From NCBI GenBank assembly GCA_001940855.1, contig MSGS01000065.1, forward strand, positions 19,107 to 83,106: DNA of 64,000 bases. The letters run 5' to 3'. Shown here one piece after another: positions 1-64,000 of this stretch; position 1 is the first letter of the stretch, and the number at the start of each line of letters is the position of its first letter. Source of the DNA: Christensenellaceae bacterium Phil1 (GTDB lineage Bacteria > Bacillota > Clostridia > Christensenellales > CAG-138). Position numbers and translations under genes: made by a program. The notes beneath the pieces are model-generated. The model was not told where the DNA came from, did not search any database, and saw only the letters and a program-made list of their open reading frames with translations.

Positions 1-2
1 GC

Positions 3-683
3 GGCATCGAGGACGTTGGCGACCTGAAGGTAAATGCGCTGGGGAGAAAACTGAAAAACATAAATCCGAACGTTGAGGCCATCCGCTTTGAAGGGATAGT
101 TCAAAACATTCCCAAGGCAATGCTTGATGAATTCTGTACGGCTGATCAAACGATATTCGTAGGATGTGCGGATAACAGGGATGCGGACGTTTATGCCAAC
201 CGGATAAGCATTTACTATTCGGCGGCTTTCCTGTCCATAGGCTTCTGGGAAAGGGCATACGCGGGAGAGATATTCTATCATATTCCCGGCAGGGGAATGC
301 CATGCTACGAATGCGCGCTTGGCGATGGGGGAAACATTTCCGCAAGGGCTCAGGCCAATCATCACATATATTCTAATCAGGAAAACACAGAGGGAATGAA
401 ATTTGAGCCCGGTATTTCGGTGGATATCAATTTTATTACCACGATAGGCATAAAGCTGATAATCGATATACTCAATTCCACTGATCTGGACTATATTCCG
501 CGCCTTTTGAACAACCTTGCGCAATATACAATCATATGCAATACCGATAACCCAAAGATCGGCGGAGAAATGGTTGAAATATTCAGCTATCCGCTTCAGG
601 TAACAACGTCACTGGTGGTTTGCTACAACAGAAAAAAATGCAAGGGCGACGGAATATGCATGTATGAAGCGGAAGAAAAATAG
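3..683 (+). CDS. E1-like ThiF/MoeB-family adenylation-domain protein, C-terminal part (5' end lies outside the window)
   Basis: The frame is open from nt 3 to TAG at 681-683. The translation GIEDVGDLKVNALGRKLKNINPNVEAIRFEG...FVGCADNRDADVYAN...GRGMPCYECALGD fits the ThiF/E1 pattern: an INP strand, the DN..R nucleotide-binding motif and a PCYxC cysteine motif. A second Cys cluster (KKCKGDGIC) sits near the C-terminus. Confidence 0.7.
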   Translation, partial: GIEDVGDLKVNALGRKLKNINPNVEAIRFEGIVQNIPKAMLDEFCTADQTIFVGCADNRDADVYANRISIYYSAAFLSIGFWERAYAGEIFYHIPGRGMPCYECALGDGGNISARAQANHHIYSNQENTEGMKFEPGISVDINFITTIGIKLIIDILNSTDLDYIPRLLNNLAQYTIICNTDNPKIGGEMVEIFSYPLQVTTSLVVCYNRKKCKGDGICMYEAEEK

Positions 684-732
684 TTTTTGTGCGGATTAAA
701 AGCAAAAACAGGAAAGTGCGACGGAGGTATCT

Positions 733-3700
733 ATGGAACTCATACCCATGACATATCAGGAAACTTTTCGGCTGATACAGGATATGAACGCACTTATTGA
801 CAAAACGGACGGCTTTGCGCTGAACATGCAAAAGCTGTACTGCGTCAAGGAAGTGAAAATGAAGGAGAATCATTGCGATATAATGCGCAAGCTTGATTCC
901 GATCATCAAAACGCAATTGAAAACACCAAGGCAAGATCCAAGAATATGATAAATGAGGCAAAAAGGATCAAGCGGGAAATGCATGCGCTCGATGAGCAGC
1001 TTTCGCATGCAGACAAATACTATGTAAAAACCAAAAAGAAAAAAGAGCTTGAGCTTGCCGGTGTGAAAGACAGAAAATATGATTCCAACGGCGATTATTT
1101 TAAAGCACTCGATCAAATTAAGCATCGCTATTCGGATTTGAGCCGCAAGTACTCCACCGATATACTCCCAAGCCTTATAAACGGGTTAAACTATCTGTTC
1201 TCAAGCAAACGCAAACAGGAGTACGAGGAACTGATAATCCTGCTCAACACGGTGGATGCGTTTGTGACTGAGATTGGCTCCGCAATGCCGGAGATAACGG
1301 CCGAAACGATCGCCGACATGGACTCCGAATATAAAGCGCAGAGGGAAAAGCTTGAAGCGACGCAGCATTTGGAAATAGAAGCCTTGGCGACGGAATATGA
1401 GCATAACATGGCCAGCTTTGCAATGAAAGCGGATGCTGAGTTTGACAAGCTGCTTCCCAAAACGCTTATTAACAGAATGAGGGAGGCGCTGAATAAATTC
1501 AGCGATTCATTCGGCAAGGTCAATTCCGCCGTTCCGGTCGCCAATAATATGCTTGCTGCGGCGATTGTGGATTATCCGATAGCCGACTTTATTAAGTCGG
1601 ATGCGATAAACAAGATCATAAACAAAAAATGCAATGCGATCATAAGCGACGGGAGCATCAAGTTTCCGCTGATATGCTCGACTACGTCCCCTTTGTCATT
1701 TTATATTAAGACGGACGGAACCGGCTCGGAGCCGGTAAAGCAGCTTATACACGGAATAATGTTTTCATTCTTGTCATCCGTGCAGGTATCAAAGCTTAAA
1801 CTTAGCGTGATAGACTGCGAAAACCATGGCAACAGCGCAGCGCCCTATTTCGACGCGAGGAAGAAAATGCCGGAGCTTTTTGACGGCCAGTTCTATACAA
1901 ACTACGAAGCGGCTGCCGCAAAAATACGGGCGCTGAACGAAGAGGTAGAGCGTATTTCTCAGGATGTTTTGGGAACTCAGTATGCATCTGTTTTCGGATA
2001 CACAAAGGATAATCCAAACAGCGAATGCCGTGTCGAACTTCTTACGGTTTTTGATTTTCCCAAGGGCTTTGATGAATATCTGCTTTCTGCTCTTGAAAAC
2101 ATTATTGTTCACGGGCCGCAGTGCGGGATATATGTTGCCATTACCGAAAGCGGCGAAATATCTTCGAATGTTTACTCAAAAGAATACATAAACCATATTG
2201 CGAAAATAAGAAAGGCCTGCGCTTTTATACAGCAGAGAAACACCAAATTCACTGCATCAGGGCTTGATTTAACGTGCTGCGCAATGCCGCCGCGAAACGA
2301 ATTCAACGCTTTCTTTTCAAAGTATTTGCTTATTAACGAAAGCATAAAGAACCGTGGCATCGCTTTCCCGCCGATCATAAAGCGGCTGGTGGACAGCCGG
2401 GATGAAGCGGCGCTTGAGCAAAGCATAAAGGACGTTTGCGATGCAGCGAGCGCTTATGACAATGGCTACGGGCACGTTCCGCAGGCGGCCAACGTGTATC
2501 CGGAGCAGGTGATAATAGGCCAAACACAGTATCCGCAGGATGTGTTTGCGGACTGCCTCGGCTGCGAAAAGATCAAAAGCAGCTTTGCGGCACCGAATGG
2601 GCGCATAATGCTTACGCTTTCGCTTGATTTAAGTCAATCTGCGAACCTGCTGCTGTCCTTTGACGAAAGCCGGGCGGGAAATGCGGCTGCGTTTACGCAT
2701 AATGTTATATGGAGCTTCCTTTCGGCACTGCCGGTTACGAAGACAGATGTTGTAATATTCGATGCCGAGAAAAAAGGCGGAAGCGTAACGCCGTTCCTCG
2801 GCTTCAAGAAGGCCTGCCCGGACGTATTTGACGACAATATCTATTCGAACGCGGATGATATTTACGAGCGGCTGAATAAATTGAACCGGCAGATAGACAG
2901 CCTTATTCAGGAAAAGCTCGGCAGCCGCTTTGCCAATCTTTTGGAATATAACCGCAATACGCCAAATATGGCGGAGCCCATAACGCTGCTTGTAATATAT
3001 GATTTCCCGGGCGGCTTTGACGCAAGAGCATTGAGCATGCTGAACAACATACTCAAAAACGGCGGAAAGTGCGGCGTTTATACAATTATATGCCATAATC
3101 GCGGCGTGCATTATTCCTCTTATGATAACGTTAATGAATATATGGAAACCTATAAGCGGAGCTGCACGCAGATAGAACTGACGGATAAAGCGATATCTCT
3201 CCTTCCGTTTAATCTGCCCATTTCCGTAAAGGAGCCTTTGACGTACAAAGAGATCGACAAATTTGTTGAGGATTATAAAGCGGAGAGCGAAAAGATAAAG
3301 AACAAGGGATTGTCTTTCACGGATATTTTGGATGACGGGCTGTTTTCAAGAACACTTGAAAAGGGTCTGTCCATACCCGTTGGCGTGGTCGACGGGGAGC
3401 ACATAGTGCCTATCACGTTTGGCCGTGGGTCTTCGCATCATGCGCTCATTGCCGGCGCAACCGGTTCGGGTAAATCCACGCTGCTGCACACGCTGATTAT
3501 GAGCGCAATGCTGAATTATTCACCGGATCTGCTTAACCTCTATCTAATGGATTTCAAGAGCGGTACTGAATTCAAGGTGTATGATTCAAGGCGTCTGCCG
3601 CATATTAAACTGCTTGCGTTGGATGCAATGCAGGAGTTCGGCGAAAGCATACTTGAAAATCTTGTTAGCGAAATTGGCAGGCGAAGCGAGATGTTCAAGT

Positions 3701-5100
3701 CTGTTGGCGCGTCTACACTGGGCGAATATGTTAAGCTTTCCGGCGTGGCAATGCCCAAAATACTTATAATAATGGACGAGTTTCAGGTTCTGTATAACGA
3801 TTCCACAAATCGCAAGGTGGCAAACCATTGCGCGGAATTGACAAAGCGCATAGTAACGGAAGGCCGTTCCTACGGCATGCACCTGTTGATGGCTACGCAG
3901 TCCACAAAAATCATTTCGAATCTTACGATTGAAACAGGAACGATTGAGCAGATGCGTATAAGGATAGGCCTGAAATGCGGCGAATGGGACGCAAATTATC
4001 TGTTTACGGAGAGAAACGATGCGAAAGCATTGAAAATGATGAAAGGGCCGATAGGCACGGCCGTTATGAACGAGGAATATACGGAAAAGGACCTGATAGC
4101 CTTCCGGGCGGCTTATTGCGATGACGCAACGCAAAAGAAATACCTTGATATTATCGCCAATGAGCTTACGGAATACAAATACGATCTCCAGACGTTTGAA
4201 GGCAGCAAGGTAACGCCTCTGCTGGATACGGAATTCGGCTCATCTGGTCTTGACGACGAAGCGCCGCTTGCCGTCGAGATAGGCTCGCTTATTAAGGTTG
4301 CGCCGCCGCTGAGAATAGTGTTCGACCGCCGCCGCAAGCACAATACGCTGATATGCGGAAGCGGAGAGCGTATGTCCGAAAATCTTATGAATCTGTATTC
4401 GCTTGCAATACTTAAAAACAATGGCGCCAAGCTCTATTGCTTTGATGGCGAGCGGCTGCTCGGTCCTTCTCAGGCCGATCGCTTCTATGAAGAATACGCG
4501 CGTTTCGGCTCAAGGTTTACAATGGCTGACGGCAGGGGAGACATTATCCGCTGCATCAATGAAGTATATGACATATATACTGCAAGAAAAAAGAAAAACA
4601 GCGGCAATCAGATATTCATCATGATCAAAAACCTTCAGTTTATGGATATAATCAAGTCGATGCTGAAGGGAGAACCGATAGATGAATCGGATTATCTTGA
4701 GGATGCACCGGTTCAGGAAGTGCCGGATGATCCGTTCGATTTCGGCATGGGAATAGATACTTCTGCGATGAATGTATCGGACAAGCTGCTTAAGCTGATA
4801 GACGACGGAACGGTCTACGGAGTATTCTTCATAATCGGAAGTATTGAATTCCAAAGCGTTAAGGAATGCATGTACTTTGGGGAAAATACTCTTCCCAAGT
4901 TCCCCGAACGATATGTATTCTCGCTTAACGACAGCGATGCCGAATCGCTGATAGAGAATATATCGGTAAAGTCTCTTAAGCATAACACGGTGTATTATTC
5001 CGATTCGATCAAGAATACATTCCAGGTGAAGCCGTATGTTTTCCCATCCGCAGAGGAGCTTCATATACACCTGAATTCTGTTATAGGGGGTAACGAATAA
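733..5100 (+). CDS. Four-module FtsK/SpoIIIE-family (EssC/EccC-like) P-loop ATPase, apparently soluble, with a coiled-coil-like N-terminal region
   Basis: 1455-aa ORF with a GGAGG RBS 6 nt before the ATG. It has one canonical Walker A (AGATGSGKST, nt 3451-3480) and Walker B (ILIIMDEFQ, nt 3760-3786). Three degenerate copies of the same module occur at DGTGSEP (nt 1714-1734), DESRAGN (nt 2662-2682) and CGSGERMS (nt 4354-4377). Each copy is followed by a helix and an xLxxxDxxxGG-type strand. The first ~320 aa are Lys/Glu-rich and helical. I saw no hydrophobic TM segment or FHA-like region. Confidence 0.8.
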   Translation: MELIPMTYQETFRLIQDMNALIDKTDGFALNMQKLYCVKEVKMKENHCDIMRKLDSDHQNAIENTKARSKNMINEAKRIKREMHALDEQLSHADKYYVKTKKKKELELAGVKDRKYDSNGDYFKALDQIKHRYSDLSRKYSTDILPSLINGLNYLFSSKRKQEYEELIILLNTVDAFVTEIGSAMPEITAETIADMDSEYKAQREKLEATQHLEIEALATEYEHNMASFAMKADAEFDKLLPKTLINRMREALNKFSDSFGKVNSAVPVANNMLAAAIVDYPIADFIKSDAINKIINKKCNAIISDGSIKFPLICSTTSPLSFYIKTDGTGSEPVKQLIHGIMFSFLSSVQVSKLKLSVIDCENHGNSAAPYFDARKKMPELFDGQFYTNYEAAAAKIRALNEEVERISQDVLGTQYASVFGYTKDNPNSECRVELLTVFDFPKGFDEYLLSALENIIVHGPQCGIYVAITESGEISSNVYSKEYINHIAKIRKACAFIQQRNTKFTASGLDLTCCAMPPRNEFNAFFSKYLLINESIKNRGIAFPPIIKRLVDSRDEAALEQSIKDVCDAASAYDNGYGHVPQAANVYPEQVIIGQTQYPQDVFADCLGCEKIKSSFAAPNGRIMLTLSLDLSQSANLLLSFDESRAGNAAAFTHNVIWSFLSALPVTKTDVVIFDAEKKGGSVTPFLGFKKACPDVFDDNIYSNADDIYERLNKLNRQIDSLIQEKLGSRFANLLEYNRNTPNMAEPITLLVIYDFPGGFDARALSMLNNILKNGGKCGVYTIICHNRGVHYSSYDNVNEYMETYKRSCTQIELTDKAISLLPFNLPISVKEPLTYKEIDKFVEDYKAESEKIKNKGLSFTDILDDGLFSRTLEKGLSIPVGVVDGEHIVPITFGRGSSHHALIAGATGSGKSTLLHTLIMSAMLNYSPDLLNLYLMDFKSGTEFKVYDSRRLPHIKLLALDAMQEFGESILENLVSEIGRRSEMFKSVGASTLGEYVKLSGVAMPKILIIMDEFQVLYNDSTNRKVANHCAELTKRIVTEGRSYGMHLLMATQSTKIISNLTIETGTIEQMRIRIGLKCGEWDANYLFTERNDAKALKMMKGPIGTAVMNEEYTEKDLIAFRAAYCDDATQKKYLDIIANELTEYKYDLQTFEGSKVTPLLDTEFGSSGLDDEAPLAVEIGSLIKVAPPLRIVFDRRRKHNTLICGSGERMSENLMNLYSLAILKNNGAKLYCFDGERLLGPSQADRFYEEYARFGSRFTMADGRGDIIRCINEVYDIYTARKKKNSGNQIFIMIKNLQFMDIIKSMLKGEPIDESDYLEDAPVQEVPDDPFDFGMGIDTSAMNVSDKLLKLIDDGTVYGVFFIIGSIEFQSVKECMYFGENTLPKFPERYVFSLNDSDAESLIENISVKSLKHNTVYYSDSIKNTFQVKPYVFPSAEELHIHLNSVIGGNE

Positions 5101-5795
5101 TGCCATCGGTTTCCGTTTCGTCTGATGAATTAAGAAGGCAGCTGACCATGCTTGCGGTGACTGCCGAAGAGGTGGAGCGCGCATACAAAACCATATTGTC
5201 GCAGTACAGGCAGCTTGGCGGCCGATGGAACGATAACAAATTCAGGGAGCTTGGCGATGTTATAAACGAAAGCGTATCGTCGCTCAAGAAAATTCAGCTC
5301 GTGTTTCTTAAAGGCCAAAAGGACATGATACAAATACTGCGGGCGGTGGAGGAATACGAGCAGACAAATTTGAACGGCGCGGCGCAGGGCTCCTTTGGCA
5401 ATGCGCCGCAGGGCGCGGGTACGCAGGCAGACTTTGGCGGCGCGGCGCAGGACCAGGCGGAAGAAGGCGGCTTTACCCTGCATTATTCGCGGGAAATGAC
5501 CGATAACATGTGGCAGCGCAATGTGGAAAGCACAGATGCGATGATAGACAATTATAAAGAGGCGCTGATGGAACGCGGAGTTCCAGACGGGGAGTGGCTT
5601 AATAATACGCTCTCTCGGCATAGGGCGGCGATGCTGGAACAGTGCGGCTATGAGCTGGATGTTGCAAGCGGCCATTCGCAGGACAGTACGAATGACGCGA
5701 ACGCATATAGCTGGCCGGGGGATTATCACGCATTTTACGATCAGCTGGCCGAAGAATACAGGCAATACTGCCAAAACGGCGGGCAGGATAAATAG
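5100..5795 (+). CDS. WXG100-like helical-hairpin protein with a low-complexity linker and an unknown C-terminal domain
   Basis: The ATG overlaps the TAA stop of the ATPase gene by 1 nt (TAATG), suggesting translational coupling. The N-terminal ~95 aa are helical with Trp43 in GGRWNDNKF, the position of the WXG turn in canonical WXG100 proteins. A Gly/Ala/Gln-rich linker (NGAAQGSFGNAPQGAGTQADFGGAAQDQAEEGG) and a ~110-aa C-terminal domain follow. Confidence 0.55.
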   Translation: MPSVSVSSDELRRQLTMLAVTAEEVERAYKTILSQYRQLGGRWNDNKFRELGDVINESVSSLKKIQLVFLKGQKDMIQILRAVEEYEQTNLNGAAQGSFGNAPQGAGTQADFGGAAQDQAEEGGFTLHYSREMTDNMWQRNVESTDAMIDNYKEALMERGVPDGEWLNNTLSRHRAAMLEQCGYELDVASGHSQDSTNDANAYSWPGDYHAFYDQLAEEYRQYCQNGGQDK

Positions 5796-5834
5796 CCCGG
5801 CGATACGCTGACAAGCGGCGGAAAGGACGGGGAA

Positions 5835-6719
5835 ATGGGATTTAAGGATACATTGGCCAAGGTATTCAGGCTCAGCAATATAGGCACGTTTATATTCTTT
5901 GCGCTGAATTTGTCTGTGATCATAGGCCTGCTTTATCCGTACAGTATTACTCCGGCAGGGGGGATGATATTGCTTGCCGTTTATGTTATAACGGTAGCGA
6001 TCGGCTTTTCTCCCGTCGGAGAATGGGCGCTTTGCATATTTGCCAGTGCGAGGGACATAAAGCGCCGCGATATGAAGATAAAGCTGATACCGCTGCTTGA
6101 AATAGTATACGGAAGGGCGAAGCGCGAAGCGCCGAATATGGTGGATTCGCTTCGCCTGAAAATAGTTCCGGGCAGCGGGGTAAACGCATACGCGCTCGGC
6201 AGGAGGACTATTGGCGTTACGGAGGGACTTCTTGATCTTCCGGACGAAATGATAATGGGCATATTTGCGCACGAGCTTGGGCACATTGCGAACCGCCATT
6301 CCGAAATACAGCTGCTCATAGGCGGGGCAAACGCAGTGGTTTCCATTTTCTTGCTGATACTTAAGCTTGCTGCATGGGCAATATCTGGAATATTCGGGCT
6401 TGCTGCGATCGGTACGCGAAAAAGCGGCGCAGGCTGCCTGATAGGGCTTTTCGGCAGCATTGCCGCGCTTAGCGTTTTTGCGTGGACAAAGTTCTGTATG
6501 CTGTTTTTAATGTGGTCGGCAAGAAGAAACGAATTCATTGCCGATGAGTTCGCATATAAGCTGGGCTTTGGCGGGCAGCTTGCATGGGCGCTGGATAATC
6601 TGGCGGACAGTGCGCCGCCCGGCAGCATTTTGAAGGCGCTGTATTCAAAGCATCCGGGAAAGGATGAACGAATAGCCCGCCTGCAAAGCCTTGGCGCGGA
6701 ATATTCAAGATGGCATTAA
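5835..6719 (+). CDS. M48-family (HtpX-like) integral-membrane zinc metallopeptidase
   Basis: It carries the HExxH motif FAHELGHIANRH and the downstream M48 signature ADEFAYKLG...SKHPGKDERIARLQ. There are two hydrophobic helices at the N-terminus and two more after the HExxH. A purine-rich RBS (GGACGGGGAA) precedes the ATG. Confidence 0.85.
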   Translation: MGFKDTLAKVFRLSNIGTFIFFALNLSVIIGLLYPYSITPAGGMILLAVYVITVAIGFSPVGEWALCIFASARDIKRRDMKIKLIPLLEIVYGRAKREAPNMVDSLRLKIVPGSGVNAYALGRRTIGVTEGLLDLPDEMIMGIFAHELGHIANRHSEIQLLIGGANAVVSIFLLILKLAAWAISGIFGLAAIGTRKSGAGCLIGLFGSIAALSVFAWTKFCMLFLMWSARRNEFIADEFAYKLGFGGQLAWALDNLADSAPPGSILKALYSKHPGKDERIARLQSLGAEYSRWH

Positions 6720-6729
6720 CCCTGCTGCT

Positions 6730-7092
6730 TTAGCCCTCGTCCGGCATTTGGGAATCGTATATACATTCGTCCCAGATGCTCTCTTTGCAAAATTCGTCCC
6801 ATATGGCGGTCTCAAGCTCGCTCAGCGCGGCTGCAAGGCCGTTTTCGTTTGCGGGGAATGCGGCGGCATAGCCCGCTGCGTCCGCATCGCAGAAGCCGGT
6901 TTTGTTGCTCCAGCCAACTATTTCCGGCAGTATCCCGCGCGCATCAAGCCATTCGGCAAAGGCCATGGAAAGCGCAGGGTAGTCTATCTGCCCCAGCGGC
7001 GCTGCGCCGAAGCCCTCGTGCGAAATATAGAATGGGCCGGCGTATTTAAGTCCGTTTTTATATTGAGATACAAGCGTTTCAACTTTGCTCAT
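6730..7092 (-). CDS. Small acidic hypothetical protein
   Basis: ORF of 120 aa counted from ATG 7092, with RBS GGGGTGA 5 nt upstream; the track's start at 7101 is GTG. It is co-directional with and just downstream of the MATE gene. The C-terminus is acidic (WDEFCKESIWDECIYDSQMPDEG). I recognise no family. Confidence 0.5.
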   Translation of the reverse strand: MSKVETLVSQYKNGLKYAGPFYISHEGFGAAPLGQIDYPALSMAFAEWLDARGILPEIVGWSNKTGFCDADAAGYAAAFPANENGLAAALSELETAIWDEFCKESIWDECIYDSQMPDEG

Positions 7093-7136
7093 AATATTCA
7101 CCCCGTTCAGCGTTTATAGCTATAGTTTACCCGCCT

Positions 7137-8465
7137 TTATTGCTTTTGTAAACGCCTGCTTTTGAACATTGTAATCAAACCAGTCGCGTCTGCCAGCAGC
7201 CAGCCTATGGGTATTGCCATCCATATGCCTATTTCGCCTATTTTTGCGGAAAGTATATACGCAAGCGCCACGCGCGTGCCCAGCGATATAACCGTAAGCA
7301 CAACGGACATTGCGGGCCGCTGCACCGCGCGGAAATAGCCATACAGCAGGAAAAGGCAGCCTATACCGAAATAGAACGCGCCTTCTATGCGAAGATATTT
7401 TATTCCCGCCAGTAGCACGGCTGTTTCGTTTGCGTCAATAAATATAAGCATCAGCGGGCGGGCAAATGCGAACACCAGCGCCGATATTGCCACGCTGAAC
7501 GCCGTGCTTATAATAAATGCTTGCTTCGTGCCCGCGCGTATGCGCCCATGGTCGCCCGCTCCATGGTTCTGCGCAACGAATGTGGAATAAGCGTTGCCGA
7601 AGTCCTGCACGGGAAGGTAGGCGAATGTGTCTATCTTCACCGCGGCGGCAAACGCGGCCATTACCGTAGCGCCGAAGCTGTTTACAAGCCCCTGCACCAT
7701 AAGTATGCCGAAGTTCATTACGGACTGCTGAAGGCAGGTGAGGGAGGACAGGCTGAATATATCCTTCAGTATAGGCTTGCTGAAGCACATATCCTCGTGC
7801 CTTGGGATAAGCTCCGGGCATTTGAAAAGCACATACAGGCATAAGCCCACCGCTGAAACGTACTGCGCAATAACCGTTGCCCAAGCTGCGCCCGCAATGC
7901 CCCAACTGAATACCAACACGAATATCAAGTCAAGCGCAATGTTCAGCACGGCGGATATCGCAAGGAAAATCAGCGGCACGGAAGAATTGCCAAGCGCGCG
8001 CAGCAGGCAGGAAACATAATTGTAAAGCGAGGTCGCAATAAGCCCAACGTATATAATTGCCAAATATTCGCGCATACCGCTGCGCACAGCGTCCGGCACG
8101 CGCAGGAACGAGAGAATTGGCTCCATGAAGGCGTATACTGCGGCGTTGAGCAGCACTGTTATAGAAAGGATGAGCACGAATGCGTGCAGTATGCCTGATC
8201 TCAGCGAAGAAGAATCGTTCCGCCCGCGGTATATCGAAAAAAGCGCGCCCGAACCCATGCTCAGCCCCAGGAATATGGAAGTGAGAAACGTAATAAGCGT
8301 ATAGGCCGAACCAACCGCGGCAAGCGCGTTTGCGCCAAGCGCACGGGATACGATAAGCGTATCGGCAATGTTATAAAACTGCTGCAGCATATTGCCCGCC
8401 ATCATTGGCAGCGCAAACAGAATGAGCGAGCGGGATATGCTCCCGCGCGTAAGGTCACGATACAT
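7137..8465 (-). CDS. MATE-family multidrug/toxic-compound efflux transporter
   Basis: 442 aa and about 12 TM helices. The N-terminus ILFALPMMAGNMLQQFYNIADTLIVSRALGANALAAVG is typical of MATE (NorM/DinF-type) proteins. GAGGAA RBS. Confidence 0.9.
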   Translation of the reverse strand: MYRDLTRGSISRSLILFALPMMAGNMLQQFYNIADTLIVSRALGANALAAVGSAYTLITFLTSIFLGLSMGSGALFSIYRGRNDSSSLRSGILHAFVLILSITVLLNAAVYAFMEPILSFLRVPDAVRSGMREYLAIIYVGLIATSLYNYVSCLLRALGNSSVPLIFLAISAVLNIALDLIFVLVFSWGIAGAAWATVIAQYVSAVGLCLYVLFKCPELIPRHEDMCFSKPILKDIFSLSSLTCLQQSVMNFGILMVQGLVNSFGATVMAAFAAAVKIDTFAYLPVQDFGNAYSTFVAQNHGAGDHGRIRAGTKQAFIISTAFSVAISALVFAFARPLMLIFIDANETAVLLAGIKYLRIEGAFYFGIGCLFLLYGYFRAVQRPAMSVVLTVISLGTRVALAYILSAKIGEIGIWMAIPIGWLLADATGLITMFKSRRLQKQ

Positions 8466-8550
8466 GGCACATTCCTCAACTGATGATAGTGATGCGAAAG
8501 CATATTATAAAAAATGCTTGCGCAATAGTCAACAATATTGCCTAAAATGT

Positions 8551-8578
8551 TTGTTTTTTGCCGCGCGCGTGGTATAAT
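8551..8578 (+). promoter_or_regulatory. Putative sigma-A-type promoter of proS (TTGTTT, 16 nt, TGGTATAAT extended -10)
   Basis: TTGTTT lies at 8551-8556 and TATAAT at 8573-8578, preceded by TGG. It sits about 55 nt upstream of the proS ATG. Confidence 0.45.
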
Positions 8579-8632
8579 GCAGGGTATGACAAAAACGGCG
8601 TTATCCCGTTAGGCGGATAGGAAAGGTGAAAC

Positions 8633-10369
8633 ATGAAAGTCAGCGAGCTGTTAGGCGAAAGGTATAAGGACAGGGTTGCGGAAATAGAAAGCCAAAACCT
8701 TATGGTAAGGGGCGGCTATATTAAGCAGGTGGGCAACGGCATATATTCCCTTATGCCTCCCGCGCGGCGTATACATAATAAGATAGAGGCGATATTGCGC
8801 CAGGAGATGGACAGGATAGACGGGCAGGAGGTACTGTTCCCCGTTACTATGCCCGCAACGCTTTGGCAGGCTTCCGGCCGCTGGGAAAGCGTCGGCAAGG
8901 AGCTTTTGCGCTTTAAGGACAGGAGCGGCGCGGATATGGTGCTTGGCATGACTCATGAAGAAGCGGCCGTGCATATGGCCATGAACGTGGCGAGCACATA
9001 TCAAAAGTACCCCTTTATGATATATCAGATACAGACTAAGTTCCGCGACGAGCCCCGTGCCCGCGGCGGCCTTATAAGGGTGCGCGAATTTACTATGAAG
9101 GATGCGTATTCCTTCCATACCTCTCAGAAGGATCTGGAGCGGTATTATAAGCGCTGCTACCGCGCGTATGAGCGCATATATGCCCGCGTAGGCATACCGG
9201 AAGTCGTTGCCGTTGCGTCCGATTCGGGCATGATGGGCGGCAAGGTTAGCCACGAGTTCATGCTGCTTACCGATATTGGCGAGGATACCATCGTCCTTTG
9301 CCCGGAGTGCGGCTACCGCGCGAACATGGAGGCGGCGGACTGCATAGTGCATAACGACCCCGATGAAGCCATGGCCCCGCTTGAAAAGGTTGCAACGTAT
9401 GACAACAAGACCATTGAGGAAGTGTGCAGCTTCCTGCACGGCAGCGCGGAAAAGAGCGCCAAGGCCGTTGTGTATCAGCGCAACGAGGACGACAGCTACG
9501 TTCTGGTATTCGTGCGCGGCGACCTTGAGGTGAACGAAACAAAGCTGAGGAACTATCTTAAGGCGGAGGTGCATCCCGCCGTTGAAATAGACCACGCCGG
9601 CCTTGTTGCGGGCGCGATAGGCCCCGTAAACCCCGCCAAGGGCATAACCGTGGTATATGACCGCTCGCTTATAGGCGCAAGGAATCTTATATGCGGCGCG
9701 AATGAAGAAGGCTACCACTTCACAGGGCTCAACATGGATAGGGACGTGCCTAATGCCGAATATGTGGACGTTGCCAAGGCGACCGTGGGCGGCGTATGCC
9801 CCAAGTGCGGCAAGCATTCGCTTACCATTAAAAACGGCATAGAGGTCGGCAACATATTCCAGCTTGGCCGCCGCTACACCGAATCCATGGGCATGACCTA
9901 TGACGATGAAAAGGGCAACCGCGTCAACCCCATAATGGGCTGCTACGGCATAGGCGTGGGCAGGCTGATGGCCAGCGTGTGCGAGGAGCATCATGACCAG
10001 TACGGCCCGGTATGGCCCATATCAATAGCCCCTTGGGAAATAGAGATATGCGCCCTGCGTGCGGATCAGGCGCACGTTAAGGAGGAAGCCAATAAGCTTT
10101 ATAAGTCACTTATGGACGAAGGCTACGAAGTGCTGTTTGACGACCGCACCGTGTCCGCAGGCTTCATGTTCTCGGATGCAGACCTTTTGGGCAGCCCCGT
10201 GCGCATAGTAATATCGCCCAAGACGCTTGACCGCGGCGTGGTTGAAATAGTTACAAGGGACAAGACCATAAAGGAGGACGTTCCCCTTGAATGCGCCATG
10301 CAGCGCACCAAGGAAATAGTGGCGGAGCTTTACGCGCGCATAAACAGCCACGTTCCCGAAAGCATATAA
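8633..10369 (+). CDS. proS: Proline--tRNA ligase (bacterial type with insertion/editing domain)
   Basis: 578 aa. The sequence NLMVRGGYIKQVGNGIYSLMPPARRIHNKIEAILRQEMDRIDGQEVLFPVTMPATLWQASGRWESVGKELLRFKDR is the class II ProRS motif region. The C-terminal anticodon-binding domain is present. Confidence 0.95.
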   Translation: MKVSELLGERYKDRVAEIESQNLMVRGGYIKQVGNGIYSLMPPARRIHNKIEAILRQEMDRIDGQEVLFPVTMPATLWQASGRWESVGKELLRFKDRSGADMVLGMTHEEAAVHMAMNVASTYQKYPFMIYQIQTKFRDEPRARGGLIRVREFTMKDAYSFHTSQKDLERYYKRCYRAYERIYARVGIPEVVAVASDSGMMGGKVSHEFMLLTDIGEDTIVLCPECGYRANMEAADCIVHNDPDEAMAPLEKVATYDNKTIEEVCSFLHGSAEKSAKAVVYQRNEDDSYVLVFVRGDLEVNETKLRNYLKAEVHPAVEIDHAGLVAGAIGPVNPAKGITVVYDRSLIGARNLICGANEEGYHFTGLNMDRDVPNAEYVDVAKATVGGVCPKCGKHSLTIKNGIEVGNIFQLGRRYTESMGMTYDDEKGNRVNPIMGCYGIGVGRLMASVCEEHHDQYGPVWPISIAPWEIEICALRADQAHVKEEANKLYKSLMDEGYEVLFDDRTVSAGFMFSDADLLGSPVRIVISPKTLDRGVVEIVTRDKTIKEDVPLECAMQRTKEIVAELYARINSHVPESI

Positions 10370-10382
10370 TTTAAGCTGAAGT

Positions 10383-10419
10383 AAAAAAGCGGGCAGTCCG
10401 GTAAGGGCTGTCCGCTTTT
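10383..10419. terminator. Bidirectional rho-independent terminator between proS and the convergent membrane-protein gene
   Basis: The stem pairs AAAAGCGGGCAG with CTGTCCGCTTTT, flanked by A and T tracts. Confidence 0.6.
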
Positions 10420-10433
10420 GCGCAGTATAAAGC

Positions 10434-11117
10434 TTATTCTTCACCGCTTTGTATGCGCCGCTGCATAGCGTATGCGTGGCGCAGCATGTATATTGCCATG
10501 GCAATAACGCCTATGCATATCACGCCGCCGGTTATTGCGTTCATGCGGCGGGGATACATTTCGGTATCGGGTGAAAAGCGGGCTATGAGCGCCGTTTGCA
10601 GGCCCAGCATGGACATCATTGCCGCAACAAGATTCACAGCCCTTGCCGCGGAAAGAATTGGCATGCCGAAGCGGCGGGATTTGGCAAGGTTGACTATTGC
10701 GCTTATGAACATATAAAACGCATGCAACGCGGAAAGATAAATGATATAGCCTGGGTAATTATAGCGAAGGTTGGCTATTACCATCAGCGATATCATCGCA
10801 CCCATTGCCGCATTGAGCGCAAGGAGCATAAACCCCGTGCGGCGGTAGCAGGAATATTCATAATAAAGCCGCTCGCTGCCGCCAAGCGGAGCCGCGCGCC
10901 GCATGCCGAAAATGAGATACGCCCTAAGCATACCAAGCACGGCATAGTACACGGCCATGGATAAGAACCAGCGGGAGCCGTATCTAAGTCCGACTATCGT
11001 GCGGAAGGCGGCATACAGTATATCGACTGCCAAGCCGATATAAATGCCCGCAAGGCTTCTGAATTGCGCATCGCGTATATATCTTGTCAAAAGCCGCACG
11101 GGCATGGTTCGCTTCAT
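10434..11117 (-). CDS. Hypothetical multi-pass membrane protein
   Basis: 227 aa with about 6 hydrophobic helices and an AGAGG RBS. No recognisable catalytic motif. Confidence 0.65.
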   Translation of the reverse strand: MKRTMPVRLLTRYIRDAQFRSLAGIYIGLAVDILYAAFRTIVGLRYGSRWFLSMAVYYAVLGMLRAYLIFGMRRAAPLGGSERLYYEYSCYRRTGFMLLALNAAMGAMISLMVIANLRYNYPGYIIYLSALHAFYMFISAIVNLAKSRRFGMPILSAARAVNLVAAMMSMLGLQTALIARFSPDTEMYPRRMNAITGGVICIGVIAMAIYMLRHAYAMQRRIQSGEE

Positions 11118-11291
11118 TTGCTACCTCTTGGATTTACTGTAATTATAGTTTAACGCCTGCGCAATATTTTTTGCAAGTGCTATCTTTTTTTACATTCTTG
11201 CCGCATAGCTGTTTTTGTTTTTGCGCATAACCATGGTATAATATAAATTCAGCATGAAAAATGCTTTATGGCAACGAAAGGAAAGATTACT

Positions 11292-13457
11292 ATGGGTCTG
11301 CCGGCAAAACTGGTTCACTCTCAATTGAACTTCTTCAAGCCGCTGGTGGCTAACTGTTCGCTGGAAACTATACGCCGCGGGCAGGATAAGCTGGGCGAGC
11401 TGATGGAAGCCATACACAGGAAGGACGTGATCACGCGCGATCATGCCTTCGCAAACTTTGAAGGCGCGTGGATAATACCCAAGGACGAGCGCAGGCAGGG
11501 CGTTATGCTTTACCTGCACGGCGGGGGATACACCTGCGGAGACCTTGACTACGCAAAGGGCTTTGGCGCAACGCTTGCGGACGAGGAAGGCGTGCGCGTG
11601 TTTGCTGCGGCATACAGGCTGGCGCCGGAAAGCCCATACCCTGCGGCGGTGGAGGACGCGCTGGAAGCATATAACTACCTTCGGCAGAAGGGCTATAAGC
11701 CGGAGCATATAATGCTCTGCGGCGAAAGCGCGGGCGGCGGGCTGTGCTTTGCACTGTGCTTAAAGCTGAAGGAGCTTTCGCTGCCGCTGCCCTGCGGAAT
11801 AATAGCCATTTCCCCGTGGGCGGACCTTACGGCCTCCGGCAGCACATACGAGACAAACCGCGAAAAGGATGTTTCGCTCACGGCAGAGGTGCTGGAGTTT
11901 TACGCCCAATGCTACGCCGGTGAGCACGACAGGCGGGAGCAGACAATATCGCCCCTGTTCGGGGAGCTTACGGGCATGCCGCCTTCGCTCATATTCGCTG
12001 GCGGGGACGAAATACTGCTGGATGATTCCGTGCGGCTCAGCAGGCGGCTGACCGAGTGCGGCTGCAAGAGCAGGCTTATAATCGCGCCGGAGCGTTGGCA
12101 CGCATATGTGCTGTATCAGCTTAATGAAAATCAGGATGATTTCACAGCCATAAACGCTTTCCTCAACGACCATCTTTGCCCGGAAAGAAAGCTTAGATGG
12201 ATGCGGCTGGACAACGCGGCGAAGATTTACCCCGCGGCAAGGCGGAAAAACTGGAATAATTTCTTCCGCGTGTCCGCCACTATGACGGAAAACGTGGACA
12301 GGGAGGTGCTTCAGGCCGCGCTGGACGTTACGGTGCGGCGGTTCCCGTCCATAGCCGTGCGGCTGAGGCGGGGCACGTTCTGGTATTACCTGGAGGAGCT
12401 TTCAAACGCGCCCAAGATTCGGGACGAGAAGGCTTACCCGCTGGCGTATGTGCCTTTCAAGGAGGTGCGGGAGTGCGCGTTTAGGGTTATAGTATACAAA
12501 AAGCGCATAGCGGTGGAGTTCTTCCACGCGCTGACGGACGGCAACGGCGCGCTGACATTCGTTAAAACGCTGGTTGCGGAATACATAACGCAGAAATACG
12601 GCGTGGAGATACCCAATGAGGACGGCGTACTCTGCCGCCTGGAAGCGCCAAGCGATGAGGAGCTGGAGGACAGCTTCCTTAAATTCAGCGGGGATGTGCG
12701 CGCCAGCCGCAGCGAAAAAACGGCGTATCACCTGAGCGGCACGCCGGAGGAAAACGGCTTTGTGGACATTGTTACGCTTATGCTCAGCGCGGACGATGTG
12801 CGCAAAAAGGCAAAGGAGCACGGCGTTACCGTGACGGAGTTCCTGTGCGCGGCAATGATGGAGGCCATACTTGAAATTCAGGCGGAAATGGTGCATTCCC
12901 GCCGCAGGAGAAAGCCGGTAAAGGTGCTTATACCCGTTAACCTGAGGAAGCTTTTTTCAAGCAAAACGCTCAGGAACTTTGCCCTGTACATAACGCCGGA
13001 GGTCGATCCCACGCTCGGGGAATACACGTTCGATGAAATATGCGCCATAGTGCATCACCGCATGGGGCTTGACTACACCGCAAAGCTTATGGGCACCCGC
13101 ATTGCTACCAACGTGAGCAGCGAGCGGGCGCTTGCGCTGAAGGTTATGCCGCTTTTCATAAAGAACATTGCAATGAAGGCCGTGTTCGATGCGGTGGGGG
13201 AAAGGAAAAGCTGCCTGTGCCTATCCAACCTTGGCAACGTTACGCTGCCCGGGGATATGCCAAAGTATGTTGAGCGGATGGATTTCATAATAGGCGTGCA
13301 GGCGCGCGCGCCGCACAACTGCGGCATAATAACATACAACGGCACAATGTACATAAACATGATCCGCAACATAAAGGAGCCGGAGCTTGAGCTGAGGTTC
13401 TTCCGCGCGCTCAAGCGGCAGGGGCTTAACGCCGCCGTGGAGAGCAATCAGGCTTAA
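11292..13457 (+). CDS. Fusion protein: N-terminal alpha/beta-hydrolase (HSL-type esterase/lipase) and C-terminal condensation/alcohol-acyltransferase-like domain
   Basis: The oxyanion motif LHGGGY and nucleophile elbow GESAGG occur in the first ~300 aa. The acyltransferase motif HALTDGNG (HxxxDG) occurs in the C-terminal ~420 aa. I chose the start at ATG 11292 (RBS GAAAGGAAAG); an alternative ATG at 11268 has no RBS. Confidence 0.75.
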   Translation: MGLPAKLVHSQLNFFKPLVANCSLETIRRGQDKLGELMEAIHRKDVITRDHAFANFEGAWIIPKDERRQGVMLYLHGGGYTCGDLDYAKGFGATLADEEGVRVFAAAYRLAPESPYPAAVEDALEAYNYLRQKGYKPEHIMLCGESAGGGLCFALCLKLKELSLPLPCGIIAISPWADLTASGSTYETNREKDVSLTAEVLEFYAQCYAGEHDRREQTISPLFGELTGMPPSLIFAGGDEILLDDSVRLSRRLTECGCKSRLIIAPERWHAYVLYQLNENQDDFTAINAFLNDHLCPERKLRWMRLDNAAKIYPAARRKNWNNFFRVSATMTENVDREVLQAALDVTVRRFPSIAVRLRRGTFWYYLEELSNAPKIRDEKAYPLAYVPFKEVRECAFRVIVYKKRIAVEFFHALTDGNGALTFVKTLVAEYITQKYGVEIPNEDGVLCRLEAPSDEELEDSFLKFSGDVRASRSEKTAYHLSGTPEENGFVDIVTLMLSADDVRKKAKEHGVTVTEFLCAAMMEAILEIQAEMVHSRRRRKPVKVLIPVNLRKLFSSKTLRNFALYITPEVDPTLGEYTFDEICAIVHHRMGLDYTAKLMGTRIATNVSSERALALKVMPLFIKNIAMKAVFDAVGERKSCLCLSNLGNVTLPGDMPKYVERMDFIIGVQARAPHNCGIITYNGTMYINMIRNIKEPELELRFFRALKRQGLNAAVESNQA

Positions 13458-13489
13458 ACGGACGGGAAAGAAAGGAGAGACGAATACAT

Positions 13490-14188
13490 ATGTATTGCAT
13501 AAAATGCGGAGTGGAGCTGAAGGACAGCGAGGAAAAATGCCCGCTTTGCGGCACGGTGGTGTTCCATCCGGACATGAAGCGGCCGGACGGTGAAAAGCCG
13601 TATCCCGCCGAAAGCAGGCGGCCTGCCGAAACGGCCAGCCGCTCGGGCATGCTGTTCATAACAAGCATAATGTTCTTGGTGCCGTTCGTGCTGTCGCTGC
13701 TGTGCGACTGGAAGGTGAACGGAACGCTTGTATGGTCGGGCTATGCGGCGGGCGCACTTGCGCTTGTATACATAATAGTAGTGCTGCCCATGTGGTTCCG
13801 CCATGCAACGCCGGTTATATTCGTTGCGGCGGACTTTGTGGCGATAGGGCTATATTTACTGTATATCGATTTTGCCGTGAACGGGCATTGGTTCCTTTCC
13901 TTCGCGTTCCCCGTGACCGGCGGGGCTATGCTTATTGCCTGCGCCGCGGTAACTCTGCTGCATTATCTTAGGAAAGGCCACCTGTTCGTGTACGCGGGCA
14001 CGCTCATAGCCATTGGCGGCTTCGCGGTGCTTGTGGAGTTCCTTATAAACATAACGTTCCATGTGAGCGATACGCTCGTGTGGTCGCTGTATCCGCTGGC
14101 GTGCAGCCTTATATTCGGCGTAACGCTTATCGTTATCGCCTGCTGCCCCAAGATGCGCGAGGGACTGAGAAGGAAGTTCTTTATATAG
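13490..14188 (+). CDS. Zinc-ribbon domain membrane protein
   Basis: The N-terminus MYCIKCGVELKDSEEKCPLCG has two CxxC pairs and is followed by about 5 TM helices. AGGAGAG RBS. Confidence 0.75.
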   Translation: MYCIKCGVELKDSEEKCPLCGTVVFHPDMKRPDGEKPYPAESRRPAETASRSGMLFITSIMFLVPFVLSLLCDWKVNGTLVWSGYAAGALALVYIIVVLPMWFRHATPVIFVAADFVAIGLYLLYIDFAVNGHWFLSFAFPVTGGAMLIACAAVTLLHYLRKGHLFVYAGTLIAIGGFAVLVEFLINITFHVSDTLVWSLYPLACSLIFGVTLIVIACCPKMREGLRRKFFI

Positions 14189-14208
14189 GGGCTGCGGTAA
14201 ATACAAAC

Positions 14209-14240
14209 AAACCGGGGGACGGCAATCCGTCCCCCGGTTT
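14209..14240. terminator. Bidirectional rho-independent terminator (AAACCGGGGGACGG-CAAT-CCGTCCCCCGGTTT)
   Basis: A perfect 14-bp stem sits between convergent genes (13490-14188 on + and ppdK on -). Its core, GGGGGACGGCAATCCGTCCCCC, recurs at 39670-39691. Confidence 0.75.
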
Positions 14241-14269
14241 AGCTTTATTCAAACCTGAATACTTATTTC

Positions 14270-16897
<2,628 letters not shown>

Positions 16898-16989
16898 TGA
16901 TTTCAGTCCTCCAATATTCAATTTAAATAAAAACACATTGTCGTGCAAAGGGGCAGCCGCCCTTTCGCACTTAATGGACATTATACTAT

Positions 16990-17018
16990 TATTCTCCCAT
17001 ACAGGCAAGCAAAAACAT
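16990..17018 (-). promoter_or_regulatory. Putative ppdK promoter (TTGCCT, 17 nt, TATAAT on the minus strand)
   Basis: The reverse complement reads TTGCCTgtatgggagaataatagTATAAT. A stable 5' hairpin (GTGCGAAAGGG/CCCTTTGCAC) follows in the ~90-nt leader. Confidence 0.5.
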
Positions 17019-17172
17019 AAGCCTATGCAAGATTTTTGTGCTATCCTGCGCATTTATGGGGGCATTGCCTCCGCTTATGGATAAAAGAATGTTATTATCG
17101 GCGCAAATTGATATGAACTGTCACATATATGTTATAATTTACACATATATATGCCCATATTCTCCCCCGCTA

Positions 17173-17201
17173 TTGGCTAACGCCTTAAAATATGCTACAA
17201 T
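17173..17201 (+). promoter_or_regulatory. Putative promoter (TTGGCT, 17 nt, TGcTACAAT) directly abutting the ATG at 17208; a leaderless mRNA is likely
   Basis: TTGGCT lies at 17173-17178 and an extended -10 (TGCTACAAT) ends at 17201. Only 6 nt separate the -10 from the ATG, and there is no Shine-Dalgarno. Confidence 0.5.
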
Positions 17202-17207
17202 ACGGCT

Positions 17208-18071
17208 ATGTTTGGATATATTGAGCCGGATAAGGGCGAACTGAAGATGAAGGAGCTTACGCGCTACCGCGCGTTTTACTGCGCCCTGTGCAAAAGCATA
17301 GGCGCGCGGTATTCCCAAACCGCCCGATTGACGCTCAATTACGACTGCGCATTTTTCGCCCTTGCGCTATGCAATACGCTGGGGCCGGGCAGATGCGTGC
17401 CGATGCGTTGCGGCTATAAGCCGCTGAAGAAGCCCATGCCCATAATAGAGCAAAGCGCGGGCATAGACTTTGCCGCAGACGTAAACGTTGCCCTTGCGTA
17501 CAACAAGCTTTGCGACGACATTGCGGACGAGCGCGGGCAGAAGCGCATACGCGCCAAGGTGGGCCACGCCGCGCTGAAGCAGGACTATGCCAAGGTAAGG
17601 CGATATAACAAAGCCCTGTGCGGCGCAATAGAGCGCAGCATGGCGGAGCTGAACGCCATAGAAAAAAGCATGGACGGCAGCATAGACGCCCCCGCCGCCG
17701 CGTTTGCGGGGCTGATGCACTCCGCAGCGCTTTGCGCACCGATAGAGAGCATGCCCATAAGGAAGGCCTTTGCCGCGCTGTGCGCCGCGCTGGGCCGCTG
17801 GGTATATATAATGGATGCATGGGACGACCGCGCGCGGGACAGGGAAAGCGGCGCATACAACGCGTTTAACATTGCCGCAAAGGACGCAAACGAGGCCGAG
17901 CTTCGCGAACGGGCGGAGATAATGCTTTTCAATTCGCTCAGGGAAGCGGAGGAAGCATATATGCTGCTTAGGCCCCTTGAGGACGGGGCTATAATAGAAA
18001 ACATACTGAAAGAGGGCTGCGGGCTGAAAACGCGCCGCTTAATTGGAGGGAACGATGACGAATCCGTATAA
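17208..18071 (+). CDS. Hypothetical protein, DUF5685-like (Cys-containing N-terminus MFGYIEP...YCALCKSIG)
   Basis: 287-aa ORF. The family assignment is from my recollection of the MFGY-/YCxLC N-terminal pattern and was not searched. Its 3' end overlaps the J-domain gene. Confidence 0.65.
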   Translation: MFGYIEPDKGELKMKELTRYRAFYCALCKSIGARYSQTARLTLNYDCAFFALALCNTLGPGRCVPMRCGYKPLKKPMPIIEQSAGIDFAADVNVALAYNKLCDDIADERGQKRIRAKVGHAALKQDYAKVRRYNKALCGAIERSMAELNAIEKSMDGSIDAPAAAFAGLMHSAALCAPIESMPIRKAFAALCAALGRWVYIMDAWDDRARDRESGAYNAFNIAAKDANEAELRERAEIMLFNSLREAEEAYMLLRPLEDGAIIENILKEGCGLKTRRLIGGNDDESV

Positions 18072-18681
18072 GGTATTGGGCGTGAACGAGGGCGCAACGA
18101 ACGAGGAGATACGCGCAGCGTATCTTTCGCTGGTGAAAAAATACCATCCGGATAAGTATACCGACCCGGATATGAAGCAGCTTGCCAACGAAAAGCTGAA
18201 GGAGATAAACGAAGCCTACGACCAGCTTACCAAAAACCCCGGGAAAACCGCGTCCAGCGGATATTCCGGCGCAGCATACGGCGCGGGCGGCCACGGCGGG
18301 AGCTATTCCGGCCCCGAGGCGGACAGGTTCATACGTGTGCGCGGCCTTATAAACGCCGGCAATCTGGACGGGGCAAAGACAATACTTGACAGCATACAGA
18401 CCCGCAACGCGGAATGGTACTATCTGTACGGCATAATATATCTTAGGCAGGGCTGGTACGACAAGGCGCGGGAGTTCCTCGGACGGGCGTACCGCACGGA
18501 GCCGGGCAACGCGGAATATGCCCAAGCCTACAACACGCTGCGCTACACGGGCAACCCGTATTCCCGCCCGCGGCAGAGCACAAGCTACGGCAATTGCTCC
18601 GCGTGCGACATATGCTCCGGCCTTATGTGCGCGGACTGCTGCTGCGAATGCATGGGCGGCGATTTGATACGCTGCTGCTGA
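18055..18681 (+). CDS. J-domain (DnaJ-like) protein with TPR-like middle region and an extremely Cys-rich C-terminal tail
   Basis: NPYKVLGVNEGATNEEIRAAYLSLVKKYHPDKY contains the HPD motif. The C-terminus NCSACDICSGLMCADCCCECMGGDLIRCC has 11 Cys in 29 aa. ATG 18055 is preceded by GGAGGG; the track start at 18043 is TTG inside that RBS. Confidence 0.85.
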   Translation: MTNPYKVLGVNEGATNEEIRAAYLSLVKKYHPDKYTDPDMKQLANEKLKEINEAYDQLTKNPGKTASSGYSGAAYGAGGHGGSYSGPEADRFIRVRGLINAGNLDGAKTILDSIQTRNAEWYYLYGIIYLRQGWYDKAREFLGRAYRTEPGNAEYAQAYNTLRYTGNPYSRPRQSTSYGNCSACDICSGLMCADCCCECMGGDLIRCC

Positions 18682-18692
18682 GGTGACGCAAA

Positions 18693-19229
18693 ATGAGAAG
18701 GCTTAGCGGAGCAAAACTCATATCATTGGGCGCAATGTGCACGGCGCTCGGCGTGCTGTGCCTGTATGCGGCGGCTGTGCTGCCAACGGGTCGCGTGGCG
18801 CTGTATTTCTTAGCATCGCTGTTTGTGTATGTCCCTGCGGCCGAAAGCGCGTATTTGGGCGCGGTTGGCGTTTATTTGGCAACGGGCGTGCTTTCGCTTT
18901 TGATACTGCCCAGCCGTGCCGCTGCCGTGCCGTACATAGTGCTGCTTGGGCATTTCGGCATATTCAAAACGTGGTTCGATTCAGTTATGCCCGATAAGGT
19001 GGTGCAGAGCGCGATAAAGGTGCTTTACTGCGATGTATTCACGGTGCTGGGCGCATTCGCGGCGATAAAGCTTTTTGGGTTTGATATGACTACGCTCAGC
19101 GTTGCGCTGCCCATATGGGCAATAGTGCTCATAATGCAGGCGGCGTTTTTAGCATACGACAAGCTGTATTGGATGTGCCAGCGGTTTTATGACGAGCGTA
19201 TCCGCCCCGCCATAAGCCCGAGAAGGTAG
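18693..19229 (+). CDS. Hypothetical membrane protein (about 5 TM)
   Basis: 178 aa, hydrophobic throughout, with a GAGGTGA RBS. Confidence 0.65.
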   Translation: MRRLSGAKLISLGAMCTALGVLCLYAAAVLPTGRVALYFLASLFVYVPAAESAYLGAVGVYLATGVLSLLILPSRAAAVPYIVLLGHFGIFKTWFDSVMPDKVVQSAIKVLYCDVFTVLGAFAAIKLFGFDMTTLSVALPIWAIVLIMQAAFLAYDKLYWMCQRFYDERIRPAISPRR

Positions 19230-19266
19230 CATGCTTACGCATGGGGTGAAATTGCGCTTAGGCGTT

Positions 19267-19744
19267 GTAGAGGCGGCTATTAGCTGCCCGCTCTAACTCC
19301 TTCCGTCTGCTCGCTTTGCTCGCATCCACCTCCCTAAATGAGGGAGGCTTAACGCAAGAGTTTAGATACCGCCCAAAAGGCTCCCTCTTAGAGGGAGCTG
19401 GCGAGCCGTAGGCGAGACTGAGGGAGTTAAAGGCTCCCCGAACGGGGAGCTGGCAAGCCGAAGGCTTGACTGAGGGGTTGAAACAGACAAAGAGCTGCAA
19501 GCTTGTTTTTACTCCCTCCGTCTTTTGCTTCGCAAAATCCACCTCCCTCAAGGATGGAGGCTTAACGTAAGAGTTTGGACATCGGCCAAAAGGCTCCCTC
19601 ACCGAGGGAGCTGGCTATGAGCGTTAGCGAATAGACTGAGGGAGTTAAAGGCTCCCCGAACGGGGAGCTGGCACGGCGCAAGCCGTGACTGAGGGGTTGA
19701 GGTAAAAAGCATAGCCACGGCGGGAGGCCAATAGCCGCTCCTAC
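19267..19744. repeat. Repeat array of about 480 nt bounded by terminal inverted repeats, containing two ~215-nt tandem units of three two-hairpin modules each
   Basis: The inverted termini are GTAGAGGCGGCTATTAGCTGCCCGC (19267-19291) and the reverse complement of 19720-19744 (GTAGGAGCGGCTATTGGCCTCCCGC), matching at 20 of 25 positions. The units start near 19296 and 19511. Each unit holds one reverse and two forward copies of the module AAAGGCTCCC-loop-GGGAGCTGGC-hairpin-GACTGAGGG. Confidence 0.8.
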
Positions 19745-19778
19745 AAATGGAGTTCACTATTTTCAAAGGAGACACAAC

Positions 19779-20024
19779 ATGAGACTGGACAAATACCTGA
19801 AGGTATCGCGCATAATCAAGCGGCGCACCGTTGCCGCGCAGGCGGCGGACTTGGGCCGCATACAGATAAACGGCAAGGTCGCCAAGCCCTCTACCGAGGT
19901 CAAAGAAGGCGACGAGCTGGACATTTTGATGGGCGGCAAGCATATGCGCGTTAAGGTAATAAGCGTGCGCGAATTCGCTCCCAAGGGCGAGGCTGCCGCG
20001 ATGTATGAAATACTCGGCGAATGA
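19779..20024 (+). CDS. S4-domain RNA-binding protein (YabO/Hsp15-like)
   Basis: [49 protein letters not shown] is a typical S4 domain. AAGGAGA RBS. Confidence 0.85.
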
Positions 20025-21181
20025 TATACGATAGCGCGGCCGTGTTCGCGGCGATACTTGCCGCGGGCTCATCCTGCCGCATGGGCAGGGACAAGCTTAG
20101 CCTGTCTTTCGGCGGTAAAAGCCCCGTGGAGCTTTCCATAGAGGCTTTTTCGGTATGCCCCATAAATATAGAGGGCATTATTGTTGCCGCTTCTGCGGCA
20201 AATACGGAGGCCGTGAAGGCATTATGCAGCCGCTATGAAAAGGTACACGTTATAGCCGGGGGTGCAAGCCGCGGGGAAAGCGCGCACAACTGCGTTAAGG
20301 AAGCGCTGCGCCTGAGCGCGGGCAGAAAGGCCGTTATTGCGATACATGACGCCGCGCGCTGCCTTGTGGACAGCGGCACGATATGTCGCGCGGTGGAAGC
20401 CGCATTTGCGCACGGCAGCGGCATAGCCGCCATTCCCGCACGGGATACGCTAAGGCGTGCTGACGGGCAAAGCGTGGAGCGGGACGGGCTTCTCGTAATG
20501 CAAACGCCGCAATGCTTTGATTTGGACTCCATTGCCGCTGCGTATGACAAAAGCCGCGCCGACGGCTATCCGGACACGGACGACTGCGCCGTATACATGC
20601 GCTGCATTGGCGCGCCGCATTACAGCGAAGGCAGCATAATGAATCAAAAGCTTACATACGCGGCGGACATACCGTTTTTCACTGCCGCAAAGGGGGGCAC
20701 GATGCGCATAGGTTGCGGAGAGGACACGCATATACTTACCGAAAACCGTAAACTGATACTTGGCGGGGTGGATATTCCCTACGAAAAGGGCCTGCTTGGC
20801 CACAGCGATGCGGACGTGCTGCTGCACGCCGTGACGGACGCGCTGCTGGGCGCGGCTGCGCTGGGGGACATAGGCCGCCACTTCCCCGATACGGATGAAC
20901 GCTACCGCGGCATAAGCAGCCTTACGCTGCTGAGCGCCGCATATGAAAAGATACGCTCCGCGGGCTATGCCGTGGGCAACATAGACGCAACGATAATAGC
21001 CCAGCGCCCCAAGCTCGCCCCGTACATAGACGCCATGCGCGCCAACATTGCCGCCGCGCTCGGCGTAAGCACAGCCGCCGTGAGCGTGAAGGCCACCACT
21101 ACCGAGGGCATGAATGCCGAAGGCCGCGGCGAATGCATAAGCGCAAGGGCAGTCGCCTGCCTGCGCAGTAAGGTTGGTTAA
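20021..21181 (+). CDS. ispDF: Bifunctional 2-C-methyl-D-erythritol 4-phosphate cytidylyltransferase / MEcPP synthase
   Basis: The N-terminal half has [15 protein letters not shown] (IspD). The C-terminal half has [12 protein letters not shown]...[33 protein letters not shown] (IspF). The start overlaps the upstream stop (ATGA). Confidence 0.92.
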
Positions 21182-21205
21182 GTTGCTCTGGCTATACACA
21201 CCATA

Positions 21206-21263
21206 CCAAAAGACTCCCTCTTAGAGGGAGCTGGTGAGCCGAAGGCGAGACTGAGGGGTTGAA
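21206..21263 (+). repeat. Solo copy of the two-hairpin module
   Basis: CCAAAAGACTCCCTCTTAGAGGGAGCTGGTGAGCCGAAGGCGAGACTGAGGGGTTGAA lies in the convergent gap between ispDF and the transporter gene. Confidence 0.8.
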
Positions 21264-21272
21264 CCGAACATT

Positions 21273-22469
21273 CTACACTATCAGCATCAAAAGCTTAAAC
21301 AGCCAGTTTGCCACCACGCCCGCGAACAGGCCGCTTATCGTGTGGTACAGTATGGCCTTGGCGGTGAAGCGCGTGCTGTGCAGCAGCTCCATCATGGATA
21401 CATGCGTGCTCAGGTAGCCGCTCCAGCACATGCACATTGCCGTGAAAACGGCTATATCGTTGGTGTTTGCCATGCCGCTTTGCAGAAGCCCGGGTATAAG
21501 CCCCAGCGCCGCCCCTGCCGAGCCAAGCGCCGTTACCGGCACGCTCAGTCCTGCGCTTGAGGAGAAGCCGAACAGCGGATGCAGTATAAAATCAAGCTTT
21601 TCCGCTATCCATGGGAATACGGGTATGCCCTCGTAGGCCGCGCCGGTGTATGCGCCGGTTTCCGATGGGCCGTTGGTAAGCATCATTACTATTGTGCATA
21701 TAACCAGCACGCCAGGTATTATGCCAAGCCCCATGTCCACGCCCTTCTTGCCGCCGTCCATAACCGCATTGAGGAAGCGCATAAGGCCGTTGCCCTTGCC
21801 CTCCGTGGGTTCGCTGGTCTGCTCCGCAGGATCAATAGGCTCCGCCTCCGCCTCGCGGCCCATTGCCTTTGCCGTATGGCGGAGCATAAGGCGCGTTGCC
21901 AGTATGCTGCCGCATACCGCGCCCAGATTGCCGCACAGCGCCGCCAGCCCAACGTGCTCACCGCCCGCCGTGCCAAGGCCGATTATGAACGTTGTAACTA
22001 TCAGGCCCATGCCGAAGCTGGTGCCCAGGTTTGTAAGCGCGGGTATCTGATATGCCTTAAAATAGCGGCGGTATTTGGGGTCGTCCGCAAGGGTGAGTAT
22101 TGCGGGATTGTCGCTGAGATATGTTGTAACTATGCCGAGCGCCGCCGCCCCGGGCATGCCGTACAGCGGCCGCATAAGCGGGGAAAGCACGCGGTTTATC
22201 AATTCCACCACGCCGAATTCCGTAAGCACGGCGGAAAGCGCGCCCACTATTACGGCTATAGCCATAAGGTAAAGCGTGGTGTCCATCAGCAGCCTGTACG
22301 CCGTGTTCATCATTGTGTTCATCATGTTCGCAATGCCCATCGGCACGGCGAAAAACGCAAAGAATAGCACGAAGCATATAAGGAATAATACCGCTTTTAA
22401 TGTTTTGCGGCCGGATTTTGCCTTTGCCGCAGCCTTTATCTCAGCCGCAGCGGTAGAATTTATGCTCAT
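21273..22469 (-). CDS. Membrane protein with nucleoside-recognition (Gate) domains, YjiH/SpmA-like putative transporter
   Basis: 398 aa from ATG 22469. It is polytopic, with LMRPLYGMPGAAALGIVTTYLSDNPAILTLADDPKYRRYF. The track ORF's longer N-terminus would overlap the divergent lysR-type gene and its promoter. Confidence 0.7.
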   Translation of the reverse strand: MSINSTAAAEIKAAAKAKSGRKTLKAVLFLICFVLFFAFFAVPMGIANMMNTMMNTAYRLLMDTTLYLMAIAVIVGALSAVLTEFGVVELINRVLSPLMRPLYGMPGAAALGIVTTYLSDNPAILTLADDPKYRRYFKAYQIPALTNLGTSFGMGLIVTTFIIGLGTAGGEHVGLAALCGNLGAVCGSILATRLMLRHTAKAMGREAEAEPIDPAEQTSEPTEGKGNGLMRFLNAVMDGGKKGVDMGLGIIPGVLVICTIVMMLTNGPSETGAYTGAAYEGIPVFPWIAEKLDFILHPLFGFSSSAGLSVPVTALGSAGAALGLIPGLLQSGMANTNDIAVFTAMCMCWSGYLSTHVSMMELLHSTRFTAKAILYHTISGLFAGVVANWLFKLLMLIV

Positions 22470-22643
22470 TTCTGTTACGGTAGCCCTTTCTTGGAAATAA
22501 TGGGTATTTCTTAGGGAAAAACGAACGTAATACAACCCAAATGCGATTATATAACCATATGCCGCGCAAGTAAAATGAATATACTTTGTGTTATACATGA
22601 GTAAAACTGATATCTTGCAACTAATTGAATATGCCGTGATGCA

Positions 22644-22673
22644 TTGACACGGATATGCTGTAATTATTATAAT
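22644..22673 (+). promoter_or_regulatory. Putative promoter of the LysR-type regulator gene (TTGACA, 18 nt, TATAAT)
   Basis: A perfect TTGACA lies at 22644-22649 and a perfect TATAAT at 22668-22673. The GGGAGG RBS at 22694-22699 precedes GTG 22708. Confidence 0.55.
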
Positions 22674-22707
22674 AAAGCATACCAAAGCGAAACGGGAGGT
22701 CATTGCC

Positions 22708-23577
22708 GTGGCAAACAGCAAATACGCCGCATTCATAGCCGCAGCGGAGGAGGGGAACATGACCGCCGCCGCGCAGAAGCTGGGCTACACCCAATCGGGC
22801 GTGAGCCACCTTGTGCATACGCTGGAGCAGGAATTGGGCGTGCAGCTGCTTATCCGCTCAAAGGCGGGCGTGGAGCTTTCGCCGGAGGGGAAGGCGCTAA
22901 TAGGGCATATACGGCGGCTTATAGCGGCGGAGAACGCCGTGCTGAGCGCTGCGGAGGAATTAAGGGGAGTTGAGCGCGGAACGCTCAGGATAGGCACGTT
23001 TTCAAGCGTGGCAATAGCGTGGCTGCCAAGCGTTATGGCAAGGTTCAATGCGCGCTACCCCGGCATTGCCATAACAATAGAAAACGGCACATATTCGCCC
23101 ATTGAGGATATGCTGAGCAGCTCCCTGCTCGATTGCGCATTCGTTGCGCTGCCTTCGCGCGCGGAGTTTGAAACCGTACCCCTTGCGCGGGACAGGCTGC
23201 TTGCGGTTGTGCATCAGGATAGTCCCCTTGCGGCAAAGCGCAGCCTTTCGGCGGAGGATGTTGCAAACGAAACGTTTATAGTTCCAGCGGAGGGGACAAG
23301 CCATGACGTGGGCCGCTTTTTCTCAAGGGCGGGTATACGGCCCAAGGCCGTGCTGAACATGGGCGATGATTATGCGGCGGCCGCAATGGTGGAACGCGCG
23401 CTGGGCTTCACGATACTGCCGGAGCTTATGCTCGGCGCAATGCACTTGGGCAACGTGCGCACCGTGCCGCTTGAGCACAGCGAAAGGGAGATTGGCCTTG
23501 CCATGAACGCCAATTACCACAGCCCCGCCCTTGCGGCGTTCGGCGCATTTATGCGGGAATTTATAAAAGAAGGGTAA
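22708..23577 (+). CDS. LysR-family transcriptional regulator
   Basis: The HTH region is FIAAAEEGNMTAAAQKLGYTQSGVSHLVHTLEQELGVQLLIR, followed by a substrate-binding domain. It is divergent from the transporter gene, the classic LysR arrangement. GTG start. Confidence 0.9.
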   Translation: MANSKYAAFIAAAEEGNMTAAAQKLGYTQSGVSHLVHTLEQELGVQLLIRSKAGVELSPEGKALIGHIRRLIAAENAVLSAAEELRGVERGTLRIGTFSSVAIAWLPSVMARFNARYPGIAITIENGTYSPIEDMLSSSLLDCAFVALPSRAEFETVPLARDRLLAVVHQDSPLAAKRSLSAEDVANETFIVPAEGTSHDVGRFFSRAGIRPKAVLNMGDDYAAAAMVERALGFTILPELMLGAMHLGNVRTVPLEHSEREIGLAMNANYHSPALAAFGAFMREFIKEG

Positions 23578-23620
23578 AAACAAAGCGGCATGGCCTTTTT
23601 TATGGCTACGCCGCTTTTAT
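23576..23620. terminator. Bidirectional terminator between the lysR-type gene and hup
   Basis: The stem pairs AAGCGGCATGGCC with GGCTACGCCGCTT (one mismatch, one wobble) around a T-rich loop, flanked by A and T tracts. Confidence 0.55.
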
Positions 23621-23638
23621 CGCGTAATGATACCTTAA

Positions 23639-23911
23639 TTAGTTGAGCGCTTCCTTGAGAGCCTTGCCAGCCTTGAAGGTGGCAGCCTTGCTTTCCGCAA
23701 TCTGGATTTCGGCGCCGGTCATGGGGTTGTGGCCCTTATGAGCGGGACGAACGCGGGTCTCGAATACGCCAAAGCCGACCAGCTGTACCTTTTCACCGGC
23801 CTTCAGGGTTTCGGTGATGGTTTCAAGCGCGGCAAGCACTGCCTTTTCGGAATCCTTCCTGGTGAGACCGCTTTTCTCGGCTACTGCGGCTATAAGCTCG
23901 GTTTTGTTCAT
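23639..23911 (-). CDS. hup: DNA-binding protein HU
   Basis: 90 aa: [80 protein letters not shown]. Confidence 0.93.
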
Positions 23912-24030
23912 TACTTCTATCCTCCTAAAAATAATTGGCAACAATTTTGCGCATGGGATATTGTATCAGCTTTTTAGCTTGAGTACAAGCACTTTTTGCT
24001 TTTTTGCGTTAAAAAAGCCTTGAATTTCGC

Positions 24031-25458
24031 CTATTTTGCTCCTTGCAGCAGCGCGTGCAGCACTTCCGGCGTAAGCGGCACCATTTCCGTGCCGTTTTGG
24101 CGGGATTCCCGCTCCTTTTCGGCGAATGCGTTAAGGAAGGCGCTGCCTGCATCCCTCAGCGTAAGCTCCGCGTCAAGCCCCAGCGCACGCATAACGTATA
24201 CCGCCGCAAACAGCAGCTCTTCGGCTAAAAGATACAGCGTATCCTTATCCGCACTGTCAGCGTATTCCGTCCGTATCCGCTCCGCCGCTTCCGTAACGGC
24301 CGAAAGCGCGGCGGATGCATCCATATCGAACCCCGTGGCGGCGGCGCGCTTTTGCAGCTTGCCCGCGCGCATAAGGCTTGGGAAGCATTGCGGAACGGCC
24401 TGCATGGCCTCCGTAGCGGAATGGATATGCTTTTCCTTCTTTTTCAGCTCTTCCCAGTTTTTCAGCACCTCTTCCGTGCCGGATACTTTAAGCGCGCTGA
24501 AAACGTGCGGATGGCGGTACATAAGCTTTTTTACTATGCCGGTAGTAACGTCGCGTATTGTAAAGTCGCTCGCTTCCGTTTCTATCTGCGCATGGAAAAC
24601 TATTTGCAGCAGCACGTCGCCCAGTTCCTCGCACAGCGCGTCCATATCGTCCCGCTCTATGGCGTCAACGGCCTCGTAAGCTTCTTCTATCATTGTGTTT
24701 CTCAGGCTCATGTGCGTCTGCTCCCTGTCCCAGGGGCAGCCGTTTTCACCGCGCAGGCGCTTCAATACGTCAACAAGGCTGTCCATGCCGTGCCTGTCCA
24801 GCTGTTCAAGCGCCGCGGGCGGCACTATAAGCACAGTCGCCGCGAAGAAGCTGTTCTTCTGCCTGTCCAGCTCATATAGCTTTATGTCGCTGCAATGGTA
24901 TGCGCCGCGCCCGTCCATGCAGGCAAGCGTAACGCCATGCTCATCGGGATAATATTCGCCAAGCGCCAGCTTAACCTCGCCCGCGCGAATGGGCGTGTCC
25001 ACTTCCTCTATGCACAGCGGCACGCTCGTATCTATGCGGCAGGGCAGTTCGTTCGCGCTCAGTATGCGCACGCAGCCCGTTGGCTGTCCCGCGGCGCACA
25101 GGGCGGCCTCCGCGTAGCCGCTTGCGCTCAGTATGCTCAGCCCTGCGCCCGTTTTATCCGCGCGGGAGCGTATGGCCTCAAGCAGCGCGCTGCCCACACC
25201 GCGGCCAACAGGGGCGTATACCGTGTCCGTATCGCCCTCAAGCAGCCTTTGTGCAATGGCGGCGTTCAATTCGTCAAAGTCATAGCAGCTTTCGTATAAA
25301 TCATCCATGCTGCCGTATTCTATGCCGCTGTCCTTCAGCCAGTATGCGCTGGGGTGCTGCTCGGTTTGGATAAGCAGCCTGTCTGCCGCTATTATGGCCT
25401 GCTGCGCGGCGGCGGTTATGGACAGGGGAGTTGAAAGCGGGGCTATCGTAAGCTTCAT
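24031..25458 (-). CDS. mazG: MazG nucleoside triphosphate pyrophosphohydrolase fused to an N-terminal tetrapyrrole-methylase-like domain (YabN-type)
   Basis: The C-terminal half has LRGENGCPWDREQTHMSLRNTMIEEAYEAVDAIE...EELGDVLLQIVFHAQ (MazG EExxE/D motifs, duplicated). The architecture and its position after the yabM-like gene match Bacillus yabN. Confidence 0.88.
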   Translation of the reverse strand: MKLTIAPLSTPLSITAAAQQAIIAADRLLIQTEQHPSAYWLKDSGIEYGSMDDLYESCYDFDELNAAIAQRLLEGDTDTVYAPVGRGVGSALLEAIRSRADKTGAGLSILSASGYAEAALCAAGQPTGCVRILSANELPCRIDTSVPLCIEEVDTPIRAGEVKLALGEYYPDEHGVTLACMDGRGAYHCSDIKLYELDRQKNSFFAATVLIVPPAALEQLDRHGMDSLVDVLKRLRGENGCPWDREQTHMSLRNTMIEEAYEAVDAIERDDMDALCEELGDVLLQIVFHAQIETEASDFTIRDVTTGIVKKLMYRHPHVFSALKVSGTEEVLKNWEELKKKEKHIHSATEAMQAVPQCFPSLMRAGKLQKRAAATGFDMDASAALSAVTEAAERIRTEYADSADKDTLYLLAEELLFAAVYVMRALGLDAELTLRDAGSAFLNAFAEKERESRQNGTEMVPLTPEVLHALLQGAK

Positions 25459-25472
25459 TGTAAAATATCTCC

Positions 25473-27083
25473 TCAGTGCTTGTTGGTGTTCCCGTACATT
25501 ATGCGCCTCAGCTTGCTTCCGCCGGGGATAAAGCTGAGCTCGTTCGCGTCAAGCATTTTCAGCAATATTGCCAGTATGCCGTATACCGCAACGCCCGCTA
25601 TTACCGCCGCAAGGGTGGCAAGCGTGCCGTGGCCTTTGCCGCTTAAAAACGCATATGTATAATGCACGGTAAGTCCCATTGCCACAGATGCGGCAACAGG
25701 CTTTATGAACGTATCGTAAAGCTTAACGGGGCATTTGGTGCGGCGCATCATGTAAATCGTGTCAGCAACGCCCGCGTATGCATAGCATACCACGGTGGAT
25801 ATCGCCGCGCCCTGGATGTTTACGGACGGTATGTTCATGAGTATAAGCATTGTTATGACCTTGAGTACAAAGCCTATGAACAGATTGAAAACCGGAATCT
25901 GCGGCTTGCCCAGTCCCTGCACAACGCCGGTCATGGCCTGCACCATGGAAAGGAATATAACGCCCATGCTTGCCGTGTGCATAAGGTCCGTGGCAAGCGC
26001 CAATTCGGCCTCGGTAAGCTTTGGATAGAGCATGTGTATAATCGGCTGCGCCAGCACAAAAAGCCCCACCGCGCACGGTATGCCTATTATAAGCGCAAGC
26101 TTAAGCCCAAGCCTTGCCGTGGCCTTTACGCCCCCGCGGTCCCGCATGGCATTCTTGGCCGATATTGCGGGCACAAGGCTCATTGCAAGCGCCATTGTAA
26201 GCACGCCCGGCATGTTTATAAGCGTGGTGACGTATGTTCTGAGGAGTGAGTAGGCGGTTTTTGTGACCTCCTCGCTGTACCCCAATTTCGTAAGCATTCT
26301 GCCTATAAGCGCGCTGTCCACCATGCCTGTGAGCGGGCTTATGGATGCGCCTATGGTTATTGGAATGGCTATTGCAAGCAGCGCCTTTGATACCGTGCCG
26401 AAGCCGCGCGGCTTTGATGCGGAATGCTTAGCAAGCCTGTCAAGCTCCCCTTTGCGCCTGCGGTAGAAAAGATACACAACTATTAGCCCCATCAGCTCGC
26501 TTGCGCTAACGCCTATCAGCGCGCCCATGGCGGCGTATTCGGGGCCCTTGGGCAGCAGCTTTATTGCAAGCGTAAGGCCTATAACAAGCTTGCCCAGCTG
26601 CTCCGCAATCTGCGAAAGGGCTGTTCCCGCCATCTGCTGCATGCCCTGAAGATAGCCGCGATATGCGCACATTATGGATACGAACAGCAGCGCCGGCGCA
26701 AGCGCGCGGAAGCTCAATACGGTTTCGGGATAGGATGTTATGGCGGCGAACACATTCGCGCCAAGGAACATTGCAACGCTTGTTATTATGCCTATTATGC
26801 TCAAAAGCTTTACCGAAACGCCGAGCACTTCCTTTGCCCCCGCATGGTCGCCCAGCGCCACGCGCTCGCTAACCTGCTTTGATATTGCCGTGGGCAGGCC
26901 GGAGGAGGATATTACCAGCAGAAATGAATAATACGGGTATGCCGCGTCGTAATAGCAGGCACCCTCGGGCCCAACTGCGTTTGCAAACGGTATGCGGAAT
27001 ATTGCGCCTATTATTTTTACCATCAGGCCCGCCGCGCCCAGCAGCGCCGCGCCCTGAACAAATGATTTTTGCTTCTTTTCCAT
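25473..27083 (-). CDS. MOP-superfamily polysaccharide/lipid II flippase (SpoVB/YabM/MurJ-like)
   Basis: 536 aa from ATG 27083 (RBS GGTGGAG). About 14 TM helices, with FVQGAALLGAAGLMVKIIGAIFRIPFANAVGPEG at the N-terminus. Confidence 0.85.
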   Translation of the reverse strand: MEKKQKSFVQGAALLGAAGLMVKIIGAIFRIPFANAVGPEGACYYDAAYPYYSFLLVISSSGLPTAISKQVSERVALGDHAGAKEVLGVSVKLLSIIGIITSVAMFLGANVFAAITSYPETVLSFRALAPALLFVSIMCAYRGYLQGMQQMAGTALSQIAEQLGKLVIGLTLAIKLLPKGPEYAAMGALIGVSASELMGLIVVYLFYRRRKGELDRLAKHSASKPRGFGTVSKALLAIAIPITIGASISPLTGMVDSALIGRMLTKLGYSEEVTKTAYSLLRTYVTTLINMPGVLTMALAMSLVPAISAKNAMRDRGGVKATARLGLKLALIIGIPCAVGLFVLAQPIIHMLYPKLTEAELALATDLMHTASMGVIFLSMVQAMTGVVQGLGKPQIPVFNLFIGFVLKVITMLILMNIPSVNIQGAAISTVVCYAYAGVADTIYMMRRTKCPVKLYDTFIKPVAASVAMGLTVHYTYAFLSGKGHGTLATLAAVIAGVAVYGILAILLKMLDANELSFIPGGSKLRRIMYGNTNKH

Positions 27084-27266
27084 GTTTTCTCCACCCTTTG
27101 GCCGCGGCATAGGTTTTCCGCAGCCGGCTGTTATTATATCATAGTATAAGGCTAAAATAAGGGAAAGTATGAATAATTCGCCAACTTTTCAAAATTTGTT
27201 GGCTTTCGGCTTTATATTGGGCGGTTTTGTTGTATAATGATTAACATATAAAACGGAGGTTATGAT

Positions 27267-28931
27267 ATGAAGATAACTGCGGACTCAATGGTGTGCGAAA
27301 TAAAGCACGGGGAGAGCCTGCTTGACGCGGTGAAAAAGCTGGATCTTGACATGATGTCGCTTGCGTCGCGCCCGCTGGCGGCGCAGATAGGCGGCGAGGT
27401 ATTCAGCCTTAGATATACGCCGTTCAAGGACGTGGACATACATCTGCTTAACTATAAGGAAGAAGCAGGCAGAAGGGTATACGAACGCACGCTGCAATTC
27501 ATATTTATTGCGGCGGTAAGGCGGCTGTTCCCTGCGGCGCGGGTATGCGTAAGGTATACGCTCGGGCCGGGGCTGTATATAACAATAGATAAGGAGCCCG
27601 CGCTCGGCGAGCAGGACGTATTGAAGCTGGAAGCCGAAATGCGAAACATTGTACGCGCGGCAATACCGCTTGAAAGAAAGCGGTTGGATATAAAGGATGC
27701 GATAGACTTTTACGAGCGCGACGGGCAAACGGATAAGGCCGCGCTTTTGAAATGGCGCAAATTCAGCTATTTTGACGTATATACTATAGGCGGCTACATG
27801 GATTATTTCTATGGCGAAATGGCGCCGTCTACCGATTATGCGGACGTATTCCGCCTTAAATTCGTTGAAGGCGCGGTCATATTGCTCATGCCAAGAAGCG
27901 ACGAGCCGGACGTTCCGAGCGACTATGAACCCCTGCCGAAGCTCGGCATAGTGTTTAAGCAGAGCGACGATTGGGGCAAGCTGATGCATTGTTCAACCGT
28001 GGGAGAGCTGAATACGCTTGTATCCACCGGCAGGATACGCGAGCTTGTGCGCGTGAACGAGGCGCTGCATGAAAAAAGCTACGCCAACATTGCGGACAAA
28101 ATAGTGGCTCATTCCGCGCGGGCGGTGCTTGTTGCGGGGCCGAGCTCATCGGGAAAGACTACCAGCGCAAACCGCCTTGCAACTCAGCTTAGGGTGCTGG
28201 GGCAGGATCCAAAGATGCTTTCGCTCGATAATTACTATCTTGACCGCGACGCCATCCCTGCCGACAAAAACGGGCAGAAGGATCTTGAGCACATAAACAC
28301 GCTGGATATACCCCGCTTTTCAAGCGACCTTGCCGCCCTTATGCGCGGGGAGCAGGTGGAGGTTCCCGTGTTCGATTTCCTTACCGGCAAGCGCGCAAAG
28401 GAAGGCATAGTGATGCAGCTGCATCCCGACGAGCCGCTTATAATAGAGGGCATACATGCGTTAAACCCGATGCTGCTGAACGACGATATAGACCGCGATA
28501 AGCTTTTCCGCGTGTATGTAAGCGCGCTTACAACGCTGAATATAGACGACCACAACAGGATACACACAACCGATGCGCGGCTTCTGCGCCGCCTTGTGCG
28601 CGATTATGAAACCCGCGGCGCAAGCATGGAGCACACGCTTTCCATGTGGCCGAGCGTAAGGCGGGGCGAGGAAAAATGGATATTCCCGTATCAGGAAAAC
28701 GCGGACGCGCTTTTCAACACAACCCTTGTGTACGAGGTTTCCGTGCTGAAGAAATACGTTTATCCGCTGCTGCAGGAGGTGCCCAAGGAAAGCCCCTGCT
28801 ACGCCGCCGCGCGGGACATAACAAAGGTGCTGAACTACTTCCTTGATGCGGACGGGATAGAGGACGAAATACCGCCCACGAGCATACTGCGTGAATTTAT
28901 AGGCGGCTGCACGTTTTACAGAAAGGATTGA
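27267..28931 (+). CDS. Uridine-kinase/phosphoribulokinase-family nucleoside kinase with N-terminal TGS/ThrRS-like domains
   Basis: P-loop VLVAGPSSSGKTTSANRL, then LDNYY and LIIEGIHALNP, typical of Udk-family kinases. There is a long N-terminal extension. GGAGG RBS. Confidence 0.8.
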   Translation: MKITADSMVCEIKHGESLLDAVKKLDLDMMSLASRPLAAQIGGEVFSLRYTPFKDVDIHLLNYKEEAGRRVYERTLQFIFIAAVRRLFPAARVCVRYTLGPGLYITIDKEPALGEQDVLKLEAEMRNIVRAAIPLERKRLDIKDAIDFYERDGQTDKAALLKWRKFSYFDVYTIGGYMDYFYGEMAPSTDYADVFRLKFVEGAVILLMPRSDEPDVPSDYEPLPKLGIVFKQSDDWGKLMHCSTVGELNTLVSTGRIRELVRVNEALHEKSYANIADKIVAHSARAVLVAGPSSSGKTTSANRLATQLRVLGQDPKMLSLDNYYLDRDAIPADKNGQKDLEHINTLDIPRFSSDLAALMRGEQVEVPVFDFLTGKRAKEGIVMQLHPDEPLIIEGIHALNPMLLNDDIDRDKLFRVYVSALTTLNIDDHNRIHTTDARLLRRLVRDYETRGASMEHTLSMWPSVRRGEEKWIFPYQENADALFNTTLVYEVSVLKKYVYPLLQEVPKESPCYAAARDITKVLNYFLDADGIEDEIPPTSILREFIGGCTFYRKD

Positions 28932-28936
28932 TGAAT

Positions 28937-29698
28937 ATGCGGCTTGTATCATGGAACGTGAACGGGCTGCGCGCCTGCATGGGCAAAGGCTTCATGGAGT
29001 TTTTCCATACCGTGAACGCGGACATTGTGGCGCTGCAGGAGACCAAGCTTCAGTCGCACCAGATAGAGCTTGAGCTTGACGGCTACGAACAATATTGGCA
29101 CAGCGCGGAGAAAAAAGGATACAGCGGCACGGCGGTATTCACTAAGCAAAAGCCCCTCTCCGTAAGCTATGACCTGCCGGACATGGAAAACCTCGGCTTC
29201 CCGAACGAGGGCAGGGTGATAACGCTTGAATTTGACGAATTTTATTTTGTCAACTGCTATACGCCCAATTCCCAGCGGGAGCTTACGCGGCTTGAATTCC
29301 GCATGGATTGGGAGGACGAATTCAGGAAATACCTTACGGAGCTTGATAAGAAAAAGCCCGTAATAATGTGCGGCGACCTTAACGTTGCGCACGAGGAGAT
29401 TGACCTGAAGAACCCCAAAACAAACCATAACAACGCCGGCTTTACCGATAAGGAGCGCGCAAAGTTCAGCGAGCTTATGCAAAGCGGCTTTGTGGACAGC
29501 TTCCGCTATCTTTATCCGGACAAGCGGGATTGCTACTCCTGGTGGAGCTACATGGCCAATTCCCGCGCGCGCAACATAGGTTGGCGCATAGACTACTTTG
29601 TTGTGAGCGAGCGGTTTAAGCACAGGATAGAGGAAAGCAGCATACTGCCCGAGGTGACGGGCAGCGACCATTGCCCGGTTATGCTTGAAATACGCTGA
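28937..29698 (+). CDS. xth: Exodeoxyribonuclease III
   Basis: MRLVSWNVNGLRA...ALQETK...CGDLNVAHEEIDL...SDHCPV. An in-frame ATG at 28931 and TTG at 28928 are alternative starts. Confidence 0.92.
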   Translation: MRLVSWNVNGLRACMGKGFMEFFHTVNADIVALQETKLQSHQIELELDGYEQYWHSAEKKGYSGTAVFTKQKPLSVSYDLPDMENLGFPNEGRVITLEFDEFYFVNCYTPNSQRELTRLEFRMDWEDEFRKYLTELDKKKPVIMCGDLNVAHEEIDLKNPKTNHNNAGFTDKERAKFSELMQSGFVDSFRYLYPDKRDCYSWWSYMANSRARNIGWRIDYFVVSERFKHRIEESSILPEVTGSDHCPVMLEIR

Positions 29699-29724
29699 AA
29701 ATAAACAAATTCAGGGAGGATAAT

Positions 29725-30753
29725 ATGCACTACATCGACCTTAGAAGCGACACCGTTACCCAGCCCACCCTTGCCATGCGTGCTGCAATGGCCGCAGCGG
29801 AGGTTGGCGACGACGTATACGGCGACGACCCCACTATGAACGAGCTTGAAGCCCTTGCGGCCCAGATGCTGGGCAAGGAAGCGGCCATGTTCGCAACGAG
29901 CGGAACAATGGGCAACCAAATAGGCATAATGAGCCAAACCCGCCGTGGGGACGAGATAATAGCCGGGGCGGAAAGCCATATAATAATGCATGAGGTTGGC
30001 GCCGCGGCGGTGCTCAGCGGCGTGAACGTAAGGCAGATTGACTACCCGAACTGCATACCCGTGCCGGAGATGATAGCCGCGCGCATAAGGCCGGACGATA
30101 TACACGAACCGCCCACGGCGCTTATATGCCTTGAAAACGCGCTGGCGAACGGCCGCGTGGTACCGCTTGAAACAATGGCGGAAATACGAAAGATTGCGGA
30201 CGCGCATTCCCTGCCCATTCATCTTGACGGGGCGCGCGTATTCAACGCCGCAACGGCGCTGGGCGTTGACGTGAAGGAAATAACCAAATATGCAGACACG
30301 GTGTCCTGCTGCCTGTCCAAGGGCCTGTGCGCCCCCGTTGGCGCGGTGTTGGCGGGGCCTAAGGCCACAATAGAGCGCGCAAGAAAATGCAGAAAGATGC
30401 TCGGCGGCGGCATGCGGCAGTGCGGCATACTGGGCGCGGCGGGCATAATAGCGCTAAAGGACATGACAAAGCGGCTGGGCGAGGACCACGCAAACGCCAA
30501 GCTTATGGCGAATCTGCTTAACAAGATAGACGGCGTGAGCGTGGACGTGGACGCCGTAGAGATAAACATGGTATTCTTTAAGGTGGATAAGGACGCCGCG
30601 CTAAAGGACAGGCTGCCCGAGCTTATGAAGGAGAAGGGCATACTTATAAATCCCGAAGAGCTTGGCGAATTCCGCTTCGTTACCAATAACGATGTTTCAA
30701 CAAAGGATGTTGAATACGCCGTAAGCACGTTTGCATCACTTATAAACGCATAA
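29725..30753 (+). CDS. ltaE: Low-specificity L-threonine aldolase (PLP-dependent)
   Basis: IDLRSDTVTQPTLAMRAAMAAAEVGDDVYGDDPTMNELEALAAQMLGKEAAMFATSGTMGNQ, plus CLSKGLCAPVG containing the PLP lysine. Confidence 0.9.
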   Translation: MHYIDLRSDTVTQPTLAMRAAMAAAEVGDDVYGDDPTMNELEALAAQMLGKEAAMFATSGTMGNQIGIMSQTRRGDEIIAGAESHIIMHEVGAAAVLSGVNVRQIDYPNCIPVPEMIAARIRPDDIHEPPTALICLENALANGRVVPLETMAEIRKIADAHSLPIHLDGARVFNAATALGVDVKEITKYADTVSCCLSKGLCAPVGAVLAGPKATIERARKCRKMLGGGMRQCGILGAAGIIALKDMTKRLGEDHANAKLMANLLNKIDGVSVDVDAVEINMVFFKVDKDAALKDRLPELMKEKGILINPEELGEFRFVTNNDVSTKDVEYAVSTFASLINA

Positions 30754-30777
30754 ACAAAACAAGGAGGGTATGAATAT

Positions 30778-31509
30778 ATGGCAACCAAAGTCTGGGCGCA
30801 CAGGGGCGCCAGCGGCTATGCGCCGGAAAACACGATTCCTGCGTTTAAGCTGGCCGTGGAGCAGAAGGCGGACGGCGTTGAGCTGGACGTGCATCTTAGC
30901 AGCGACGGCAAGCTGATGGTCATTCACGACGAAACCGTTGACCGCACATCCAACGGTACGGGCCGCGTGGTGGACATGACCTGCCAGGAACTGAAGAAGC
31001 TGGACTTTTCAAACGGCATGCCCGGCTATAAGGACGTGCGCATCCCTACACTAAAAGAGGTGTACGGATTGCTGAAGAACACGAACCTTACCATAAACGT
31101 TGAAATAAAGTGCGACGTGGTGATATATTACGGCATTTGGGACAAGGTTATTGAGCTGGAACGCGAAATGGGCATGCAGGGCAGGATAATCTATTCCTCC
31201 TTCAATCATTACGTTCTGATGAAGCTGAGGGAGGTTGACCCCAAGGCGAAGATAGGCCTGCTTTATTCCGAGGCTATGGTTGACCCGTGGGTATATGCCA
31301 ACTATCTGCATGCGGACGCGATACATCCGCATTATCTGGCGGCGCTGGGCTGCCCGGGGCTGATAGAAGGCTGCAAAAAGGCGGGGGTGGAAATCCACCC
31401 GTGGACCTGCAACGACGAGCAGGTGGTGTGCGATTTGGCGTCCGCGGGCATAGAGGCCGTTATAACCAACTATCCGGATAAGGCGCGCGAAGCAATAGAG
31501 AACAGATAA
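30778..31509 (+). CDS. Glycerophosphodiester phosphodiesterase
   Basis: VWAHRGASGYAPENTIPAFKLAVEQKADGVELDVHLSSDGKLMVIHDETVDRTSNG is the GDPD signature. No signal peptide. Confidence 0.9.
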   Translation: MATKVWAHRGASGYAPENTIPAFKLAVEQKADGVELDVHLSSDGKLMVIHDETVDRTSNGTGRVVDMTCQELKKLDFSNGMPGYKDVRIPTLKEVYGLLKNTNLTINVEIKCDVVIYYGIWDKVIELEREMGMQGRIIYSSFNHYVLMKLREVDPKAKIGLLYSEAMVDPWVYANYLHADAIHPHYLAALGCPGLIEGCKKAGVEIHPWTCNDEQVVCDLASAGIEAVITNYPDKAREAIENR

Positions 31510-31520
31510 ACACGGGACGT

Positions 31521-31554
31521 AAGGATTCCTCCACGCAAGAGGAGGAGTCCTTTT
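31521..31554 (+). terminator. Rho-independent terminator after the phosphodiesterase gene
   Basis: AAGGATTCCTCC-ACGCAAGA-GGAGGAGTCCTTTT. Confidence 0.6.
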
Positions 31555-31564
31555 ATATTGAAAT

Positions 31565-32245
31565 ATGGACGCATTAAAGACGATTGCCACCATAAGGAGC
31601 GATTTTACTACAAAGTTCGGCATACCGCGCCAAAGCGGGCTTGCGGCGGCGCAGCTTTCAACAATAGTATTCGAAAGCGAATACCGCGACGAAAACGCCC
31701 TGCGCGGGCTGGACGGCTATTCGCATATATGGCTCATATGGGGCTTCAGCGAGGTAAAGGCGGAGCGTTGGTCGCCAATGGTGAAGCCGCCGCGCCTTGG
31801 CGGGAACAAGCGCATGGGCGTGTTTGCCACGCGCTCCCCGTACAGGCCGAACCCGATAGGGCTTTCCTCTGTAAAGCTTGAAGGGATAGAGAAGCGGCCG
31901 AACCTTGGCACGGTGCTTATAGTATCGGGCGCGGATCTTATGGACGGCACGCCTATATACGATATCAAGCCATATCTTTCATTTACGGATAGCCATCCCG
32001 ATGCGAAGAACGGCTTCGCCGGGGAGCGGTTGAGCTATGCGCTGAAGGTTGAAATTCCGGACGAGCTTATGGCCATGATACCCCAAAGTAAACGCGACGC
32101 GCTGACGGAGTCCCTTTCGCAGGACCCGCGCCCGGCATACCTTACGGAGCCGGATACGCCGTTCGGCTTTGAATACGCCGGATTTGACGTGCGCTTTAAG
32201 GTGAACGGCGATACGCTTACGGTATACGAAATAATAAGGCTGTAA
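31565..32245 (+). CDS. trmO: tRNA (N6-threonylcarbamoyladenosine(37)-N6)-methyltransferase TrmO (YaeB/TsaA family)
   Basis: IATIRSDFTTKFGIPRQSGL...YSHIWLIWGFS...GVFATRSPYRPNPIGLSSVKLEGI...DLMDGTPIYDIKPY. Confidence 0.88.
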   Translation: MDALKTIATIRSDFTTKFGIPRQSGLAAAQLSTIVFESEYRDENALRGLDGYSHIWLIWGFSEVKAERWSPMVKPPRLGGNKRMGVFATRSPYRPNPIGLSSVKLEGIEKRPNLGTVLIVSGADLMDGTPIYDIKPYLSFTDSHPDAKNGFAGERLSYALKVEIPDELMAMIPQSKRDALTESLSQDPRPAYLTEPDTPFGFEYAGFDVRFKVNGDTLTVYEIIRL

Positions 32246-32309
32246 AAATGCCATTGACAAATGCTTCCAAAATGATATCATAATAATATCATGAAGGAGG
32301 CGTTTTATT

Positions 32310-33320
32310 ATGCAGGAAAAGATTCTATCAAACAAGAAAAACGGTATGCTTATGCTTCTTGTAAGCGTATTGCTGTATTTTGCATCAATAGCGCTTATTG
32401 TATTCGGCGCGATATACGATATAACGCTGCTTTGCGTTATAGGCATACTTTGGGTATGCTTGGGTTGGATGCTGTTTTTAGGGCTGAAGGTGCTTAAACC
32501 GCAGGAGGCGCTGGTGCTTACGCTTTTCGGCAAATACATAGGCACCATAAGGGAGGCAGGGTTTTACTTTGTTAACCCATTCTGCACTGCGGTAAATCCT
32601 GCCGCAAAAACAAAGCTGAGCCAGAGCGGGGACGTTAACGGAGCCGGGAGCAAGCAGGTGCTTATAAACACGGCGGAGATGGCGACGGCAAACGCCGAAA
32701 TACCGAGCAAGCGGATATCACTCAAGATTATGACGCTTAACAATAACCGTCAGAAAATAAATGACTGCCTTGGCAATCCTGTTGAAATAGGCATAGCGGT
32801 AATGTGGCGCGTGGTTGACACGGCAAAGGCTGTTTTCAATGTTGATAATTATAAAGAATACCTGTCGCTTCAATGTGACAGCGCGCTCAGAAATATAGTG
32901 CGCATATATCCTTACGACGTTGCTCCCAACGTGGACACAACCGGCGACGGCATAGCAGACGAGGGCAGTCTGCGCGGCTCAAGCGAGGTTGTAGCCAACC
33001 GCATACGCGATGAAATACAGCAAAAAGTGGCGGAAGCCGGGCTTGAAATAATAGAAGCGCGAATAACATATCTTGCCTATGCTCCGGAAATTGCGGCGGT
33101 GATGCTGCAGCGCCAGCAGGCGTCGGCAATAATAGACGCCCGCAAAATGATAGTTGACGGCGCGGTGGGAATGGTTGAGATGGCGCTTGAACGGCTGAGC
33201 GAAAACGACGTTGTGCGGCTTGATGATGAGCGCAAGGCGGCAATGGTATCAAACCTGCTTGTTGTTCTTTGCGGCAATCGTGATGCGCAGCCTATTGTTA
33301 ACAGCGGCAGCTTGTATTGA
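32310..33320 (+). CDS. SPFH/band-7 domain membrane protein
   Basis: Two N-terminal TM helices are followed by [31 protein letters not shown] and a coiled-coil C-terminal region typical of SPFH proteins. AAGGAGG RBS. Confidence 0.85.
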
Positions 33321-33323
33321 CAT

Positions 33324-33530
33324 ATGGCGGCAGATAACGCAAAAAAACAGATACCGCTTAGATTATCACCCAAGCTATATGCCGCGATAGCACAATGGGC
33401 GGAAGATGATTTCAGATCGGTAAACGGCCAGATTGAATATCTGTTGAGCGAATGTGTGCGCCAGCGGAAGAAGAGCGGAGCAAGCACACCAAAGGAATTT
33501 GATATTCCGCCAAACCTTGAGATTGAATAA
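33324..33530 (+). CDS. Small ribbon-helix-helix (Arc/CopG-like) protein
   Basis: 68 aa, starting 3 nt after the SPFH stop. [39 protein letters not shown] fits a beta-strand plus two-helix RHH pattern. This is a fold inference from sequence only. Confidence 0.55.
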
Positions 33531-33576
33531 AAAGCGGGGCGCAGGGGGTAATCCATGCGTCCCGTTTGCGTTCAGC

Positions 33577-33738
33577 TTACCAGTTGCACATGCGGTCAAT
33601 AGCGCGCTTGCCGGTTTTTATCATCCTTTTTGAATCGCGGACGGCTCGCCTGGATACGTCCGGATACATTGCGCACACGGCCGCGGCCGCTACGGCCATG
33701 CCGGCGGCCAAGCCCGCCGCAAAAGCTACAGTTTTCAT
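33577..33738 (-). CDS. Small (53-aa) single-TM hypothetical protein
   Basis: ATG 33738 is preceded by an AGGAG RBS 8 nt upstream. MKTVAFAAGLAAGMAVAAAAVCAM is one hydrophobic helix, followed by a basic tail. Confidence 0.45.
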   Translation of the reverse strand: MKTVAFAAGLAAGMAVAAAAVCAMYPDVSRRAVRDSKRMIKTGKRAIDRMCNW

Positions 33739-33852
33739 GCCCCTTATCTCCTTTCGCACTTTTTATTTAGCTTTTGTAATTTGGACGGAAATTTTCAAGG
33801 GAAAATTTGGCGAAGGAGATGGGGGAGCGAGGTTAAGATTTTTTATGGCCAA

Positions 33853-34025
33853 CCTCAAAAGACGCCACCGCATGCTGGGGAGATGGCAATACGCCGTAAG
33901 GCGGATTGTCTGAGGGGGAACAGCAAGATAGCTTGGCATCTTCGAGCCGTTCCCCTTTCGGCCACTCACTTCGTTCGTGTCCACTTTCCCCGTAAACGGG
34001 GATAGCTTTGGGACGGTGGTAGCAC
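33853..34025. repeat. Composite repeat element: forward module + spacer + reverse module (inverted pair)
   Basis: CTCAAAAGACGCCACC..GGGGAGATGGCAATA-CGCCGTAAGGCG-GATTGTCTGAGGGGGAACAGCAAGATAGCTTGGC...TTCCCCTTTCG..ACTTTCCCCGTAAACGGGGATAGCTTTGGG..GGTAGCAC. It is homologous to the elements at 39499-39652 and 52405-52548. Confidence 0.75.
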
Positions 34026-34053
34026 AAAAAAACTCCCCACAGGGGGAGTTTTT
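34026..34053. terminator. Bidirectional terminator downstream of iscU (A7-CTCCCC-ACAG-GGGGAG-T5)
   Basis: A perfect 6-bp GC stem is flanked by A7 and T5 runs. On the minus strand it gives a T7 tract immediately after the iscU stop. Confidence 0.7.
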
Positions 34054-34067
34054 GGTACTTATGGCTT

Positions 34068-34508
34068 TCAGTGCTCGTGCGGCTCTTCATGCTCGCAGGA
34101 GCATTTGGTGTTTTCAACTTCCTTGGCCTTGTCCTCCATGCCCTTCTTGCGGTAGTAGTCCGCTATGGCCGCGCGGACGGCTTCTTCGGCAAGCACGGAA
34201 CAGTGTATCTTCTGCGGGGGCAGACCTTCCAGCGCCTCCACAACGGCGGAATTTGAAAGCTGGAGCGCTTCTTCTATGCTTTTGCCCTTTATCAGCTCCG
34301 TAGCCATGGAGCTGGTGGCTATGGCCGCGCCGCAGCCGAAGGTTTTGAAGCCCACGTCCTCGATGATGCCGTCGTCATTTACCTTGAGGAACATCTGCAT
34401 TATGTCGCCGCACTTGGCGTTGCCAACCATGCCTACGCCGTTTGCATCATCCAATGCGCCCACGTTGCGGGGATGCTCAAAATGGTCAAGAACCTTTTCG
34501 GTATACAT
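34068..34508 (-). CDS. iscU: Fe-S cluster assembly scaffold protein (NifU/IscU type)
   Basis: VLDHFEHPRNVGALDDANGVGMVGNAKCGDIMQMFLKVNDDGIIEDVGFKTFGCGAAIATSSM, with a His-rich C-terminal tail. Confidence 0.93.
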   Translation of the reverse strand: MYTEKVLDHFEHPRNVGALDDANGVGMVGNAKCGDIMQMFLKVNDDGIIEDVGFKTFGCGAAIATSSMATELIKGKSIEEALQLSNSAVVEALEGLPPQKIHCSVLAEEAVRAAIADYYRKKGMEDKAKEVENTKCSCEHEEPHEH

Positions 34509-34540
34509 ATCTATATTTTCTCCTTCCGTTTTAGCTTATT

Positions 34541-35704
34541 TTAGTCTATGGGGCTGATGGGACTCATCGCCCTGAGCCTGTGCGCCACCTTGGGCAGCGT
34601 TTCAAGCACGTAATCGATATCTTCATCGGTGGTGTCATCGCCCAGCGTCATGCGGACGGAGCCGTGCGCAACCTCGTGCGTAAGACCCAGCGCCAGCAGC
34701 ACATGGGACGGGTCAAGGCTGCCGCTGGTGCAGGCGGAGCCGCTGGAGGCCGCTATGCCGGCCATGTCCAGCATAAGCAGTATGCTTTCGCCTTCAATAT
34801 ATTTAATGGAGAAGTTCACGTTGTTGGGCAGGCGCTTTGTCCTGTGCCCGTTCAGCTTAACTTCGGGAATGGTGGACTCTATGCCCTCTATCAGCCTGTC
34901 GCGCATCCTTGTCATGCGGGCGGAGGTTTCGCTCATGTTGGTAACGGCAAGCTCAAGCGCCTCGCCAAGGCCAACTATACCGGCAACGTTCTCGGTACCG
35001 GCGCGGCGGCCTTTTTCCTGCTCTCCGCCTATTATGTAGCTGGGCAGGCGTATTCCCTTGCGCTCATACAGCACGCCAACGCCCTTGGGGCCGTGGAACT
35101 TATGGCCGGAGATGGATAGCATATCTATGCCCATTGCCTTAACGTCAATGGGGATATGACCCGCTGCCTGCACGGCGTCCGTATGGAACAGCACGCCCTT
35201 TTCATGGCACACGGCGGCAATTTCCGGAATGGGCATTATGGTACCCACTTCGTTATTGGCGAACATTACGCTTACAAGAATGGTTTTATCTGTGATGGCG
35301 TCGCGCACCTGCTCCGGGGTGACAAGGCCGTCCTTATCAACGGGCAGGTAGGTCACCTTTATGCCCTTTTTCTCAAGCGCGGCGCAGCTATGCAGTATTG
35401 CGTGATGCTCCACATTGGTGGTGATTATATGGTCGCCCTTCTTGGCATATCTTTCCGCAACGCCGAAAAGCACGGTATTGTCGCTTTCGGTGCCGCAGCC
35501 GGTGAATACTATTTCGCTCGGGTCGGCATTTATGGCGCGGGCCACCTGCTCGCGCGCATGCTCGACGCCTATGCGGGCGGTCTGGCCGAAGGAGTGCGGG
35601 CTTGATGCGTTGCCGTATATGTCCGTAAGGTACGGCATCATCTTTTCAAGCACCTTTGGGGAAAGGGCCGTTGTGGCCGCATTGTCAAGATAAACCTTTC
35701 TCAT
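34541..35704 (-). CDS. iscS: Cysteine desulfurase (NifS/IscS type)
   Basis: [23 protein letters not shown]...[14 protein letters not shown] (PLP lysine)...[10 protein letters not shown] (active-site Cys loop). Confidence 0.93.
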
Positions 35705-36249
35705 TTGTCCTCTGTCTCCTGATCTGCATAAAATTTATCCATATTTATTGTTCTGCGCTTGGTGTAGGAGCCTTTTGGCGTGGGCCTGCGCACCATTGGA
35801 ATATGGTATTCGTCGCCCTTGCCGCAGCGTTCAAGCTGGCTTTTATAATCCTCCGCCATGTCCGCAAGGGTGGTGGAAAACAGCACCTCGTTTATGCGAC
35901 CCTGAAGCTTGAGCCAAAGCGGGCGGGCGGAGCAGCTGCACGCATTGATGCAGGCGGCGTTTTCCGTGCCTACACAGCTTACCAAATCCGTGTCCCCTTC
36001 AAGCACCCTTAGCACCGTGCCTACGTATATATCCTCCGGCGCGCGGCTAAGCTCATAACCGCCGTATGCCCCGCGGGAGCCGATTATAAGCCCCGCTTTT
36101 TTAAGCTGGCTTATCATTTGCTCAAGATAGGACGTACTTATGTCCTGCCTCTGCGCAAGGCTCAGCGCGCTTACCGGGCCGTTGCCGTATTCAATGGCAA
36201 GATCTACCATGGCCTTTAATCCATAGCGCCCTTTTGTGGAGAAGAACAT
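35701..36249 (-). CDS. iscR: Rrf2-family transcriptional regulator (IscR-like) with a ~40-aa C-terminal extension
   Basis: [55 protein letters not shown] is the Rrf2 wHTH. The Cys cluster is [19 protein letters not shown] 36249 has a GAGGTG RBS. It is first in the operon with iscS and iscU. Confidence 0.85.
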
Positions 36250-36295
36250 TACCACGTCACCTCAATTCCTACCAATGCAGTATGATTTCATATGT

Positions 36296-36324
36296 AATAT
36301 ACTACCTTTGTTCAGTTTTGTCAA
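36296..36324 (-). promoter_or_regulatory. Putative promoter of the iscR-iscS-iscU operon (TTGACA, 17 nt, TATATT) with an overlapping inverted repeat
   Basis: The minus strand reads TTGACAaaactgaacaaaggtagTATATT. The inverted repeat AGTAT-N15-ATACT (36278-36304) overlaps the -10 and is a plausible Rrf2 operator. Confidence 0.5.
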
Positions 36325-36354
36325 CACCGCTATTAAATATGATATGTAAAAATT

Positions 36355-36378
36355 GCGAAAAACGGGCAAAATTGCCCG
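36355..36378 (-). terminator. Rho-independent terminator after the MarR-type gene
   Basis: The minus strand reads GCGGGCAATTTTGCCCGTTTTTCGCAATTTTT. Confidence 0.5.
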
Positions 36379-36385
36379 CTTATGC

Positions 36386-36832
36386 CTATCCGTCCAGTCT
36401 TTCCTTCAATCCGGTAAGGCTTTTGTTCATTTCGTTCAGTATGCTCAGCGCCTCGTCCCGCTCCTCTGCGGAGAATGTTTCCATCATGGTGGTGTATATC
36501 ATTTCGAAGTCAATATCGCACCAGCGGGCGTAATCCGCGCCCTTCTGGGTCAGCCGTATCCTTACGCAGCGGGTATCGAGCTTGTCCCGCACGCGCTTAA
36601 CGAAGCCCGCCGCCTCAAGTCTGCGCAGAGACACGCCCGCGCTGGCCTTTGTAACGCCAAGCTGGGAAGCAAGCTCTATCTGCGTCGGCGCGCCGAGTTT
36701 GCTTATTGCAAAAAGCACCTGCGGCTGGCCGGGATAGAGGCCGTATTTGCTCAGCGTTTTCTGCATGCAGACATTATATGTGCGCATAAGCTCGCAAAAC
36801 GCTTCGCTTACGGCTGCTGTGGGCGCGTTCAT
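36386..36832 (-). CDS. MarR-family transcriptional regulator
   Basis: 148 aa from ATG 36832 (GGAGGA RBS). LYPGQPQVLFAISKLGAPTQIELASQLGVTKASAGVSLRRLEAAGFVKRVRDKLDTRCVRIRLTQKG is the MarR wHTH. Confidence 0.85.
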   Translation of the reverse strand: MNAPTAAVSEAFCELMRTYNVCMQKTLSKYGLYPGQPQVLFAISKLGAPTQIELASQLGVTKASAGVSLRRLEAAGFVKRVRDKLDTRCVRIRLTQKGADYARWCDIDFEMIYTTMMETFSAEERDEALSILNEMNKSLTGLKERLDG

Positions 36833-36977
36833 GGGCGTGAATCCTCCGTCAAAAAACCTTAGCGTTATTATCCTGTAAACTCCGCTCTTAGTCAAGGCCA
36901 TGCGAAAACATTTGCGGCATATGTCGCTTTGTGGTATGATATATGCTGATATAATTTTTTATCAAAACGGAGGGCCT

Positions 36978-39359
36978 ATGAGCCGTATTGATTGCAACGA
37001 GATTGTAAAACGCATGGAGGAGCGCCTCAGTGCGGATTATCAGATAGAGCTGCACGAGGCTTCAACGGTGCAGCTGCATAATGCGCTGGCGGAGGCCGTG
37101 ATGGCCGTTACCGCAAAGGACTGCCGCGAAAGCCGCCGCGCGCATGAGCGCGTGCGCAGGGCATATTATTTCAGCGCGGAATATTTGATGGGCCGTTCGG
37201 TATTTTCAAACCTTTACAATTTGGGGATACTGGACGAAATGCGCTCACTTCTGCGCGAAAGGGGAGCGGACATTTCAGCAATGGAGGAAATTGACGATGC
37301 TGCGCTTGGCAACGGCGGCCTCGGCAGGCTTGCGGCCTGCTATTTGGACAGCGCGGCCACGCTGGGCATACCGCTTGAGGGATATGGGTTAAGGTACAAA
37401 TTCGGCCTGTTCAAGCAGATCTTTGTGGACGGGTTTCAGGTGGAGAAGGCCGACGATTGGCTCAAATACGGCGACCCGTGGAGCAAGCGCAGGGACGATA
37501 AAACCGTTACCGTTGAATTTGCGGATCAAAAGGTGCTTGCCGTGCCGTACGACATGCCCGTTTTCGGCTACAACACGGCGCACAGCGGCACGCTGCGCCT
37601 GTGGCAGAGCGAACCGATAGAGGAATTTGACTTCAATCTGTTTAACGAGCAGGAATACGCGCTCGCCGTGCGTGAAAAGAACATGGTGGAGGATATCACC
37701 CGCGTGCTGTACCCTAACGACAGCACATACGCGGGCAAGCGGCTCAGGCTAAAGCAGCAATACTTCCTTTCAAGCGCCAGCCTGCAGGATATTGTACGCC
37801 GCTATAAGCGCACGCGCGGCACGGACATGAGCATGTTTGCCTCGCATTGCTCCATTCAGCTTAACGATACGCACCCCGTGGTGAGCATACCGGAGCTGAT
37901 AAGGCTTATGATGCTTGAGGGCATGGACTTCAACGCGGCGTTCGAGACCGCGCGCAAAACATTCAACTACACCAACCATACCGTTATGAGCGAGGCGCTG
38001 GAGCGCTGGGACGAGGGGCTGTTTTCAAGCGTTGTGCCGGAGCTGACGGGCATAATTTACCGCATAAACGACCGCCTGAACGACGAGCTGCGCGCCCGCG
38101 GCGCAAGCGACGAAATGCGCAGCCGTATGCAGATAATAGACAACGGCACCATACACATGGCCCGCCTGGCGGTTTATGTTTCAAGCGCGGTGAACGGCGT
38201 TGCCAAGATACATACGGACATACTGAAAAACGATTTGTTCCGCGACTGGTGCGCGCTCTATCCCGAACGCTTCCAGAACAAGACCAACGGCATAACCCCG
38301 CGGAGGTTCCTTGGCCTGTGCAACCCCGAATACGCGGCGCTTATTGCCGAAAAGACGGGGTCTTACGACTTCATTGCCGACCTTAGCCAAATAGGCAGGC
38401 TGAAGGAGCATATTGATGATGATACTATCGCCCGCTTTAATGAAATAAAGGCCAAGAACAAGCGCAGGCTTTCTTCCGTTATAAGCGAAAAGGAAGGCGT
38501 GCTGCTGCCTACGGACTTTGTTTACGACGTGCAGGTGAAGCGGCTGCATGAATACAAGCGGCAGCTTATGAACGCGTTTTCCATACTGGATATATATTAT
38601 TCCATAAAGGACGGCACGCTTACGGATTTCACCCCCACGGCGTTCATATTCGGCGCAAAGGCCGCGCCGGGCTACATACGGGCTAAGAACATTATAAAGT
38701 TCATAAACGAAATTGCCAACATGGTCAATTCAGACCCCGCCATGAAGGACGTTATGCGCGTTGTGTTCGTGCAGAACTACAACTGCTCCTATGCGGAAAT
38801 GATAATCCCGGCGGCGGATATATCGGAGCAGATATCCCCCGCCGGAACGGAGGCCAGCGGCACGGGCAACATGAAGCTGATGCTCAACGGCGCGGTAACG
38901 CTTGGCACATATGACGGGGCAAACATAGAAATTGCCGAGCAGGCAGGGCTTGAGAACAACTATATATTCGGCGCAACGGTGGAGGATATTGCAAAAACAC
39001 GCTCCTCCTACGACCCGAAGGGCATATACGAATCCAACCCCCGCATAAAGCGCGCGCTGGACACGCTGGTGAACGGCACGTTTACGGACGGCGGCATGGG
39101 CGGCTTCAAGGAGCTTTATGATTCGCTGCTGTACGGCGCGGCATGGCATACGCCAGACCAATACTATCTGCTGCTGGATATGCCCTCCTACATGGAGGCA
39201 AAGCTGCGCGCCAACCGCGACTACCGCGACCGCACGGCCTTCGGCCGCAAGTGCCTTATGAATACCGCCGGTGCGGGCAAGTTCTCTTCCGACCGCGCGC
39301 TGAAGGAATACGCGGAGGAGATTTGGCACATACCGACAATAACGGGCTTACGCCCGTAG
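36978..39359 (+). CDS. glgP: Glycogen/maltodextrin phosphorylase
   Basis: 793 aa from ATG 36978 (GGAGGG RBS). AYYFSAEYLMGRS, ALGNGGLGRLAACYLDS and EASGTGNMKLMLNGA (PLP lysine region) are phosphorylase signatures. Confidence 0.93.
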   Translation: MSRIDCNEIVKRMEERLSADYQIELHEASTVQLHNALAEAVMAVTAKDCRESRRAHERVRRAYYFSAEYLMGRSVFSNLYNLGILDEMRSLLRERGADISAMEEIDDAALGNGGLGRLAACYLDSAATLGIPLEGYGLRYKFGLFKQIFVDGFQVEKADDWLKYGDPWSKRRDDKTVTVEFADQKVLAVPYDMPVFGYNTAHSGTLRLWQSEPIEEFDFNLFNEQEYALAVREKNMVEDITRVLYPNDSTYAGKRLRLKQQYFLSSASLQDIVRRYKRTRGTDMSMFASHCSIQLNDTHPVVSIPELIRLMMLEGMDFNAAFETARKTFNYTNHTVMSEALERWDEGLFSSVVPELTGIIYRINDRLNDELRARGASDEMRSRMQIIDNGTIHMARLAVYVSSAVNGVAKIHTDILKNDLFRDWCALYPERFQNKTNGITPRRFLGLCNPEYAALIAEKTGSYDFIADLSQIGRLKEHIDDDTIARFNEIKAKNKRRLSSVISEKEGVLLPTDFVYDVQVKRLHEYKRQLMNAFSILDIYYSIKDGTLTDFTPTAFIFGAKAAPGYIRAKNIIKFINEIANMVNSDPAMKDVMRVVFVQNYNCSYAEMIIPAADISEQISPAGTEASGTGNMKLMLNGAVTLGTYDGANIEIAEQAGLENNYIFGATVEDIAKTRSSYDPKGIYESNPRIKRALDTLVNGTFTDGGMGGFKELYDSLLYGAAWHTPDQYYLLLDMPSYMEAKLRANRDYRDRTAFGRKCLMNTAGAGKFSSDRALKEYAEEIWHIPTITGLRP

Positions 39360-39421
39360 TGAAATTGCGCTTAGGCGCAGTGAAATATTGCTTCCGCCAT
39401 GTGAAATACGCCTATCGGCGT
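39359..39421 (+). repeat. Three tandem 21-nt units, each GTGAAAT plus a 5-bp mini-hairpin, in the glgP 3' region
   Basis: GTGAAATTGCGCTTAGGCGCA / GTGAAATATTGCTTCCGCCAT / GTGAAATACGCCTATCGGCGT, then GTGAGC. The first 19 nt are identical to 19246-19264. Confidence 0.75.
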
Positions 39422-39447
39422 GTGAGCATGAGAAATTATAAGGATAT

Positions 39448-39477
39448 GGGGACGCTATGCGTCCCCTTTGTGTTGTT
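39448..39477 (+). terminator. Rho-independent terminator of glgP
   Basis: GGGGACGC-TAT-GCGTCCCC followed by TTTGTGTTGTT. Confidence 0.65.
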
Positions 39478-39498
39478 ATTGTTTGGTGCTACCGCTAA

Positions 39499-39652
39499 CC
39501 AAAAGCTGTCCCCGCGTGCGGGGAAAGTGGCATGGCGAAGCCATGACGAAAGGGGAACGGCTCAGAGCAGCCAAGCTATTATACTATTCCCCCTCAGTCG
39601 GCTAACGCCGACAGCTCCCCCGCGTGCGGTGGAGCCTTTTGGTACAGCGGCA
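39499..39652. repeat. Composite repeat element (inverted pair of two-hairpin modules)
   Basis: CCAAAAGCTGTCCCCGCGTGCGGGGAAAGTGG-CATGGCGAAGCCATG-ACGAAAGGGGAA...spacer...TTCCCCCTCAGTC-GGCTAACGCC-GACAGCTCCCCCGCGTGCGGTGGAGCCTTTTGG. It is approximately the reverse complement of the element at 52405-52548. Confidence 0.8.
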
Positions 39653-39669
39653 GTAAAAACAACACAAAA

Positions 39670-39691
39670 GGGGGACGGCAATCCGTCCCCC
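39670..39691. terminator. Hairpin GGGGGACGG-CAAT-CCGTCCCCC, a likely terminator for the convergent PrsA-like gene
   Basis: The 22 nt are identical to the core of the terminator at 14209-14240. It lies 23 nt downstream of the stop of the minus-strand gene 39714-41183. Confidence 0.6.
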
Positions 39692-39713
39692 GCATAATAC
39701 ATGCTGTGTTTAT

Positions 39714-41183
39714 TTATTTGCCGAGCTGGCGGTAAACCTCGGTCACCAGCTCCACGGAGCCGTCGTTGAGCCATTCTTCGGTAAGCGCGTTCCAAACCTC
39801 GTCCTTCTTGTCGGCGGTGAGGGTGGCGGCTATGGCGTCGTGTACCTCGTCAAGGGTCTTGGAGCCGGCCTTTTCATCGCTGACGTAATAGATTATGTGC
39901 AGCCCGCTGGTATCCTCGAACACCTGGCTGTACTGGCCAAGGGAAAGCTTGGCGAAGGCATCCTTAACGGCCGTTGACCAATCGGAAGAGGAGGTGTAGG
40001 AATTGGATATGAGCATACCGTCCGCGTAAGCATCAATCTCCGTGAAGTCGGTATTCTCCGTCACGTCGGCCATAACGGCCTTGAAATCCTCGCCCGCTTC
40101 AAGGCGCGCGTAGGCGGCGTTAATCTTTTCATAGGCGCTGGCGGTGTATTCGGCGTAATACTTGTCGTATTCGGCCTGCTTGGCCTTGTATTCGCTTATT
40201 ATCTCAGCTATGCGCGCGGCGTTGGCGCTTGTGCCGTTTATTGCGTCGTCAAAGGCAAGGGTGCAATACTCGGTCTTGAGATTGTTCATTGCGGTCTTTG
40301 CATCGGTGCATTCCTGCGGAATGTCGCCTTCGTAGGCAACGTAGATATCATATATCCTGTGGTAATCCTTAGGAACAAAGAGCGGGGGAACGCCCTCCAG
40401 GCTTGCTTCGTAGGCGTCCTCATCGTCCTTGTAGTACTCGGGATTGTTATTATATGTGTCCATATCGGTCATGGAGTTGGTGTTGAACTGCTCCTCGATG
40501 TCCACCTCGTCCGCAGCGGCGTCCTTGGTCAGGTCGTTCCGCATAAGCTCGACAAGGTATTCAACCTCAACGTCCTCGCTCAGCTTTGCGCAGTAGGATT
40601 CATAGGTGGCGTTTTCGTCGCCCATGTTGGCAATGGCTTCTTCGAGTATAAGCTCGTTCATCCTTTCGTCCACGTTCACGCTTTCGTCCGTTTCGGCTTC
40701 CTGTTCGGCTATGTCGCGGTAATAGGAATTGAGCCCGTCTATCTTTTCGGCAATGCGGCTTTCAAGCTCCGCCTTCTGCTCATCGGTAAAGTTGGCGTAG
40801 CCCAGCTCGCGCGCCTTGGCCTCTATAACCTTGTCCTGAACCATAAGGTTGATAAGGTCGTCCTGAAACTCCTCAAGCGTGGCCTGATCGCTTATCACGT
40901 CGTAACCATAGTTGGCAAAATACTCAACGTACATATCGAACATGGTCTTAACATCGCCGAGCGTAAGCACGGTTTCGCCGTTTATTTTGGCTACCGCGGC
41001 AGTCAGGTCAAGCTCCGCGCTGTTGTCGGTATCCGTGGGCTCTGCGGTGGATGCGGGCGCGGCGGGGTCTGTGGGCTCAGCGGTGCCGCTGGGGGTATCG
41101 GTGTCGCTCAGCTGGCAGGCGCACAGTATGCTTGCGGCCATAGCGGCGCACAGCAGCAGGGCAATAAGCTTCTTGGTATTCAA
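39714..41183 (-). CDS. PrsA/SurA-like lipoprotein peptidyl-prolyl isomerase (parvulin domain)
   Basis: The signal peptide with lipobox is NTKKLIALLLCAAMAASILCAC. The C-terminus FAKLSLGQYSQVFEDTSGLHIIYYVSDE is parvulin-like. The likely start is TTG 41183, 7 nt after AGGAG; the track's ATG 41201 would lie within that RBS context. Confidence 0.78.
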   Translation of the reverse strand: MNTKKLIALLLCAAMAASILCACQLSDTDTPSGTAEPTDPAAPASTAEPTDTDNSAELDLTAAVAKINGETVLTLGDVKTMFDMYVEYFANYGYDVISDQATLEEFQDDLINLMVQDKVIEAKARELGYANFTDEQKAELESRIAEKIDGLNSYYRDIAEQEAETDESVNVDERMNELILEEAIANMGDENATYESYCAKLSEDVEVEYLVELMRNDLTKDAAADEVDIEEQFNTNSMTDMDTYNNNPEYYKDDEDAYEASLEGVPPLFVPKDYHRIYDIYVAYEGDIPQECTDAKTAMNNLKTEYCTLAFDDAINGTSANAARIAEIISEYKAKQAEYDKYYAEYTASAYEKINAAYARLEAGEDFKAVMADVTENTDFTEIDAYADGMLISNSYTSSSDWSTAVKDAFAKLSLGQYSQVFEDTSGLHIIYYVSDEKAGSKTLDEVHDAIAATLTADKKDEVWNALTEEWLNDGSVELVTEVYRQLGK

Positions 41184-41248
41184 ATCGTTTTCTCCTTCCA
41201 TATCATGTGCAGCAATGGCTGCGCAAGTCAGTATTATGTATTATAGCA

Positions 41249-44200
41249 TCAATTTGCGCTTAGGCAATCGGCAAGCATGTAAACAAACTGTGGCAGCATG
41301 GCGTAGAGCGCGGCGGCGTCGCTCTTGGGGCGGCTTATAACCATGTTCGGCGTATCGCCGAAGGTCATGCGCGCGCCCGCTATGTTGCCCGCGGCGGCAA
41401 TAAGCTTTGCCCCGTCTATGGGCGCCTGCTTATCGAACACGAAGCGCACCTCCTTATCCCGTATCCTCAGCTGCGTAACGCCCGCGCGGGAGCAGTCCGC
41501 CTTTATAAGGGCAATGTTGAGCAAATTCGCCGTGTCCTCCGGAATGTCGCCGTAGCGGTCTATAAGCTCATCCTGCACGTCGTAAAGATCGTCCCGCGTT
41601 TCTATCAGCGCTATGCGCTTGTACATGGAAAGCCGCTCCGATTCGCGCGGAATATAATGCGTGGATATGCTTGAAGGCACGGGGATATCCACCACCGTGT
41701 CTATCTTTACCGGCTCCTTTTCGCCCTTGGCTTCCTTTACCGCGCCTTCAACAATTTTGCAGTAAAGGTCGTAGCCCACGGCTGCCATATGCCCGTGCTG
41801 CTCCGGCCCCAGCAGGTTGCCCGCGCCGCGTATTTCAAGGTCCCGCATTGCTATTTTGAAGCCCGCGCCGAATTGGGTAAATTCGCGTATGGCGCTCAGG
41901 CGTTTTTCGGCAATGTCGCTCAAAACCTTGTCCCGCATAAATGTTAGGTATGCATAGCCAAGCCGCGCGCCCCGGCCTACCCTGCCGCGCAGCTGATAAA
42001 GCTGGGCAAGACCCATTTTGTCCGCATCGTATATTATAATGGTGTTTACGTTGGGTATATCAAGCCCGCTTTCTATTATTGTGGAGCAAAGCAGAACGTC
42101 GTATTGCTGCTCCATAAAGTCCAGCATCGTGCGCTCAAGCTGCCGTTCGCCCATCTGCCCGTGGGCATAGGCTATGCGCGCCTCCGGCACAAGCTGCTTC
42201 AGCTTTTCCGCAAACGTTTCCATGCCGCGCACGTTGTTGTAAACGAAGAACACCTGCCCCCCGCGGCCGAGCTCTTTCATTATGGCCTCCCGCGCAACAG
42301 CCTCGCTGTATTCCATAACGTATGTCTGCACGGGGTAGCGCTGCTCCGGCGGGGTTTCGATGACTGACATATCGCGTATGCCCGTCATGGACATATGCAG
42401 CGTCCTTGGTATAGGCGTTGCGGAAAGGGTGAGCGCGTCTATATCCTTGCGCATTTCCTTTATCTGCTCCTTGTGGCCCACGCCGAAGCGCTGCTCCTCG
42501 TCTATTATAAGAAGGCCAAGGTCCTTGAACTGCACGGATTTTGAAAGCAGCTTGTGCGTGCCGACAACAACGTCTATCGTGCCTTTTTTAAGCCCGTCTA
42601 TCACCCGCGCCTCTTCCGCAGGGGAATTGAACCGCGAAAGCAGCGCAACGTTGACGGGGAAGCCCGAAAAGCGGGCGGCAAGGGTGTTATAATGCTGCTG
42701 CGCAAGTATTGTCGTTGGCACAAGGAAGGCAACCTGCTTGCTGTCCGTCACGGCCTTGAACGCGGCGCGGAGGGCGACTTCCGTCTTTCCGTAGCCCACG
42801 TCCCCGCAAAGCAGCCTATCCATAACGCGGTCGCTTTCCATATCCTTTTTTATTTCGGCAATGCTCGTAAGCTGATCCGGCGTTTCCTGATAGGGGAAGC
42901 TTTCCTCCAGCCGCTTCTGCCACGCCGTGTCAGGCGGGAAGGCATGGCCCTTCCTGTGCAGCCTGTCGCCGTAAAGCTTTACCAAATCGAACGCCAGCTT
43001 TTTAACGCTTTCCCGCGTTTTGTTTACCGTGCGCTGCCATTCCCCCGTGCCAAGGTGGGAAAGATGGGCGGTGGTTTCGTCCCCGCCAATGTATTTCTGC
43101 ACGCGATCAAGCTGATCCGTAGGCACGTAAAGCTTATCCCCGCCCGCGTAAACAAGGTGCAGATAGTCCCGCGATACTCCCGCCACCTGAAGCGTTACAA
43201 CGCCCACGAAGCGGCCTATGCCGTGCAGCTCATGCACCACCAAATCGCCCACGCTAAGCTCGCTGAAGGCCAATTTGGGCTTCCTTTTGGAGGCTGATGC
43301 ACTGCGGCGCGATTCCGTGCCGTATAGCTCGCATTCGCTTATTACCGCAAGCCTGAGCTCAGGATATTCAAAGCCGCGCGCTATGCTTTGGCCCACAATA
43401 AGCTGCTCCCCGCTTATGATGTCCCGCGTAAGGGCTTCGGCAATGCCTATAGTAACGCCTTCATCGCCCAGCATATCGCCTATGCGCTTTGCGTGCGCGC
43501 CCGCGTATATCATAACGGTGCTGCCGCCCCGCTTCCAGCTTTCAATGTCCGCGGCAAGGGCTGGCGTGTTGCCTATGTATTTCGCCATCGGCCGCGTTTC
43601 AAAGCGGAAAAGGCATTTGGGCTTTATCAGTCCGTATGTCCGCGTAAGGGCGAAAAGCATGGCCGTATATGGCGTGTCAAGGCTCTGCAATATGTGCGAG
43701 GGCTGGCATATAAGCTCCGCCTGCTCCGGCAGGGCGGTGCCCTCGTGAATATATGAACCAACCCTGTCAAGATGAGTTGTGAAGGCAAGCTTCGCGCTTT
43801 CCTCAACGCGCTGCGGTTCGTCTATCAATATTATCGCGCCCTCGGGCAGGTAATCGGTAATAAATGCCTCCGGGTAAAACAGGGGCATCAGCATTTCAAG
43901 CCCGAGTGGTACGCTGCCCTCCGAAAGCCGGTCGTATTCCTCCTTCATGCCCTCGGTTTTGCGCAGCGCACGCATGCCGCGCGTGCGTGCTTCCTTCGTA
44001 AGGGGCATCTCCGTTGCCGGGGGGATGACGCAGCGGTCTATGTTCTCTATCGAGCGCTGAGATATTGCGTCGTATGTGCGCATGGTGTCTATCTCGTCGT
44101 CAAAGAACTCTATCCTAACGGGGTTGGCCATGCTTATGGGGAACACGTCCAAGTAGCCGCCCCTCAGGCACACCTGCCCCTTGCCTTCGCACATATCAAC

Positions 44201-44695
44201 CCGCTCGTACCCCGCGTTTATAAGCGCGGCCAAAAGCTCGCGCGGCTCAGTCCTGTCCCCTGCGGAAACGGTGCGCATGCATTGGGCGATGGCTGTGGGC
44301 GGGGTCATGCGCTGAATAAGCGCCTCTGCAGATACCGCAACGGCAATGTTTTCGCCGTTAAGCAGCGCGCACAGCGGCTCAAGCCGCCTTGCGGTAAGTC
44401 CGGCGGATGCGGCAATGCCCTTTGCGCCCAGCGGCAGCTCCCGCGCGGGCAGATGATACGCCCTGTCCGTAAACGCGGCCATGTCCTGCTGTATCCTTGC
44501 GGCGCTTGATTCATTGGCGGTTATTATCAGCACGGTTTTGCCCGTATGGCAAAACAGGCCCGCCGCAATGTGCGCCCGCACGGCCTCGCAAAGGCCGAAC
44601 ACGGCTGCGCTGCCCTCGCCCTTTTTCAGCGCGTCAACAAGGCGCGTATACTCCGGGTGCTTATTAAGTATTTTTATCAGCGGATGCTCATTCAT
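41249..44695 (-). CDS. mfd: Transcription-repair coupling factor
   Basis: LCGDVGYGKTEVALRAAF (helicase motif I), LLIIDEEQRFGV (motif II), the TRG motif region and the UvrB-homology N-terminus are present. The start is ATG 44695 or 44722; both overlap the 3' end of pth. Confidence 0.95.
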   Translation of the reverse strand: MNEHPLIKILNKHPEYTRLVDALKKGEGSAAVFGLCEAVRAHIAAGLFCHTGKTVLIITANESSAARIQQDMAAFTDRAYHLPARELPLGAKGIAASAGLTARRLEPLCALLNGENIAVAVSAEALIQRMTPPTAIAQCMRTVSAGDRTEPRELLAALINAGYERVDMCEGKGQVCLRGGYLDVFPISMANPVRIEFFDDEIDTMRTYDAISQRSIENIDRCVIPPATEMPLTKEARTRGMRALRKTEGMKEEYDRLSEGSVPLGLEMLMPLFYPEAFITDYLPEGAIILIDEPQRVEESAKLAFTTHLDRVGSYIHEGTALPEQAELICQPSHILQSLDTPYTAMLFALTRTYGLIKPKCLFRFETRPMAKYIGNTPALAADIESWKRGGSTVMIYAGAHAKRIGDMLGDEGVTIGIAEALTRDIISGEQLIVGQSIARGFEYPELRLAVISECELYGTESRRSASASKRKPKLAFSELSVGDLVVHELHGIGRFVGVVTLQVAGVSRDYLHLVYAGGDKLYVPTDQLDRVQKYIGGDETTAHLSHLGTGEWQRTVNKTRESVKKLAFDLVKLYGDRLHRKGHAFPPDTAWQKRLEESFPYQETPDQLTSIAEIKKDMESDRVMDRLLCGDVGYGKTEVALRAAFKAVTDSKQVAFLVPTTILAQQHYNTLAARFSGFPVNVALLSRFNSPAEEARVIDGLKKGTIDVVVGTHKLLSKSVQFKDLGLLIIDEEQRFGVGHKEQIKEMRKDIDALTLSATPIPRTLHMSMTGIRDMSVIETPPEQRYPVQTYVMEYSEAVAREAIMKELGRGGQVFFVYNNVRGMETFAEKLKQLVPEARIAYAHGQMGERQLERTMLDFMEQQYDVLLCSTIIESGLDIPNVNTIIIYDADKMGLAQLYQLRGRVGRGARLGYAYLTFMRDKVLSDIAEKRLSAIREFTQFGAGFKIAMRDLEIRGAGNLLGPEQHGHMAAVGYDLYCKIVEGAVKEAKGEKEPVKIDTVVDIPVPSSISTHYIPRESERLSMYKRIALIETRDDLYDVQDELIDRYGDIPEDTANLLNIALIKADCSRAGVTQLRIRDKEVRFVFDKQAPIDGAKLIAAAGNIAGARMTFGDTPNMVISRPKSDAAALYAMLPQFVYMLADCLSAN

Positions 44696-45329
44696 CCTTC
44701 GTTTCGCCTTTCTGTTCAGCATTTTCGGCTTCGGCCTTCTTGGCTTCTTCCTTCTTTTTGCGCTTGGGCTTTTTGTTGAAGCGCATCTGCGCGTCTGCTA
44801 TCCGGCCCGATACCATAAGCTCCGCCGCGTCCGCAGCATCGTTCAGCGCGGCCTTAACCTTGTCCAGCGCCTCTCCCGTGGGCATGGACATAACGTGCGC
44901 TATCAAATCGCGCCCGCCTTCAGGCGCGCCAACGCCAACCCGTATGCGGGGAAAATCATCGAACCCAAGCTGGTATATAACGCTTTTCATGCCGTTGTGG
45001 CTGCCGGAGGAGCCTTTTTCGCGTATGCGAAGATCGCCGGGGTCAAGGTCTATATCGTCATATATAACAATAAGCTGATCGTGCTCGATCTTGAACCAGT
45101 TGACCAAATCCCTTACCGCCCAGCCGGAATTGTTCATGAACGTTAAGGGCTTAGCCAGTATAACCCGCTCCGTGCCTATGCGGCCTTCGCCGTAAACGCT
45201 GCGGAAGTTCTCCTTCCTTATATCTATATTGTGCCTTGCCGCCAATATGTCCAGCGCCATAAAGCCCATGTTGTGCCGCGTGTCGGCATATTCGCGCCCG
45301 GGGTTTCCAAGGCCTACTATTATATACAT
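44688..45329 (-). CDS. pth: Peptidyl-tRNA hydrolase with a Lys/Glu-rich C-terminal tail
   Basis: MYIIVGLGNPGREYADTRHNMGFMALDILA...GSSGSHNGMKS. It has an extra ~25-aa tail, KKPKRKKKEEAKKAEAENAEQKGETKDE. Confidence 0.95.
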   Translation of the reverse strand: MYIIVGLGNPGREYADTRHNMGFMALDILAARHNIDIRKENFRSVYGEGRIGTERVILAKPLTFMNNSGWAVRDLVNWFKIEHDQLIVIYDDIDLDPGDLRIREKGSSGSHNGMKSVIYQLGFDDFPRIRVGVGAPEGGRDLIAHVMSMPTGEALDKVKAALNDAADAAELMVSGRIADAQMRFNKKPKRKKKEEAKKAEAENAEQKGETKDE

Positions 45330-45465
45330 AAAAAACCTCCGTAAAAAAGTTTATTGCACGCAATCACGCCCTCATGCAGGCTCGCATGGGGGCGCCAACG
45401 CATATTATACCCCAAAAACCGCCGCCGCACAAGGCAATGCGCGAATAGAGCGCGGGCAGGGGCAA

Positions 45466-45495
45466 GAAAAAAGAGCCGTGCAAGGCGGCTCTTTT
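45466..45495 (-). terminator. Rho-independent terminator after pgsA
   Basis: The minus strand reads AAAAGAGCCGCCTTGCACGGCTCTTTTTT, a 7-bp stem followed by T6. Confidence 0.65.
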
Positions 45496-45506
45496 GATAT
45501 GCTCTG

Positions 45507-46040
45507 TTATGATTCCTTCTTTTCGCGGTTGAATACCTGCACCTTTGCATAGTGACAAAGGGCTATCACCGCAAGCACTATCGCAATGCAGAACACTATT
45601 ATGTTCAGCATGCCTATCCATGGCCAGAAGTTTTTCAAAAGCGTAAGCGCAACGCCCGCATTGAAGAAGCCCGCGGCAAACTTGCCGTACCAATCGGCGT
45701 ACACCACGACCTCCCTACGGAAAAGCAGCAGGCCGCCTATTATCATTATGCCTTCTTTTATAAGCACCGCAAGCAGTATCCAAAGCGGCAGCCAGCCAGC
45801 GGAATAGAAGCACGAAAGCGCCGCTATTACCATAAGCTTGTCCGCAAGGGGATCGAGAACCTTGCCAAGGTCGCTTATCCAGTTGTTCCTGCGGGCAAGG
45901 TAGCCATCGAGCAGATCCGTGAAAAACGCCGTGAGGAACACAATAAGGCAGGCAAGATATTTTGCCCGCGCGAAAAGAAATATGAACACGCCGACCAATA
46001 TAAGGCGTATGGCCGAAAGCACGTTTGGTATATGCCGCAT
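45507..46040 (-). CDS. pgsA: CDP-diacylglycerol--glycerol-3-phosphate 3-phosphatidyltransferase
   Basis: The CDP-alcohol phosphatidyltransferase motif is DLLDGYLARRNNWISDLGKVLDPLADKL. 177 aa with 4 TM helices. Confidence 0.9.
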   Translation of the reverse strand: MRHIPNVLSAIRLILVGVFIFLFARAKYLACLIVFLTAFFTDLLDGYLARRNNWISDLGKVLDPLADKLMVIAALSCFYSAGWLPLWILLAVLIKEGIMIIGGLLLFRREVVVYADWYGKFAAGFFNAGVALTLLKNFWPWIGMLNIIVFCIAIVLAVIALCHYAKVQVFNREKKES

Positions 46041-46175
46041 AAATTACACTCTCCTATGCAGACCATTATAACCGATGGATAAAATATTTTCCATATTTTA
46101 TTGTGAAAAGTAAGCTAAATGTAAGATGAAAATAGGATAAGATAGTGTTAATTCTGTGTACAATCGCCTTTTTCG

Positions 46176-46204
46176 TTGACATGCAGCCCCTTGGGCGATA
46201 AAAT
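46176..46204 (+). promoter_or_regulatory. Putative promoter (TTGACA, 17 nt, TAAAAT) for the second PrsA-like gene
   Basis: TTGACA at 46176-46181; TAAAAT at 46199-46204. Confidence 0.45.
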
Positions 46205-46267
46205 AATAGGGCAGTTTATCCGCGCGCGGGGTATCCTCGCGCTTATTACAAAGGAGATTTTTGAAAA

Positions 46268-47443
46268 ATGCGCACAACAAAGACCATTGCCCTTGTACTG
46301 GCCGCTATAATGCTCGCGGCGGCGCTGAGCGCCTGTTCGGTAAACAACCCGAATTACACCGTGCTTAAAGTAGGCGACATGAACATAGGCGTAAACGCCT
46401 ACTATAATAACTACAACTACCTTGCACAGGTCTATTCCATGTATGGCCTTTACAATGTTTCAACGCCCGAAGCTTTCAAGCGTATGCAGGATCAGGTGTT
46501 CGATAACCTTATCAACAATGCCCTGCCGGTGGTAGTGGCCAAGCAGAACGGCGTTACCTTGACCGAGGAGGAAGAGGCTCAGGTTCAGGCGGACTTCAAA
46601 GAGCAGATAGACCAGATGATAGCCCAGTATGCCTCCCAGGTGGACGAATCCATAACCGATGAGGACGCCAAATATGCCGAAGAGGAAAAGCTGTTCAAGG
46701 CGGCGCTTAAGAGCAGCGGCTGGAACTACAACACCTATCTGAAGATGATAGAGGACGACGTCCGCGGCGCAGCCATAGGCAACAAGTATATGGAATCGCT
46801 CTATTCCGGCGTGAACGTGACCGAGGAGGAAGCCAAGGCCTACTATGACGAGCAGCTTGCCGCCAAGAAGGCCGAATATGCCGAAACCCCCGCCCAGTTC
46901 TATACCGATTATTCCAACGCCATCAGCGGCAGCGACACCGTAGGCGTGCTTACCGTGCCCGAAGGATACCGCTTCTGCAAGCATATACTTATAAAGAAGG
47001 CCGAAGAGGGCGACACCACCAAGAACGTCAACCAGATAGTTGAAGAGGTGAAGGCCAAGCTGGCGGACGGCGTGGATTTCGATAAGCTCGTTGAAGAATA
47101 CGGCGAGGATCCCGGCATGAAGGAGGAGCCTTACAAGACCGAGGGCTATCTTATAAGCGAAAACACCCTTGATAAGTATTACGACGGCTTCGGCATCGCC
47201 GCCATATCGCTCAAGAACATAGGCGACGTGAGCAACCCCGTTGAGACCGAGGCGGGCTACCACTTCATACAGTACACCTCCGATGCGGAAGTTAAGGACA
47301 CCCCGTTTGAGGACGTTAAGCAGGCCATAACAGACAAGCTGACCGAGGACGAGAAGGTTGCCATTTACAACGACTGCCTTGCCAAGTGGAAGGAAGAAAT
47401 AAAGATAGAGAAGTACTATGACCGCGTGAGCGGCATCAAATAA
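46268..47443 (+). CDS. PrsA/SurA-like lipoprotein peptidyl-prolyl isomerase (second copy)
   Basis: Lipoprotein signal MRTTKTIALVLAAIMLAAALSAC. The parvulin-like region is PEGYRFCKHILIKK...VETEAGYHFIQY. Confidence 0.8.
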   Translation: MRTTKTIALVLAAIMLAAALSACSVNNPNYTVLKVGDMNIGVNAYYNNYNYLAQVYSMYGLYNVSTPEAFKRMQDQVFDNLINNALPVVVAKQNGVTLTEEEEAQVQADFKEQIDQMIAQYASQVDESITDEDAKYAEEEKLFKAALKSSGWNYNTYLKMIEDDVRGAAIGNKYMESLYSGVNVTEEEAKAYYDEQLAAKKAEYAETPAQFYTDYSNAISGSDTVGVLTVPEGYRFCKHILIKKAEEGDTTKNVNQIVEEVKAKLADGVDFDKLVEEYGEDPGMKEEPYKTEGYLISENTLDKYYDGFGIAAISLKNIGDVSNPVETEAGYHFIQYTSDAEVKDTPFEDVKQAITDKLTEDEKVAIYNDCLAKWKEEIKIEKYYDRVSGIK

Positions 47444-47468
47444 GGCCAAGCAAACAAGGCGACATCAA

Positions 47469-47492
47469 AGCGGGCGAAGGCTCGCTTTTTTG
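47469..47492 (+). terminator. Rho-independent terminator
   Basis: AGCGGGC-GAAG-GCTCGCT followed by TTTTTT. Confidence 0.65.
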
Positions 47493-47494
47493 TA

Positions 47495-47524
47495 TTGGCT
47501 GAGGCGTTTGTGATATGCTATAAT
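47495..47524 (+). promoter_or_regulatory. Putative promoter of the mntA-hepT pair (TTGGCT, 18 nt, TGcTATAAT)
   Basis: TTGGCT at 47495-47500; an extended -10 with TATAAT at 47519-47524. Confidence 0.5.
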
Positions 47525-47556
47525 CAAATAAAGCAAAAGGAAAGGGGAGCGGACGC

Positions 47557-47862
47557 ATGTGCAACAAAGTATATACGCTCGATGAAATACGCTCCATCGC
47601 CGCGCCCATCGCCAAGGATTACGGAGTGGATGCGCTGTATCTGTTCGGCTCATACGCGCGCGGGGACGCAACGCCGGAAAGTGACATGGACTTTCGCATA
47701 GACAAGGGCAGCGTATGCTCCGTATTCAAGCTGGGCGGGCTATATAATGAGATGGAGCACAGCTTCGATAAAAAGATGGACATTATGACCACGCAGATGC
47801 TTTCGGATGATTTTCTGCGTTCCATACGCGGAGAGGAGGTGCTGATATATGAGCGCGGTTGA
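47557..47862 (+). CDS. mntA: Minimal nucleotidyltransferase (MNT) antitoxin of a type VII HEPN/MNT toxin-antitoxin pair
   Basis: LYLFGSYARGDATPESDMDFRID is the GSxxRG...DxD nucleotidyltransferase motif. 101 aa. It overlaps the HEPN gene by 14 nt. Confidence 0.85.
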   Translation: MCNKVYTLDEIRSIAAPIAKDYGVDALYLFGSYARGDATPESDMDFRIDKGSVCSVFKLGGLYNEMEHSFDKKMDIMTTQMLSDDFLRSIRGEEVLIYERG

Positions 47863-48211
47863 TAAGGCTACGCGCGATATAAGCATAATAGAGCATATAT
47901 TGGAGTATTGTGCGGATATAGAATCGATACACGCCGAATTTGGCCATTCAAGGGAAAGGTTTGGCGAAAGCAAGGCTTACCAAAACGGCGTGGCAATGTG
48001 CATACTTCAAATAGGCGAGCTAACAAAGCACCTGTCAGCTGATTTTGTGGCAACGTATAGGCAAATACCGTGGCGCGATATTGCACGGACGCGGGATGTA
48101 TACGCGCACCATTACGGCCATGCCGATGCCGAACTGATATGGGAAAGCGCAACGAGCGACATTCCGTATCTTGCAGACTTCTGCCAAAAGCTTATATCAA
48201 AAGAGCTTTGA
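47849..48211 (+). CDS. hepT: HepT-like HEPN-domain (DUF86) toxin
   Basis: The Rx4H motif occurs in IARTRDVYAHHYGHAD. 120 aa. It is paired with the upstream MNT gene. Confidence 0.85.
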   Translation: MSAVDKATRDISIIEHILEYCADIESIHAEFGHSRERFGESKAYQNGVAMCILQIGELTKHLSADFVATYRQIPWRDIARTRDVYAHHYGHADAELIWESATSDIPYLADFCQKLISKEL

Positions 48212-48267
48212 ACGGGTGAGCCGTCCTGAGCGGATGGCTTTTTTATTAGCGCACCGGAGGAAAAGCG

Positions 48268-48942
48268 ATGTTTCAGATAATGGTGGTAGAGGACGACATA
48301 AACGCGCGGCGGCTTATGCAGGCCGTGATAGAGCAGAACGGCTATGAGGCTATTCCCGCGTCCGATGGGGCGGAGGCGCTTGCGCTGATGGATAAAAAGC
48401 ACGTTGATCTTATTGTGCTGGACGTGATGATGCCCCATATGGACGGCTATACGCTTGCGCGGGAGCTTAGGAGCGCGGGCAATAACGTGCCCATATTGAT
48501 GGTCACGGCGCGGCAGAGCGCCAAGGATAAGAAGGAAGGCTTCCTTGCGGGGACTGACGATTACATGGTAAAGCCCGTGGACGAGGAGGAGATGATGCTG
48601 CGCATTGCGGCGTTGTTAAGGCGCAGCCGAATAGTGAGCGAACGGCGGCTGACGATTGGCAGCACCACGCTTGATTACGACGCGCATACGCTTATAGACG
48701 CGGCGGGGGAGCATGAACTGCCGAACAAGGAATTTATGCTGCTGTATAAGCTTTTGTCCTACCCAAACCATATATTTACCCGCAGACAGCTTATGGACGA
48801 AATATGGGACATGGAGAGCGACACGGACGAGCGAACGGTTGACGTGCACATAAACCGGCTGCGCGAAAGGCTGAAGGGCAACGGGGATATTGAGCTTGCA
48901 ACGGTACGCGGGCTTGGCTACAAGGCGGTGAAGAAGCAATGA
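48268..48942 (+). CDS. OmpR-family response regulator
   Basis: The receiver domain is IMVVEDDINARRL...DLIVLDVMMPHMDGY. The winged-helix output is TVDVHINRLRERL...VRGLGYK. Confidence 0.92.
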   Translation: MFQIMVVEDDINARRLMQAVIEQNGYEAIPASDGAEALALMDKKHVDLIVLDVMMPHMDGYTLARELRSAGNNVPILMVTARQSAKDKKEGFLAGTDDYMVKPVDEEEMMLRIAALLRRSRIVSERRLTIGSTTLDYDAHTLIDAAGEHELPNKEFMLLYKLLSYPNHIFTRRQLMDEIWDMESDTDERTVDVHINRLRERLKGNGDIELATVRGLGYKAVKKQ

Positions 48943-49964
48943 AAAAGCTTGGCGCACAGATGGTCTTTGCAACGTTCCTTGTTATGCTTTCAACGGCTGC
49001 GCTTACGGTCACGGTCATGCTGCTGCTGGAGTTCCTTGGCGCGCTGCCGGAGGTGAAATATCCTGCGGTGGTGTGGCCCGTAATTGCACTTGGTATATGC
49101 GTTGCGGTGGGCACGGGCATAAACGCGCTGCTCACGCGGTGGTACTTCAGGCCCATGAAGCAGATCATAGGGGCCGTGCGCCGCGTTGCAAAGGGGGATT
49201 TCTCCGTCCGCGTAGAGGAGATAAAGGGCGTAAGGAACGAGCTTGAGGAGCTTACGAAAAGCTTTAACATGATGGCGGAAGAGCTGGGCAGCACGGAGCT
49301 TTTCCGCAGGGACTTCATCAATTCGTTCTCGCATGAGTTCAGAACGCCCATGGTATCCATACGCGGCTTTGCGCGGCAGCTTAAAAAGAGCGACATTACA
49401 GAAGCGCAGCGGCAGGAATATGCGGACATAATAATAAGCGAGGCCGACAGGCTTACCAACATGGCGTCCAACATACTTACGCTGACGCGGGTTGAAAACC
49501 AGCAGATAGTTACGGACAAGACCACGTTCCGCCTGGATGAGCAGCTGCGCACATGCATACTGCTGCTTGAAAAGGAATGGGAAGCCAGGAACATAAGCCT
49601 TGATATAGATTTGGACGAGGTTGAGTATACCTCCAACGAGGAGATGCTTTCCCAGGTTTGGCTGAACATACTGGGCAACGCAATAAAGTTCAGCAAGGAT
49701 GGCGGAGAGGTGCGCATATACTGCGCCAAGCACGGCAGCAGCGTGCGCGTGGAGATAGAGGACTACGGCGTGGGCATGAGCGAAGAAACGCGGCAGCATG
49801 CCTTTGAGCGGTTCTATCAGGGCGCAGGCAGCCGCGCCACCGCCGGAAACGGGCTGGGGCTGAGCATTGCAAAGCGCATAGTTGAACTGTGCGGCGGGGA
49901 GATAAACATAACGAGCGAGCTTAACCGCGGCACGCTGTTCATAATAACATTGCCTACGGAGTGA
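48939..49964 (+). CDS. Sensor histidine kinase (2 TM, HAMP, HisKA, HATPase_c)
   Basis: H-box FSHEFRTPMVSIRGF, N-box NILGNAIKFS and G-boxes DYGVGM and GNGLGLSI. The start overlaps the response-regulator stop (ATGA). Confidence 0.9.
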   Translation: MKKLGAQMVFATFLVMLSTAALTVTVMLLLEFLGALPEVKYPAVVWPVIALGICVAVGTGINALLTRWYFRPMKQIIGAVRRVAKGDFSVRVEEIKGVRNELEELTKSFNMMAEELGSTELFRRDFINSFSHEFRTPMVSIRGFARQLKKSDITEAQRQEYADIIISEADRLTNMASNILTLTRVENQQIVTDKTTFRLDEQLRTCILLLEKEWEARNISLDIDLDEVEYTSNEEMLSQVWLNILGNAIKFSKDGGEVRIYCAKHGSSVRVEIEDYGVGMSEETRQHAFERFYQGAGSRATAGNGLGLSIAKRIVELCGGEINITSELNRGTLFIITLPTE

Positions 49965-50937
49965 GTTGGAGCATTGTGGGCAGGGCTTCTTCCTCCTCAA
50001 CCTGTGCGGATGCGGGAGCCGAGGCGGCGTTGGCTATTGCCTCGGCCAGGAACTCAACGGAGTTCATGGCCTGCTCAAACGTGTTTGCATTGTGCCCAAT
50101 CTCCGCCAGCAGGCAATGGGAGGACACATGCTGGTTATACCGCCCCACCTTAACGCGGATGTTGCGGGCAAGGTTAGGGTGTATCGTGCCAAGGTATTCG
50201 CTTATGCCCTTGGCAAGGGCGTAGTTGGATTGAAAGTCCGGCATTTCATCAAATCCAGCTCCGGTCGCGCCCTCGCCCGTACCTACGACAAACATTATGC
50301 GGGCGCATTCCTTGCCGTCTATCACCAAATAATCCGCGGGGGCCTTGGGGTCGTTTCCGTATGCATCGCGGTGCAGATCTATAAACAATTCTATCGTGGG
50401 GTATTTCTTTTTGTATTCAAGCATTGTCTCAAGCGAGCGTGAATAGGCGCTGGAAAGCTTGGGCGGTTCATGGTCTGTAATATCATGTATCGCATAAATG
50501 CCGTAGCGTTCGTTGAGCAAAGTGCATAGCTTTTCGCCCACGGCAACAACGTTCATGCCGTTATCCTTCGTGCGCCATGGGGAGGATACGGCGTAGGTAT
50601 AGCGCTTTGTTGGGAAGTATGCTTCCGTAGTATGCGTATGGTAAATAAGCACGGTAGGCCCTTCGGTTGATAGACCTATACCCGTGCTTTTATCTGTGTC
50701 CGCCTTCATAAGCTCCAGCAGCACCCTGCGGCTTACGCCTTCATCTGCATCAACATGGTCAAGCGCTATCTCTATGTTTGTAAGCTCGTCCCCATCCGGC
50801 TTATCCGTGCGCATGGCGGGGCGTATGAGCGCGGCGGCTATGAGCGCGGCAAGCGTAAACATAAAAAGAAGCATTGCGGCTAAGTGCGTTTTGCGATGGT
50901 CAGCGGCGCGTGTGCGGCCGCGCATTCGTTTGTTCAT
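49954..50937 (-). CDS. spoIIP: Stage II sporulation protein P (SpoIIP-family amidase)
   Basis: An N-terminal TM anchor, then VLIYHTHTTEAY...IDLHRDA...ARIMFVVG, typical of SpoIIP. The 3' end overlaps the convergent kinase gene by 11 nt. Confidence 0.85.
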   Translation of the reverse strand: MNKRMRGRTRAADHRKTHLAAMLLFMFTLAALIAAALIRPAMRTDKPDGDELTNIEIALDHVDADEGVSRRVLLELMKADTDKSTGIGLSTEGPTVLIYHTHTTEAYFPTKRYTYAVSSPWRTKDNGMNVVAVGEKLCTLLNERYGIYAIHDITDHEPPKLSSAYSRSLETMLEYKKKYPTIELFIDLHRDAYGNDPKAPADYLVIDGKECARIMFVVGTGEGATGAGFDEMPDFQSNYALAKGISEYLGTIHPNLARNIRVKVGRYNQHVSSHCLLAEIGHNANTFEQAMNSVEFLAEAIANAASAPASAQVEEEEALPTMLQLTP

Positions 50938-50979
50938 GGCTTATCCTCCTTCCATATTGGTATGAAGGGAGGGCGCGGC

Positions 50980-51897
50980 TTATGCTATAAGGCTTTTAAG
51001 CTCGGCATGATCCGTGCCGAACAGCGCCATGTTGATTGCATTTGACAGTATTGCGCTCATGCTGCCTATAAGCGCGTCTATTTCCTTGGGCGTGACTATC
51101 AGCTCGCCCGTTTTTTCGCTTATGGCCTTGGCGGCAAGCTCCTTAACGCTTTCTTCGTTATTCATAAGGCCAAGCTCGCCCGCGATAAGCCCAACCGTGT
51201 CGCGGGAGATGGTGCTGGCGTATACCACGAGCGGCACGCCTATGGCTATCACCGGCACGCCCATGCTTTGCCTGTCAAGTCCGCTCCTTGCGTTGCCCAC
51301 GCCCGCGCCGGGCTGAAGCCCCGCATCGCAAAGCTGAATGGTGCAGCCTATGCGCTCCGTCCTGCGGGAGGCAAGGGAGTCTATTGCTATTATTACGGCG
51401 GGTTTGCTGCTTGACGCCGCGCCCTTTATCATCTCCATTGTTTCTATTCCCGTAACGCCCAATACCCCGGGGGATACGGCGCAGACGCTCCGCACATGGT
51501 GCGGTATGGCGTCCGCCATGTATTGCTTTATGTGCCGCGTGACAAGTATCTTTTCCGCTGTGCGCGGGCCTAATGCATCGGGTGTAACGGCCCGGTTGCC
51601 AAGCCCTGCAACGAGCGCCGTGCCGTCAAGCCCTACTATCATTGCGCTGAGCTCATTGGCTGCGGCCTCTGTAACGGCGGCTGTCAGCTCCGCTCCGCCG
51701 TAGGTAAGCTCAGGCGCGTCTATCGTAACGTATAGCCCTTTCGCCTTGCCGAGCGCTTTTGCCGCTTCGTCCGTTTCTATGCGTATGCGGGATATGGCGT
51801 AGCCCTCGCGCTGCTCGTTCTGCTCGCTTACGCCGGTGCCTGCGGCGTGCAGCTCCCGCGCCTCCATGGCAAGGTCTGTGCGAATATCGGCCTTCAT
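50980..51897 (-). CDS. gpr: GPR endopeptidase (spore germination protease)
   Basis: IRTDLAMEARE...GLGNRAVTPDALGP...IAIDSLA. It is adjacent to spoIIP and divergent from rpsT, as in Bacillus. Confidence 0.9.
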   Translation of the reverse strand: MKADIRTDLAMEARELHAAGTGVSEQNEQREGYAISRIRIETDEAAKALGKAKGLYVTIDAPELTYGGAELTAAVTEAAANELSAMIVGLDGTALVAGLGNRAVTPDALGPRTAEKILVTRHIKQYMADAIPHHVRSVCAVSPGVLGVTGIETMEMIKGAASSSKPAVIIAIDSLASRRTERIGCTIQLCDAGLQPGAGVGNARSGLDRQSMGVPVIAIGVPLVVYASTISRDTVGLIAGELGLMNNEESVKELAAKAISEKTGELIVTPKEIDALIGSMSAILSNAINMALFGTDHAELKSLIA

Positions 51898-52053
51898 AAT
51901 TGTCCTCCTTGAATAAAAAATGGTGCACAGGGCTATTATGCGCCGCTTTACGAATAAAAAAACCGATTTTACGCACGAATTATGCTTGCTTTATGCAAAG
52001 AGCCGTGCTATAATACACGATGTTCGAGTAAAAATAACAAGGGGGAAACCGTT

Positions 52054-52320
52054 TTGGCAAACCATAAGTCCGCTTTAAAGCGTGTGGCAGTCACCGCTAA
52101 GAAAAACCTTAACAACCGTGTAATTACCTCCAGGGTCAAGACCGCTATCAAGAGCTTTGACAAGTCCCTTGAGGCTGGCGACCAGGCCGCTATCACCGCC
52201 GCCTATGTCAACGCCGTAAGCACCGTTGATAAGGCTGCCGCAAAGGGCGTGCTGCATAAGAATAATGCCAACCGCAAGAAGGCTCAGCTTGCCCTCAAGC
52301 TGGCTGCGAAGGCTAACTAA
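52054..52320 (+). CDS. rpsT: 30S ribosomal protein S20
   Basis: ANHKSALKRVAVTAKKNLNNRVITSRVKTAIKSF. TTG start at 52054, 7 nt after GGGGGA. The upstream part of the track ORF has no support. Confidence 0.92.
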   Translation: MANHKSALKRVAVTAKKNLNNRVITSRVKTAIKSFDKSLEAGDQAAITAAYVNAVSTVDKAAAKGVLHKNNANRKKAQLALKLAAKAN

Positions 52321-52404
52321 TTAACTAAGTAATTACCCCTTATTAGGGTTATGCAAAAGCCAATCGAAAGGTTGGCTTATTTGCGTTAGCTGATATAAAT
52401 AACG

Positions 52405-52548
52405 CCAAAAGACTCCCCTCGGCCGGGGAAATGGCGCGGCGTAGCCGACTGAGGGGAACAGTAAAACAGCTTGGCAGTTTCTTAGTTATTCCCCTTTCGT
52501 CATGGCTTCGCTATGCCACTTTCCCCGCTTGCGGGGGACAGCTTTTGG
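52405..52548. repeat. Composite repeat element (inverted pair of two-hairpin modules)
   Basis: CCAAAAGACTCCCCTCGGCCGGGGAAATGGCG-CGGCGTAGCCG-ACTGAGGGGAACAGTAAAACAGCTTGGCAG...TTCCCCTTTCGTC-ATGGCTTCGCTAT-GCCACTTTCCCCGCTTGCGGGGGACAGCTTTTGG. Confidence 0.8.
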
Positions 52549-52571
52549 TGCGCTTTTCAGTCTCTTTCAGC

Positions 52572-53663
52572 TCAATAGCAAAGGCTGAAGTAGAGGTTGC
52601 TGTAAGGATACAGCGTATCGATGTCCAGAATTGCAGCCTCGGGGGCGATGCTGTCAAGCTGCATACGCTTCGCGCTTTCGCGGTAGTTATCCGGTTGGGA
52701 TTCGGCTGCGAAAACAAGTCCGTAGTAATCTTCGGGAATATATACAACGTAGCTCTTGGTAAGCACCTGCGCCCAATCGCCAACGTCGTACTGCCAATCG
52801 GTGGAGTAGGCGAACTCTATAAGATATTCCGTTCCGTCCCACTCAACGCTGTGGAGATAATAATTGTCCCCGTGGCTGCCGTCGCCATAGGAGGAGGCGG
52901 CGGTGAGCCACATGCCGGTATAGAAATCGTAAAGTTCGCTGTCCGTGCTGGTCACATACTGCTGGCCGTAATACGGTATGGAACTGTCGGGTATATAGCA
53001 GATTGCGTCGAACTGAAGCTCGCGTATGCCGTCGTGGGTATAATCATACTGCTTCACTATTTCCCAGTAGCACTCGCCCGTGGCATAGCCGTCGCCAAGG
53101 CCGGTGTATGTGCATATGCCGTCCTCAAGCAAAAACGTGCCCATCTCCGCAGCCGCGTTCATCTCAAGCCCGTTTGCGGTAAAATACGGTTCCTCGGTCT
53201 GCTCATCGTAGTTCGGGAAGAACGTTTCCTCCTCGCCGGGAACGGTTGAAAGCTCCTCGCGGTAAACATAGCGCTCCACGGGGTCCCATATCCATATAAG
53301 CTCGGTCTCGTCCCCATTTTCGTGTATAAAGCTTACAAGCACGTCGCTTTCCCTGTCGCCATCCATATCGTCGAAAGAAATGGCGTTAAACGCCTGCTCC
53401 GCGTCCGCAATGTTCATTGGGAAGGATACGCTGTCGAACAACACCTGCTCCGCAATGTCCCGGTAAAAGGCAGCGCTGCTCGGGCTTATGGTTACCAGCA
53501 CATTCACGCTTTCCCCGTCGTGGGTTATTGTGCCGCTGCCTGCAACGTCCCCGCTTGTGCGCCAGTCATCGCCGGTTACATCATCCGTATTGCCGCAGGC
53601 GGAAAGGCTGATGCACAGTGCAATAGCCATTGCCATGCACAAAAGGTTTCTCCATAGTTTCAT
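52572..53663 (-). CDS. Hypothetical lipoprotein
   Basis: 363 aa from ATG 53663 (AGGAGGA RBS). The signal with lipobox is MKLWRNLLCMAMAIALCISLSAC. It is acidic and Tyr/Asp-rich, with one DxDGD-like motif (FDDMDGDRESD). The track ORF's 41 extra N-terminal residues are unsupported. Confidence 0.7.
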   Translation of the reverse strand: MKLWRNLLCMAMAIALCISLSACGNTDDVTGDDWRTSGDVAGSGTITHDGESVNVLVTISPSSAAFYRDIAEQVLFDSVSFPMNIADAEQAFNAISFDDMDGDRESDVLVSFIHENGDETELIWIWDPVERYVYREELSTVPGEEETFFPNYDEQTEEPYFTANGLEMNAAAEMGTFLLEDGICTYTGLGDGYATGECYWEIVKQYDYTHDGIRELQFDAICYIPDSSIPYYGQQYVTSTDSELYDFYTGMWLTAASSYGDGSHGDNYYLHSVEWDGTEYLIEFAYSTDWQYDVGDWAQVLTKSYVVYIPEDYYGLVFAAESQPDNYRESAKRMQLDSIAPEAAILDIDTLYPYSNLYFSLCY

Positions 53664-53817
53664 GCTCTTTCCTCCTCTTTCCGCCGGACGCGCAATGGCT
53701 CCGGCTGTCCGTTTCTCATCCCTTATTGCATTATACCATGCATACGCGGCAGGGGAAAGTGCGGCTTGGCAATGACAGCGGGGCAAAACTGTGGTATTAT
53801 GGGAGTGGTAACTCCAG

Positions 53818-53850
53818 CCAAAAGCTGTCCCCGTTCGGGGCGCCTTTTGG
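53818..53850. repeat. Partial repeat-family copy (terminal hairpin only)
   Basis: CCAAAAGCTGTCCCCGTTCGGGGCGCCTTTTGG, followed by a second hairpin GCGAT-ACGAGC-ATCGC. It lies upstream of the GerM-like gene. Confidence 0.6.
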
Positions 53851-53933
53851 CGGCAGCGATACGAGCATCGCCCGCATACTCCTCCGCCATCGCGAATAGT
53901 ATTAGGTAAAAACGCGAACGGAGGGCGGAGAAT

Positions 53934-54881
53934 ATGAAATTACGCATAGCTGTGGCCGCGGCCATGATAATATGCGGCATGGTTTTGATAATGTGCGGCT
54001 GCGCAAAGGACGTGGCTACGGATGCGGGCATGTATGATGAACCCGCAGGCGAGGCCGGGATGCGGCGCACGGTGCTTTATTATAAGGATGACGATGGGTT
54101 CATAGTGCCCGTTATGAAGCTTATCCCGTGGGAGGAAGGCATAGGCCGCGCGGCGATAGGCAATTTGGTGGACACGGCGGAAAACCGCGCAGAGGCGCGC
54201 TCCCGCGGGCTGAACGCGACCATACCGGATGGGGTTGAATATACGTTAAGGATACGCGACGGGGTGGCTACGATAGATATAAGCTCGCTGAGCGCATTTG
54301 CGGACGAGGCAAGCGAGCGGGCGATGGTCACAAGCATTGTGAACAGCCTTGCCGAGTTCCCCACGATAGACGCGGTGACGATAACCCTCAACGGCGAAAA
54401 GGTGACTAAGCTTCCCTGCGGAACAAAGCTGAGCGAGGCCATGACTCCCTTTATGCTGAACGCCGAGGATGGGGACGTGAGCGCCTCGGCAGACGGGATG
54501 GAGCCTATGACGCTGTATTTTGCCAACAACGCGGCAAGCCTGAACGTGCCCGTCACGCGGTACTGCGCGGGGCATGGGTTTGCGGCGGCGGTGGAGCAGC
54601 TTATTGCGGGGCCGGAGGATGCGGCGCTGATGAACAGCTTCCCCGAAGGTACGCGCCTGATAAGCGCGGATATATACGGCGGGGTTGCAACGGTCAACCT
54701 GAGCGGGGAGTTCCTTTCCGCCCAGTATACAGAGGGCATGGCGGAAACGGCGTTCGATACGCTTTTCCTTACCGCCAACGCCATTGAGGATATAAGCGAA
54801 CTGAAGGTGCTTGTGGAGGGCAAGGAGTGCGAGCTTACGCGCGAATGCACAGCGCCTGTTTACGCAAACACGTTTCAATAA
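53934..54881 (+). CDS. GerM-like (GerMN-domain) sporulation/germination lipoprotein
   Basis: Lipoprotein signal MKLRIAVAAAMIICGMVLIMCGC. There are two GerMN-like repeats (VLYYKDDDGFIVPV...; MTLYFANNAASLNVPVTRY...). It sits upstream of rdgB-ysnB, as gerM does in Bacillus. Confidence 0.75.
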   Translation: MKLRIAVAAAMIICGMVLIMCGCAKDVATDAGMYDEPAGEAGMRRTVLYYKDDDGFIVPVMKLIPWEEGIGRAAIGNLVDTAENRAEARSRGLNATIPDGVEYTLRIRDGVATIDISSLSAFADEASERAMVTSIVNSLAEFPTIDAVTITLNGEKVTKLPCGTKLSEAMTPFMLNAEDGDVSASADGMEPMTLYFANNAASLNVPVTRYCAGHGFAAAVEQLIAGPEDAALMNSFPEGTRLISADIYGGVATVNLSGEFLSAQYTEGMAETAFDTLFLTANAIEDISELKVLVEGKECELTRECTAPVYANTFQ

Positions 54882-54908
54882 ATATTACTGTACAGAGGAG
54901 AAATACGG

Positions 54909-55508
54909 ATGCGGCTGATAATAGCATCGAACAATGCGCACAAGGTACGCGAAATAAAGGAGATTCTGGGCGATTATTTCAGCGAGATACTTTCGCTTAA
55001 GGAGGCGGGCATTGCCATAGACGTTGAGGAGGACGGCGAAACATTTGAGCAGAACGCGCTAAAAAAGGCGCAGGAGGTGCTTAAAATTGCCGATGCCGAC
55101 GCGGCGCTGAGCGACGACAGCGGCCTGATGGTTGATGCGCTTGACGGTGCGCCGGGCGTATACAGCGCGCGCTTCGCCGGGGAAGGCCACGACGATGCAG
55201 CCAACAACGCAAAGCTTATGGACATGATGCTCTTAGTTCCTGAAGAAAAGCGCACGGCGCGCTTCGTGAGCGCGGTTGCGTTGGCACGGCGCGGCAAGGA
55301 ACCGATGGTTTGCCGCGGCGCGGTGGAGGGCAGCATACTTTACGCTCCGCAGGGGGAGAACGGCTTCGGATACGACCCGCTGTTCTTCTATGCTCCCGCG
55401 GGGCTTTCCTTTGCGCAGATGAGCGCGGAGAACAAAAACGCCATAAGTCACCGCAAAAGGGCGCTGGAGGCGCTCAAAGCCGCGCTTGAGGCGGAGAAGC
55501 GGGCATGA
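54909..55508 (+). CDS. rdgB: Non-canonical purine NTP pyrophosphatase (RdgB/HAM1)
   Basis: LIIASNNAHKVREIKEIL...DDSGLMVDALDGAPGVYSARFAG...GENGFGYDPLF...SHRKRA. Confidence 0.93.
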   Translation: MRLIIASNNAHKVREIKEILGDYFSEILSLKEAGIAIDVEEDGETFEQNALKKAQEVLKIADADAALSDDSGLMVDALDGAPGVYSARFAGEGHDDAANNAKLMDMMLLVPEEKRTARFVSAVALARRGKEPMVCRGAVEGSILYAPQGENGFGYDPLFFYAPAGLSFAQMSAENKNAISHRKRALEALKAALEAEKRA

Positions 55509-55975
55509 TACTGGGAATATTGAGCGACACGCACGGCGATACGGACGCGGTGAAGCGCGTGTATGCAGCGCTGCCCAATGCCGATGCATGGGCATTCCTC
55601 GGCGACGGGCAGCGCGAAGCGAACTGGCTGCGTGAACACAGCGGCAAGCCGGTATACACCGTTAAGGGCAACTGCGACGCGGGGGACATTGCAGAGGAGC
55701 AGGTGATAACGCTCGGCGGGGTGCGCATATTCATGACGCACGGCCACGCCTATGCCATTGCGCTGAACAGCTACCGCCTGATGCTCCGTGCGCAGGAGCT
55801 GGACTGCGCCGTTGCCCTGTACGGGCATACGCATGTTTCGGAAATAGAGTACGCGGGCGGGGTGCAGATAGTCTGCCCCGGCAGTCCCAGCGTGCCGCGC
55901 CGCGGCAGGCGCAAAAGCTTCGCCAAGCTCGAAATAGAAAACGGCAGCGCCATGGCAAGCATAGTTGCGCTGTGA
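55505..55975 (+). CDS. YfcE/YsnB-family metallophosphoesterase
   Basis: MILGILSDTHGD...GDG...THGH...GHTH motifs. The start overlaps the rdgB stop (ATGA). Confidence 0.88.
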   Translation: MILGILSDTHGDTDAVKRVYAALPNADAWAFLGDGQREANWLREHSGKPVYTVKGNCDAGDIAEEQVITLGGVRIFMTHGHAYAIALNSYRLMLRAQELDCAVALYGHTHVSEIEYAGGVQIVCPGSPSVPRRGRRKSFAKLEIENGSAMASIVAL

Positions 55976-55986
55976 CGTTTAACCCA

Positions 55987-57726
55987 TTACCGTTCCTTCA
56001 GCCCTGCCACGGCTTCCTCGCTCGGGGTGACGTAGGCGGTTTTGTTGGTTGTGTATATCACCATGCCGGGCTTTGCACCGGCGGGCTTTTTAACGTATTT
56101 TCGCGGCGTGTAGTCAACGGCAACGTTCTCGCTGCCCCTTGCGCGGCTGTAATACGCCGCAAGCAGCGCCGCTTCTGTCATGGTGGCGGTGTCCTGCTCG
56201 CTCGCGCCCTTGACTATAACATGGCTGCCGGGTATGTTCTTGGCGTGCATCCATATGTCGTTTGGCGAAGCGAAGCGCAGCGTCAGCTCGTCGTTCTGGC
56301 GGTTGTTTTTGCCCACGTATATGTCCGCACCCGTGGAGGATACGAAGTGCATGGGCTTTGATGCGGCAAGCTTCATTTTCTTTTTGCCGCCCTTGTCCCG
56401 CTTTATGTAGCCCTGGTCCTTCAGCTCCTCTATAAGCTCGCTCAGCTCGTTTTCCGCGGTGCATTTGGTCAAATTGTCAAGCTGGCCTTCAAGGTAGTTC
56501 AGTTCACTCAGTGTTTGCTCCCGCTGAACAATCGCCATGTCCCGCGCGGCCTTCAGCTTTTGATACTTTTTATAATACCGCTGCGCGTTTTCCCCGGGCG
56601 TAAGCTGCCTGTCCAGCGGAATGGCTATGCGCTCCACTGGGTCCGCATAATAGTTATCCACCGCCGCTGTGTCCGTTCCGCTTTTGAGCGAATGCAGATT
56701 TGCCGTGAGCAGCTCGCCGTAAAGGCGGCATTTTTCCATCTGCTCCTCGCTGTTGAGCGCGTCCGCGTAAAGGGCAAGCTTCTTTTCGCAGCGTTCAATG
56801 TTGTTTTGAAGCACCTTTCTTGCGCTTGCGCCGTGCCGCTTGGCCCATTCGCGCCTGTCGCTGTTTATATAAAGGCTGTCCAAAGCCTCGCCAATGCTGT
56901 CGTACAGCTTAATTCCGCTGCCGGAAATTGCGAAGGGATACACCGCCTCCGTCTCGCCAAGGGCGTTGAGCACGGCGCTTGCCTTCTCCTTGCCATGCGC
57001 CATGTCCGCATAGAAGGCGGCAAGCCTTTCCGCAAGCTCCTCCCGCTCCGCTTCGCTTAGCTGAGTGCATTCGGTTTTATCGGTATATCTTGCAGCAAGC
57101 TGCGCCGCAACGGCGGGGGATAGGCCGAAAAACGCATTGCTCAGCGCCTTTGCAATGCTCATGCCAACCATGCACATAGCCATGGAAAAGTCATCGGCAG
57201 AGGCCTTTGACGGGTCCTGCTTGTCCTGCGCGGGGGGCGCGGAATACTCAAGCCCCGGCATAACGAAGCGCACGCTGCTCATCCCAAGGCCAACGTGCTT
57301 TATCGCATCCACTATAACGCCCTTTTCATTCACCAGTATAATGTTTGAATGCTTGCCCATCAGCTCGCAGTAAAGGGCAAATACGCTCAGGTCGCCAAGG
57401 TCGTTGTATGTTTCTATGCTTATTTTAAGCACCCTGTCCAGCCGCTCCTGCTCAAAGCGCACTATTTTGCCGCCGGCAATGCGCTTCCTAAGCAGCATGC
57501 AGAACATTGGCGCTTCGCTCGGGGCCTGCTTTTTAAGCTCCGTAAGCTGCACGCGGTTGTCCGCAGCCGATGCGTTTATAAGCAGCCTATATGTCTGCCC
57601 AAGGCTGCGCACCATCAAAAGCAGCTCCTCTTTATCGGTTTGCTGAATTTTGTCTATCTTTCCGCCCGCAAGGCGCTTGTTCAGTTCGTTCATAGCGCTG
57701 TACAGGCTCAGTCCGTCCATGGGCAT
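55987..57726 (-). CDS. rqcH: Ribosome quality-control factor RqcH (NFACT/FbpA family)
   Basis: The N-terminus MDGLSLYSAMNELNKRLAGGKIDKIQQ is an NFACT-N domain. A coiled-coil middle follows, and the C-terminus has IYVGKNNRQNDELT...DIWMHAKNIPGSHVIV. Confidence 0.9.
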   Translation of the reverse strand: MPMDGLSLYSAMNELNKRLAGGKIDKIQQTDKEELLLMVRSLGQTYRLLINASAADNRVQLTELKKQAPSEAPMFCMLLRKRIAGGKIVRFEQERLDRVLKISIETYNDLGDLSVFALYCELMGKHSNIILVNEKGVIVDAIKHVGLGMSSVRFVMPGLEYSAPPAQDKQDPSKASADDFSMAMCMVGMSIAKALSNAFFGLSPAVAAQLAARYTDKTECTQLSEAEREELAERLAAFYADMAHGKEKASAVLNALGETEAVYPFAISGSGIKLYDSIGEALDSLYINSDRREWAKRHGASARKVLQNNIERCEKKLALYADALNSEEQMEKCRLYGELLTANLHSLKSGTDTAAVDNYYADPVERIAIPLDRQLTPGENAQRYYKKYQKLKAARDMAIVQREQTLSELNYLEGQLDNLTKCTAENELSELIEELKDQGYIKRDKGGKKKMKLAASKPMHFVSSTGADIYVGKNNRQNDELTLRFASPNDIWMHAKNIPGSHVIVKGASEQDTATMTEAALLAAYYSRARGSENVAVDYTPRKYVKKPAGAKPGMVIYTTNKTAYVTPSEEAVAGLKER

Positions 57727-57760
57727 TTGGTATCATCTCCGTTCGTGCGGCATATGCGCG

Positions 57761-58366
57761 CTATCGCCGCTCAAGCCTTGCAATGGATAGCTCATACGCG
57801 GTTTTTTCGAGCATTATGCCGTTTTCGTTCTTTGTGTATTGGCGGCTTTGCAGCCTGCCCTCTATGCGCACCCGCGCGCCTATGCAAAGCTCCTTCGCTG
57901 CGTGCGCCGCGCCGCCCCACGCTATGCAGGGTATGTAGTCCGCCTTTTTATAGTCGCGGTTCACGGCGATGAGCATATCCGTTATCTCCCGCCCGAAGGG
58001 GGTTGTGCGGAACACGGTCTCGCGGCATATGCAGCCGGTGAGCGTAACGCTGTTCACATGGCCGCAGTCCGCCCGGCAGCATTCTATGCGCCGCGCAAAC
58101 GGCCTCAGCAGCAGCCTGTTCGCGCCGTCCACATGGCGGTTGTAGGAGCGCAGCTCCCCGTTAAACTCAATCGTGTCCCCGATGCGGAAGCCTTTCATCA
58201 GCCTGCCCGGCACGGTTATGGGCAGCGTGTCCGCCGTGCCGCTCAGGCGCATTATCTCTATTTTGCCAAGATACAGCGTTTCGCCGTAGGCCTCATGCTC
58301 CGCCGTAAGCGGCTCTATAAGCCTGCCCCGCATAAACAGTCCGTTTTCATCCCGCGTGTAGCCCAT
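57761..58366 (-). CDS. SSB-like protein with two tandem OB folds and no acidic C-terminal tail
   Basis: The C-terminal half NSVTLTGCICRETVFRTTPFGREITDMLIAVNRDYKKADYIPCIAWGGAAHAAKELCIGARVRIEGRLQSRQY is SSB-like. The N-terminal half (AYGETLYLGKIEIMRLSGTADTLPITVPGRL...FNGELRSYN) looks like a second, diverged OB fold. ATG 58366 has a GGAGAG RBS. Confidence 0.65.
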   Translation of the reverse strand: MGYTRDENGLFMRGRLIEPLTAEHEAYGETLYLGKIEIMRLSGTADTLPITVPGRLMKGFRIGDTIEFNGELRSYNRHVDGANRLLLRPFARRIECCRADCGHVNSVTLTGCICRETVFRTTPFGREITDMLIAVNRDYKKADYIPCIAWGGAAHAAKELCIGARVRIEGRLQSRQYTKNENGIMLEKTAYELSIARLERR

Positions 58367-58421
58367 ATCCACTCTCCATAGCATGTAATGATGCTATATG
58401 GATATGCCGCCGCCCGTCGGG

Positions 58422-60845
58422 TTATGAATCCAGCCTGTATGCTCCCGTCACCACGTCGTCCAGCAGCGCCATAACAAGTATGCTGCCCTTGCCCGCGCGC
58501 GGCTCTATATGGACAAGCTCCGTCGTGTCTATCCGCGTTTCGGTCCCGTGGAACTGGCGCACGGCGAATGGGAAGGGCATTGTAACATGGAAAGCGGCTG
58601 CTATGCAGGTGCCGTTGCTGCCGTTCTTCTTAAAATCGAATGTCTTTAAGCCCTTGCCGTTGCGGCCCTGTATATCGTATTCGAATACAAAGCTGCGCTT
58701 TGCGTAGCCGCGGTCGGTCAGGGTCAAAATCTCGCCCTCGTCCGTTATTTGGCCGAAGTATACAACCTCATCCCCCGCGTCCAGCTTTATGCATTTAACG
58801 CCGCTGCTCACGCGGCCCATTTCGGGTATTGTGTCCGGCTCAAAGCGTATGCTCATGCCCTGCTTTGTTATCAGCAGTATCGTGCGCTCTTCGCCCGCGT
58901 CCGGCTCAATGCCTATTATCTCGTCAGCATCCTTCAGCGCGGCGGCCTGGATCTTCTTTGTTTTTGTTATGTATTCGGCGGCCTTTGTGCGCTTTATGCT
59001 GCCCTGCTTGGTGAAGAAGAGCAGGTCGCCTTCGCCCATCGTGTCAAAGCAGGCGATGAGCATTTCGTTCTTTTCAAGCGCGGCAATCGTGTTCAGGTTA
59101 ACTGCCTTCGCGCCGGGCTTTGTCTCCGCAATGTCGTCCACGCTCAGCGTTATAAGGCTGCCAAGGTTGGTGAAAAGCTTTATCCGCTTGTCCGTTGACG
59201 TATCGAAGAGCCACCTTGCGCGCTCGGCCTCAGTATTAAGCGTGTCCCGCTGCCGCCTTGGTACGCGCCTCAGCTTACCGTCCGCGCTTATTGCAACGCT
59301 CACGTCCACCGCGGCTATCTCCGCCTCGTTCACCTCTATCGCCGGTTCGGCGTTTATAATCTCCGTCATGCGGGGCTTAGCGTACTTTTCCCGTATTTCA
59401 CCGAGCTCGCCCTTTATGACCTGATGCAGCCTTTGCGGGGAGGCCAGTATGGCGTTGAGTTCCTTTATTGTTTTAAGTATGTCCTTATGCTCCCTCTCGA
59501 TAGCCAGCAGTTCAAGGTTGGTCAGCCTTTGCAGACGCAAATCCAAAATGGCCTGCGCCTGAATTTCAGTCAATTCAAAGCGCTTCATCAGCGCTTCGCG
59601 CGCGATTTTGGGCGTTTTTGATGCGCGTATAATGGCTATTACCTCGTCTATATTCATCACGGCTATGGAAAGGCCGTTCAATATATGCTCCCGCTTCATT
59701 GCCGCGTCCAGGTCAAAGCGCGTGCGCCGCGTTACAACGTCCTCCTGATGGGCAATGTAATAGCGCAGCATATCCTTAAGCCCAAGCTGCTGCGGCTTGC
59801 CTTCCGCTATGGCGACCATGTTCACGCCGAAGGTCACCTGAAGATCTGAATATTTATAAAGGTATTGCAGTATCTTTTGCGCGTCCGCATCCTTTTTGAC
59901 CTCTATAACGGCTCTCATGCCCATTCGGTCGGATTCGTCGCGTATGTCGCTTACGCCGGCGAACATGGCCTTCTTTTCCTGCGTTATTTTCAGTATGCCT
60001 TCAAGGGCGCGGGCTTTGTTCACCTGATAGGGCATTTCGGTGGCCACTATCAGCTTTTTGCCGTTCTTCTGCTCCTCTATGTGGCACTTTGCGCGCACGG
60101 TAAGCTTGCCGCGGCCCGTTTCGTAGGCGGCGCGTATTTCATCGCTTGCCAGTATGTAGCCGCCCGTGGGGAAATCGGGGCAGGGGATTATTTGCATAAG
60201 CTCGTCAAGGCTTATGTCCGGCTTCTCCATCTGCGCGATAACGGCGTCTATTGTCTCGGCAAAGTTATGCGGCGGTATGGCCGTTGCAAGGCCCACGGCT
60301 ATGCCGTTAGCGCCGTTTACAAGCAGGTTCGGGAAGCGGCCGGGCAGCACGTCCGGCTCCTTTTCCGTATCGTCAAAGTTAAGGCTGAACTTTACCGTGT
60401 CCTTATCTATGTCGCGCAGCAGCTCAAGCGCAAGCGGCGTCATCCTCGCTTCGGTATAGCGCATTGCGGCGGCGCTGTCGCCGTCTATGCTGCCGAAGTT
60501 GCCGTGCCCGTCCACAAGCGGCGCGCGCATATTGAAATCCTGCGCCATGCGCACCATTGCGTCATATACGCTGGAATCCCCGTGCGGGTGATATTTACCC
60601 AGGCAGTCGCCCACTATACGCGCGCTTTTCCTGTGCGGCTTATCGGGCGTGTTGCCAAGGCCGAGCATTGTGTAAAGTATCCTGCGCTGCACGGGCTTCA
60701 GCCCGTCCTCAACGCGGGGCAGGGCGCGTTCCAGTATTACATGCTCGGCATAGGGCAGCATGGATTCATGCATAACGTCGTCCATGCTCTTTGTCAGTAT
60801 GTTCTTATCCGCCGCAATGGGCGGCCTTTCGTCCTTTTTAGCCAT
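58422..60845 (-). CDS. Type IIA DNA topoisomerase subunit A (GyrA/ParC family, with ParC-like signatures)
   Basis: [21 protein letters not shown]...[22 protein letters not shown]...[10 protein letters not shown] contains the active-site Tyr region. KPVQRRILY and GDSSVY resemble Gram-positive ParC more than GyrA. The locus is not next to dnaA, dnaN or recF. Confidence 0.93.
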
Positions 60846-62835
60846 TTACCTTAGCGCTCCCTTCTGCGTTATTGCGCTGCGCCTTTTCCGCCTTTTCTTC
60901 AAAGGCGTCGGTTTTGTTGAAATTGGCGTATTCGCTTATGTATTCCTTGCGCGGGCCAACCTTGTCGCCCATCAGCAGGGTAACAAGGTGCTCAACGTCC
61001 GCCGTGTCCTCTATGTTCACGCGCACAAGCGTGCGGTTTTCGGGGTTCATGGTGGTGTCCCAAAGCTGCTCCGGGTTCATCTCGCCAAGGCCCTTGTAGC
61101 GCTGCAGGCTGTATCCCTTGCCTATTGCTTTAAGCGCCTTGTTCAGCGCCGCGTCGTCGTAAAGATACTGCACGTTCGTGCCCTTTTGCAGCTTATAAAG
61201 CGGCGGCTGGCCCATGTATACATGGCCCTCGGTAATAAGCTCCTTCATATAGCGATAGAAGAAGGTGAGCAATATGGCCCGAATATGCGCGCCGTCCTGA
61301 TCGGCATCGGAAAGTATTATGATCTTGTCGTACTTCAGGCCGGATATATCAAAATCCTCGCCTATGCCGGTGCCTATCGCGGTTATTATGGAGCGGAACT
61401 CCTCGTTTTGCAGTACCTGGTCTATGCGCTTCTTTTCAACGTTTAGCGGCTTGCCCCTCAGCGGCAATATTGCCTGGAAGCGCCTGTCGCGCCCTTGCTT
61501 GGCGCTGCCGCCTGCGCTGTCGCCCTCAACTATAAAAAGCTCGTTTATCTTATAATCCCTGCCCGTGCAGCTTGAAAGCTTGCCCACGAGCGGCGCGTTA
61601 TCCAGCTTGTTCTTTTCCCGCGCCATGGATTTTGCCTTGCGGGCGGATTCGCGCACCTTTGCCGCCTTAATGGCCTTGTCCGCCATGAGGGAGGCCGTTT
61701 CGCTGTTCTTCAAATCCTCAAGGAAGGGCGTAAGAAATTCGTTCATAACGAACTCCACTGCGGGCTTGGCTTCCGTGTTGCCAAGGCGTGTTTTGGTCTG
61801 CCCTTCAAACTGTACAGAGTGCATCTTCAGCGCAAGCACCACCGTAAGCCCTTCGCGGAAGTCCTCGCCGCTAAGGGATGCGTCCTTCTCCTTCAGCAGG
61901 CCGCTTTTGCGGCAGTAATCGTTCATTATCTTCGTAAGCGCGCTTTTGAAGCCCGTTTCGTGCGTGCCGCCTTCGGTGGTGGGTATGTTGTTCACGTAGG
62001 AAAACATGCTTTCCGTGTAGCCGTCGTTATGCTGCATGGCAAGCTCAACCACTATGCCGTCCTTCGTTCCGCTTATGTGTATGGGTTCGGGGTAAAGCGG
62101 GGTCTTGTCCGCATTGAGATATTTTACAAAGTCCGAAAGGCCGCCCTCGAAGCAATACTCGCGTTCCTTTTTGTCCCCGCGCGTGCGCTCATCGGTAAGC
62201 GTAAAGCGAACCCCGCGGTTAAGGTAGGCAAGCTCCCTGAGCCGCTTTGATATTATTTCAAAGTTCATGTCCAGCGTTTCAAAAACGCGCCTGTCCGGCA
62301 GGAATGTAACCCTTGTGCCGCGCTTCCTTGTGCGGCCTGTCTCCTGAAGCGGGCCTTCCGGTATGCCGGAATGGGTGTTGCCTTCGGCGTCTATATAGCT
62401 ATGGAACCGCTGAATATAGCTTTTGCCCTCGGTAGCGACCTCAACTATGACGTACTCGCTAAGCGCGTTTACAACGCTTGCGCCAACGCCGTGCAGACCG
62501 CCGGAGAAGCCGTATGCATCGTTATCGAATTTGCCGCCGGCGTGCAGCTGGGTATACACTACCTCAACGCCGCTCACCCCCAGCTTTTCATGTATGCCAA
62601 CGGGTATGCCGCGGCCGTTATCCTCAACGGTTACGGAATTATCCTTATTCAATGTAACGTTTATCGTGTCCGCAAAGCCGTTGGCGGCTTCGTCCACGGC
62701 GTTGTCAACAATTTCCCAAAGCATGTGGTGCAGCCCGCGCGCACCGGTGGAGCCGATGTACATGCCGGGGCGCATACGCACGGCCTCAAGCCCCTCCATT
62801 ACCTTAATATCGCTTACGGTATAGTCTTTAGACAT
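60838..62835 (-). CDS. Type IIA DNA topoisomerase subunit B (GyrB/ParE family)
   Basis: 665 aa from ATG 62835 (GGAGGG RBS). [35 protein letters not shown], the TOPRIM motif [19 protein letters not shown] and PLRGKPLNV are present. It overlaps the subunit A start by 8 nt. Confidence 0.93.
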
Positions 62836-62983
62836 ATTCCCTCCAAGTGCGCCGCAGCGCAGAATAAAATCAATATTAACCAATTTTATATTATAATACA
62901 ATGGCTTATTCTGGACAAGTCAAGCACGGATATTTAACTTTTTTACCGGTAAAACTAATCAAAAACCGAAAAGAGGTGACATT

Positions 62984-63412
62984 ATGAACGACACGGCGGA
63001 AATATGCCGCGAAATTAGCGACAGTGCGGACATGGGCAAGGCGGCGCTGAGCCGGCTTATAAAGCGCTGCCGCGACGCATCGTTTTGCAGCGTTATGGCG
63101 GACATGTTCGCGAACTATCACGAACTGTATAACGATGCGCAGGAGATAATAAGGGAGCTTGGTCAGCACGATTCGGGCGCAGGCGCAAAGCAGAAAAAGC
63201 CCATGCTTATCGGCCTTGCGCTGAACACGGCGATAGACAGCACGCCTTCGCATTTAGCCGAAATGCTGGTGCAGGGCTGCGCGATGAGCCTTATAAACAT
63301 TGCCCGGGCGGAAAACGAATGCGTCCGCGCGGATGCAAAGGCAATGTGCTTATGCAAGCGCGCCCGCAGGAACGAGCAGGAAAACATTCAGCGCCTGCTC
63401 AAGTTCGTTTGA
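62984..63412 (+). CDS. Hypothetical helical protein
   Basis: 142-aa ORF with an AGAGGTGA RBS. I recognise no family. Confidence 0.5.
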   Translation: MNDTAEICREISDSADMGKAALSRLIKRCRDASFCSVMADMFANYHELYNDAQEIIRELGQHDSGAGAKQKKPMLIGLALNTAIDSTPSHLAEMLVQGCAMSLINIARAENECVRADAKAMCLCKRARRNEQENIQRLLKFV

Positions 63413-63946
63413 TCATTCGCGGGTAAGCTCGGAATATATCGCGCTGAACACGGCCTGGCTGCGTTCTTCCCAAACGTCGCACGCATGGCGGGCCGTGGCC
63501 TCATCAGGCAGCAGCAGCTCTATTTTGACCAAATCACCGTGCGGCTCCATAGCCCTCAGCGTTACTCTGCGGGCGGTCTCGCTTGCGCTGTCGCGCTCTA
63601 TTTTGGTTGCGAAGCGCGTACGGCGTATCAATACGGGCGCGTATTCCGCGGCGCGTGCGGCGATCTTGTCCCTCAGCGACCCGGGCAGCCGCACGGCGAA
63701 CATATCGAGCGTCTGCTCACCCTGCGGCGTGACGAAATACGCCTGCCCATATGGGCGCGGCACGGCGCTTATAAGCCCTTCCTCCTCCAGCTCATACGCG
63801 GCGTTCTGCACCGCGAAATACCCAAGCAGATCATATATGCCGAAAAAGTCCGAAAGCTGCTCCTTGGTGGGCTGCATGCCGAGCGCCTTCAGCCCGTGAA
63901 GCACCATCAGCTTGTCCTTAGTAACTCCCGTTGAAAAGTATTCCAT
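63413..63946 (-). CDS. Hypothetical protein, possibly winged-helix (PadR-like/DUF4364-like)
   Basis: 177 aa with a GAGGAG RBS. The N-terminus KLMVLHGLKALGMQPTKEQLSDFF...ELEEEGLISAVPRPYGQAYFVTPQGEQTL resembles PadR-type wHTH proteins. The family name is from memory and was not searched. Confidence 0.55.
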   Translation of the reverse strand: MEYFSTGVTKDKLMVLHGLKALGMQPTKEQLSDFFGIYDLLGYFAVQNAAYELEEEGLISAVPRPYGQAYFVTPQGEQTLDMFAVRLPGSLRDKIAARAAEYAPVLIRRTRFATKIERDSASETARRVTLRAMEPHGDLVKIELLLPDEATARHACDVWEERSQAVFSAIYSELTRE

Positions 63947-64000
63947 GTTTTCTCCTCATAGCACAGCTTTATATAATTATAGCATAAAACGCGGCGTATA

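Follow-up and report, generated by a model that had tools for sequence, protein, structure and literature searches.

To our knowledge, bacterial cascades of E1, E2 and JAB proteins have so far been linked only with the sulfur chemistry of cofactors and with the anti-phage systems CBASS, Bil and Bub, and the only ubiquitin-fold protein of type VII secretion known to us is a non-conjugated one: YukD, which has a beta-grasp fold but neither an E1 or E2 nor a DUB. Together, YukD/EsaB and the N-terminal domain of EccD are the ubiquitin-fold parts of the canonical type VII secretion system (T7SS) (Iyer et al., 2006; PMC1779556), so that the attachment of a ubiquitin-related element to a T7SS has a precedent. 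In the T7SSb of Bacillota, an EssC/YukB motor is accompanied by WXG100 proteins, LXG toxins and small helical Lap targeting factors (PMC9600955, PMC10801868). Furthermore, non-canonical YueA/EssC-like ATPases have been reported from Proteobacteria, Planctomycetes and other phyla (PMC3482391); these systems resemble the one described below in their single active module, their WXG-like link and their location on mobile DNA, but are presented without any link to E1, E2 or JAB. The family described here differs from them in being clostridial and in having an extra module, an N-terminal coiled coil and toxin cassettes.

In the following, we describe a locus in which an ATPase of the T7SS type adjoins genes for E1, E2 and JAB proteins. 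The original prediction, made from the DNA sequence, held that this combination fits neither a known T7SS nor a known class of E1 systems, and the genes found upstream, the scores against curated models and the lack of a CD-NTase bear this out. Full-text searches of the literature found no link of E1, E2 or JAB to a T7SS-like ATPase, an absence which, with most subscription papers outside reach, is not proof.

Gene content and genomic context

The window, by which we mean the whole analysed stretch of 64,000 nucleotides from Christensenellaceae bacterium Phil1 (MSGS01000065.1:19107-83106), opens with four genes on the + strand. These encode the C-terminal 226 residues of an E1-like adenylating enzyme (3..683), whose gene is open at the window edge, a soluble EssC/EccC-like ATPase of 1455 residues (733..5100), a 231-residue WXG-fused protein (5100..5795) and an M48 (HtpX-like) membrane zinc peptidase of 294 residues (5835..6719). 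ORF calls and junction sequences agree with the co-directional operon that had been predicted: the E1 and ATPase genes are separated by 49 nt, with a GGAGG 5 nt 5' of the ATG at 733; the ATPase gene and its neighbor overlap by 1 nt in a TAATG at 5098-5102; and a gap of 39 nt precedes the M48 gene, with a purine-rich ribosome-binding site 5' of the ATG at 5835. Scans for promoters and terminators yielded counts no higher than the shuffled background. The assignment of three of the products to the ThiF, FtsK and M48 families is upheld by Pfam, with matches of the E1 to ThiF (1.5e-9; 37.9 bits, cut-off 28.1), of ATPase residues 897-1057 to FtsK_SpoIIIE (2.1e-24; 86.7 bits, cut-off 24) and of the peptidase to Peptidase_M48 (3e-20; 73.3 bits, cut-off 20.3). 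Every component of the locus is at present annotated as ‘hypothetical protein’.

Position 1 of the window corresponds to position 9269 of the upstream-extended contig (L001), on which the full-length E1 gene (8788-9951) encodes 387 residues. Directly 5' of it lie the genes for a JAB peptidase, an E2-like protein and a small protein, p62, and further upstream come four genes for WXG100-like helical proteins and one for a membrane protein with a B-box zinc finger. The gene order of the entire island is thus resolvase, TetR, w80, cc255, (p187), w92, w89, B-box, p62, E2, JAB, E1, ATPase, WXG-fused protein, M48. A Ubl, an E2 and a JAB protein had been suspected just upstream of the window; the latter two are indeed there, while the modifier is represented by the candidate p62 and not by an obvious beta-grasp Ubl. 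Likewise, the proposed four-gene system has to be redrawn, as the B-box protein and the four further WXG-like genes also belong to it and the M48 peptidase is not part of its core. An ordinary T7SSb variant is not what the upstream region holds: among the called genes of L001 and of a second locus, L002, there is no Pfam match for EssB/YukC, EsaA/YueB, EssA or YukD/EsaB, and where T7SSb has these, this locus has the B-box membrane protein, E1, E2, JAB, p62 and M48 instead.

The island spans about 14 kb (L001, about 2100-16000) and is horizontally acquired, with low GC and a resolvase as its hallmarks; the window contains its 3' end. An integrase-bearing element is found at two different sites, one of them beside a TIR gene, and no convincing direct repeats flank the ends of the island. 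In a scan covering 72 loci, 52 species-level genomes offered sufficient upstream sequence, and in 43 of these p62, E2, JAB and E1 adjoin the ATPase, with the same synteny in all p62 contexts examined. The adjacency of E1 and ATPase is therefore not unique to one genome, and its recurrence in dozens of species-level genomes rules out chance. The island is recurrent in gut Clostridia.

A motor related to EccC and EssC

By profile and by fold, the nearest relatives of the ATPase are EccC, EssC and YukB, and its best match in the PDB, by sequence and fold alike, is EccC (4nh0); in this respect, the locus resembles T7SSb with its multi-module FtsK-like motor. The ATPase has more than 180 full-length homologs. 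The NCBIfam models for T7SS EccCa and EssC are matched with E-values of 4e-32 and 5e-30, respectively, but both scores lie far under the cut-offs (T7SS_EccC_a, 111.7 bits vs 509.2; T7_EssCb_Firm, 103.9 bits vs 778.4). Unlike EssC of T7SSb, the protein has neither N-terminal FHA domains nor the two transmembrane (TM) helices, as had been predicted: no FHA match is found in Pfam, no TM helix is predicted and the maximum 19-residue hydropathy is 1.5. Its N-terminus is instead formed by a coiled coil of 300 residues.

The remainder of the chain comprises four modules. The first two, m1 (about aa 300-610) and m2 (about aa 610-875; together 1630..3357), are degenerate and P-loop-like without a Walker A motif; they are mutual duplicates (hhalign, 1.5e-55), and in the AF2 model their beta and alpha elements alternate. 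Module m3 (3358..4242) is the sole one with an intact Walker A motif (GATGSGKST, aa 908-916, nt 3454-3480, including K914), which is invariant in the alignments, as is a DEFQ motif. The C-terminal module m4 (4243..5097) is again degenerate; the AF2 model matches ‘ATPases 2 and 3’ of EccC/EssC (4n1a, 4lya; E about 1e-21), and by analogy to domain D3 of EccC, it may possibly bind substrate. Over residues 300-1455, the AF2 model (pLDDT 81.8) aligns in about 980 columns to EccC D1-D3 (4nh0, E 1e-29) and matches ATPases 2 and 3 of EssC (4lya) at 2e-21. The description of the protein as a four-module ATPase is hence borne out by its predicted fold but not by its sequence, in which m3 alone is recognizable; we dropped the notion of four FtsK modules on sequence grounds, since hhalign links just m1 to m2 and the fold model is needed for the rest. 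Moreover, the Walker A motif is kept only in m3, so that, in contrast to T7SSb EssC, only the third of the four modules would be active.

At the N-terminus, a Lys-rich segment (aa 88-175; 994..1257, + strand; DKYYVKTKKKKE ... ILPxLINGLNYLFSSKRKQEYEELI) sets two groups of homologs apart. Its mean identity is 57.7% in 41 E1-linked long ATPases, compared with 16.8% in five E1-less ATPases, in which m2, m3 and m4 are conserved nearly as well as in the E1-linked ones. In these alignments, the segment is conserved solely where the E1 module is present, and this co-variation makes it a candidate docking or acceptor site of the conjugation module.

Putative conjugation enzymes and a candidate modifier

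Among the profile models, the E1, E2 and JAB proteins all find their best matches in those for Cap2/Cap3 of type II CBASS. The full-length E1 matches the PADLOC model for CBASS ‘E1-E2’ (2.3e-25); its closest relatives in the PDB are MccB, UBA5 and Cap2, of which MccB is the nearest solved one, and its motifs GCGSVGS, CRHQC and PCYxC are kept in 48 orthologs. In the E2-like protein, which matches the PADLOC model for CBASS E2 (1.9e-7), an HP motif and Cys133 are invariant; a search of its profile against PDB sequences gave no match, and its identification as an E2 is based on the PADLOC models and these motifs. The JAB protein matches Prok-JAB in Pfam (8e-10) and CBASS JAB in PADLOC (6.8e-13) and has a conserved JAMM motif (HxHx7Sx2D). 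The logic is likely that of type II CBASS, in which a protein C-terminus is activated and the JAB protein reverses the modification. However, Cap2 is an E1-E2 fusion, whereas E1 and E2 are encoded by separate genes here; the p62 gene always precedes that of E2; the enzymes are partnered with an ATPase of the secretion type; and neither a CD-NTase nor a nucleotide-activated or other CBASS-type effector is present in L001, L002 or the related loci inspected.

The protein p62, encoded directly before E2-JAB-E1, has about 55 residues and no match in Pfam, NCBIfam or PADLOC. Its C-terminal PxGKLA is invariant, being terminal in about 75% of the sequences and followed by 1-4 extra residues in about a quarter, a pattern that fits an activated tag. 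As with ubiquitin, the Ubls of Bil and Bub, Pup and MccA, an invariant C-terminus with optional short extensions occurs beside an activating enzyme and a peptidase; unlike these, p62 has only about 55 residues, ends its core in Ala, not Gly, and is predicted, with low confidence, to be ordered helix-strand-strand-helix-strand. In the AF2 model from 54 sequences (pLDDT 68, low confidence; H12-27, E32-34, E40-42, H43-49, E54-56), the element order differs from the canonical beta-beta-alpha-beta-beta, and a beta-grasp fold is not clear. Unlike YukD, the small protein here is accompanied by conjugation enzymes and has no clear beta-grasp. The Ala end, the lack of a confident beta-grasp and the proximity of the E1 to the peptide-modifying MccB run contrary to a role of p62 as a modifier.

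Two other candidates were dropped. The GGSGG at the C-terminus of cc255 might have served as the activated end, but is not conserved among orthologs, and the C-terminal Lys of the WXG proteins, considered as an acceptor, occupies a position that alternates between K and R.

WXG100-like proteins and toxin cassettes

Like T7SSb, the locus encodes several small WXG100-like helical proteins beside a longer helical toxin carrier. In Pfam, WXG100 is matched by w89 (1.6e-5) and w92 (2.5e-3), and hhalign relates w80, w92, w89 and the N-termini of the toxins to one another as homologs (probability 92-99.8%). The 231-residue protein of the window consists of a WXG100-like helical N-terminus, a low-complexity linker and a conserved middle domain. 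Itself, it has no Pfam match, WXG100 (PF06013) included, at E <= 0.01, and the WXG100-like N-terminus ascribed to it can therefore be upheld at the family level only, where 17 of 37 members match WXG100 in their N-termini (best 3.7e-7; all WXG100 scores reported here are at or under the Pfam gathering score) and the N-termini align with the w92 family (hhalign, 1.2e-29).

Over residues 9-202 of a 356-residue relative, the 231-residue protein can be aligned at 38% identity (5e-52), and the longer relatives carry a C-terminal toxin domain. Among the domains that downstream paralogs carry are C-terminal ADP-ribosyltransferases (ADPrib_exo_Tox, 7e-27) and C39-like ones. In related loci, one to three WXG-fused toxins form arrays, each followed within 4 nt by a small ORF, and the small ORF after one toxin encodes a SUKH-1 immunity-type protein (1.7e-12). 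A further likeness to T7SSb is that the C-terminal toxin domains are polymorphic and have immunity-type genes beside them. That the WXG-fused protein of the window lacks a toxin domain counts against an export function.

Membrane proteins

Two membrane proteins accompany the motor. The B-box protein is conserved, with two to three TM helices and invariant ligands, and zf-B_box is matched by 28 of its 32 members. It is also present in E1-less loci, and an E3 role can therefore not be its only one. At the E1-less locus L040, there is no membrane protein in the cluster; with an ATPase that has neither TM helices nor FHA domains, the channel is thus not evident. The M48 peptidase has four predicted TM segments and an HExxH motif (HELGH, aa 146-150, nt 6270-6284), which, together with NE..AD, is kept in 27 orthologs. 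Its assignment is secure in Pfam and motif, but it is an accessory and not a core part of the system: it occurs in 18 of 35 E1-linked loci with at least 6 kb of downstream sequence, about half, and in none of four E1-less loci.

Possible functions

We hold with moderate confidence that these loci encode a non-canonical T7SS-like system for the export of WXG100-like proteins and toxins, which is regulated by reversible conjugation of p62. Its cargo would be the WXG100-like helical proteins and the WXG-fused polymorphic toxins, and its motor the soluble EssC/EccC-like ATPase, in which one module is active and three are degenerate. This motor probably docks on the B-box protein with its two to three TM helices, because it has none of its own. 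Where p62 bears an extension of 1-4 residues, the JAB protein would trim it to expose ...P-x-G-K-L-A; the E1 would adenylate this C-terminus, and p62 would move to the invariant Cys of the E2, be conjugated to a component of the apparatus and eventually be taken off again by the JAB protein. The target or docking site would most likely be the Lys-rich segment near the N-terminus of the ATPase, and the B-box protein may serve as an adaptor or E3-like factor. The role of p62 conjugation would be to gate export or to target it. The M48 peptidase, a frequent accessory, may act on the cytoplasmic side of the membrane to process substrates or clear them, loosely like mycosin in ESX. A stronger version, for which we can argue only tentatively and which we regard as doubtful, is that of a new Gram-positive export machine whose motor or cargo is controlled by covalent, reversible attachment of a non-beta-grasp p62 via a Cap2/Cap3-like cascade, with the B-box protein as an E3-like adaptor. 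Such a machine would be the first known to secrete proteins under the control of ubiquitin-like conjugation, and p62 would stand for a new family of protein tags.

Should the export reading be true, ubiquitin-like signaling in bacteria would extend to protein export or interbacterial antagonism, and a new small tag defined by a C-terminal motif would join those known. The pairing is conserved and widespread in abundant Clostridia of the human and animal gut, and a minimal T7SS-like motor that is split from its membrane part would be useful for mechanistic work.

An alternative is an intracellular conflict system, directed against phages or acting by abortive infection, in which E1, E2 and JAB regulate the ATPase and its WXG partners as they do CD-NTases in CBASS, with the toxins as suicide effectors: all three are closest to CBASS defense models and match the NCBIfam anti-phage model ‘6A-MBL cap2_3’. 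The mobile, island-like nature of the loci, with their low GC, resolvase and, at two sites, integrase element, once beside TIR, would suit such a system, as would the solubility of the ATPase and the conflict-system-like context of a distant proteobacterial plasmid relative, which is flanked by vWA, CARF, PP2C and kinase genes. Nevertheless, we consider it unlikely, given that no CD-NTase or other sensor is found, that PADLOC yields no system-specific match beyond generic FtsK/HerA, that the ATPase is nearest to T7SS motors and that arrays of WXG-fused toxins with small ORFs, SUKH-1 among them, are a hallmark of polymorphic toxins that are exported and paired with immunity proteins.

Since one operon unites a tag and the E1, E2 and JAB proteins with a protease and a ring ATPase, the system might also direct unfolding and degradation in the manner of the proteasome and Pup, with p62 marking proteins, a hexameric ATPase unfolding them, the JAB protein stripping the tag like Rpn11 and M48 degrading the chain at the membrane. 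Although the nearest solved relatives of the JAB protein are Rpn11-like, if weakly (0.002), and the active site of M48 is predicted on the cytoplasmic face, as in HtpX, this appears highly improbable to us: about half of the E1-linked loci lack M48, the ATPase is a translocase of the FtsK/EssC class and not an AAA+ unfoldase, and no role would be left for the WXG-like genes and the toxin-immunity cassettes. Least probable in our judgment is that p62 is the precursor of a ribosomal peptide, modified at its C-terminus by an MccB-like E1, trimmed by the JAB protein and exported as a microcin-like product. Here, the invariant Cys and HP motif of the E2-like protein and the Cap3-type JAB suggest a chemistry of transthiolation and isopeptide bonds, p62, which has 55 residues and a conserved helix, far exceeds MccA-type substrates in size, and a dedicated peptide transporter is missing from the locus; yet the top PDB matches of the E1, MccB and PaaA, do modify peptide C-termini and have an N-terminal extension comparable to its own (about 100 residues), and p62 is short and poorly structured, with an invariant C-terminus.

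Relatives on mobile DNA and cultured carriers

In phage and plasmid collections, matches were confined to a single unannotated fragment of 10 kb (‘Bacteriophage sp.’) and to distant, partial ones on plasmids, and thus give no sign that phages or plasmids carry the long form. The plasmid matches, from Caballeronia, Rhodococcus and Helicobacter, align to modules m2-m4 of the ATPase and probably represent the group of PMC3482391. Carriers of the island include Lachnospiraceae MGB1 and, among those in culture, Faecalibacterium prausnitzii ATCC 27768.

The operon at the window's left edge and the complete island

The window opens with a compact operon on the forward strand, encoding an E1-like ThiF protein (3-683, open at the window edge; Pfam ThiF, 1.5e-9), a 1455-aa ATPase (733-5100; FtsK_SpoIIIE, 2.1e-24, matching aa 897-1057 only), a 231-aa protein (5100-5795; without a Pfam match of its own) and an M48 peptidase (5835-6719; Peptidase_M48, 3e-20). 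Pfam thus upholds the three family assignments of the original prediction, which had also described the junctions correctly: a 49-nt gap with GGAGG ahead of the ATG at 733, a TAATG overlap at 5098-5102, and a 39-nt gap with a purine-rich ribosome-binding site ahead of 5835. The G+C content is 45-49% in the first 6 kb, compared with 53-59% in the remainder, which holds housekeeping genes (proS, gyrAB, mfd, glgP). Between the M48 gene and a MatE gene lies a 123-aa ORF (6730-7101, reverse strand) without a Pfam match; among the examined loci it was seen only in L001 and L002, and it may mark the island's right edge. A 729-aa alpha/beta hydrolase (11268-13457, forward strand; Abhydrolase_3, 4e-49), whose C-terminal region weakly resembles alcohol acetyltransferase (3e-4), is unrelated to the finding.

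The ATPase sequence is present on 12 public contigs, of which a 112-kb contig of GCA_965315305.1 (L001; window position 1 is L001 9269) carries the complete locus. It comprises a small serine recombinase (212 aa; Pfam Resolvase), a TetR-like regulator (201 aa; TetR_N, 3e-4), the helical protein w80 (80 aa), the coiled-coil protein cc255 (255 aa), the lineage-specific p187 (187 aa), the small proteins w92 (92 aa; WXG100, 2.5e-3) and w89 (89 aa; WXG100, 1.6e-5), a zinc-finger (B-box) membrane protein (319 aa; 2-3 TM segments), p62 (62 aa; without a family match), an E2-like protein (182 aa; CBASS E2 models, 1.9e-7), a Prok-JAB protein (354 aa; 8e-10) and the full-length ThiF-type E1 (387 aa), and ends with the ATPase, the 231-aa protein and M48 inside the window. 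The additional parts anticipated upstream of the window, namely a modifier candidate, an E2 and a JAB protein, are therefore present before E1. EssB, EsaA, EssA and YukD are absent from the upstream region of this locus, so that it does not read as an ordinary T7SSb variant. The island has a G+C content of 44-51% and its flanks 52-58%.

At the left island end, a 19-nt inverted repeat (L001 2804-2943), whose arms are 95% complementary and separated by 102 nt, lies in the stretch from the resolvase gene to the TetR-like gene and is a possible operator or site of recombination. The p187 gene (L001 4680-5243), directly after cc255 and confined to the lineage of L001 and L002, encodes a protein without a family match that contains TAHHIPSAKAQG; in relatives, cc255 continues into a toxin domain at this position, so p187 may be a toxin module that has become a separate gene. 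The cc255 protein of L001 ends in GGSGG, an ending not kept in other loci.

Conservation, locus forms and mobility

Scanning one genome per species (GTDB) with an alignment of the ATPase yielded 72 loci, whose ORFs were searched with the L001 proteins. The order w80 - cc255 - w92 - w89 - B-box protein - p62 - E2 - JAB - E1 - ATPase - one to three WXG-fused variable proteins - M48 is shared by loci from Lachnospiraceae, Oscillospiraceae, Acutalibacteraceae, Ruminococcus and termite-gut MAGs, and cultured carriers include F. prausnitzii ATCC 27768 and Lachnospiraceae MGB1. Among the 52 loci with at least 4.5 kb of upstream sequence, the conjugation module (p62, E2, JAB and E1) is complete in 43, partial in one and missing in eight; the co-occurrence of E1 and ATPase is thus conserved across genomes. 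Conversely, the ATPase was found in every p62 context examined. M48 occurs in 18 of the 35 E1-linked loci whose downstream sequence is long enough and in none of the four E1-less loci with at least 6 kb downstream.

Loci without the module (e.g. in Blautia glucerasea) retain w80-cc255-w92-w89-(B-box)-ATPase amid housekeeping genes. A short form, very abundant in gut metagenomes, has an ATPase of ~1130-1165 aa with one module fewer, and its genes run B-box - p62 - E2 - JAB - E1 - small gene(s) - ATPase - several ~90-aa proteins, which are WXG-like where tested. One short-form element (P0181 lineage) opens with genes for a tyrosine integrase and a TetR-like protein and sits at two different chromosomal sites; in another (P0163 lineage), a tyrosine integrase adjoins the operon and large serine recombinases lie nearby. 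In a rough, non-rigorous NJ tree, E1-linked short forms are basal, followed by an E1-less grade and an E1-linked long crown, which suggests that the E1-less forms lost the module. One short-form copy (L078, 10811-13000; ENA ERZ14864666 contig) looks like a system broken by insertion or deletion: its E1 runs on into a large serine recombinase (called product ThiF + Recombinase + Zn_ribbon_recom), and unrelated genes replace the ATPase and downstream genes.

The conjugation enzymes and p62

E1, JAB and E2 match CBASS E1-E2, JAB and E2 models (2.3e-25, 6.8e-13 and 1.9e-7, the last over nearly the full length). E1 retains the nucleotide and zinc motifs, JAB retains E...HxHx7Sx2D, and in the E2 family the HP motif and Cys133 are both invariant. 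The nearest solved relatives of E1 are MccB and UBA5, followed by Cap2; like MccB, it has an N-terminal extension, here of 100 aa.

The p62 family comprises at least 230 clusters, all without annotation, and features a conserved helix (RRRALAEAL), a VVTPSGEV segment and an invariant C-terminal P-x-G-K-L-A. This motif ends the protein in about three quarters of the sequences, while the others continue for 1-4 variable residues (KED, GED, RRS, RGE, FKEA, SSEV, R or KQ). Such a pattern fits a putative modifier that is activated at its C-terminus and in some cases made with a pro-peptide. The AF2 model of p62 is weak (pLDDT 68), and a beta-grasp order was not seen in it. Divergent p62 proteins (A4 alignment; L029, L056, L058-L060, L065, L067) carry an N-terminal V-P-x-G-x-F-A that resembles the C-terminal V-P-x-G-K-L-A, perhaps as an internal mimic or as an additional site for recognition.

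The motor and its N-terminal segment

The ATPase begins with a coiled coil (aa 1-300), followed by two mutual duplicates (aa 300-610 and 610-875; hhalign 1.5e-55) in which FtsK is not recognisable from sequence, a typical FtsK domain with the Walker A motif GATGSGKST (aa 876-1170) and a degenerate module (aa 1171-1455). As originally claimed, neither FHA domains nor TM helices were matched or predicted. Comparisons with profiles and with PDB sequences rank T7SS motors first (EccCa 4e-32, EssC 5e-30, EccC 4nh0 7e-34, YukB 6e-21), with profile scores far under the family cut-offs, and FtsK follows well behind (1e-10). Modelled with AF2 from 38 sequences (pLDDT 81.8), aa 300-1455 find their top fold match in the cytoplasmic domain of EccC with its three ATPases (E 1e-29 over about 980 aligned columns), followed by ATPases 2+3 of EccC/EssC and then by FtsK motors and TcpA. 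The description as a four-module EssC-like protein therefore holds by fold; by sequence, only aa 876-1170 are recognisable, and there is a single catalytic module. The N-terminal 875 aa match 66 clusters of a 50%-identity library at E <= 1e-30 and 438 at E <= 1e-10. A distant relative of modules m2-m4 (28% identity over 927 aa) lies on Caballeronia sp. SBC2 plasmid pSBC2-5 (NZ_CP049321.1 20744-38537) in the order vWA - WXG100 - three hypothetical genes - FtsK-like - CARF (DUF1887) - vWA - PP2C - Ser/Thr kinase - AAA. Here a diderm has a WXG/FtsK pair whose neighbourhood resembles that of a conflict system.

Within the coiled coil, aa 88-175 (window 994-1257; DKYYVKTKKKKE ... ILPxLINGLNYLFSSKRKKDYEELI) show a mean identity of 57.7% among 41 E1-linked long forms, in which the neighbouring segments reach only 23-26%. 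In five E1-less ATPases, the identity of this segment is 16.8%, whereas m2/m3/m4 are almost equally conserved in both groups (41.6/60.8/39.4% E1-less, 45.6/68.2/46.2% E1-linked). Distant E1-linked short forms retain parts of both of its motifs. Because conservation of this segment co-varies with the presence of E1, we argue, on comparative sequence grounds, that the conjugation module may act on or through the motor's N-terminus; this is our main argument for the link.

The B-box protein is the sole conserved membrane protein of the core. In 32 orthologues, E1-less and short forms included, its eight zinc ligands are invariant (C-x2-H-x8-C-x2-C-x4-C-x2-C-x16-C-x2-C), and 28 match Pfam zf-B_box (best 7.6e-6). 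Its inferred role is to dock the soluble ATPase, and it may also be an adaptor or an E3-like factor, the latter idea being weakened by its presence in E1-less loci.

WXG-like proteins and toxins

Mutual homology (hhalign probability 92-99.8%) links w80, w92, w89 and the variable proteins encoded downstream, the last by their N-termini; it is weaker for the cc255 N-terminus (70-83%). The WXG100-like N-terminus predicted for the 231-aa protein is thus supported at family level, the protein itself having no Pfam match. Among the downstream variable proteins are some with ADP-ribosyltransferase (7e-27) or C39-like domains, and an ADP-ribosyltransferase is also part of long cc255 forms (1.7e-28). 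Each toxin gene is followed, at most 4 nt away or overlapping, by a small ORF, one of which encodes a SUKH-1 immunity-type protein (1.7e-12). Over its first 200 aa, a 356-aa relative aligns with the window's 231-aa protein, which is missing the toxin domain and is not followed by an immunity gene.

Interpretation

We lean towards a non-canonical T7SS-like export system, in which a soluble EssC-like motor would export WXG-like proteins and polymorphic toxins, and reversible p62 conjugation would control the motor or its cargo; M48 may have a role in it. An intracellular anti-phage or conflict system draws support from the CBASS-like enzymes, the mobility of the loci and the proteobacterial relative amid vWA, CARF, PP2C and kinase genes, but we consider it rather unlikely. 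A pathway in which the tag directs degradation seems highly improbable, and a RiPP-like peptide pathway a long shot at best.

For the export system that we favour, the parts are recognisable as known kinds, while the small modifier p62 and its coupling to a T7SS-like motor appear new. A full-text literature search found no paper in which a T7SS-like ATPase is connected with E1, E2 and JAB; the closest prior statements are the association of YukD with T7SS (PMC1779556) and a footnote that mentions 'mobile versions of T7SS' whose YueA-like ATPase has one active domain (PMC3482391). In public records, all proteins of the system are labelled hypothetical. A full-length ATPase homologue (41% identity) is encoded at 2043-6299 of MT836827.1, a 10.4-kb unannotated GenBank record from human faeces labelled 'Bacteriophage sp.', which may be a misclassified island fragment.

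Follow-up and report, generated by a model that had tools for sequence, protein, structure and literature searches.

A strain-variable cluster of dispersed intergenic repeats, probably of intrastrand-triplex type, in a Christensenellaceae genome

The stretch of Christensenellaceae bacterium Phil1 DNA that was analysed (64,000 nucleotides, hereafter the window) carries at positions 19230-19778 a 549-nt spacer between two genes on the same strand. A 178-aa membrane-protein ORF (+ strand), ending at 19229, forms the 5′ flank, and an 81-aa S4-domain gene (+ strand; Pfam S4, E 4e-13) starts at 19779. Directly after the membrane-protein stop codon lies a small hairpin, CATGC-TTAC-GCATG (19230-19243, + strand), that is outside the repeat family described below, and this is followed by the 19-mer GTGAAATTGCGCTTAGGCG (19246-19264, + strand). 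The spacer, the hairpin and the 19-mer had been described in a first-pass annotation and were all borne out. The hairpin is kept in strains L230, L234 and L237, which have the window-type left flank, and with small changes in L229, and it is absent from the other strains. The 19-mer is a truncated single unit of a second mini-repeat (GTGAAAT plus a short hairpin, with a period of 21 nt), which is present as three tandem units at 39359-39425 of the window and in the module-free allele of strain L235, and the junction of GTGAAATTGCGCTTAGGCG with TTGTAGRGGC was found again at a different locus in strain L241.

Neither a strong terminator nor a sigma-70-like promoter was detected between the two flanking genes, in agreement with the earlier remark that no convincing terminator separates them, and read-through transcription is therefore plausible. 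The repeat array is probably carried passively within a transcript running from the DUF5685-DnaJ-membrane protein genes into S4-ispDF. Two mechanical ORFs on the − strand (19258-19602 and 19599-20072) cross the array and run antisense to the S4 gene. These gave no Pfam match, and they were rightly called artefacts at the outset, because the length of the spacer varies between strains by non-multiples of three. Arrays of this kind also break metagenome assemblies and generate false ORFs. A tRNA/tmRNA scan returned no match, and the window genes near the repeats are housekeeping genes.

Between 19293 and 19703 the spacer contains six copies of a module of 52-60 nt, four forward and two inverted, arranged as two ~215-nt units that are 86-92% identical. 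The proposal that each unit comprises one reverse and two forward copies of a ~55-nt two-hairpin module was upheld by direct repeats, the families being spaced 213 and 218 nt apart with a 52-nt sub-period given by TRF, and by profile matches. An nhmmer profile built from unrelated module copies and run on the window produced forward matches at 19377-19430, 19431-19482, 19590-19648 and 19648-19700 and reverse matches at 19294-19351 and 19510-19563, with E values for the six array copies of 5e-13 to 1e-5. The pattern CTCCC-N3-9-GGGAGNTGG occurs six times in the window and was absent from 100 shuffles. Five further module copies are dispersed elsewhere in the window. The array itself had thus been described correctly from the start, but the dispersal of the module, its third sequence block and the rule followed by that block had gone unnoticed.

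Each module has a pyrimidine arm followed by a purine arm, then a variable hairpin flanked by the boxes CTGG and GACT, and lastly a purine tail; the consensus is GGCTCCCYC-N3-6-GRGGGAGCTGG-hairpin-GACTGAGGGRK. Loop 1 measures 3-6 nt and the hairpin-bearing loop 2 measures 18-40 nt. The tail mirrors the purine arm instead of complementing it, such that G stands with G, A with A or T, and C with T. The nine window modules that were scored against this mirror code each gave 6/7 to 8/8.

Within the array, module B1 (type B, 19293-19352, − strand; nhmmer E 1.4e-5; mirror code 6/7) has the purine arm AGGGAG (19330-19335), box GTGG, a degenerate loop-2 region (19308-19325), box GACG and the tail GAAGGAG (19297-19303). 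Module A1 (type A, 19376-19431, + strand; E 5e-13; mirror code 8/8) folds as two hairpins in the DNA prediction and has the pyrimidine arm GGCTCCCTC (19379-19387), purine arm GAGGGAG (19391-19397), box CTGG, a loop-2 hairpin (19402-19415), box GACT and the tail GAGGGAG (19420-19426). It is followed on the + strand by A2 (type A, 19429-19484; nhmmer match; mirror code 7/7), with pyrimidine arm GGCTCCCC, purine arm GGGGAG (19444-19449), hairpin CAAGCC-GAA-GGCTTG (19454-19468) and tail GAGGGG (19472-19477), the DNA fold of which (z = -3.8) leaves the tail single-stranded. The second unit begins with B2 (type B, 19508-19565, − strand; nhmmer match; mirror code 8/8), comprising purine arm GAGGGAG (19543-19549), hairpin TTTTGC-GAA-GCAAAA (19523-19538) and tail GAGGGAG (19512-19518). 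Two type-A modules on the + strand complete the array, both matched by nhmmer. A3 (19589-19649; mirror code 8/8) has purine arm GAGGGAG (19604-19610), a loop-2 hairpin (19615-19633) and tail GAGGGAG (19638-19644), and A4 (19647-19703; mirror code 7/7; DNA fold z = -3.8) has purine arm GGGGAG (19662-19667), hairpin CACGGC-GCAA-GCCGTG (19672-19687) and tail GAGGGG (19691-19696).

Among the dispersed copies, a solitary type-A module (21207-21265, + strand; nhmmer E 4e-11; mirror code 6/7) sits between the convergent ispDF gene (20021-21181, + strand) and a Gate-domain gene (21273-22760, − strand). A variant module at 39494-39562 (+ strand; mirror code 8/8), with purine arm GGGGAAA(G) (39520-39526), box GTGG, hairpin CATGGC-GAA-GCCATG and tail GAAAGGGGAA (39548-39557), forms a tail-to-tail inverted pair with a type-A module at 39584-39642 (− strand; nhmmer E 0.006; mirror code 8/8). 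The latter has one mismatch in its pyrimidine arm, the purine arm GGGGGAG (39615-39621), hairpin CGGC-GTTA-GCCG and tail GAGGGGGAA (39587-39595). Another pair was read by eye 3′ of nifU, where a type-A-like module (33858-33922, + strand) is partnered by a variant module (33948-34011, − strand) with purine arm GGGGAAAG and tail GAAAGGGG; this variant and 39494-39562 are paralogues that differ in their loop-2 hairpin.

The strict pattern GGGAGCTGG-N8-30-GACTGAGGG was found in 107 stretches of viral contigs and in at least 120 stretches of genome contigs. The module is also present in Oscillospirales, Negativicutes, Bifidobacterium, Deinococcus, Caulobacteraceae and gut phage contigs, and the isolate genomes that carry it include Ruminococcus callidus ATCC 27760, Faecalibacterium intestinale and Bifidobacterium and Deinococcus species. 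BLAST of the spacer against phage records returned short, module-sized matches only, in unannotated gut 'Bacteriophage sp.' contigs, and against plasmids it returned no match. The pyrimidine arm, which lies outside the search pattern, forms hairpin 1 in 204 of 247 distinct instances among the matches listed, and is missing in some copies (L003, L064, L114). The second hairpin has 183 distinct sequences, with loops that are mostly GAA, GTA or GCA, and a perfect stem of at least 4 bp is present in 70% compared with 9.5% of shuffles; its structure is conserved while its sequence is free to vary. These structure statistics were computed directly on the instances; a MAFFT alignment misaligns the arms. 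Orientation relative to the flanking genes was scorable for 124 copies in other genomes (38 same, 40 opposite, 25 convergent, 21 divergent) and is independent of those genes. Of 230 modules, 94 have a partner in inverted orientation no more than 130 nt away, and 21 have a direct partner nearby.

The relationship between purine arm and tail was studied with a search that fixed only TGG/GAC, hairpin 1 and hairpin 2. Across 23 distinct arm/tail types, 178 of 187 positions were legal under the mirror code, compared with 132 ± 5 for permuted pairings, and none of 20000 permutations reached 178. Over the paired arm, 96.7% of triplets were legal in 166 family instances, and because many instances share ancestry the independent changes of arm and tail number ~8-10, not hundreds. 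The base adjoining the box is C in the arm with T in the tail in type A (149 instances) and G in both in type B (15), with one exception. Departures from the rule were seen for arm GGGGGAG with tail GAGAGGG (L071, L080, L203) and for arm AGGGGGC with tail GAGGGA. The mirror rule is separated from Watson-Crick pairing by variants in which the arm GGAGAAGG goes with the tail GGATGTGG, GGGGAAGG with GGATGAGG, GGGGGAAG with GAAGGGGG, GGGAGAG with GAGAGGG, AAGGGGG with GGGGGAT, and by the GGGGAAAG/GAAAGGGG pair 3′ of nifU. In most of them, Watson-Crick pairing of the tail with the pyrimidine arm extends over runs of no more than 3-5.

In minimum-energy DNA folds most or all of the tail is unpaired. 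A switch in which the tail pairs with the pyrimidine arm was rejected as a general rule, since non-palindromic tracts give only 3-5 bp and T for A breaks the pairing. In tracts that read the same both ways (GAGGGAG) the pyrimidine arm is an equally good partner for the tail, and the two do pair in the RNA minimum-energy fold of A3; a Watson-Crick switch is possible in modules of that type. A G-quadruplex was also discarded, as each module has only two G-runs and the A/T correspondences would be unexplained, and kink-turn, box C/D-like and hammerhead (CUGANGA) readings of the CTGG/GACTGA junction were dismissed on the absence of the required GA/AG positions. As read from the sequence, the mirror rule is the base code expected of an antiparallel purine-motif DNA triplex; the tail covaries as a mirror with T opposite A, which fits a DNA purine-motif triplex, and an RNA structure is not supported. 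A triplex by itself does not account for the invariant boxes CTGG and GACT, which may point to a partner protein.

The S4 spacer was compared in ten other strains that have an identical S4 protein. Its length ranges from 124 to 657 nt, and the alleles differ by whole-module deletions and chimeric modules, one of which joins hairpin 1 of A1 to the loop-2 hairpin of A4. The L235 allele lacks any module and the other strains have at least one copy. The spacer downstream of ispDF measures 641 nt in L236 as opposed to ~92 nt otherwise. The 39.5-kb spacer, retrieved in the other strains by means of NifU, is 354 nt long in the window; nine of the other strains have 193-202 nt and one has 335 nt. The inverted pair 39494-39642 is missing from this spacer in nine of the ten. 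The pair downstream of nifU (33858-34011) is at the same site in all ten, and module-free spacers at the same loci are constant in length within 1 nt. Arrays gain and lose whole modules, and inverted A/B pairs come and go as units; blocks appear to move between loci.

The same comparison bears on the inverted repeat near the ends of the spacer, which had been taken for the terminal repeats of an element. Two 27-nt arms are indeed present (19265-19291 and 19720-19746, 81% complementary, the right arm being single copy in the window), but they do not form a stable boundary. The right arm occurs without the left in five of the ten other strains (L228, L229, L231, L233, L236), and one strain has neither. 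The left arm is not an element terminus, because it is missing in five strains that keep the right arm. The content between the arms varies module by module across strains, and contigs from other loci end, after a module, in sequence related to the right arm (loose ends at 19720).

One interpretation of these data, which we favour with moderate confidence, is that the spacer is an unstable mosaic cluster of dispersed, non-coding DNA repeats of the intrastrand-triplex type (class II). The predicted order on one strand is that of class II, namely pyrimidine arm, purine arm and reverse-Hoogsteen purine tail. In the proposed mechanism the G-rich strand would become single-stranded, for example in replication, repair or transcription, and the two arms would pair as a hairpin. 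The variable second hairpin between CTGG and GACT would reverse the direction of the chain, so allowing the tail to lie antiparallel to the purine arm in the major groove with G.G-C, A.A-T, T.A-T and T.C-G triplets. Folded units, together with many near-identical boxes, may then stall or misalign replication and recombine with each other. Formation of the triplex in the cell, and its role as the cause of array instability, are both inferred.

The closest known kind of repeat is BoxC/PIT/TM_ECO of E. coli and other Proteobacteria, reportedly described by Bachellier in the 1990s and by Hoyne and Maher in 2000. These repeats lie between genes with no preference for either strand, are found as A/B pairs in inverted orientation, adopt a triplex in vitro and sit at loci that are variable (Holder et al. 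2015, PMC4666352). In vivo footprinting of TM_ECO suggested only minor or transient formation (PMC4666352). The module likewise has three blocks on one strand, the second purine block mirroring the purine arm with A or T opposite A, so that both the block order and the mirror relation of class II are found in it. It is also G/C-rich, multi-copy and strictly intergenic, shows no bias of strand or gene function, has two subtypes paired in inverted orientation, and is carried at loci that are unusually variable between strains. The TM_ECO consensus, CCCTCNCCC-N3-6-GGGNGAGGG-N3-GGGNGAGGG (PMC4666352), is not that of the module, in which the blocks are CTCCCYC, GRGGGAG and GAGGGRK in place of CCCTCNCCC, GGGNGAGGG and GGGNGAGGG. 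The tracts of the module are shorter, with 6-10 triplets, and its loop 2 of 18-40 nt, with CTGG/GACT around a hairpin of free sequence, departs from the short loops of the intrastrand triplex motif, the second loop of TM_ECO being 3 nt (PMC4666352). Published triplex searches could not have found the module, because they allowed loops of 0-10 nt or 1-6 nt (PMC4666352). Characterised intrastrand triplexes all have much shorter second loops. The hosts differ as well, being mainly gut Clostridia together with Actinomycetota, Deinococcota, Alphaproteobacteria and phage contigs, and the module, with a triplex predicted from sequence, forms long tandem or mosaic arrays. H-DNA mirror repeats follow the same base code (G.G-C, A.A-T, T.A-T) and likewise need mirror symmetry of the purine tract. 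However, H-DNA is one long mirror repeat in duplex DNA under supercoiling, whereas the module comprises three short blocks of one strand, interrupted by a hairpin, that would need a single strand.

It could be, although we consider it unlikely, that the inverted A/B pair is a REP/REPIN-like non-autonomous unit, mobilised in single-stranded form by a dedicated enzyme such as a RAYT or another HUH protein, with one gene per genome. The boxes, the loop-2 hairpin and the tail would then be recognition or guide elements, and the mirror rule would reflect enzyme-bound base contacts and not a free triplex. Such a unit would suit the excess of inverted partners (94/230 against 21/230 direct), the invariance of the boxes, and the ~150-nt inverted pair at 39.5 kb that is absent there in nine strains and has a paralogue 3′ of nifU. 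Like REP/BIME and REPIN sequences of Gammaproteobacteria, the modules are short, structured extragenic repeats found singly, as inverted doublets and in mosaic clusters, and the clusters share with BIMEs an alternating orientation, conserved spacers, strain-variable copy number and the ability to lie inside operons. The presence of the module in phage contigs and several phyla suggests active spread; the spread across phyla is unexplained by the triplex reading. In REP/BIME systems with RAYT, the cognate Y1/HUH gene is typically flanked by repeats. However, no RAYT, other HUH or transposase gene, and no other mobilising enzyme that might seed new copies, was found among 29 window ORFs scanned or beside modules at other loci, where the recurring genes are those for phage portal, scaffold, terminase and helicase. 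Neither a target-site duplication nor a clean empty site was seen in the S4 and 39.5-kb spacers across strains. Known REP/RAYT sequences are lineage-specific, whereas the boxes of the module are common to several phyla, and the module has in addition the mirror-related third block and a second hairpin. A transposon was rejected, the ORFs between inverted module pairs being MarR/DegV, capsid and DUF927 genes. A REP/REPIN-like unit could coexist with the triplex fold and would not be an alternative to it. More doubtful is a reading in which a hypothetical ssDNA-acting enzyme, for mobilisation or for targeted recombination, takes the hairpin-plus-triplex fold and its invariant CTGG/GACT junction as substrate, spreads the module across phyla and phages and creates programmed rearrangement hot spots. 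If that were true, the mirror covariation would be the first evolutionary proof of an intrastrand triplex formed and read in living bacteria.

A role as structured RNA, in which the transcribed array acts as a non-coding RNA or serves to process, stabilise or terminate the transcript of the flanking operon, had been among the first suggestions and is improbable as the primary nature of the array. The probable position of the array inside a polycistronic transcript, given the lack of a strong terminator or promoter-like site, is consistent with it, as are the very stable fold of the whole 549-nt spacer (z = -8.6 for the + strand; -6.9 for the − strand), the second hairpin that keeps its structure while its sequence varies, and a metatranscriptome contig that runs from inside A4 into the S4 gene. 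The RNA data, however, are assembler contigs from few runs, broken at repeats, and may include DNA. Some genomes, such as that of Ruminococcus callidus (CCTCCCC-TTTC-GGGGAGG-CTTTTTT), have inverted type-B modules with the perfect form of an intrinsic terminator, but this T-run is not family-wide; on the + strand of the window no module is followed by a T-run, and on the opposite strand some copies read hairpin plus CTTTTGG (21231-21213). Orientation is random relative to genes in the 124 copies, both orientations occur within one array, and the array is dispensable, L235 having none. Searches against Rfam, likewise proposed at first, matched no known family in the window at gathering score or in a related allele from another strain, and at E ≤ 10 the best hits in the array region reached 14-16 bits against thresholds of 38-53. 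The tail rule sets T against A and G against G, a scheme other than Watson-Crick pairing in RNA, and when the complementary strand is read as a pyrimidine motif the A/T positions do not fit. RNA reportedly does not form purine-motif triplexes, and E. coli PIT elements are without promoter or terminator activity (PMC4666352).

A single MITE-like element with 27-nt terminal inverted repeats, inserted once and then duplicated internally, would account for the inverted repeat itself, for the near-identity of the two ~215-nt units and for the second locus in L241 at which the left arm again adjoins the GTGAAAT repeat, but it is barely credible, as the arms are uncoupled between strains, L241 has that junction without a right arm, the right arm is single copy in the window, no target-site duplication was seen at the junctions, and the internal modules occur alone at many other sites and in other phyla. 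Pneumococcal BOX elements (boxA-boxB-boxC), MITE-like repeats of Firmicutes, are similarly modular, intergenic, variable in module number and strongly folded if transcribed; the array differs from them in lacking fixed terminal modules, terminal inverted repeats and target duplications, and in its defining mirror-related third block.

The question of whether living bacteria form intrastrand DNA triplexes, and whether these matter, dates from the description of BoxC/PIT, and the E. coli BoxC/PIT family is too uniform for covariation evidence. In the module family more than 20 purine tracts occur, and almost every one is accompanied by a third block that has changed along with it according to the triplex code. 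The covarying third block, together with a hairpin that keeps its structure at free sequence, points to selection on the folded form, as judged from these comparisons. The arrays mark spacers that differ between strains of one species, a property useful in strain typing. Through this family, triplex-type repeats extend to Clostridia that abound in the human gut, as well as to phages and other phyla, and beyond the loop limits of existing searches.

The spacer between the 178-aa ORF (ending at 19229) and the 81-aa S4-domain gene (starting at 19779) is laid out as the first-pass annotation had described, with a small hairpin at 19230-19243, the 19-mer GTGAAATTGCGCTTAGGCG at 19246-19264, a 27-nt inverted repeat (19265-19291 and 19720-19746, 81% complementary) and two tandem units at spacings of 213-218 nt. 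A profile built from copies in other genomes placed four forward (A1-A4) and two reverse (B1 and B2) copies of a 52-60 nt module within 19294-19700, and the core module pattern gave 6 matches in the window versus 0 in 100 shuffles. On either strand the spacer folded much better than shuffled sequence. The module also occurs outside this spacer. A solitary copy was located in the interval separating the convergent ispDF and Gate-domain genes (21207-21265), an inverted pair at 39494-39562 (+) and 39584-39642 (-), and a paralogous inverted pair downstream of nifU at 33858-33922 (+) and 33948-34011 (-), giving eleven copies per 64 kb of window in what is ordinary housekeeping DNA (ProRS, PPDK, IspDF, IscS/NifU, glycogen phosphorylase and Pth).

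Read 5' to 3', a type-A module opens with the pyrimidine arm GGCTCCCYC, which a 3-6 nt loop joins to the purine arm GRGGGAGC; the boxes TGG and GAC then flank a hairpin whose sequence is free, and the purine tail TGAGGGRK closes the module. Type B, GCCTCCC...GGGAGG-TGG...GAC-GGAGGG, is always inverted relative to type A within the window. The middle hairpin occurred as 183 different sequences with mostly GAA, GTA or GCA loops; 70% had a perfect stem of 4 bp or more, versus 9.5% of shuffled versions, and paralogous modules in the window carry differing middle hairpins, each internally compensated. The middle hairpin of A1 (19402-19415) and of the solitary copy, A5 (21235-21248), CGAGCC-GTA-GGCGAG, is imperfect, and its relatives elsewhere read CTCGCC-GTA-GGCGAG; next to these, the 5' half in A1 and A5 looks like a local inversion. 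For 94 of 230 modules an inverted partner lay no more than 130 nt away, and only 21 had a direct partner nearby, indicating that the inverted pair acts as a unit.

The tail was found to be the mirror image of the purine arm and not its complement. At the first variable position, arm A was matched by tail A in 83/86 cases, G by G in 98/105 and C by T in 2/2, while at the second A was matched by T in 100/107 and G by G in 58/59. In another search, with TGG/GAC and the two hairpins as its only fixed elements, 96.7% of arm positions over 166 family instances were legal (G-G, A-A, A-T or C-T). Across 23 distinct arm/tail types the legal positions numbered 178 of 187, versus 132 +/- 5 on permutation, and none of 20000 permutations reached 178. 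The box-adjacent base also obeys the rule (in type A, C in the arm is matched by T in the tail; in type B, G by G), the mirror score was 6/7 to 8/8 in nine window modules, and inspection by eye showed that the nifU-downstream pair conforms; three to four types are exceptions. The mirror rule was weighed against Watson-Crick pairing between tail and pyrimidine arm using the types whose tract differs when read in reverse, namely purine arm GGAGAAGG with tail GGATGTGG, GGGGAAGG with GGATGAGG, GGGGGAAG with GAAGGGGG, GGGAGAG with GAGAGGG, AAGGGGG with GGGGGAT, and GGGGAAAG with GAAAGGGG. The longest Watson-Crick run in these types was mostly 3-5 bp, and T-for-A replacements in the tail break such pairing yet are legal T.A-T triplets; this pairing was therefore rejected as the general rule.

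The purine-motif triplex code consists of the triplets G.G-C, A.A-T and T.A-T, its third strand running antiparallel to the purine strand, and the order pyrimidine, purine, third strand along one strand defines a class II intrastrand triplex (PMC4666352). A pyrimidine-motif reading of the complementary strand fails at T-opposite-A positions. DNA folding of single modules gave two hairpins and left the tail largely or wholly unpaired. Module orientation relative to flanking genes in other genomes was random (38 same, 40 opposite, 25 convergent and 21 divergent). The triplex code and this random orientation point to an element that would act at the DNA level, rather than to the structured RNA raised initially as one option; purine-motif triplexes are stated not to form in RNA (PMC4666352). 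From the covariation, we infer that the modules may form a triplex in cells. No promoter-like or strong terminator-like sites were found in the S4 spacer, nor any conserved sequence upstream of S4 across strains besides the ribosome-binding site, which suggests that the array rides within the operon transcript, the RNA data being assembler contigs only. The earlier remark that no convincing terminator separates these same-strand genes thus held, and the read-through attached to it is suggested from sequence.

The S4 spacer was compared with that of ten other assemblies encoding an identical S4 protein, in which it measured 533, 437, 279, 258, 223, 657, 554, 124, 533 and 597 nt (549 nt in the window). 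One strain (L235) has zero modules, another (L230) matches the window except that A1 to A3 are missing, the junction lying within a repeated AAAGGCTCCC box, and others, L228 among them, carry a chimeric module combining the first hairpin of A1 with the second of A4. The left inverted-repeat arm is absent from five strains that keep the right arm, which speaks against the two arms being terminal repeats that bound the array. Nine of the strains have about 92 nt at the ispDF-Gate spacer, which holds one module in the window; in the Hadza-derived strain L236 it is expanded to 641 nt (L236:4403-5044). The spacer at 39.5 kb is 193-202 nt in nine strains, where the only trace of the module is a remnant of the tail, GACTGAGGGGTTG; in the window this spacer contains the ~150-nt inverted pair, and in L241 a different array. 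Breakpoints between strains fall in shared boxes. Module-free spacers in the same loci are constant in length within 1 nt, which makes the modules markers of unstable sites. The strain differences fit slippage or unequal and ectopic recombination. In isolate-like runs, assembler word depth over the array was 10-25x that of the flanks and contigs break at the array.

In a second mini-repeat family the unit is GTGAAAT plus a 5-bp hairpin whose sequence is free, and units recur in tandem every 21 nt (the pattern occurs 2 times in the window versus 0.04 expected). Three units follow the glycogen phosphorylase gene (39359-39425), one truncated unit lies at the left edge of the array (19246-19264), three occupy the module-free allele (L235:2873-2940), and the expanded ispDF-Gate spacer has one match (L236:4570-4595). 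The junction of this repeat with the left inverted-repeat arm, GTGAAATTGCGCTTAGGCG followed by TTGTAGRGGC, is shared by two unrelated loci, window 19246-19275 and L241 (about 815-1150, in the spacer between a 489-aa gene and the phosphorylase gene, where it starts the array), which suggests that a block was transferred from one locus to another or that insertion favours this point. An insert, GGTTGGAACAAGGTCGCCTTACTCACTG...GCGCTCAACTCC, of roughly 110-150 nt and with no Rfam match, lies within modules at two loci in different strains (about 2400-2560 in each of L229, L233 and L237; L244:6610-6730; L241:6620-6760, reverse) and may be another small mobile element targeting modules.

The exact pattern GGGAGCTGG-N8-30-GACTGAGGG was found in 107 stretches of viral contigs and in at least 120 of a species-representative genome collection. 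Most of the matches listed were from Oscillospiraceae, Acutalibacteraceae, Ruminococcus, Faecalibacterium and other Clostridia, with Negativicutes, Bifidobacterium and Deinococcus isolates, Caulobacteraceae and Bacteroidota bins also among them. The pyrimidine arm, absent from the search pattern, was carried by 204 of 247 distinct instances among the matches listed, so these are not chance matches. An inverted type-B partner lies upstream of the Deinococcus and Caulobacteraceae copies also, and in phage contigs the modules are positioned between structural genes. Boxes, middle hairpin and tail also occur without the pyrimidine arm (L003, L005, L012 and L097, adjoining a PAC2-family gene; L064:115-173; L114), including tandem R-hairpin-tail units without any pyrimidine block; such copies are unaccounted for by the triplex model. 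In Ruminococcus callidus ATCC 27760 (L226, reverse strand, 900-1400 and 3380-4100) arrays are built of ~150-nt units, in each of which about 45 nt separate a type-A module from an inverted type-B module that is by sequence a perfect intrinsic terminator (CCTCCCC-TTTC-GGGGAGG-CTTTTTT); the A/B pair could serve as a terminator in this species.

The closest known kind is BoxC / PIT / TM_ECO, of consensus CCCTCNCCC-N3-6-GGGNGAGGG-N3-GGGNGAGGG, which is found 23 times in E. coli K-12, always intergenic and without strand bias, occurs as two subtypes pairing in inverted orientation, forms a triplex in vitro, lacks promoter or terminator activity and is linked to variable loci (PMC4666352). Logic and behaviour are in common, but sequence is not, and the second loop, 3 nt in TM_ECO, is here a 20-40 nt hairpin-bearing insert between conserved boxes. 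Published intrastrand-triplex searches capped loop length at 10 nt or 6 nt (PMC4666352) and so could not have detected this family. In the literature searched, which excludes some journals, neither a match to the box sequences in a relevant context nor a description of such a repeat in Clostridia was found, and on that search the family is rated as new, as a variant of the BoxC / PIT / TM_ECO kind. That the CTGG/GACT boxes are invariant and that the family spans several phyla suggests a protein partner. The main rival explanation is that modules spread by a REPIN-like mechanism, which could coexist with the triplex fold; among the genes next to or between modules in the loci examined, none for a mobilising enzyme was detected.

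The two minus-strand ORFs across the array have no family match and the underlying DNA varies by non-triplet lengths between strains, which bears out their earlier dismissal as artefacts. Spurious long ORFs, most of them running antisense to the G-rich strand, cover window 19258-20072 (-) and arrays in other loci, and in a crude ORF survey 56 modules lay inside antisense versus 25 inside same-strand ORFs. Module arrays are thus likely to give rise to false gene calls in metagenome bins.
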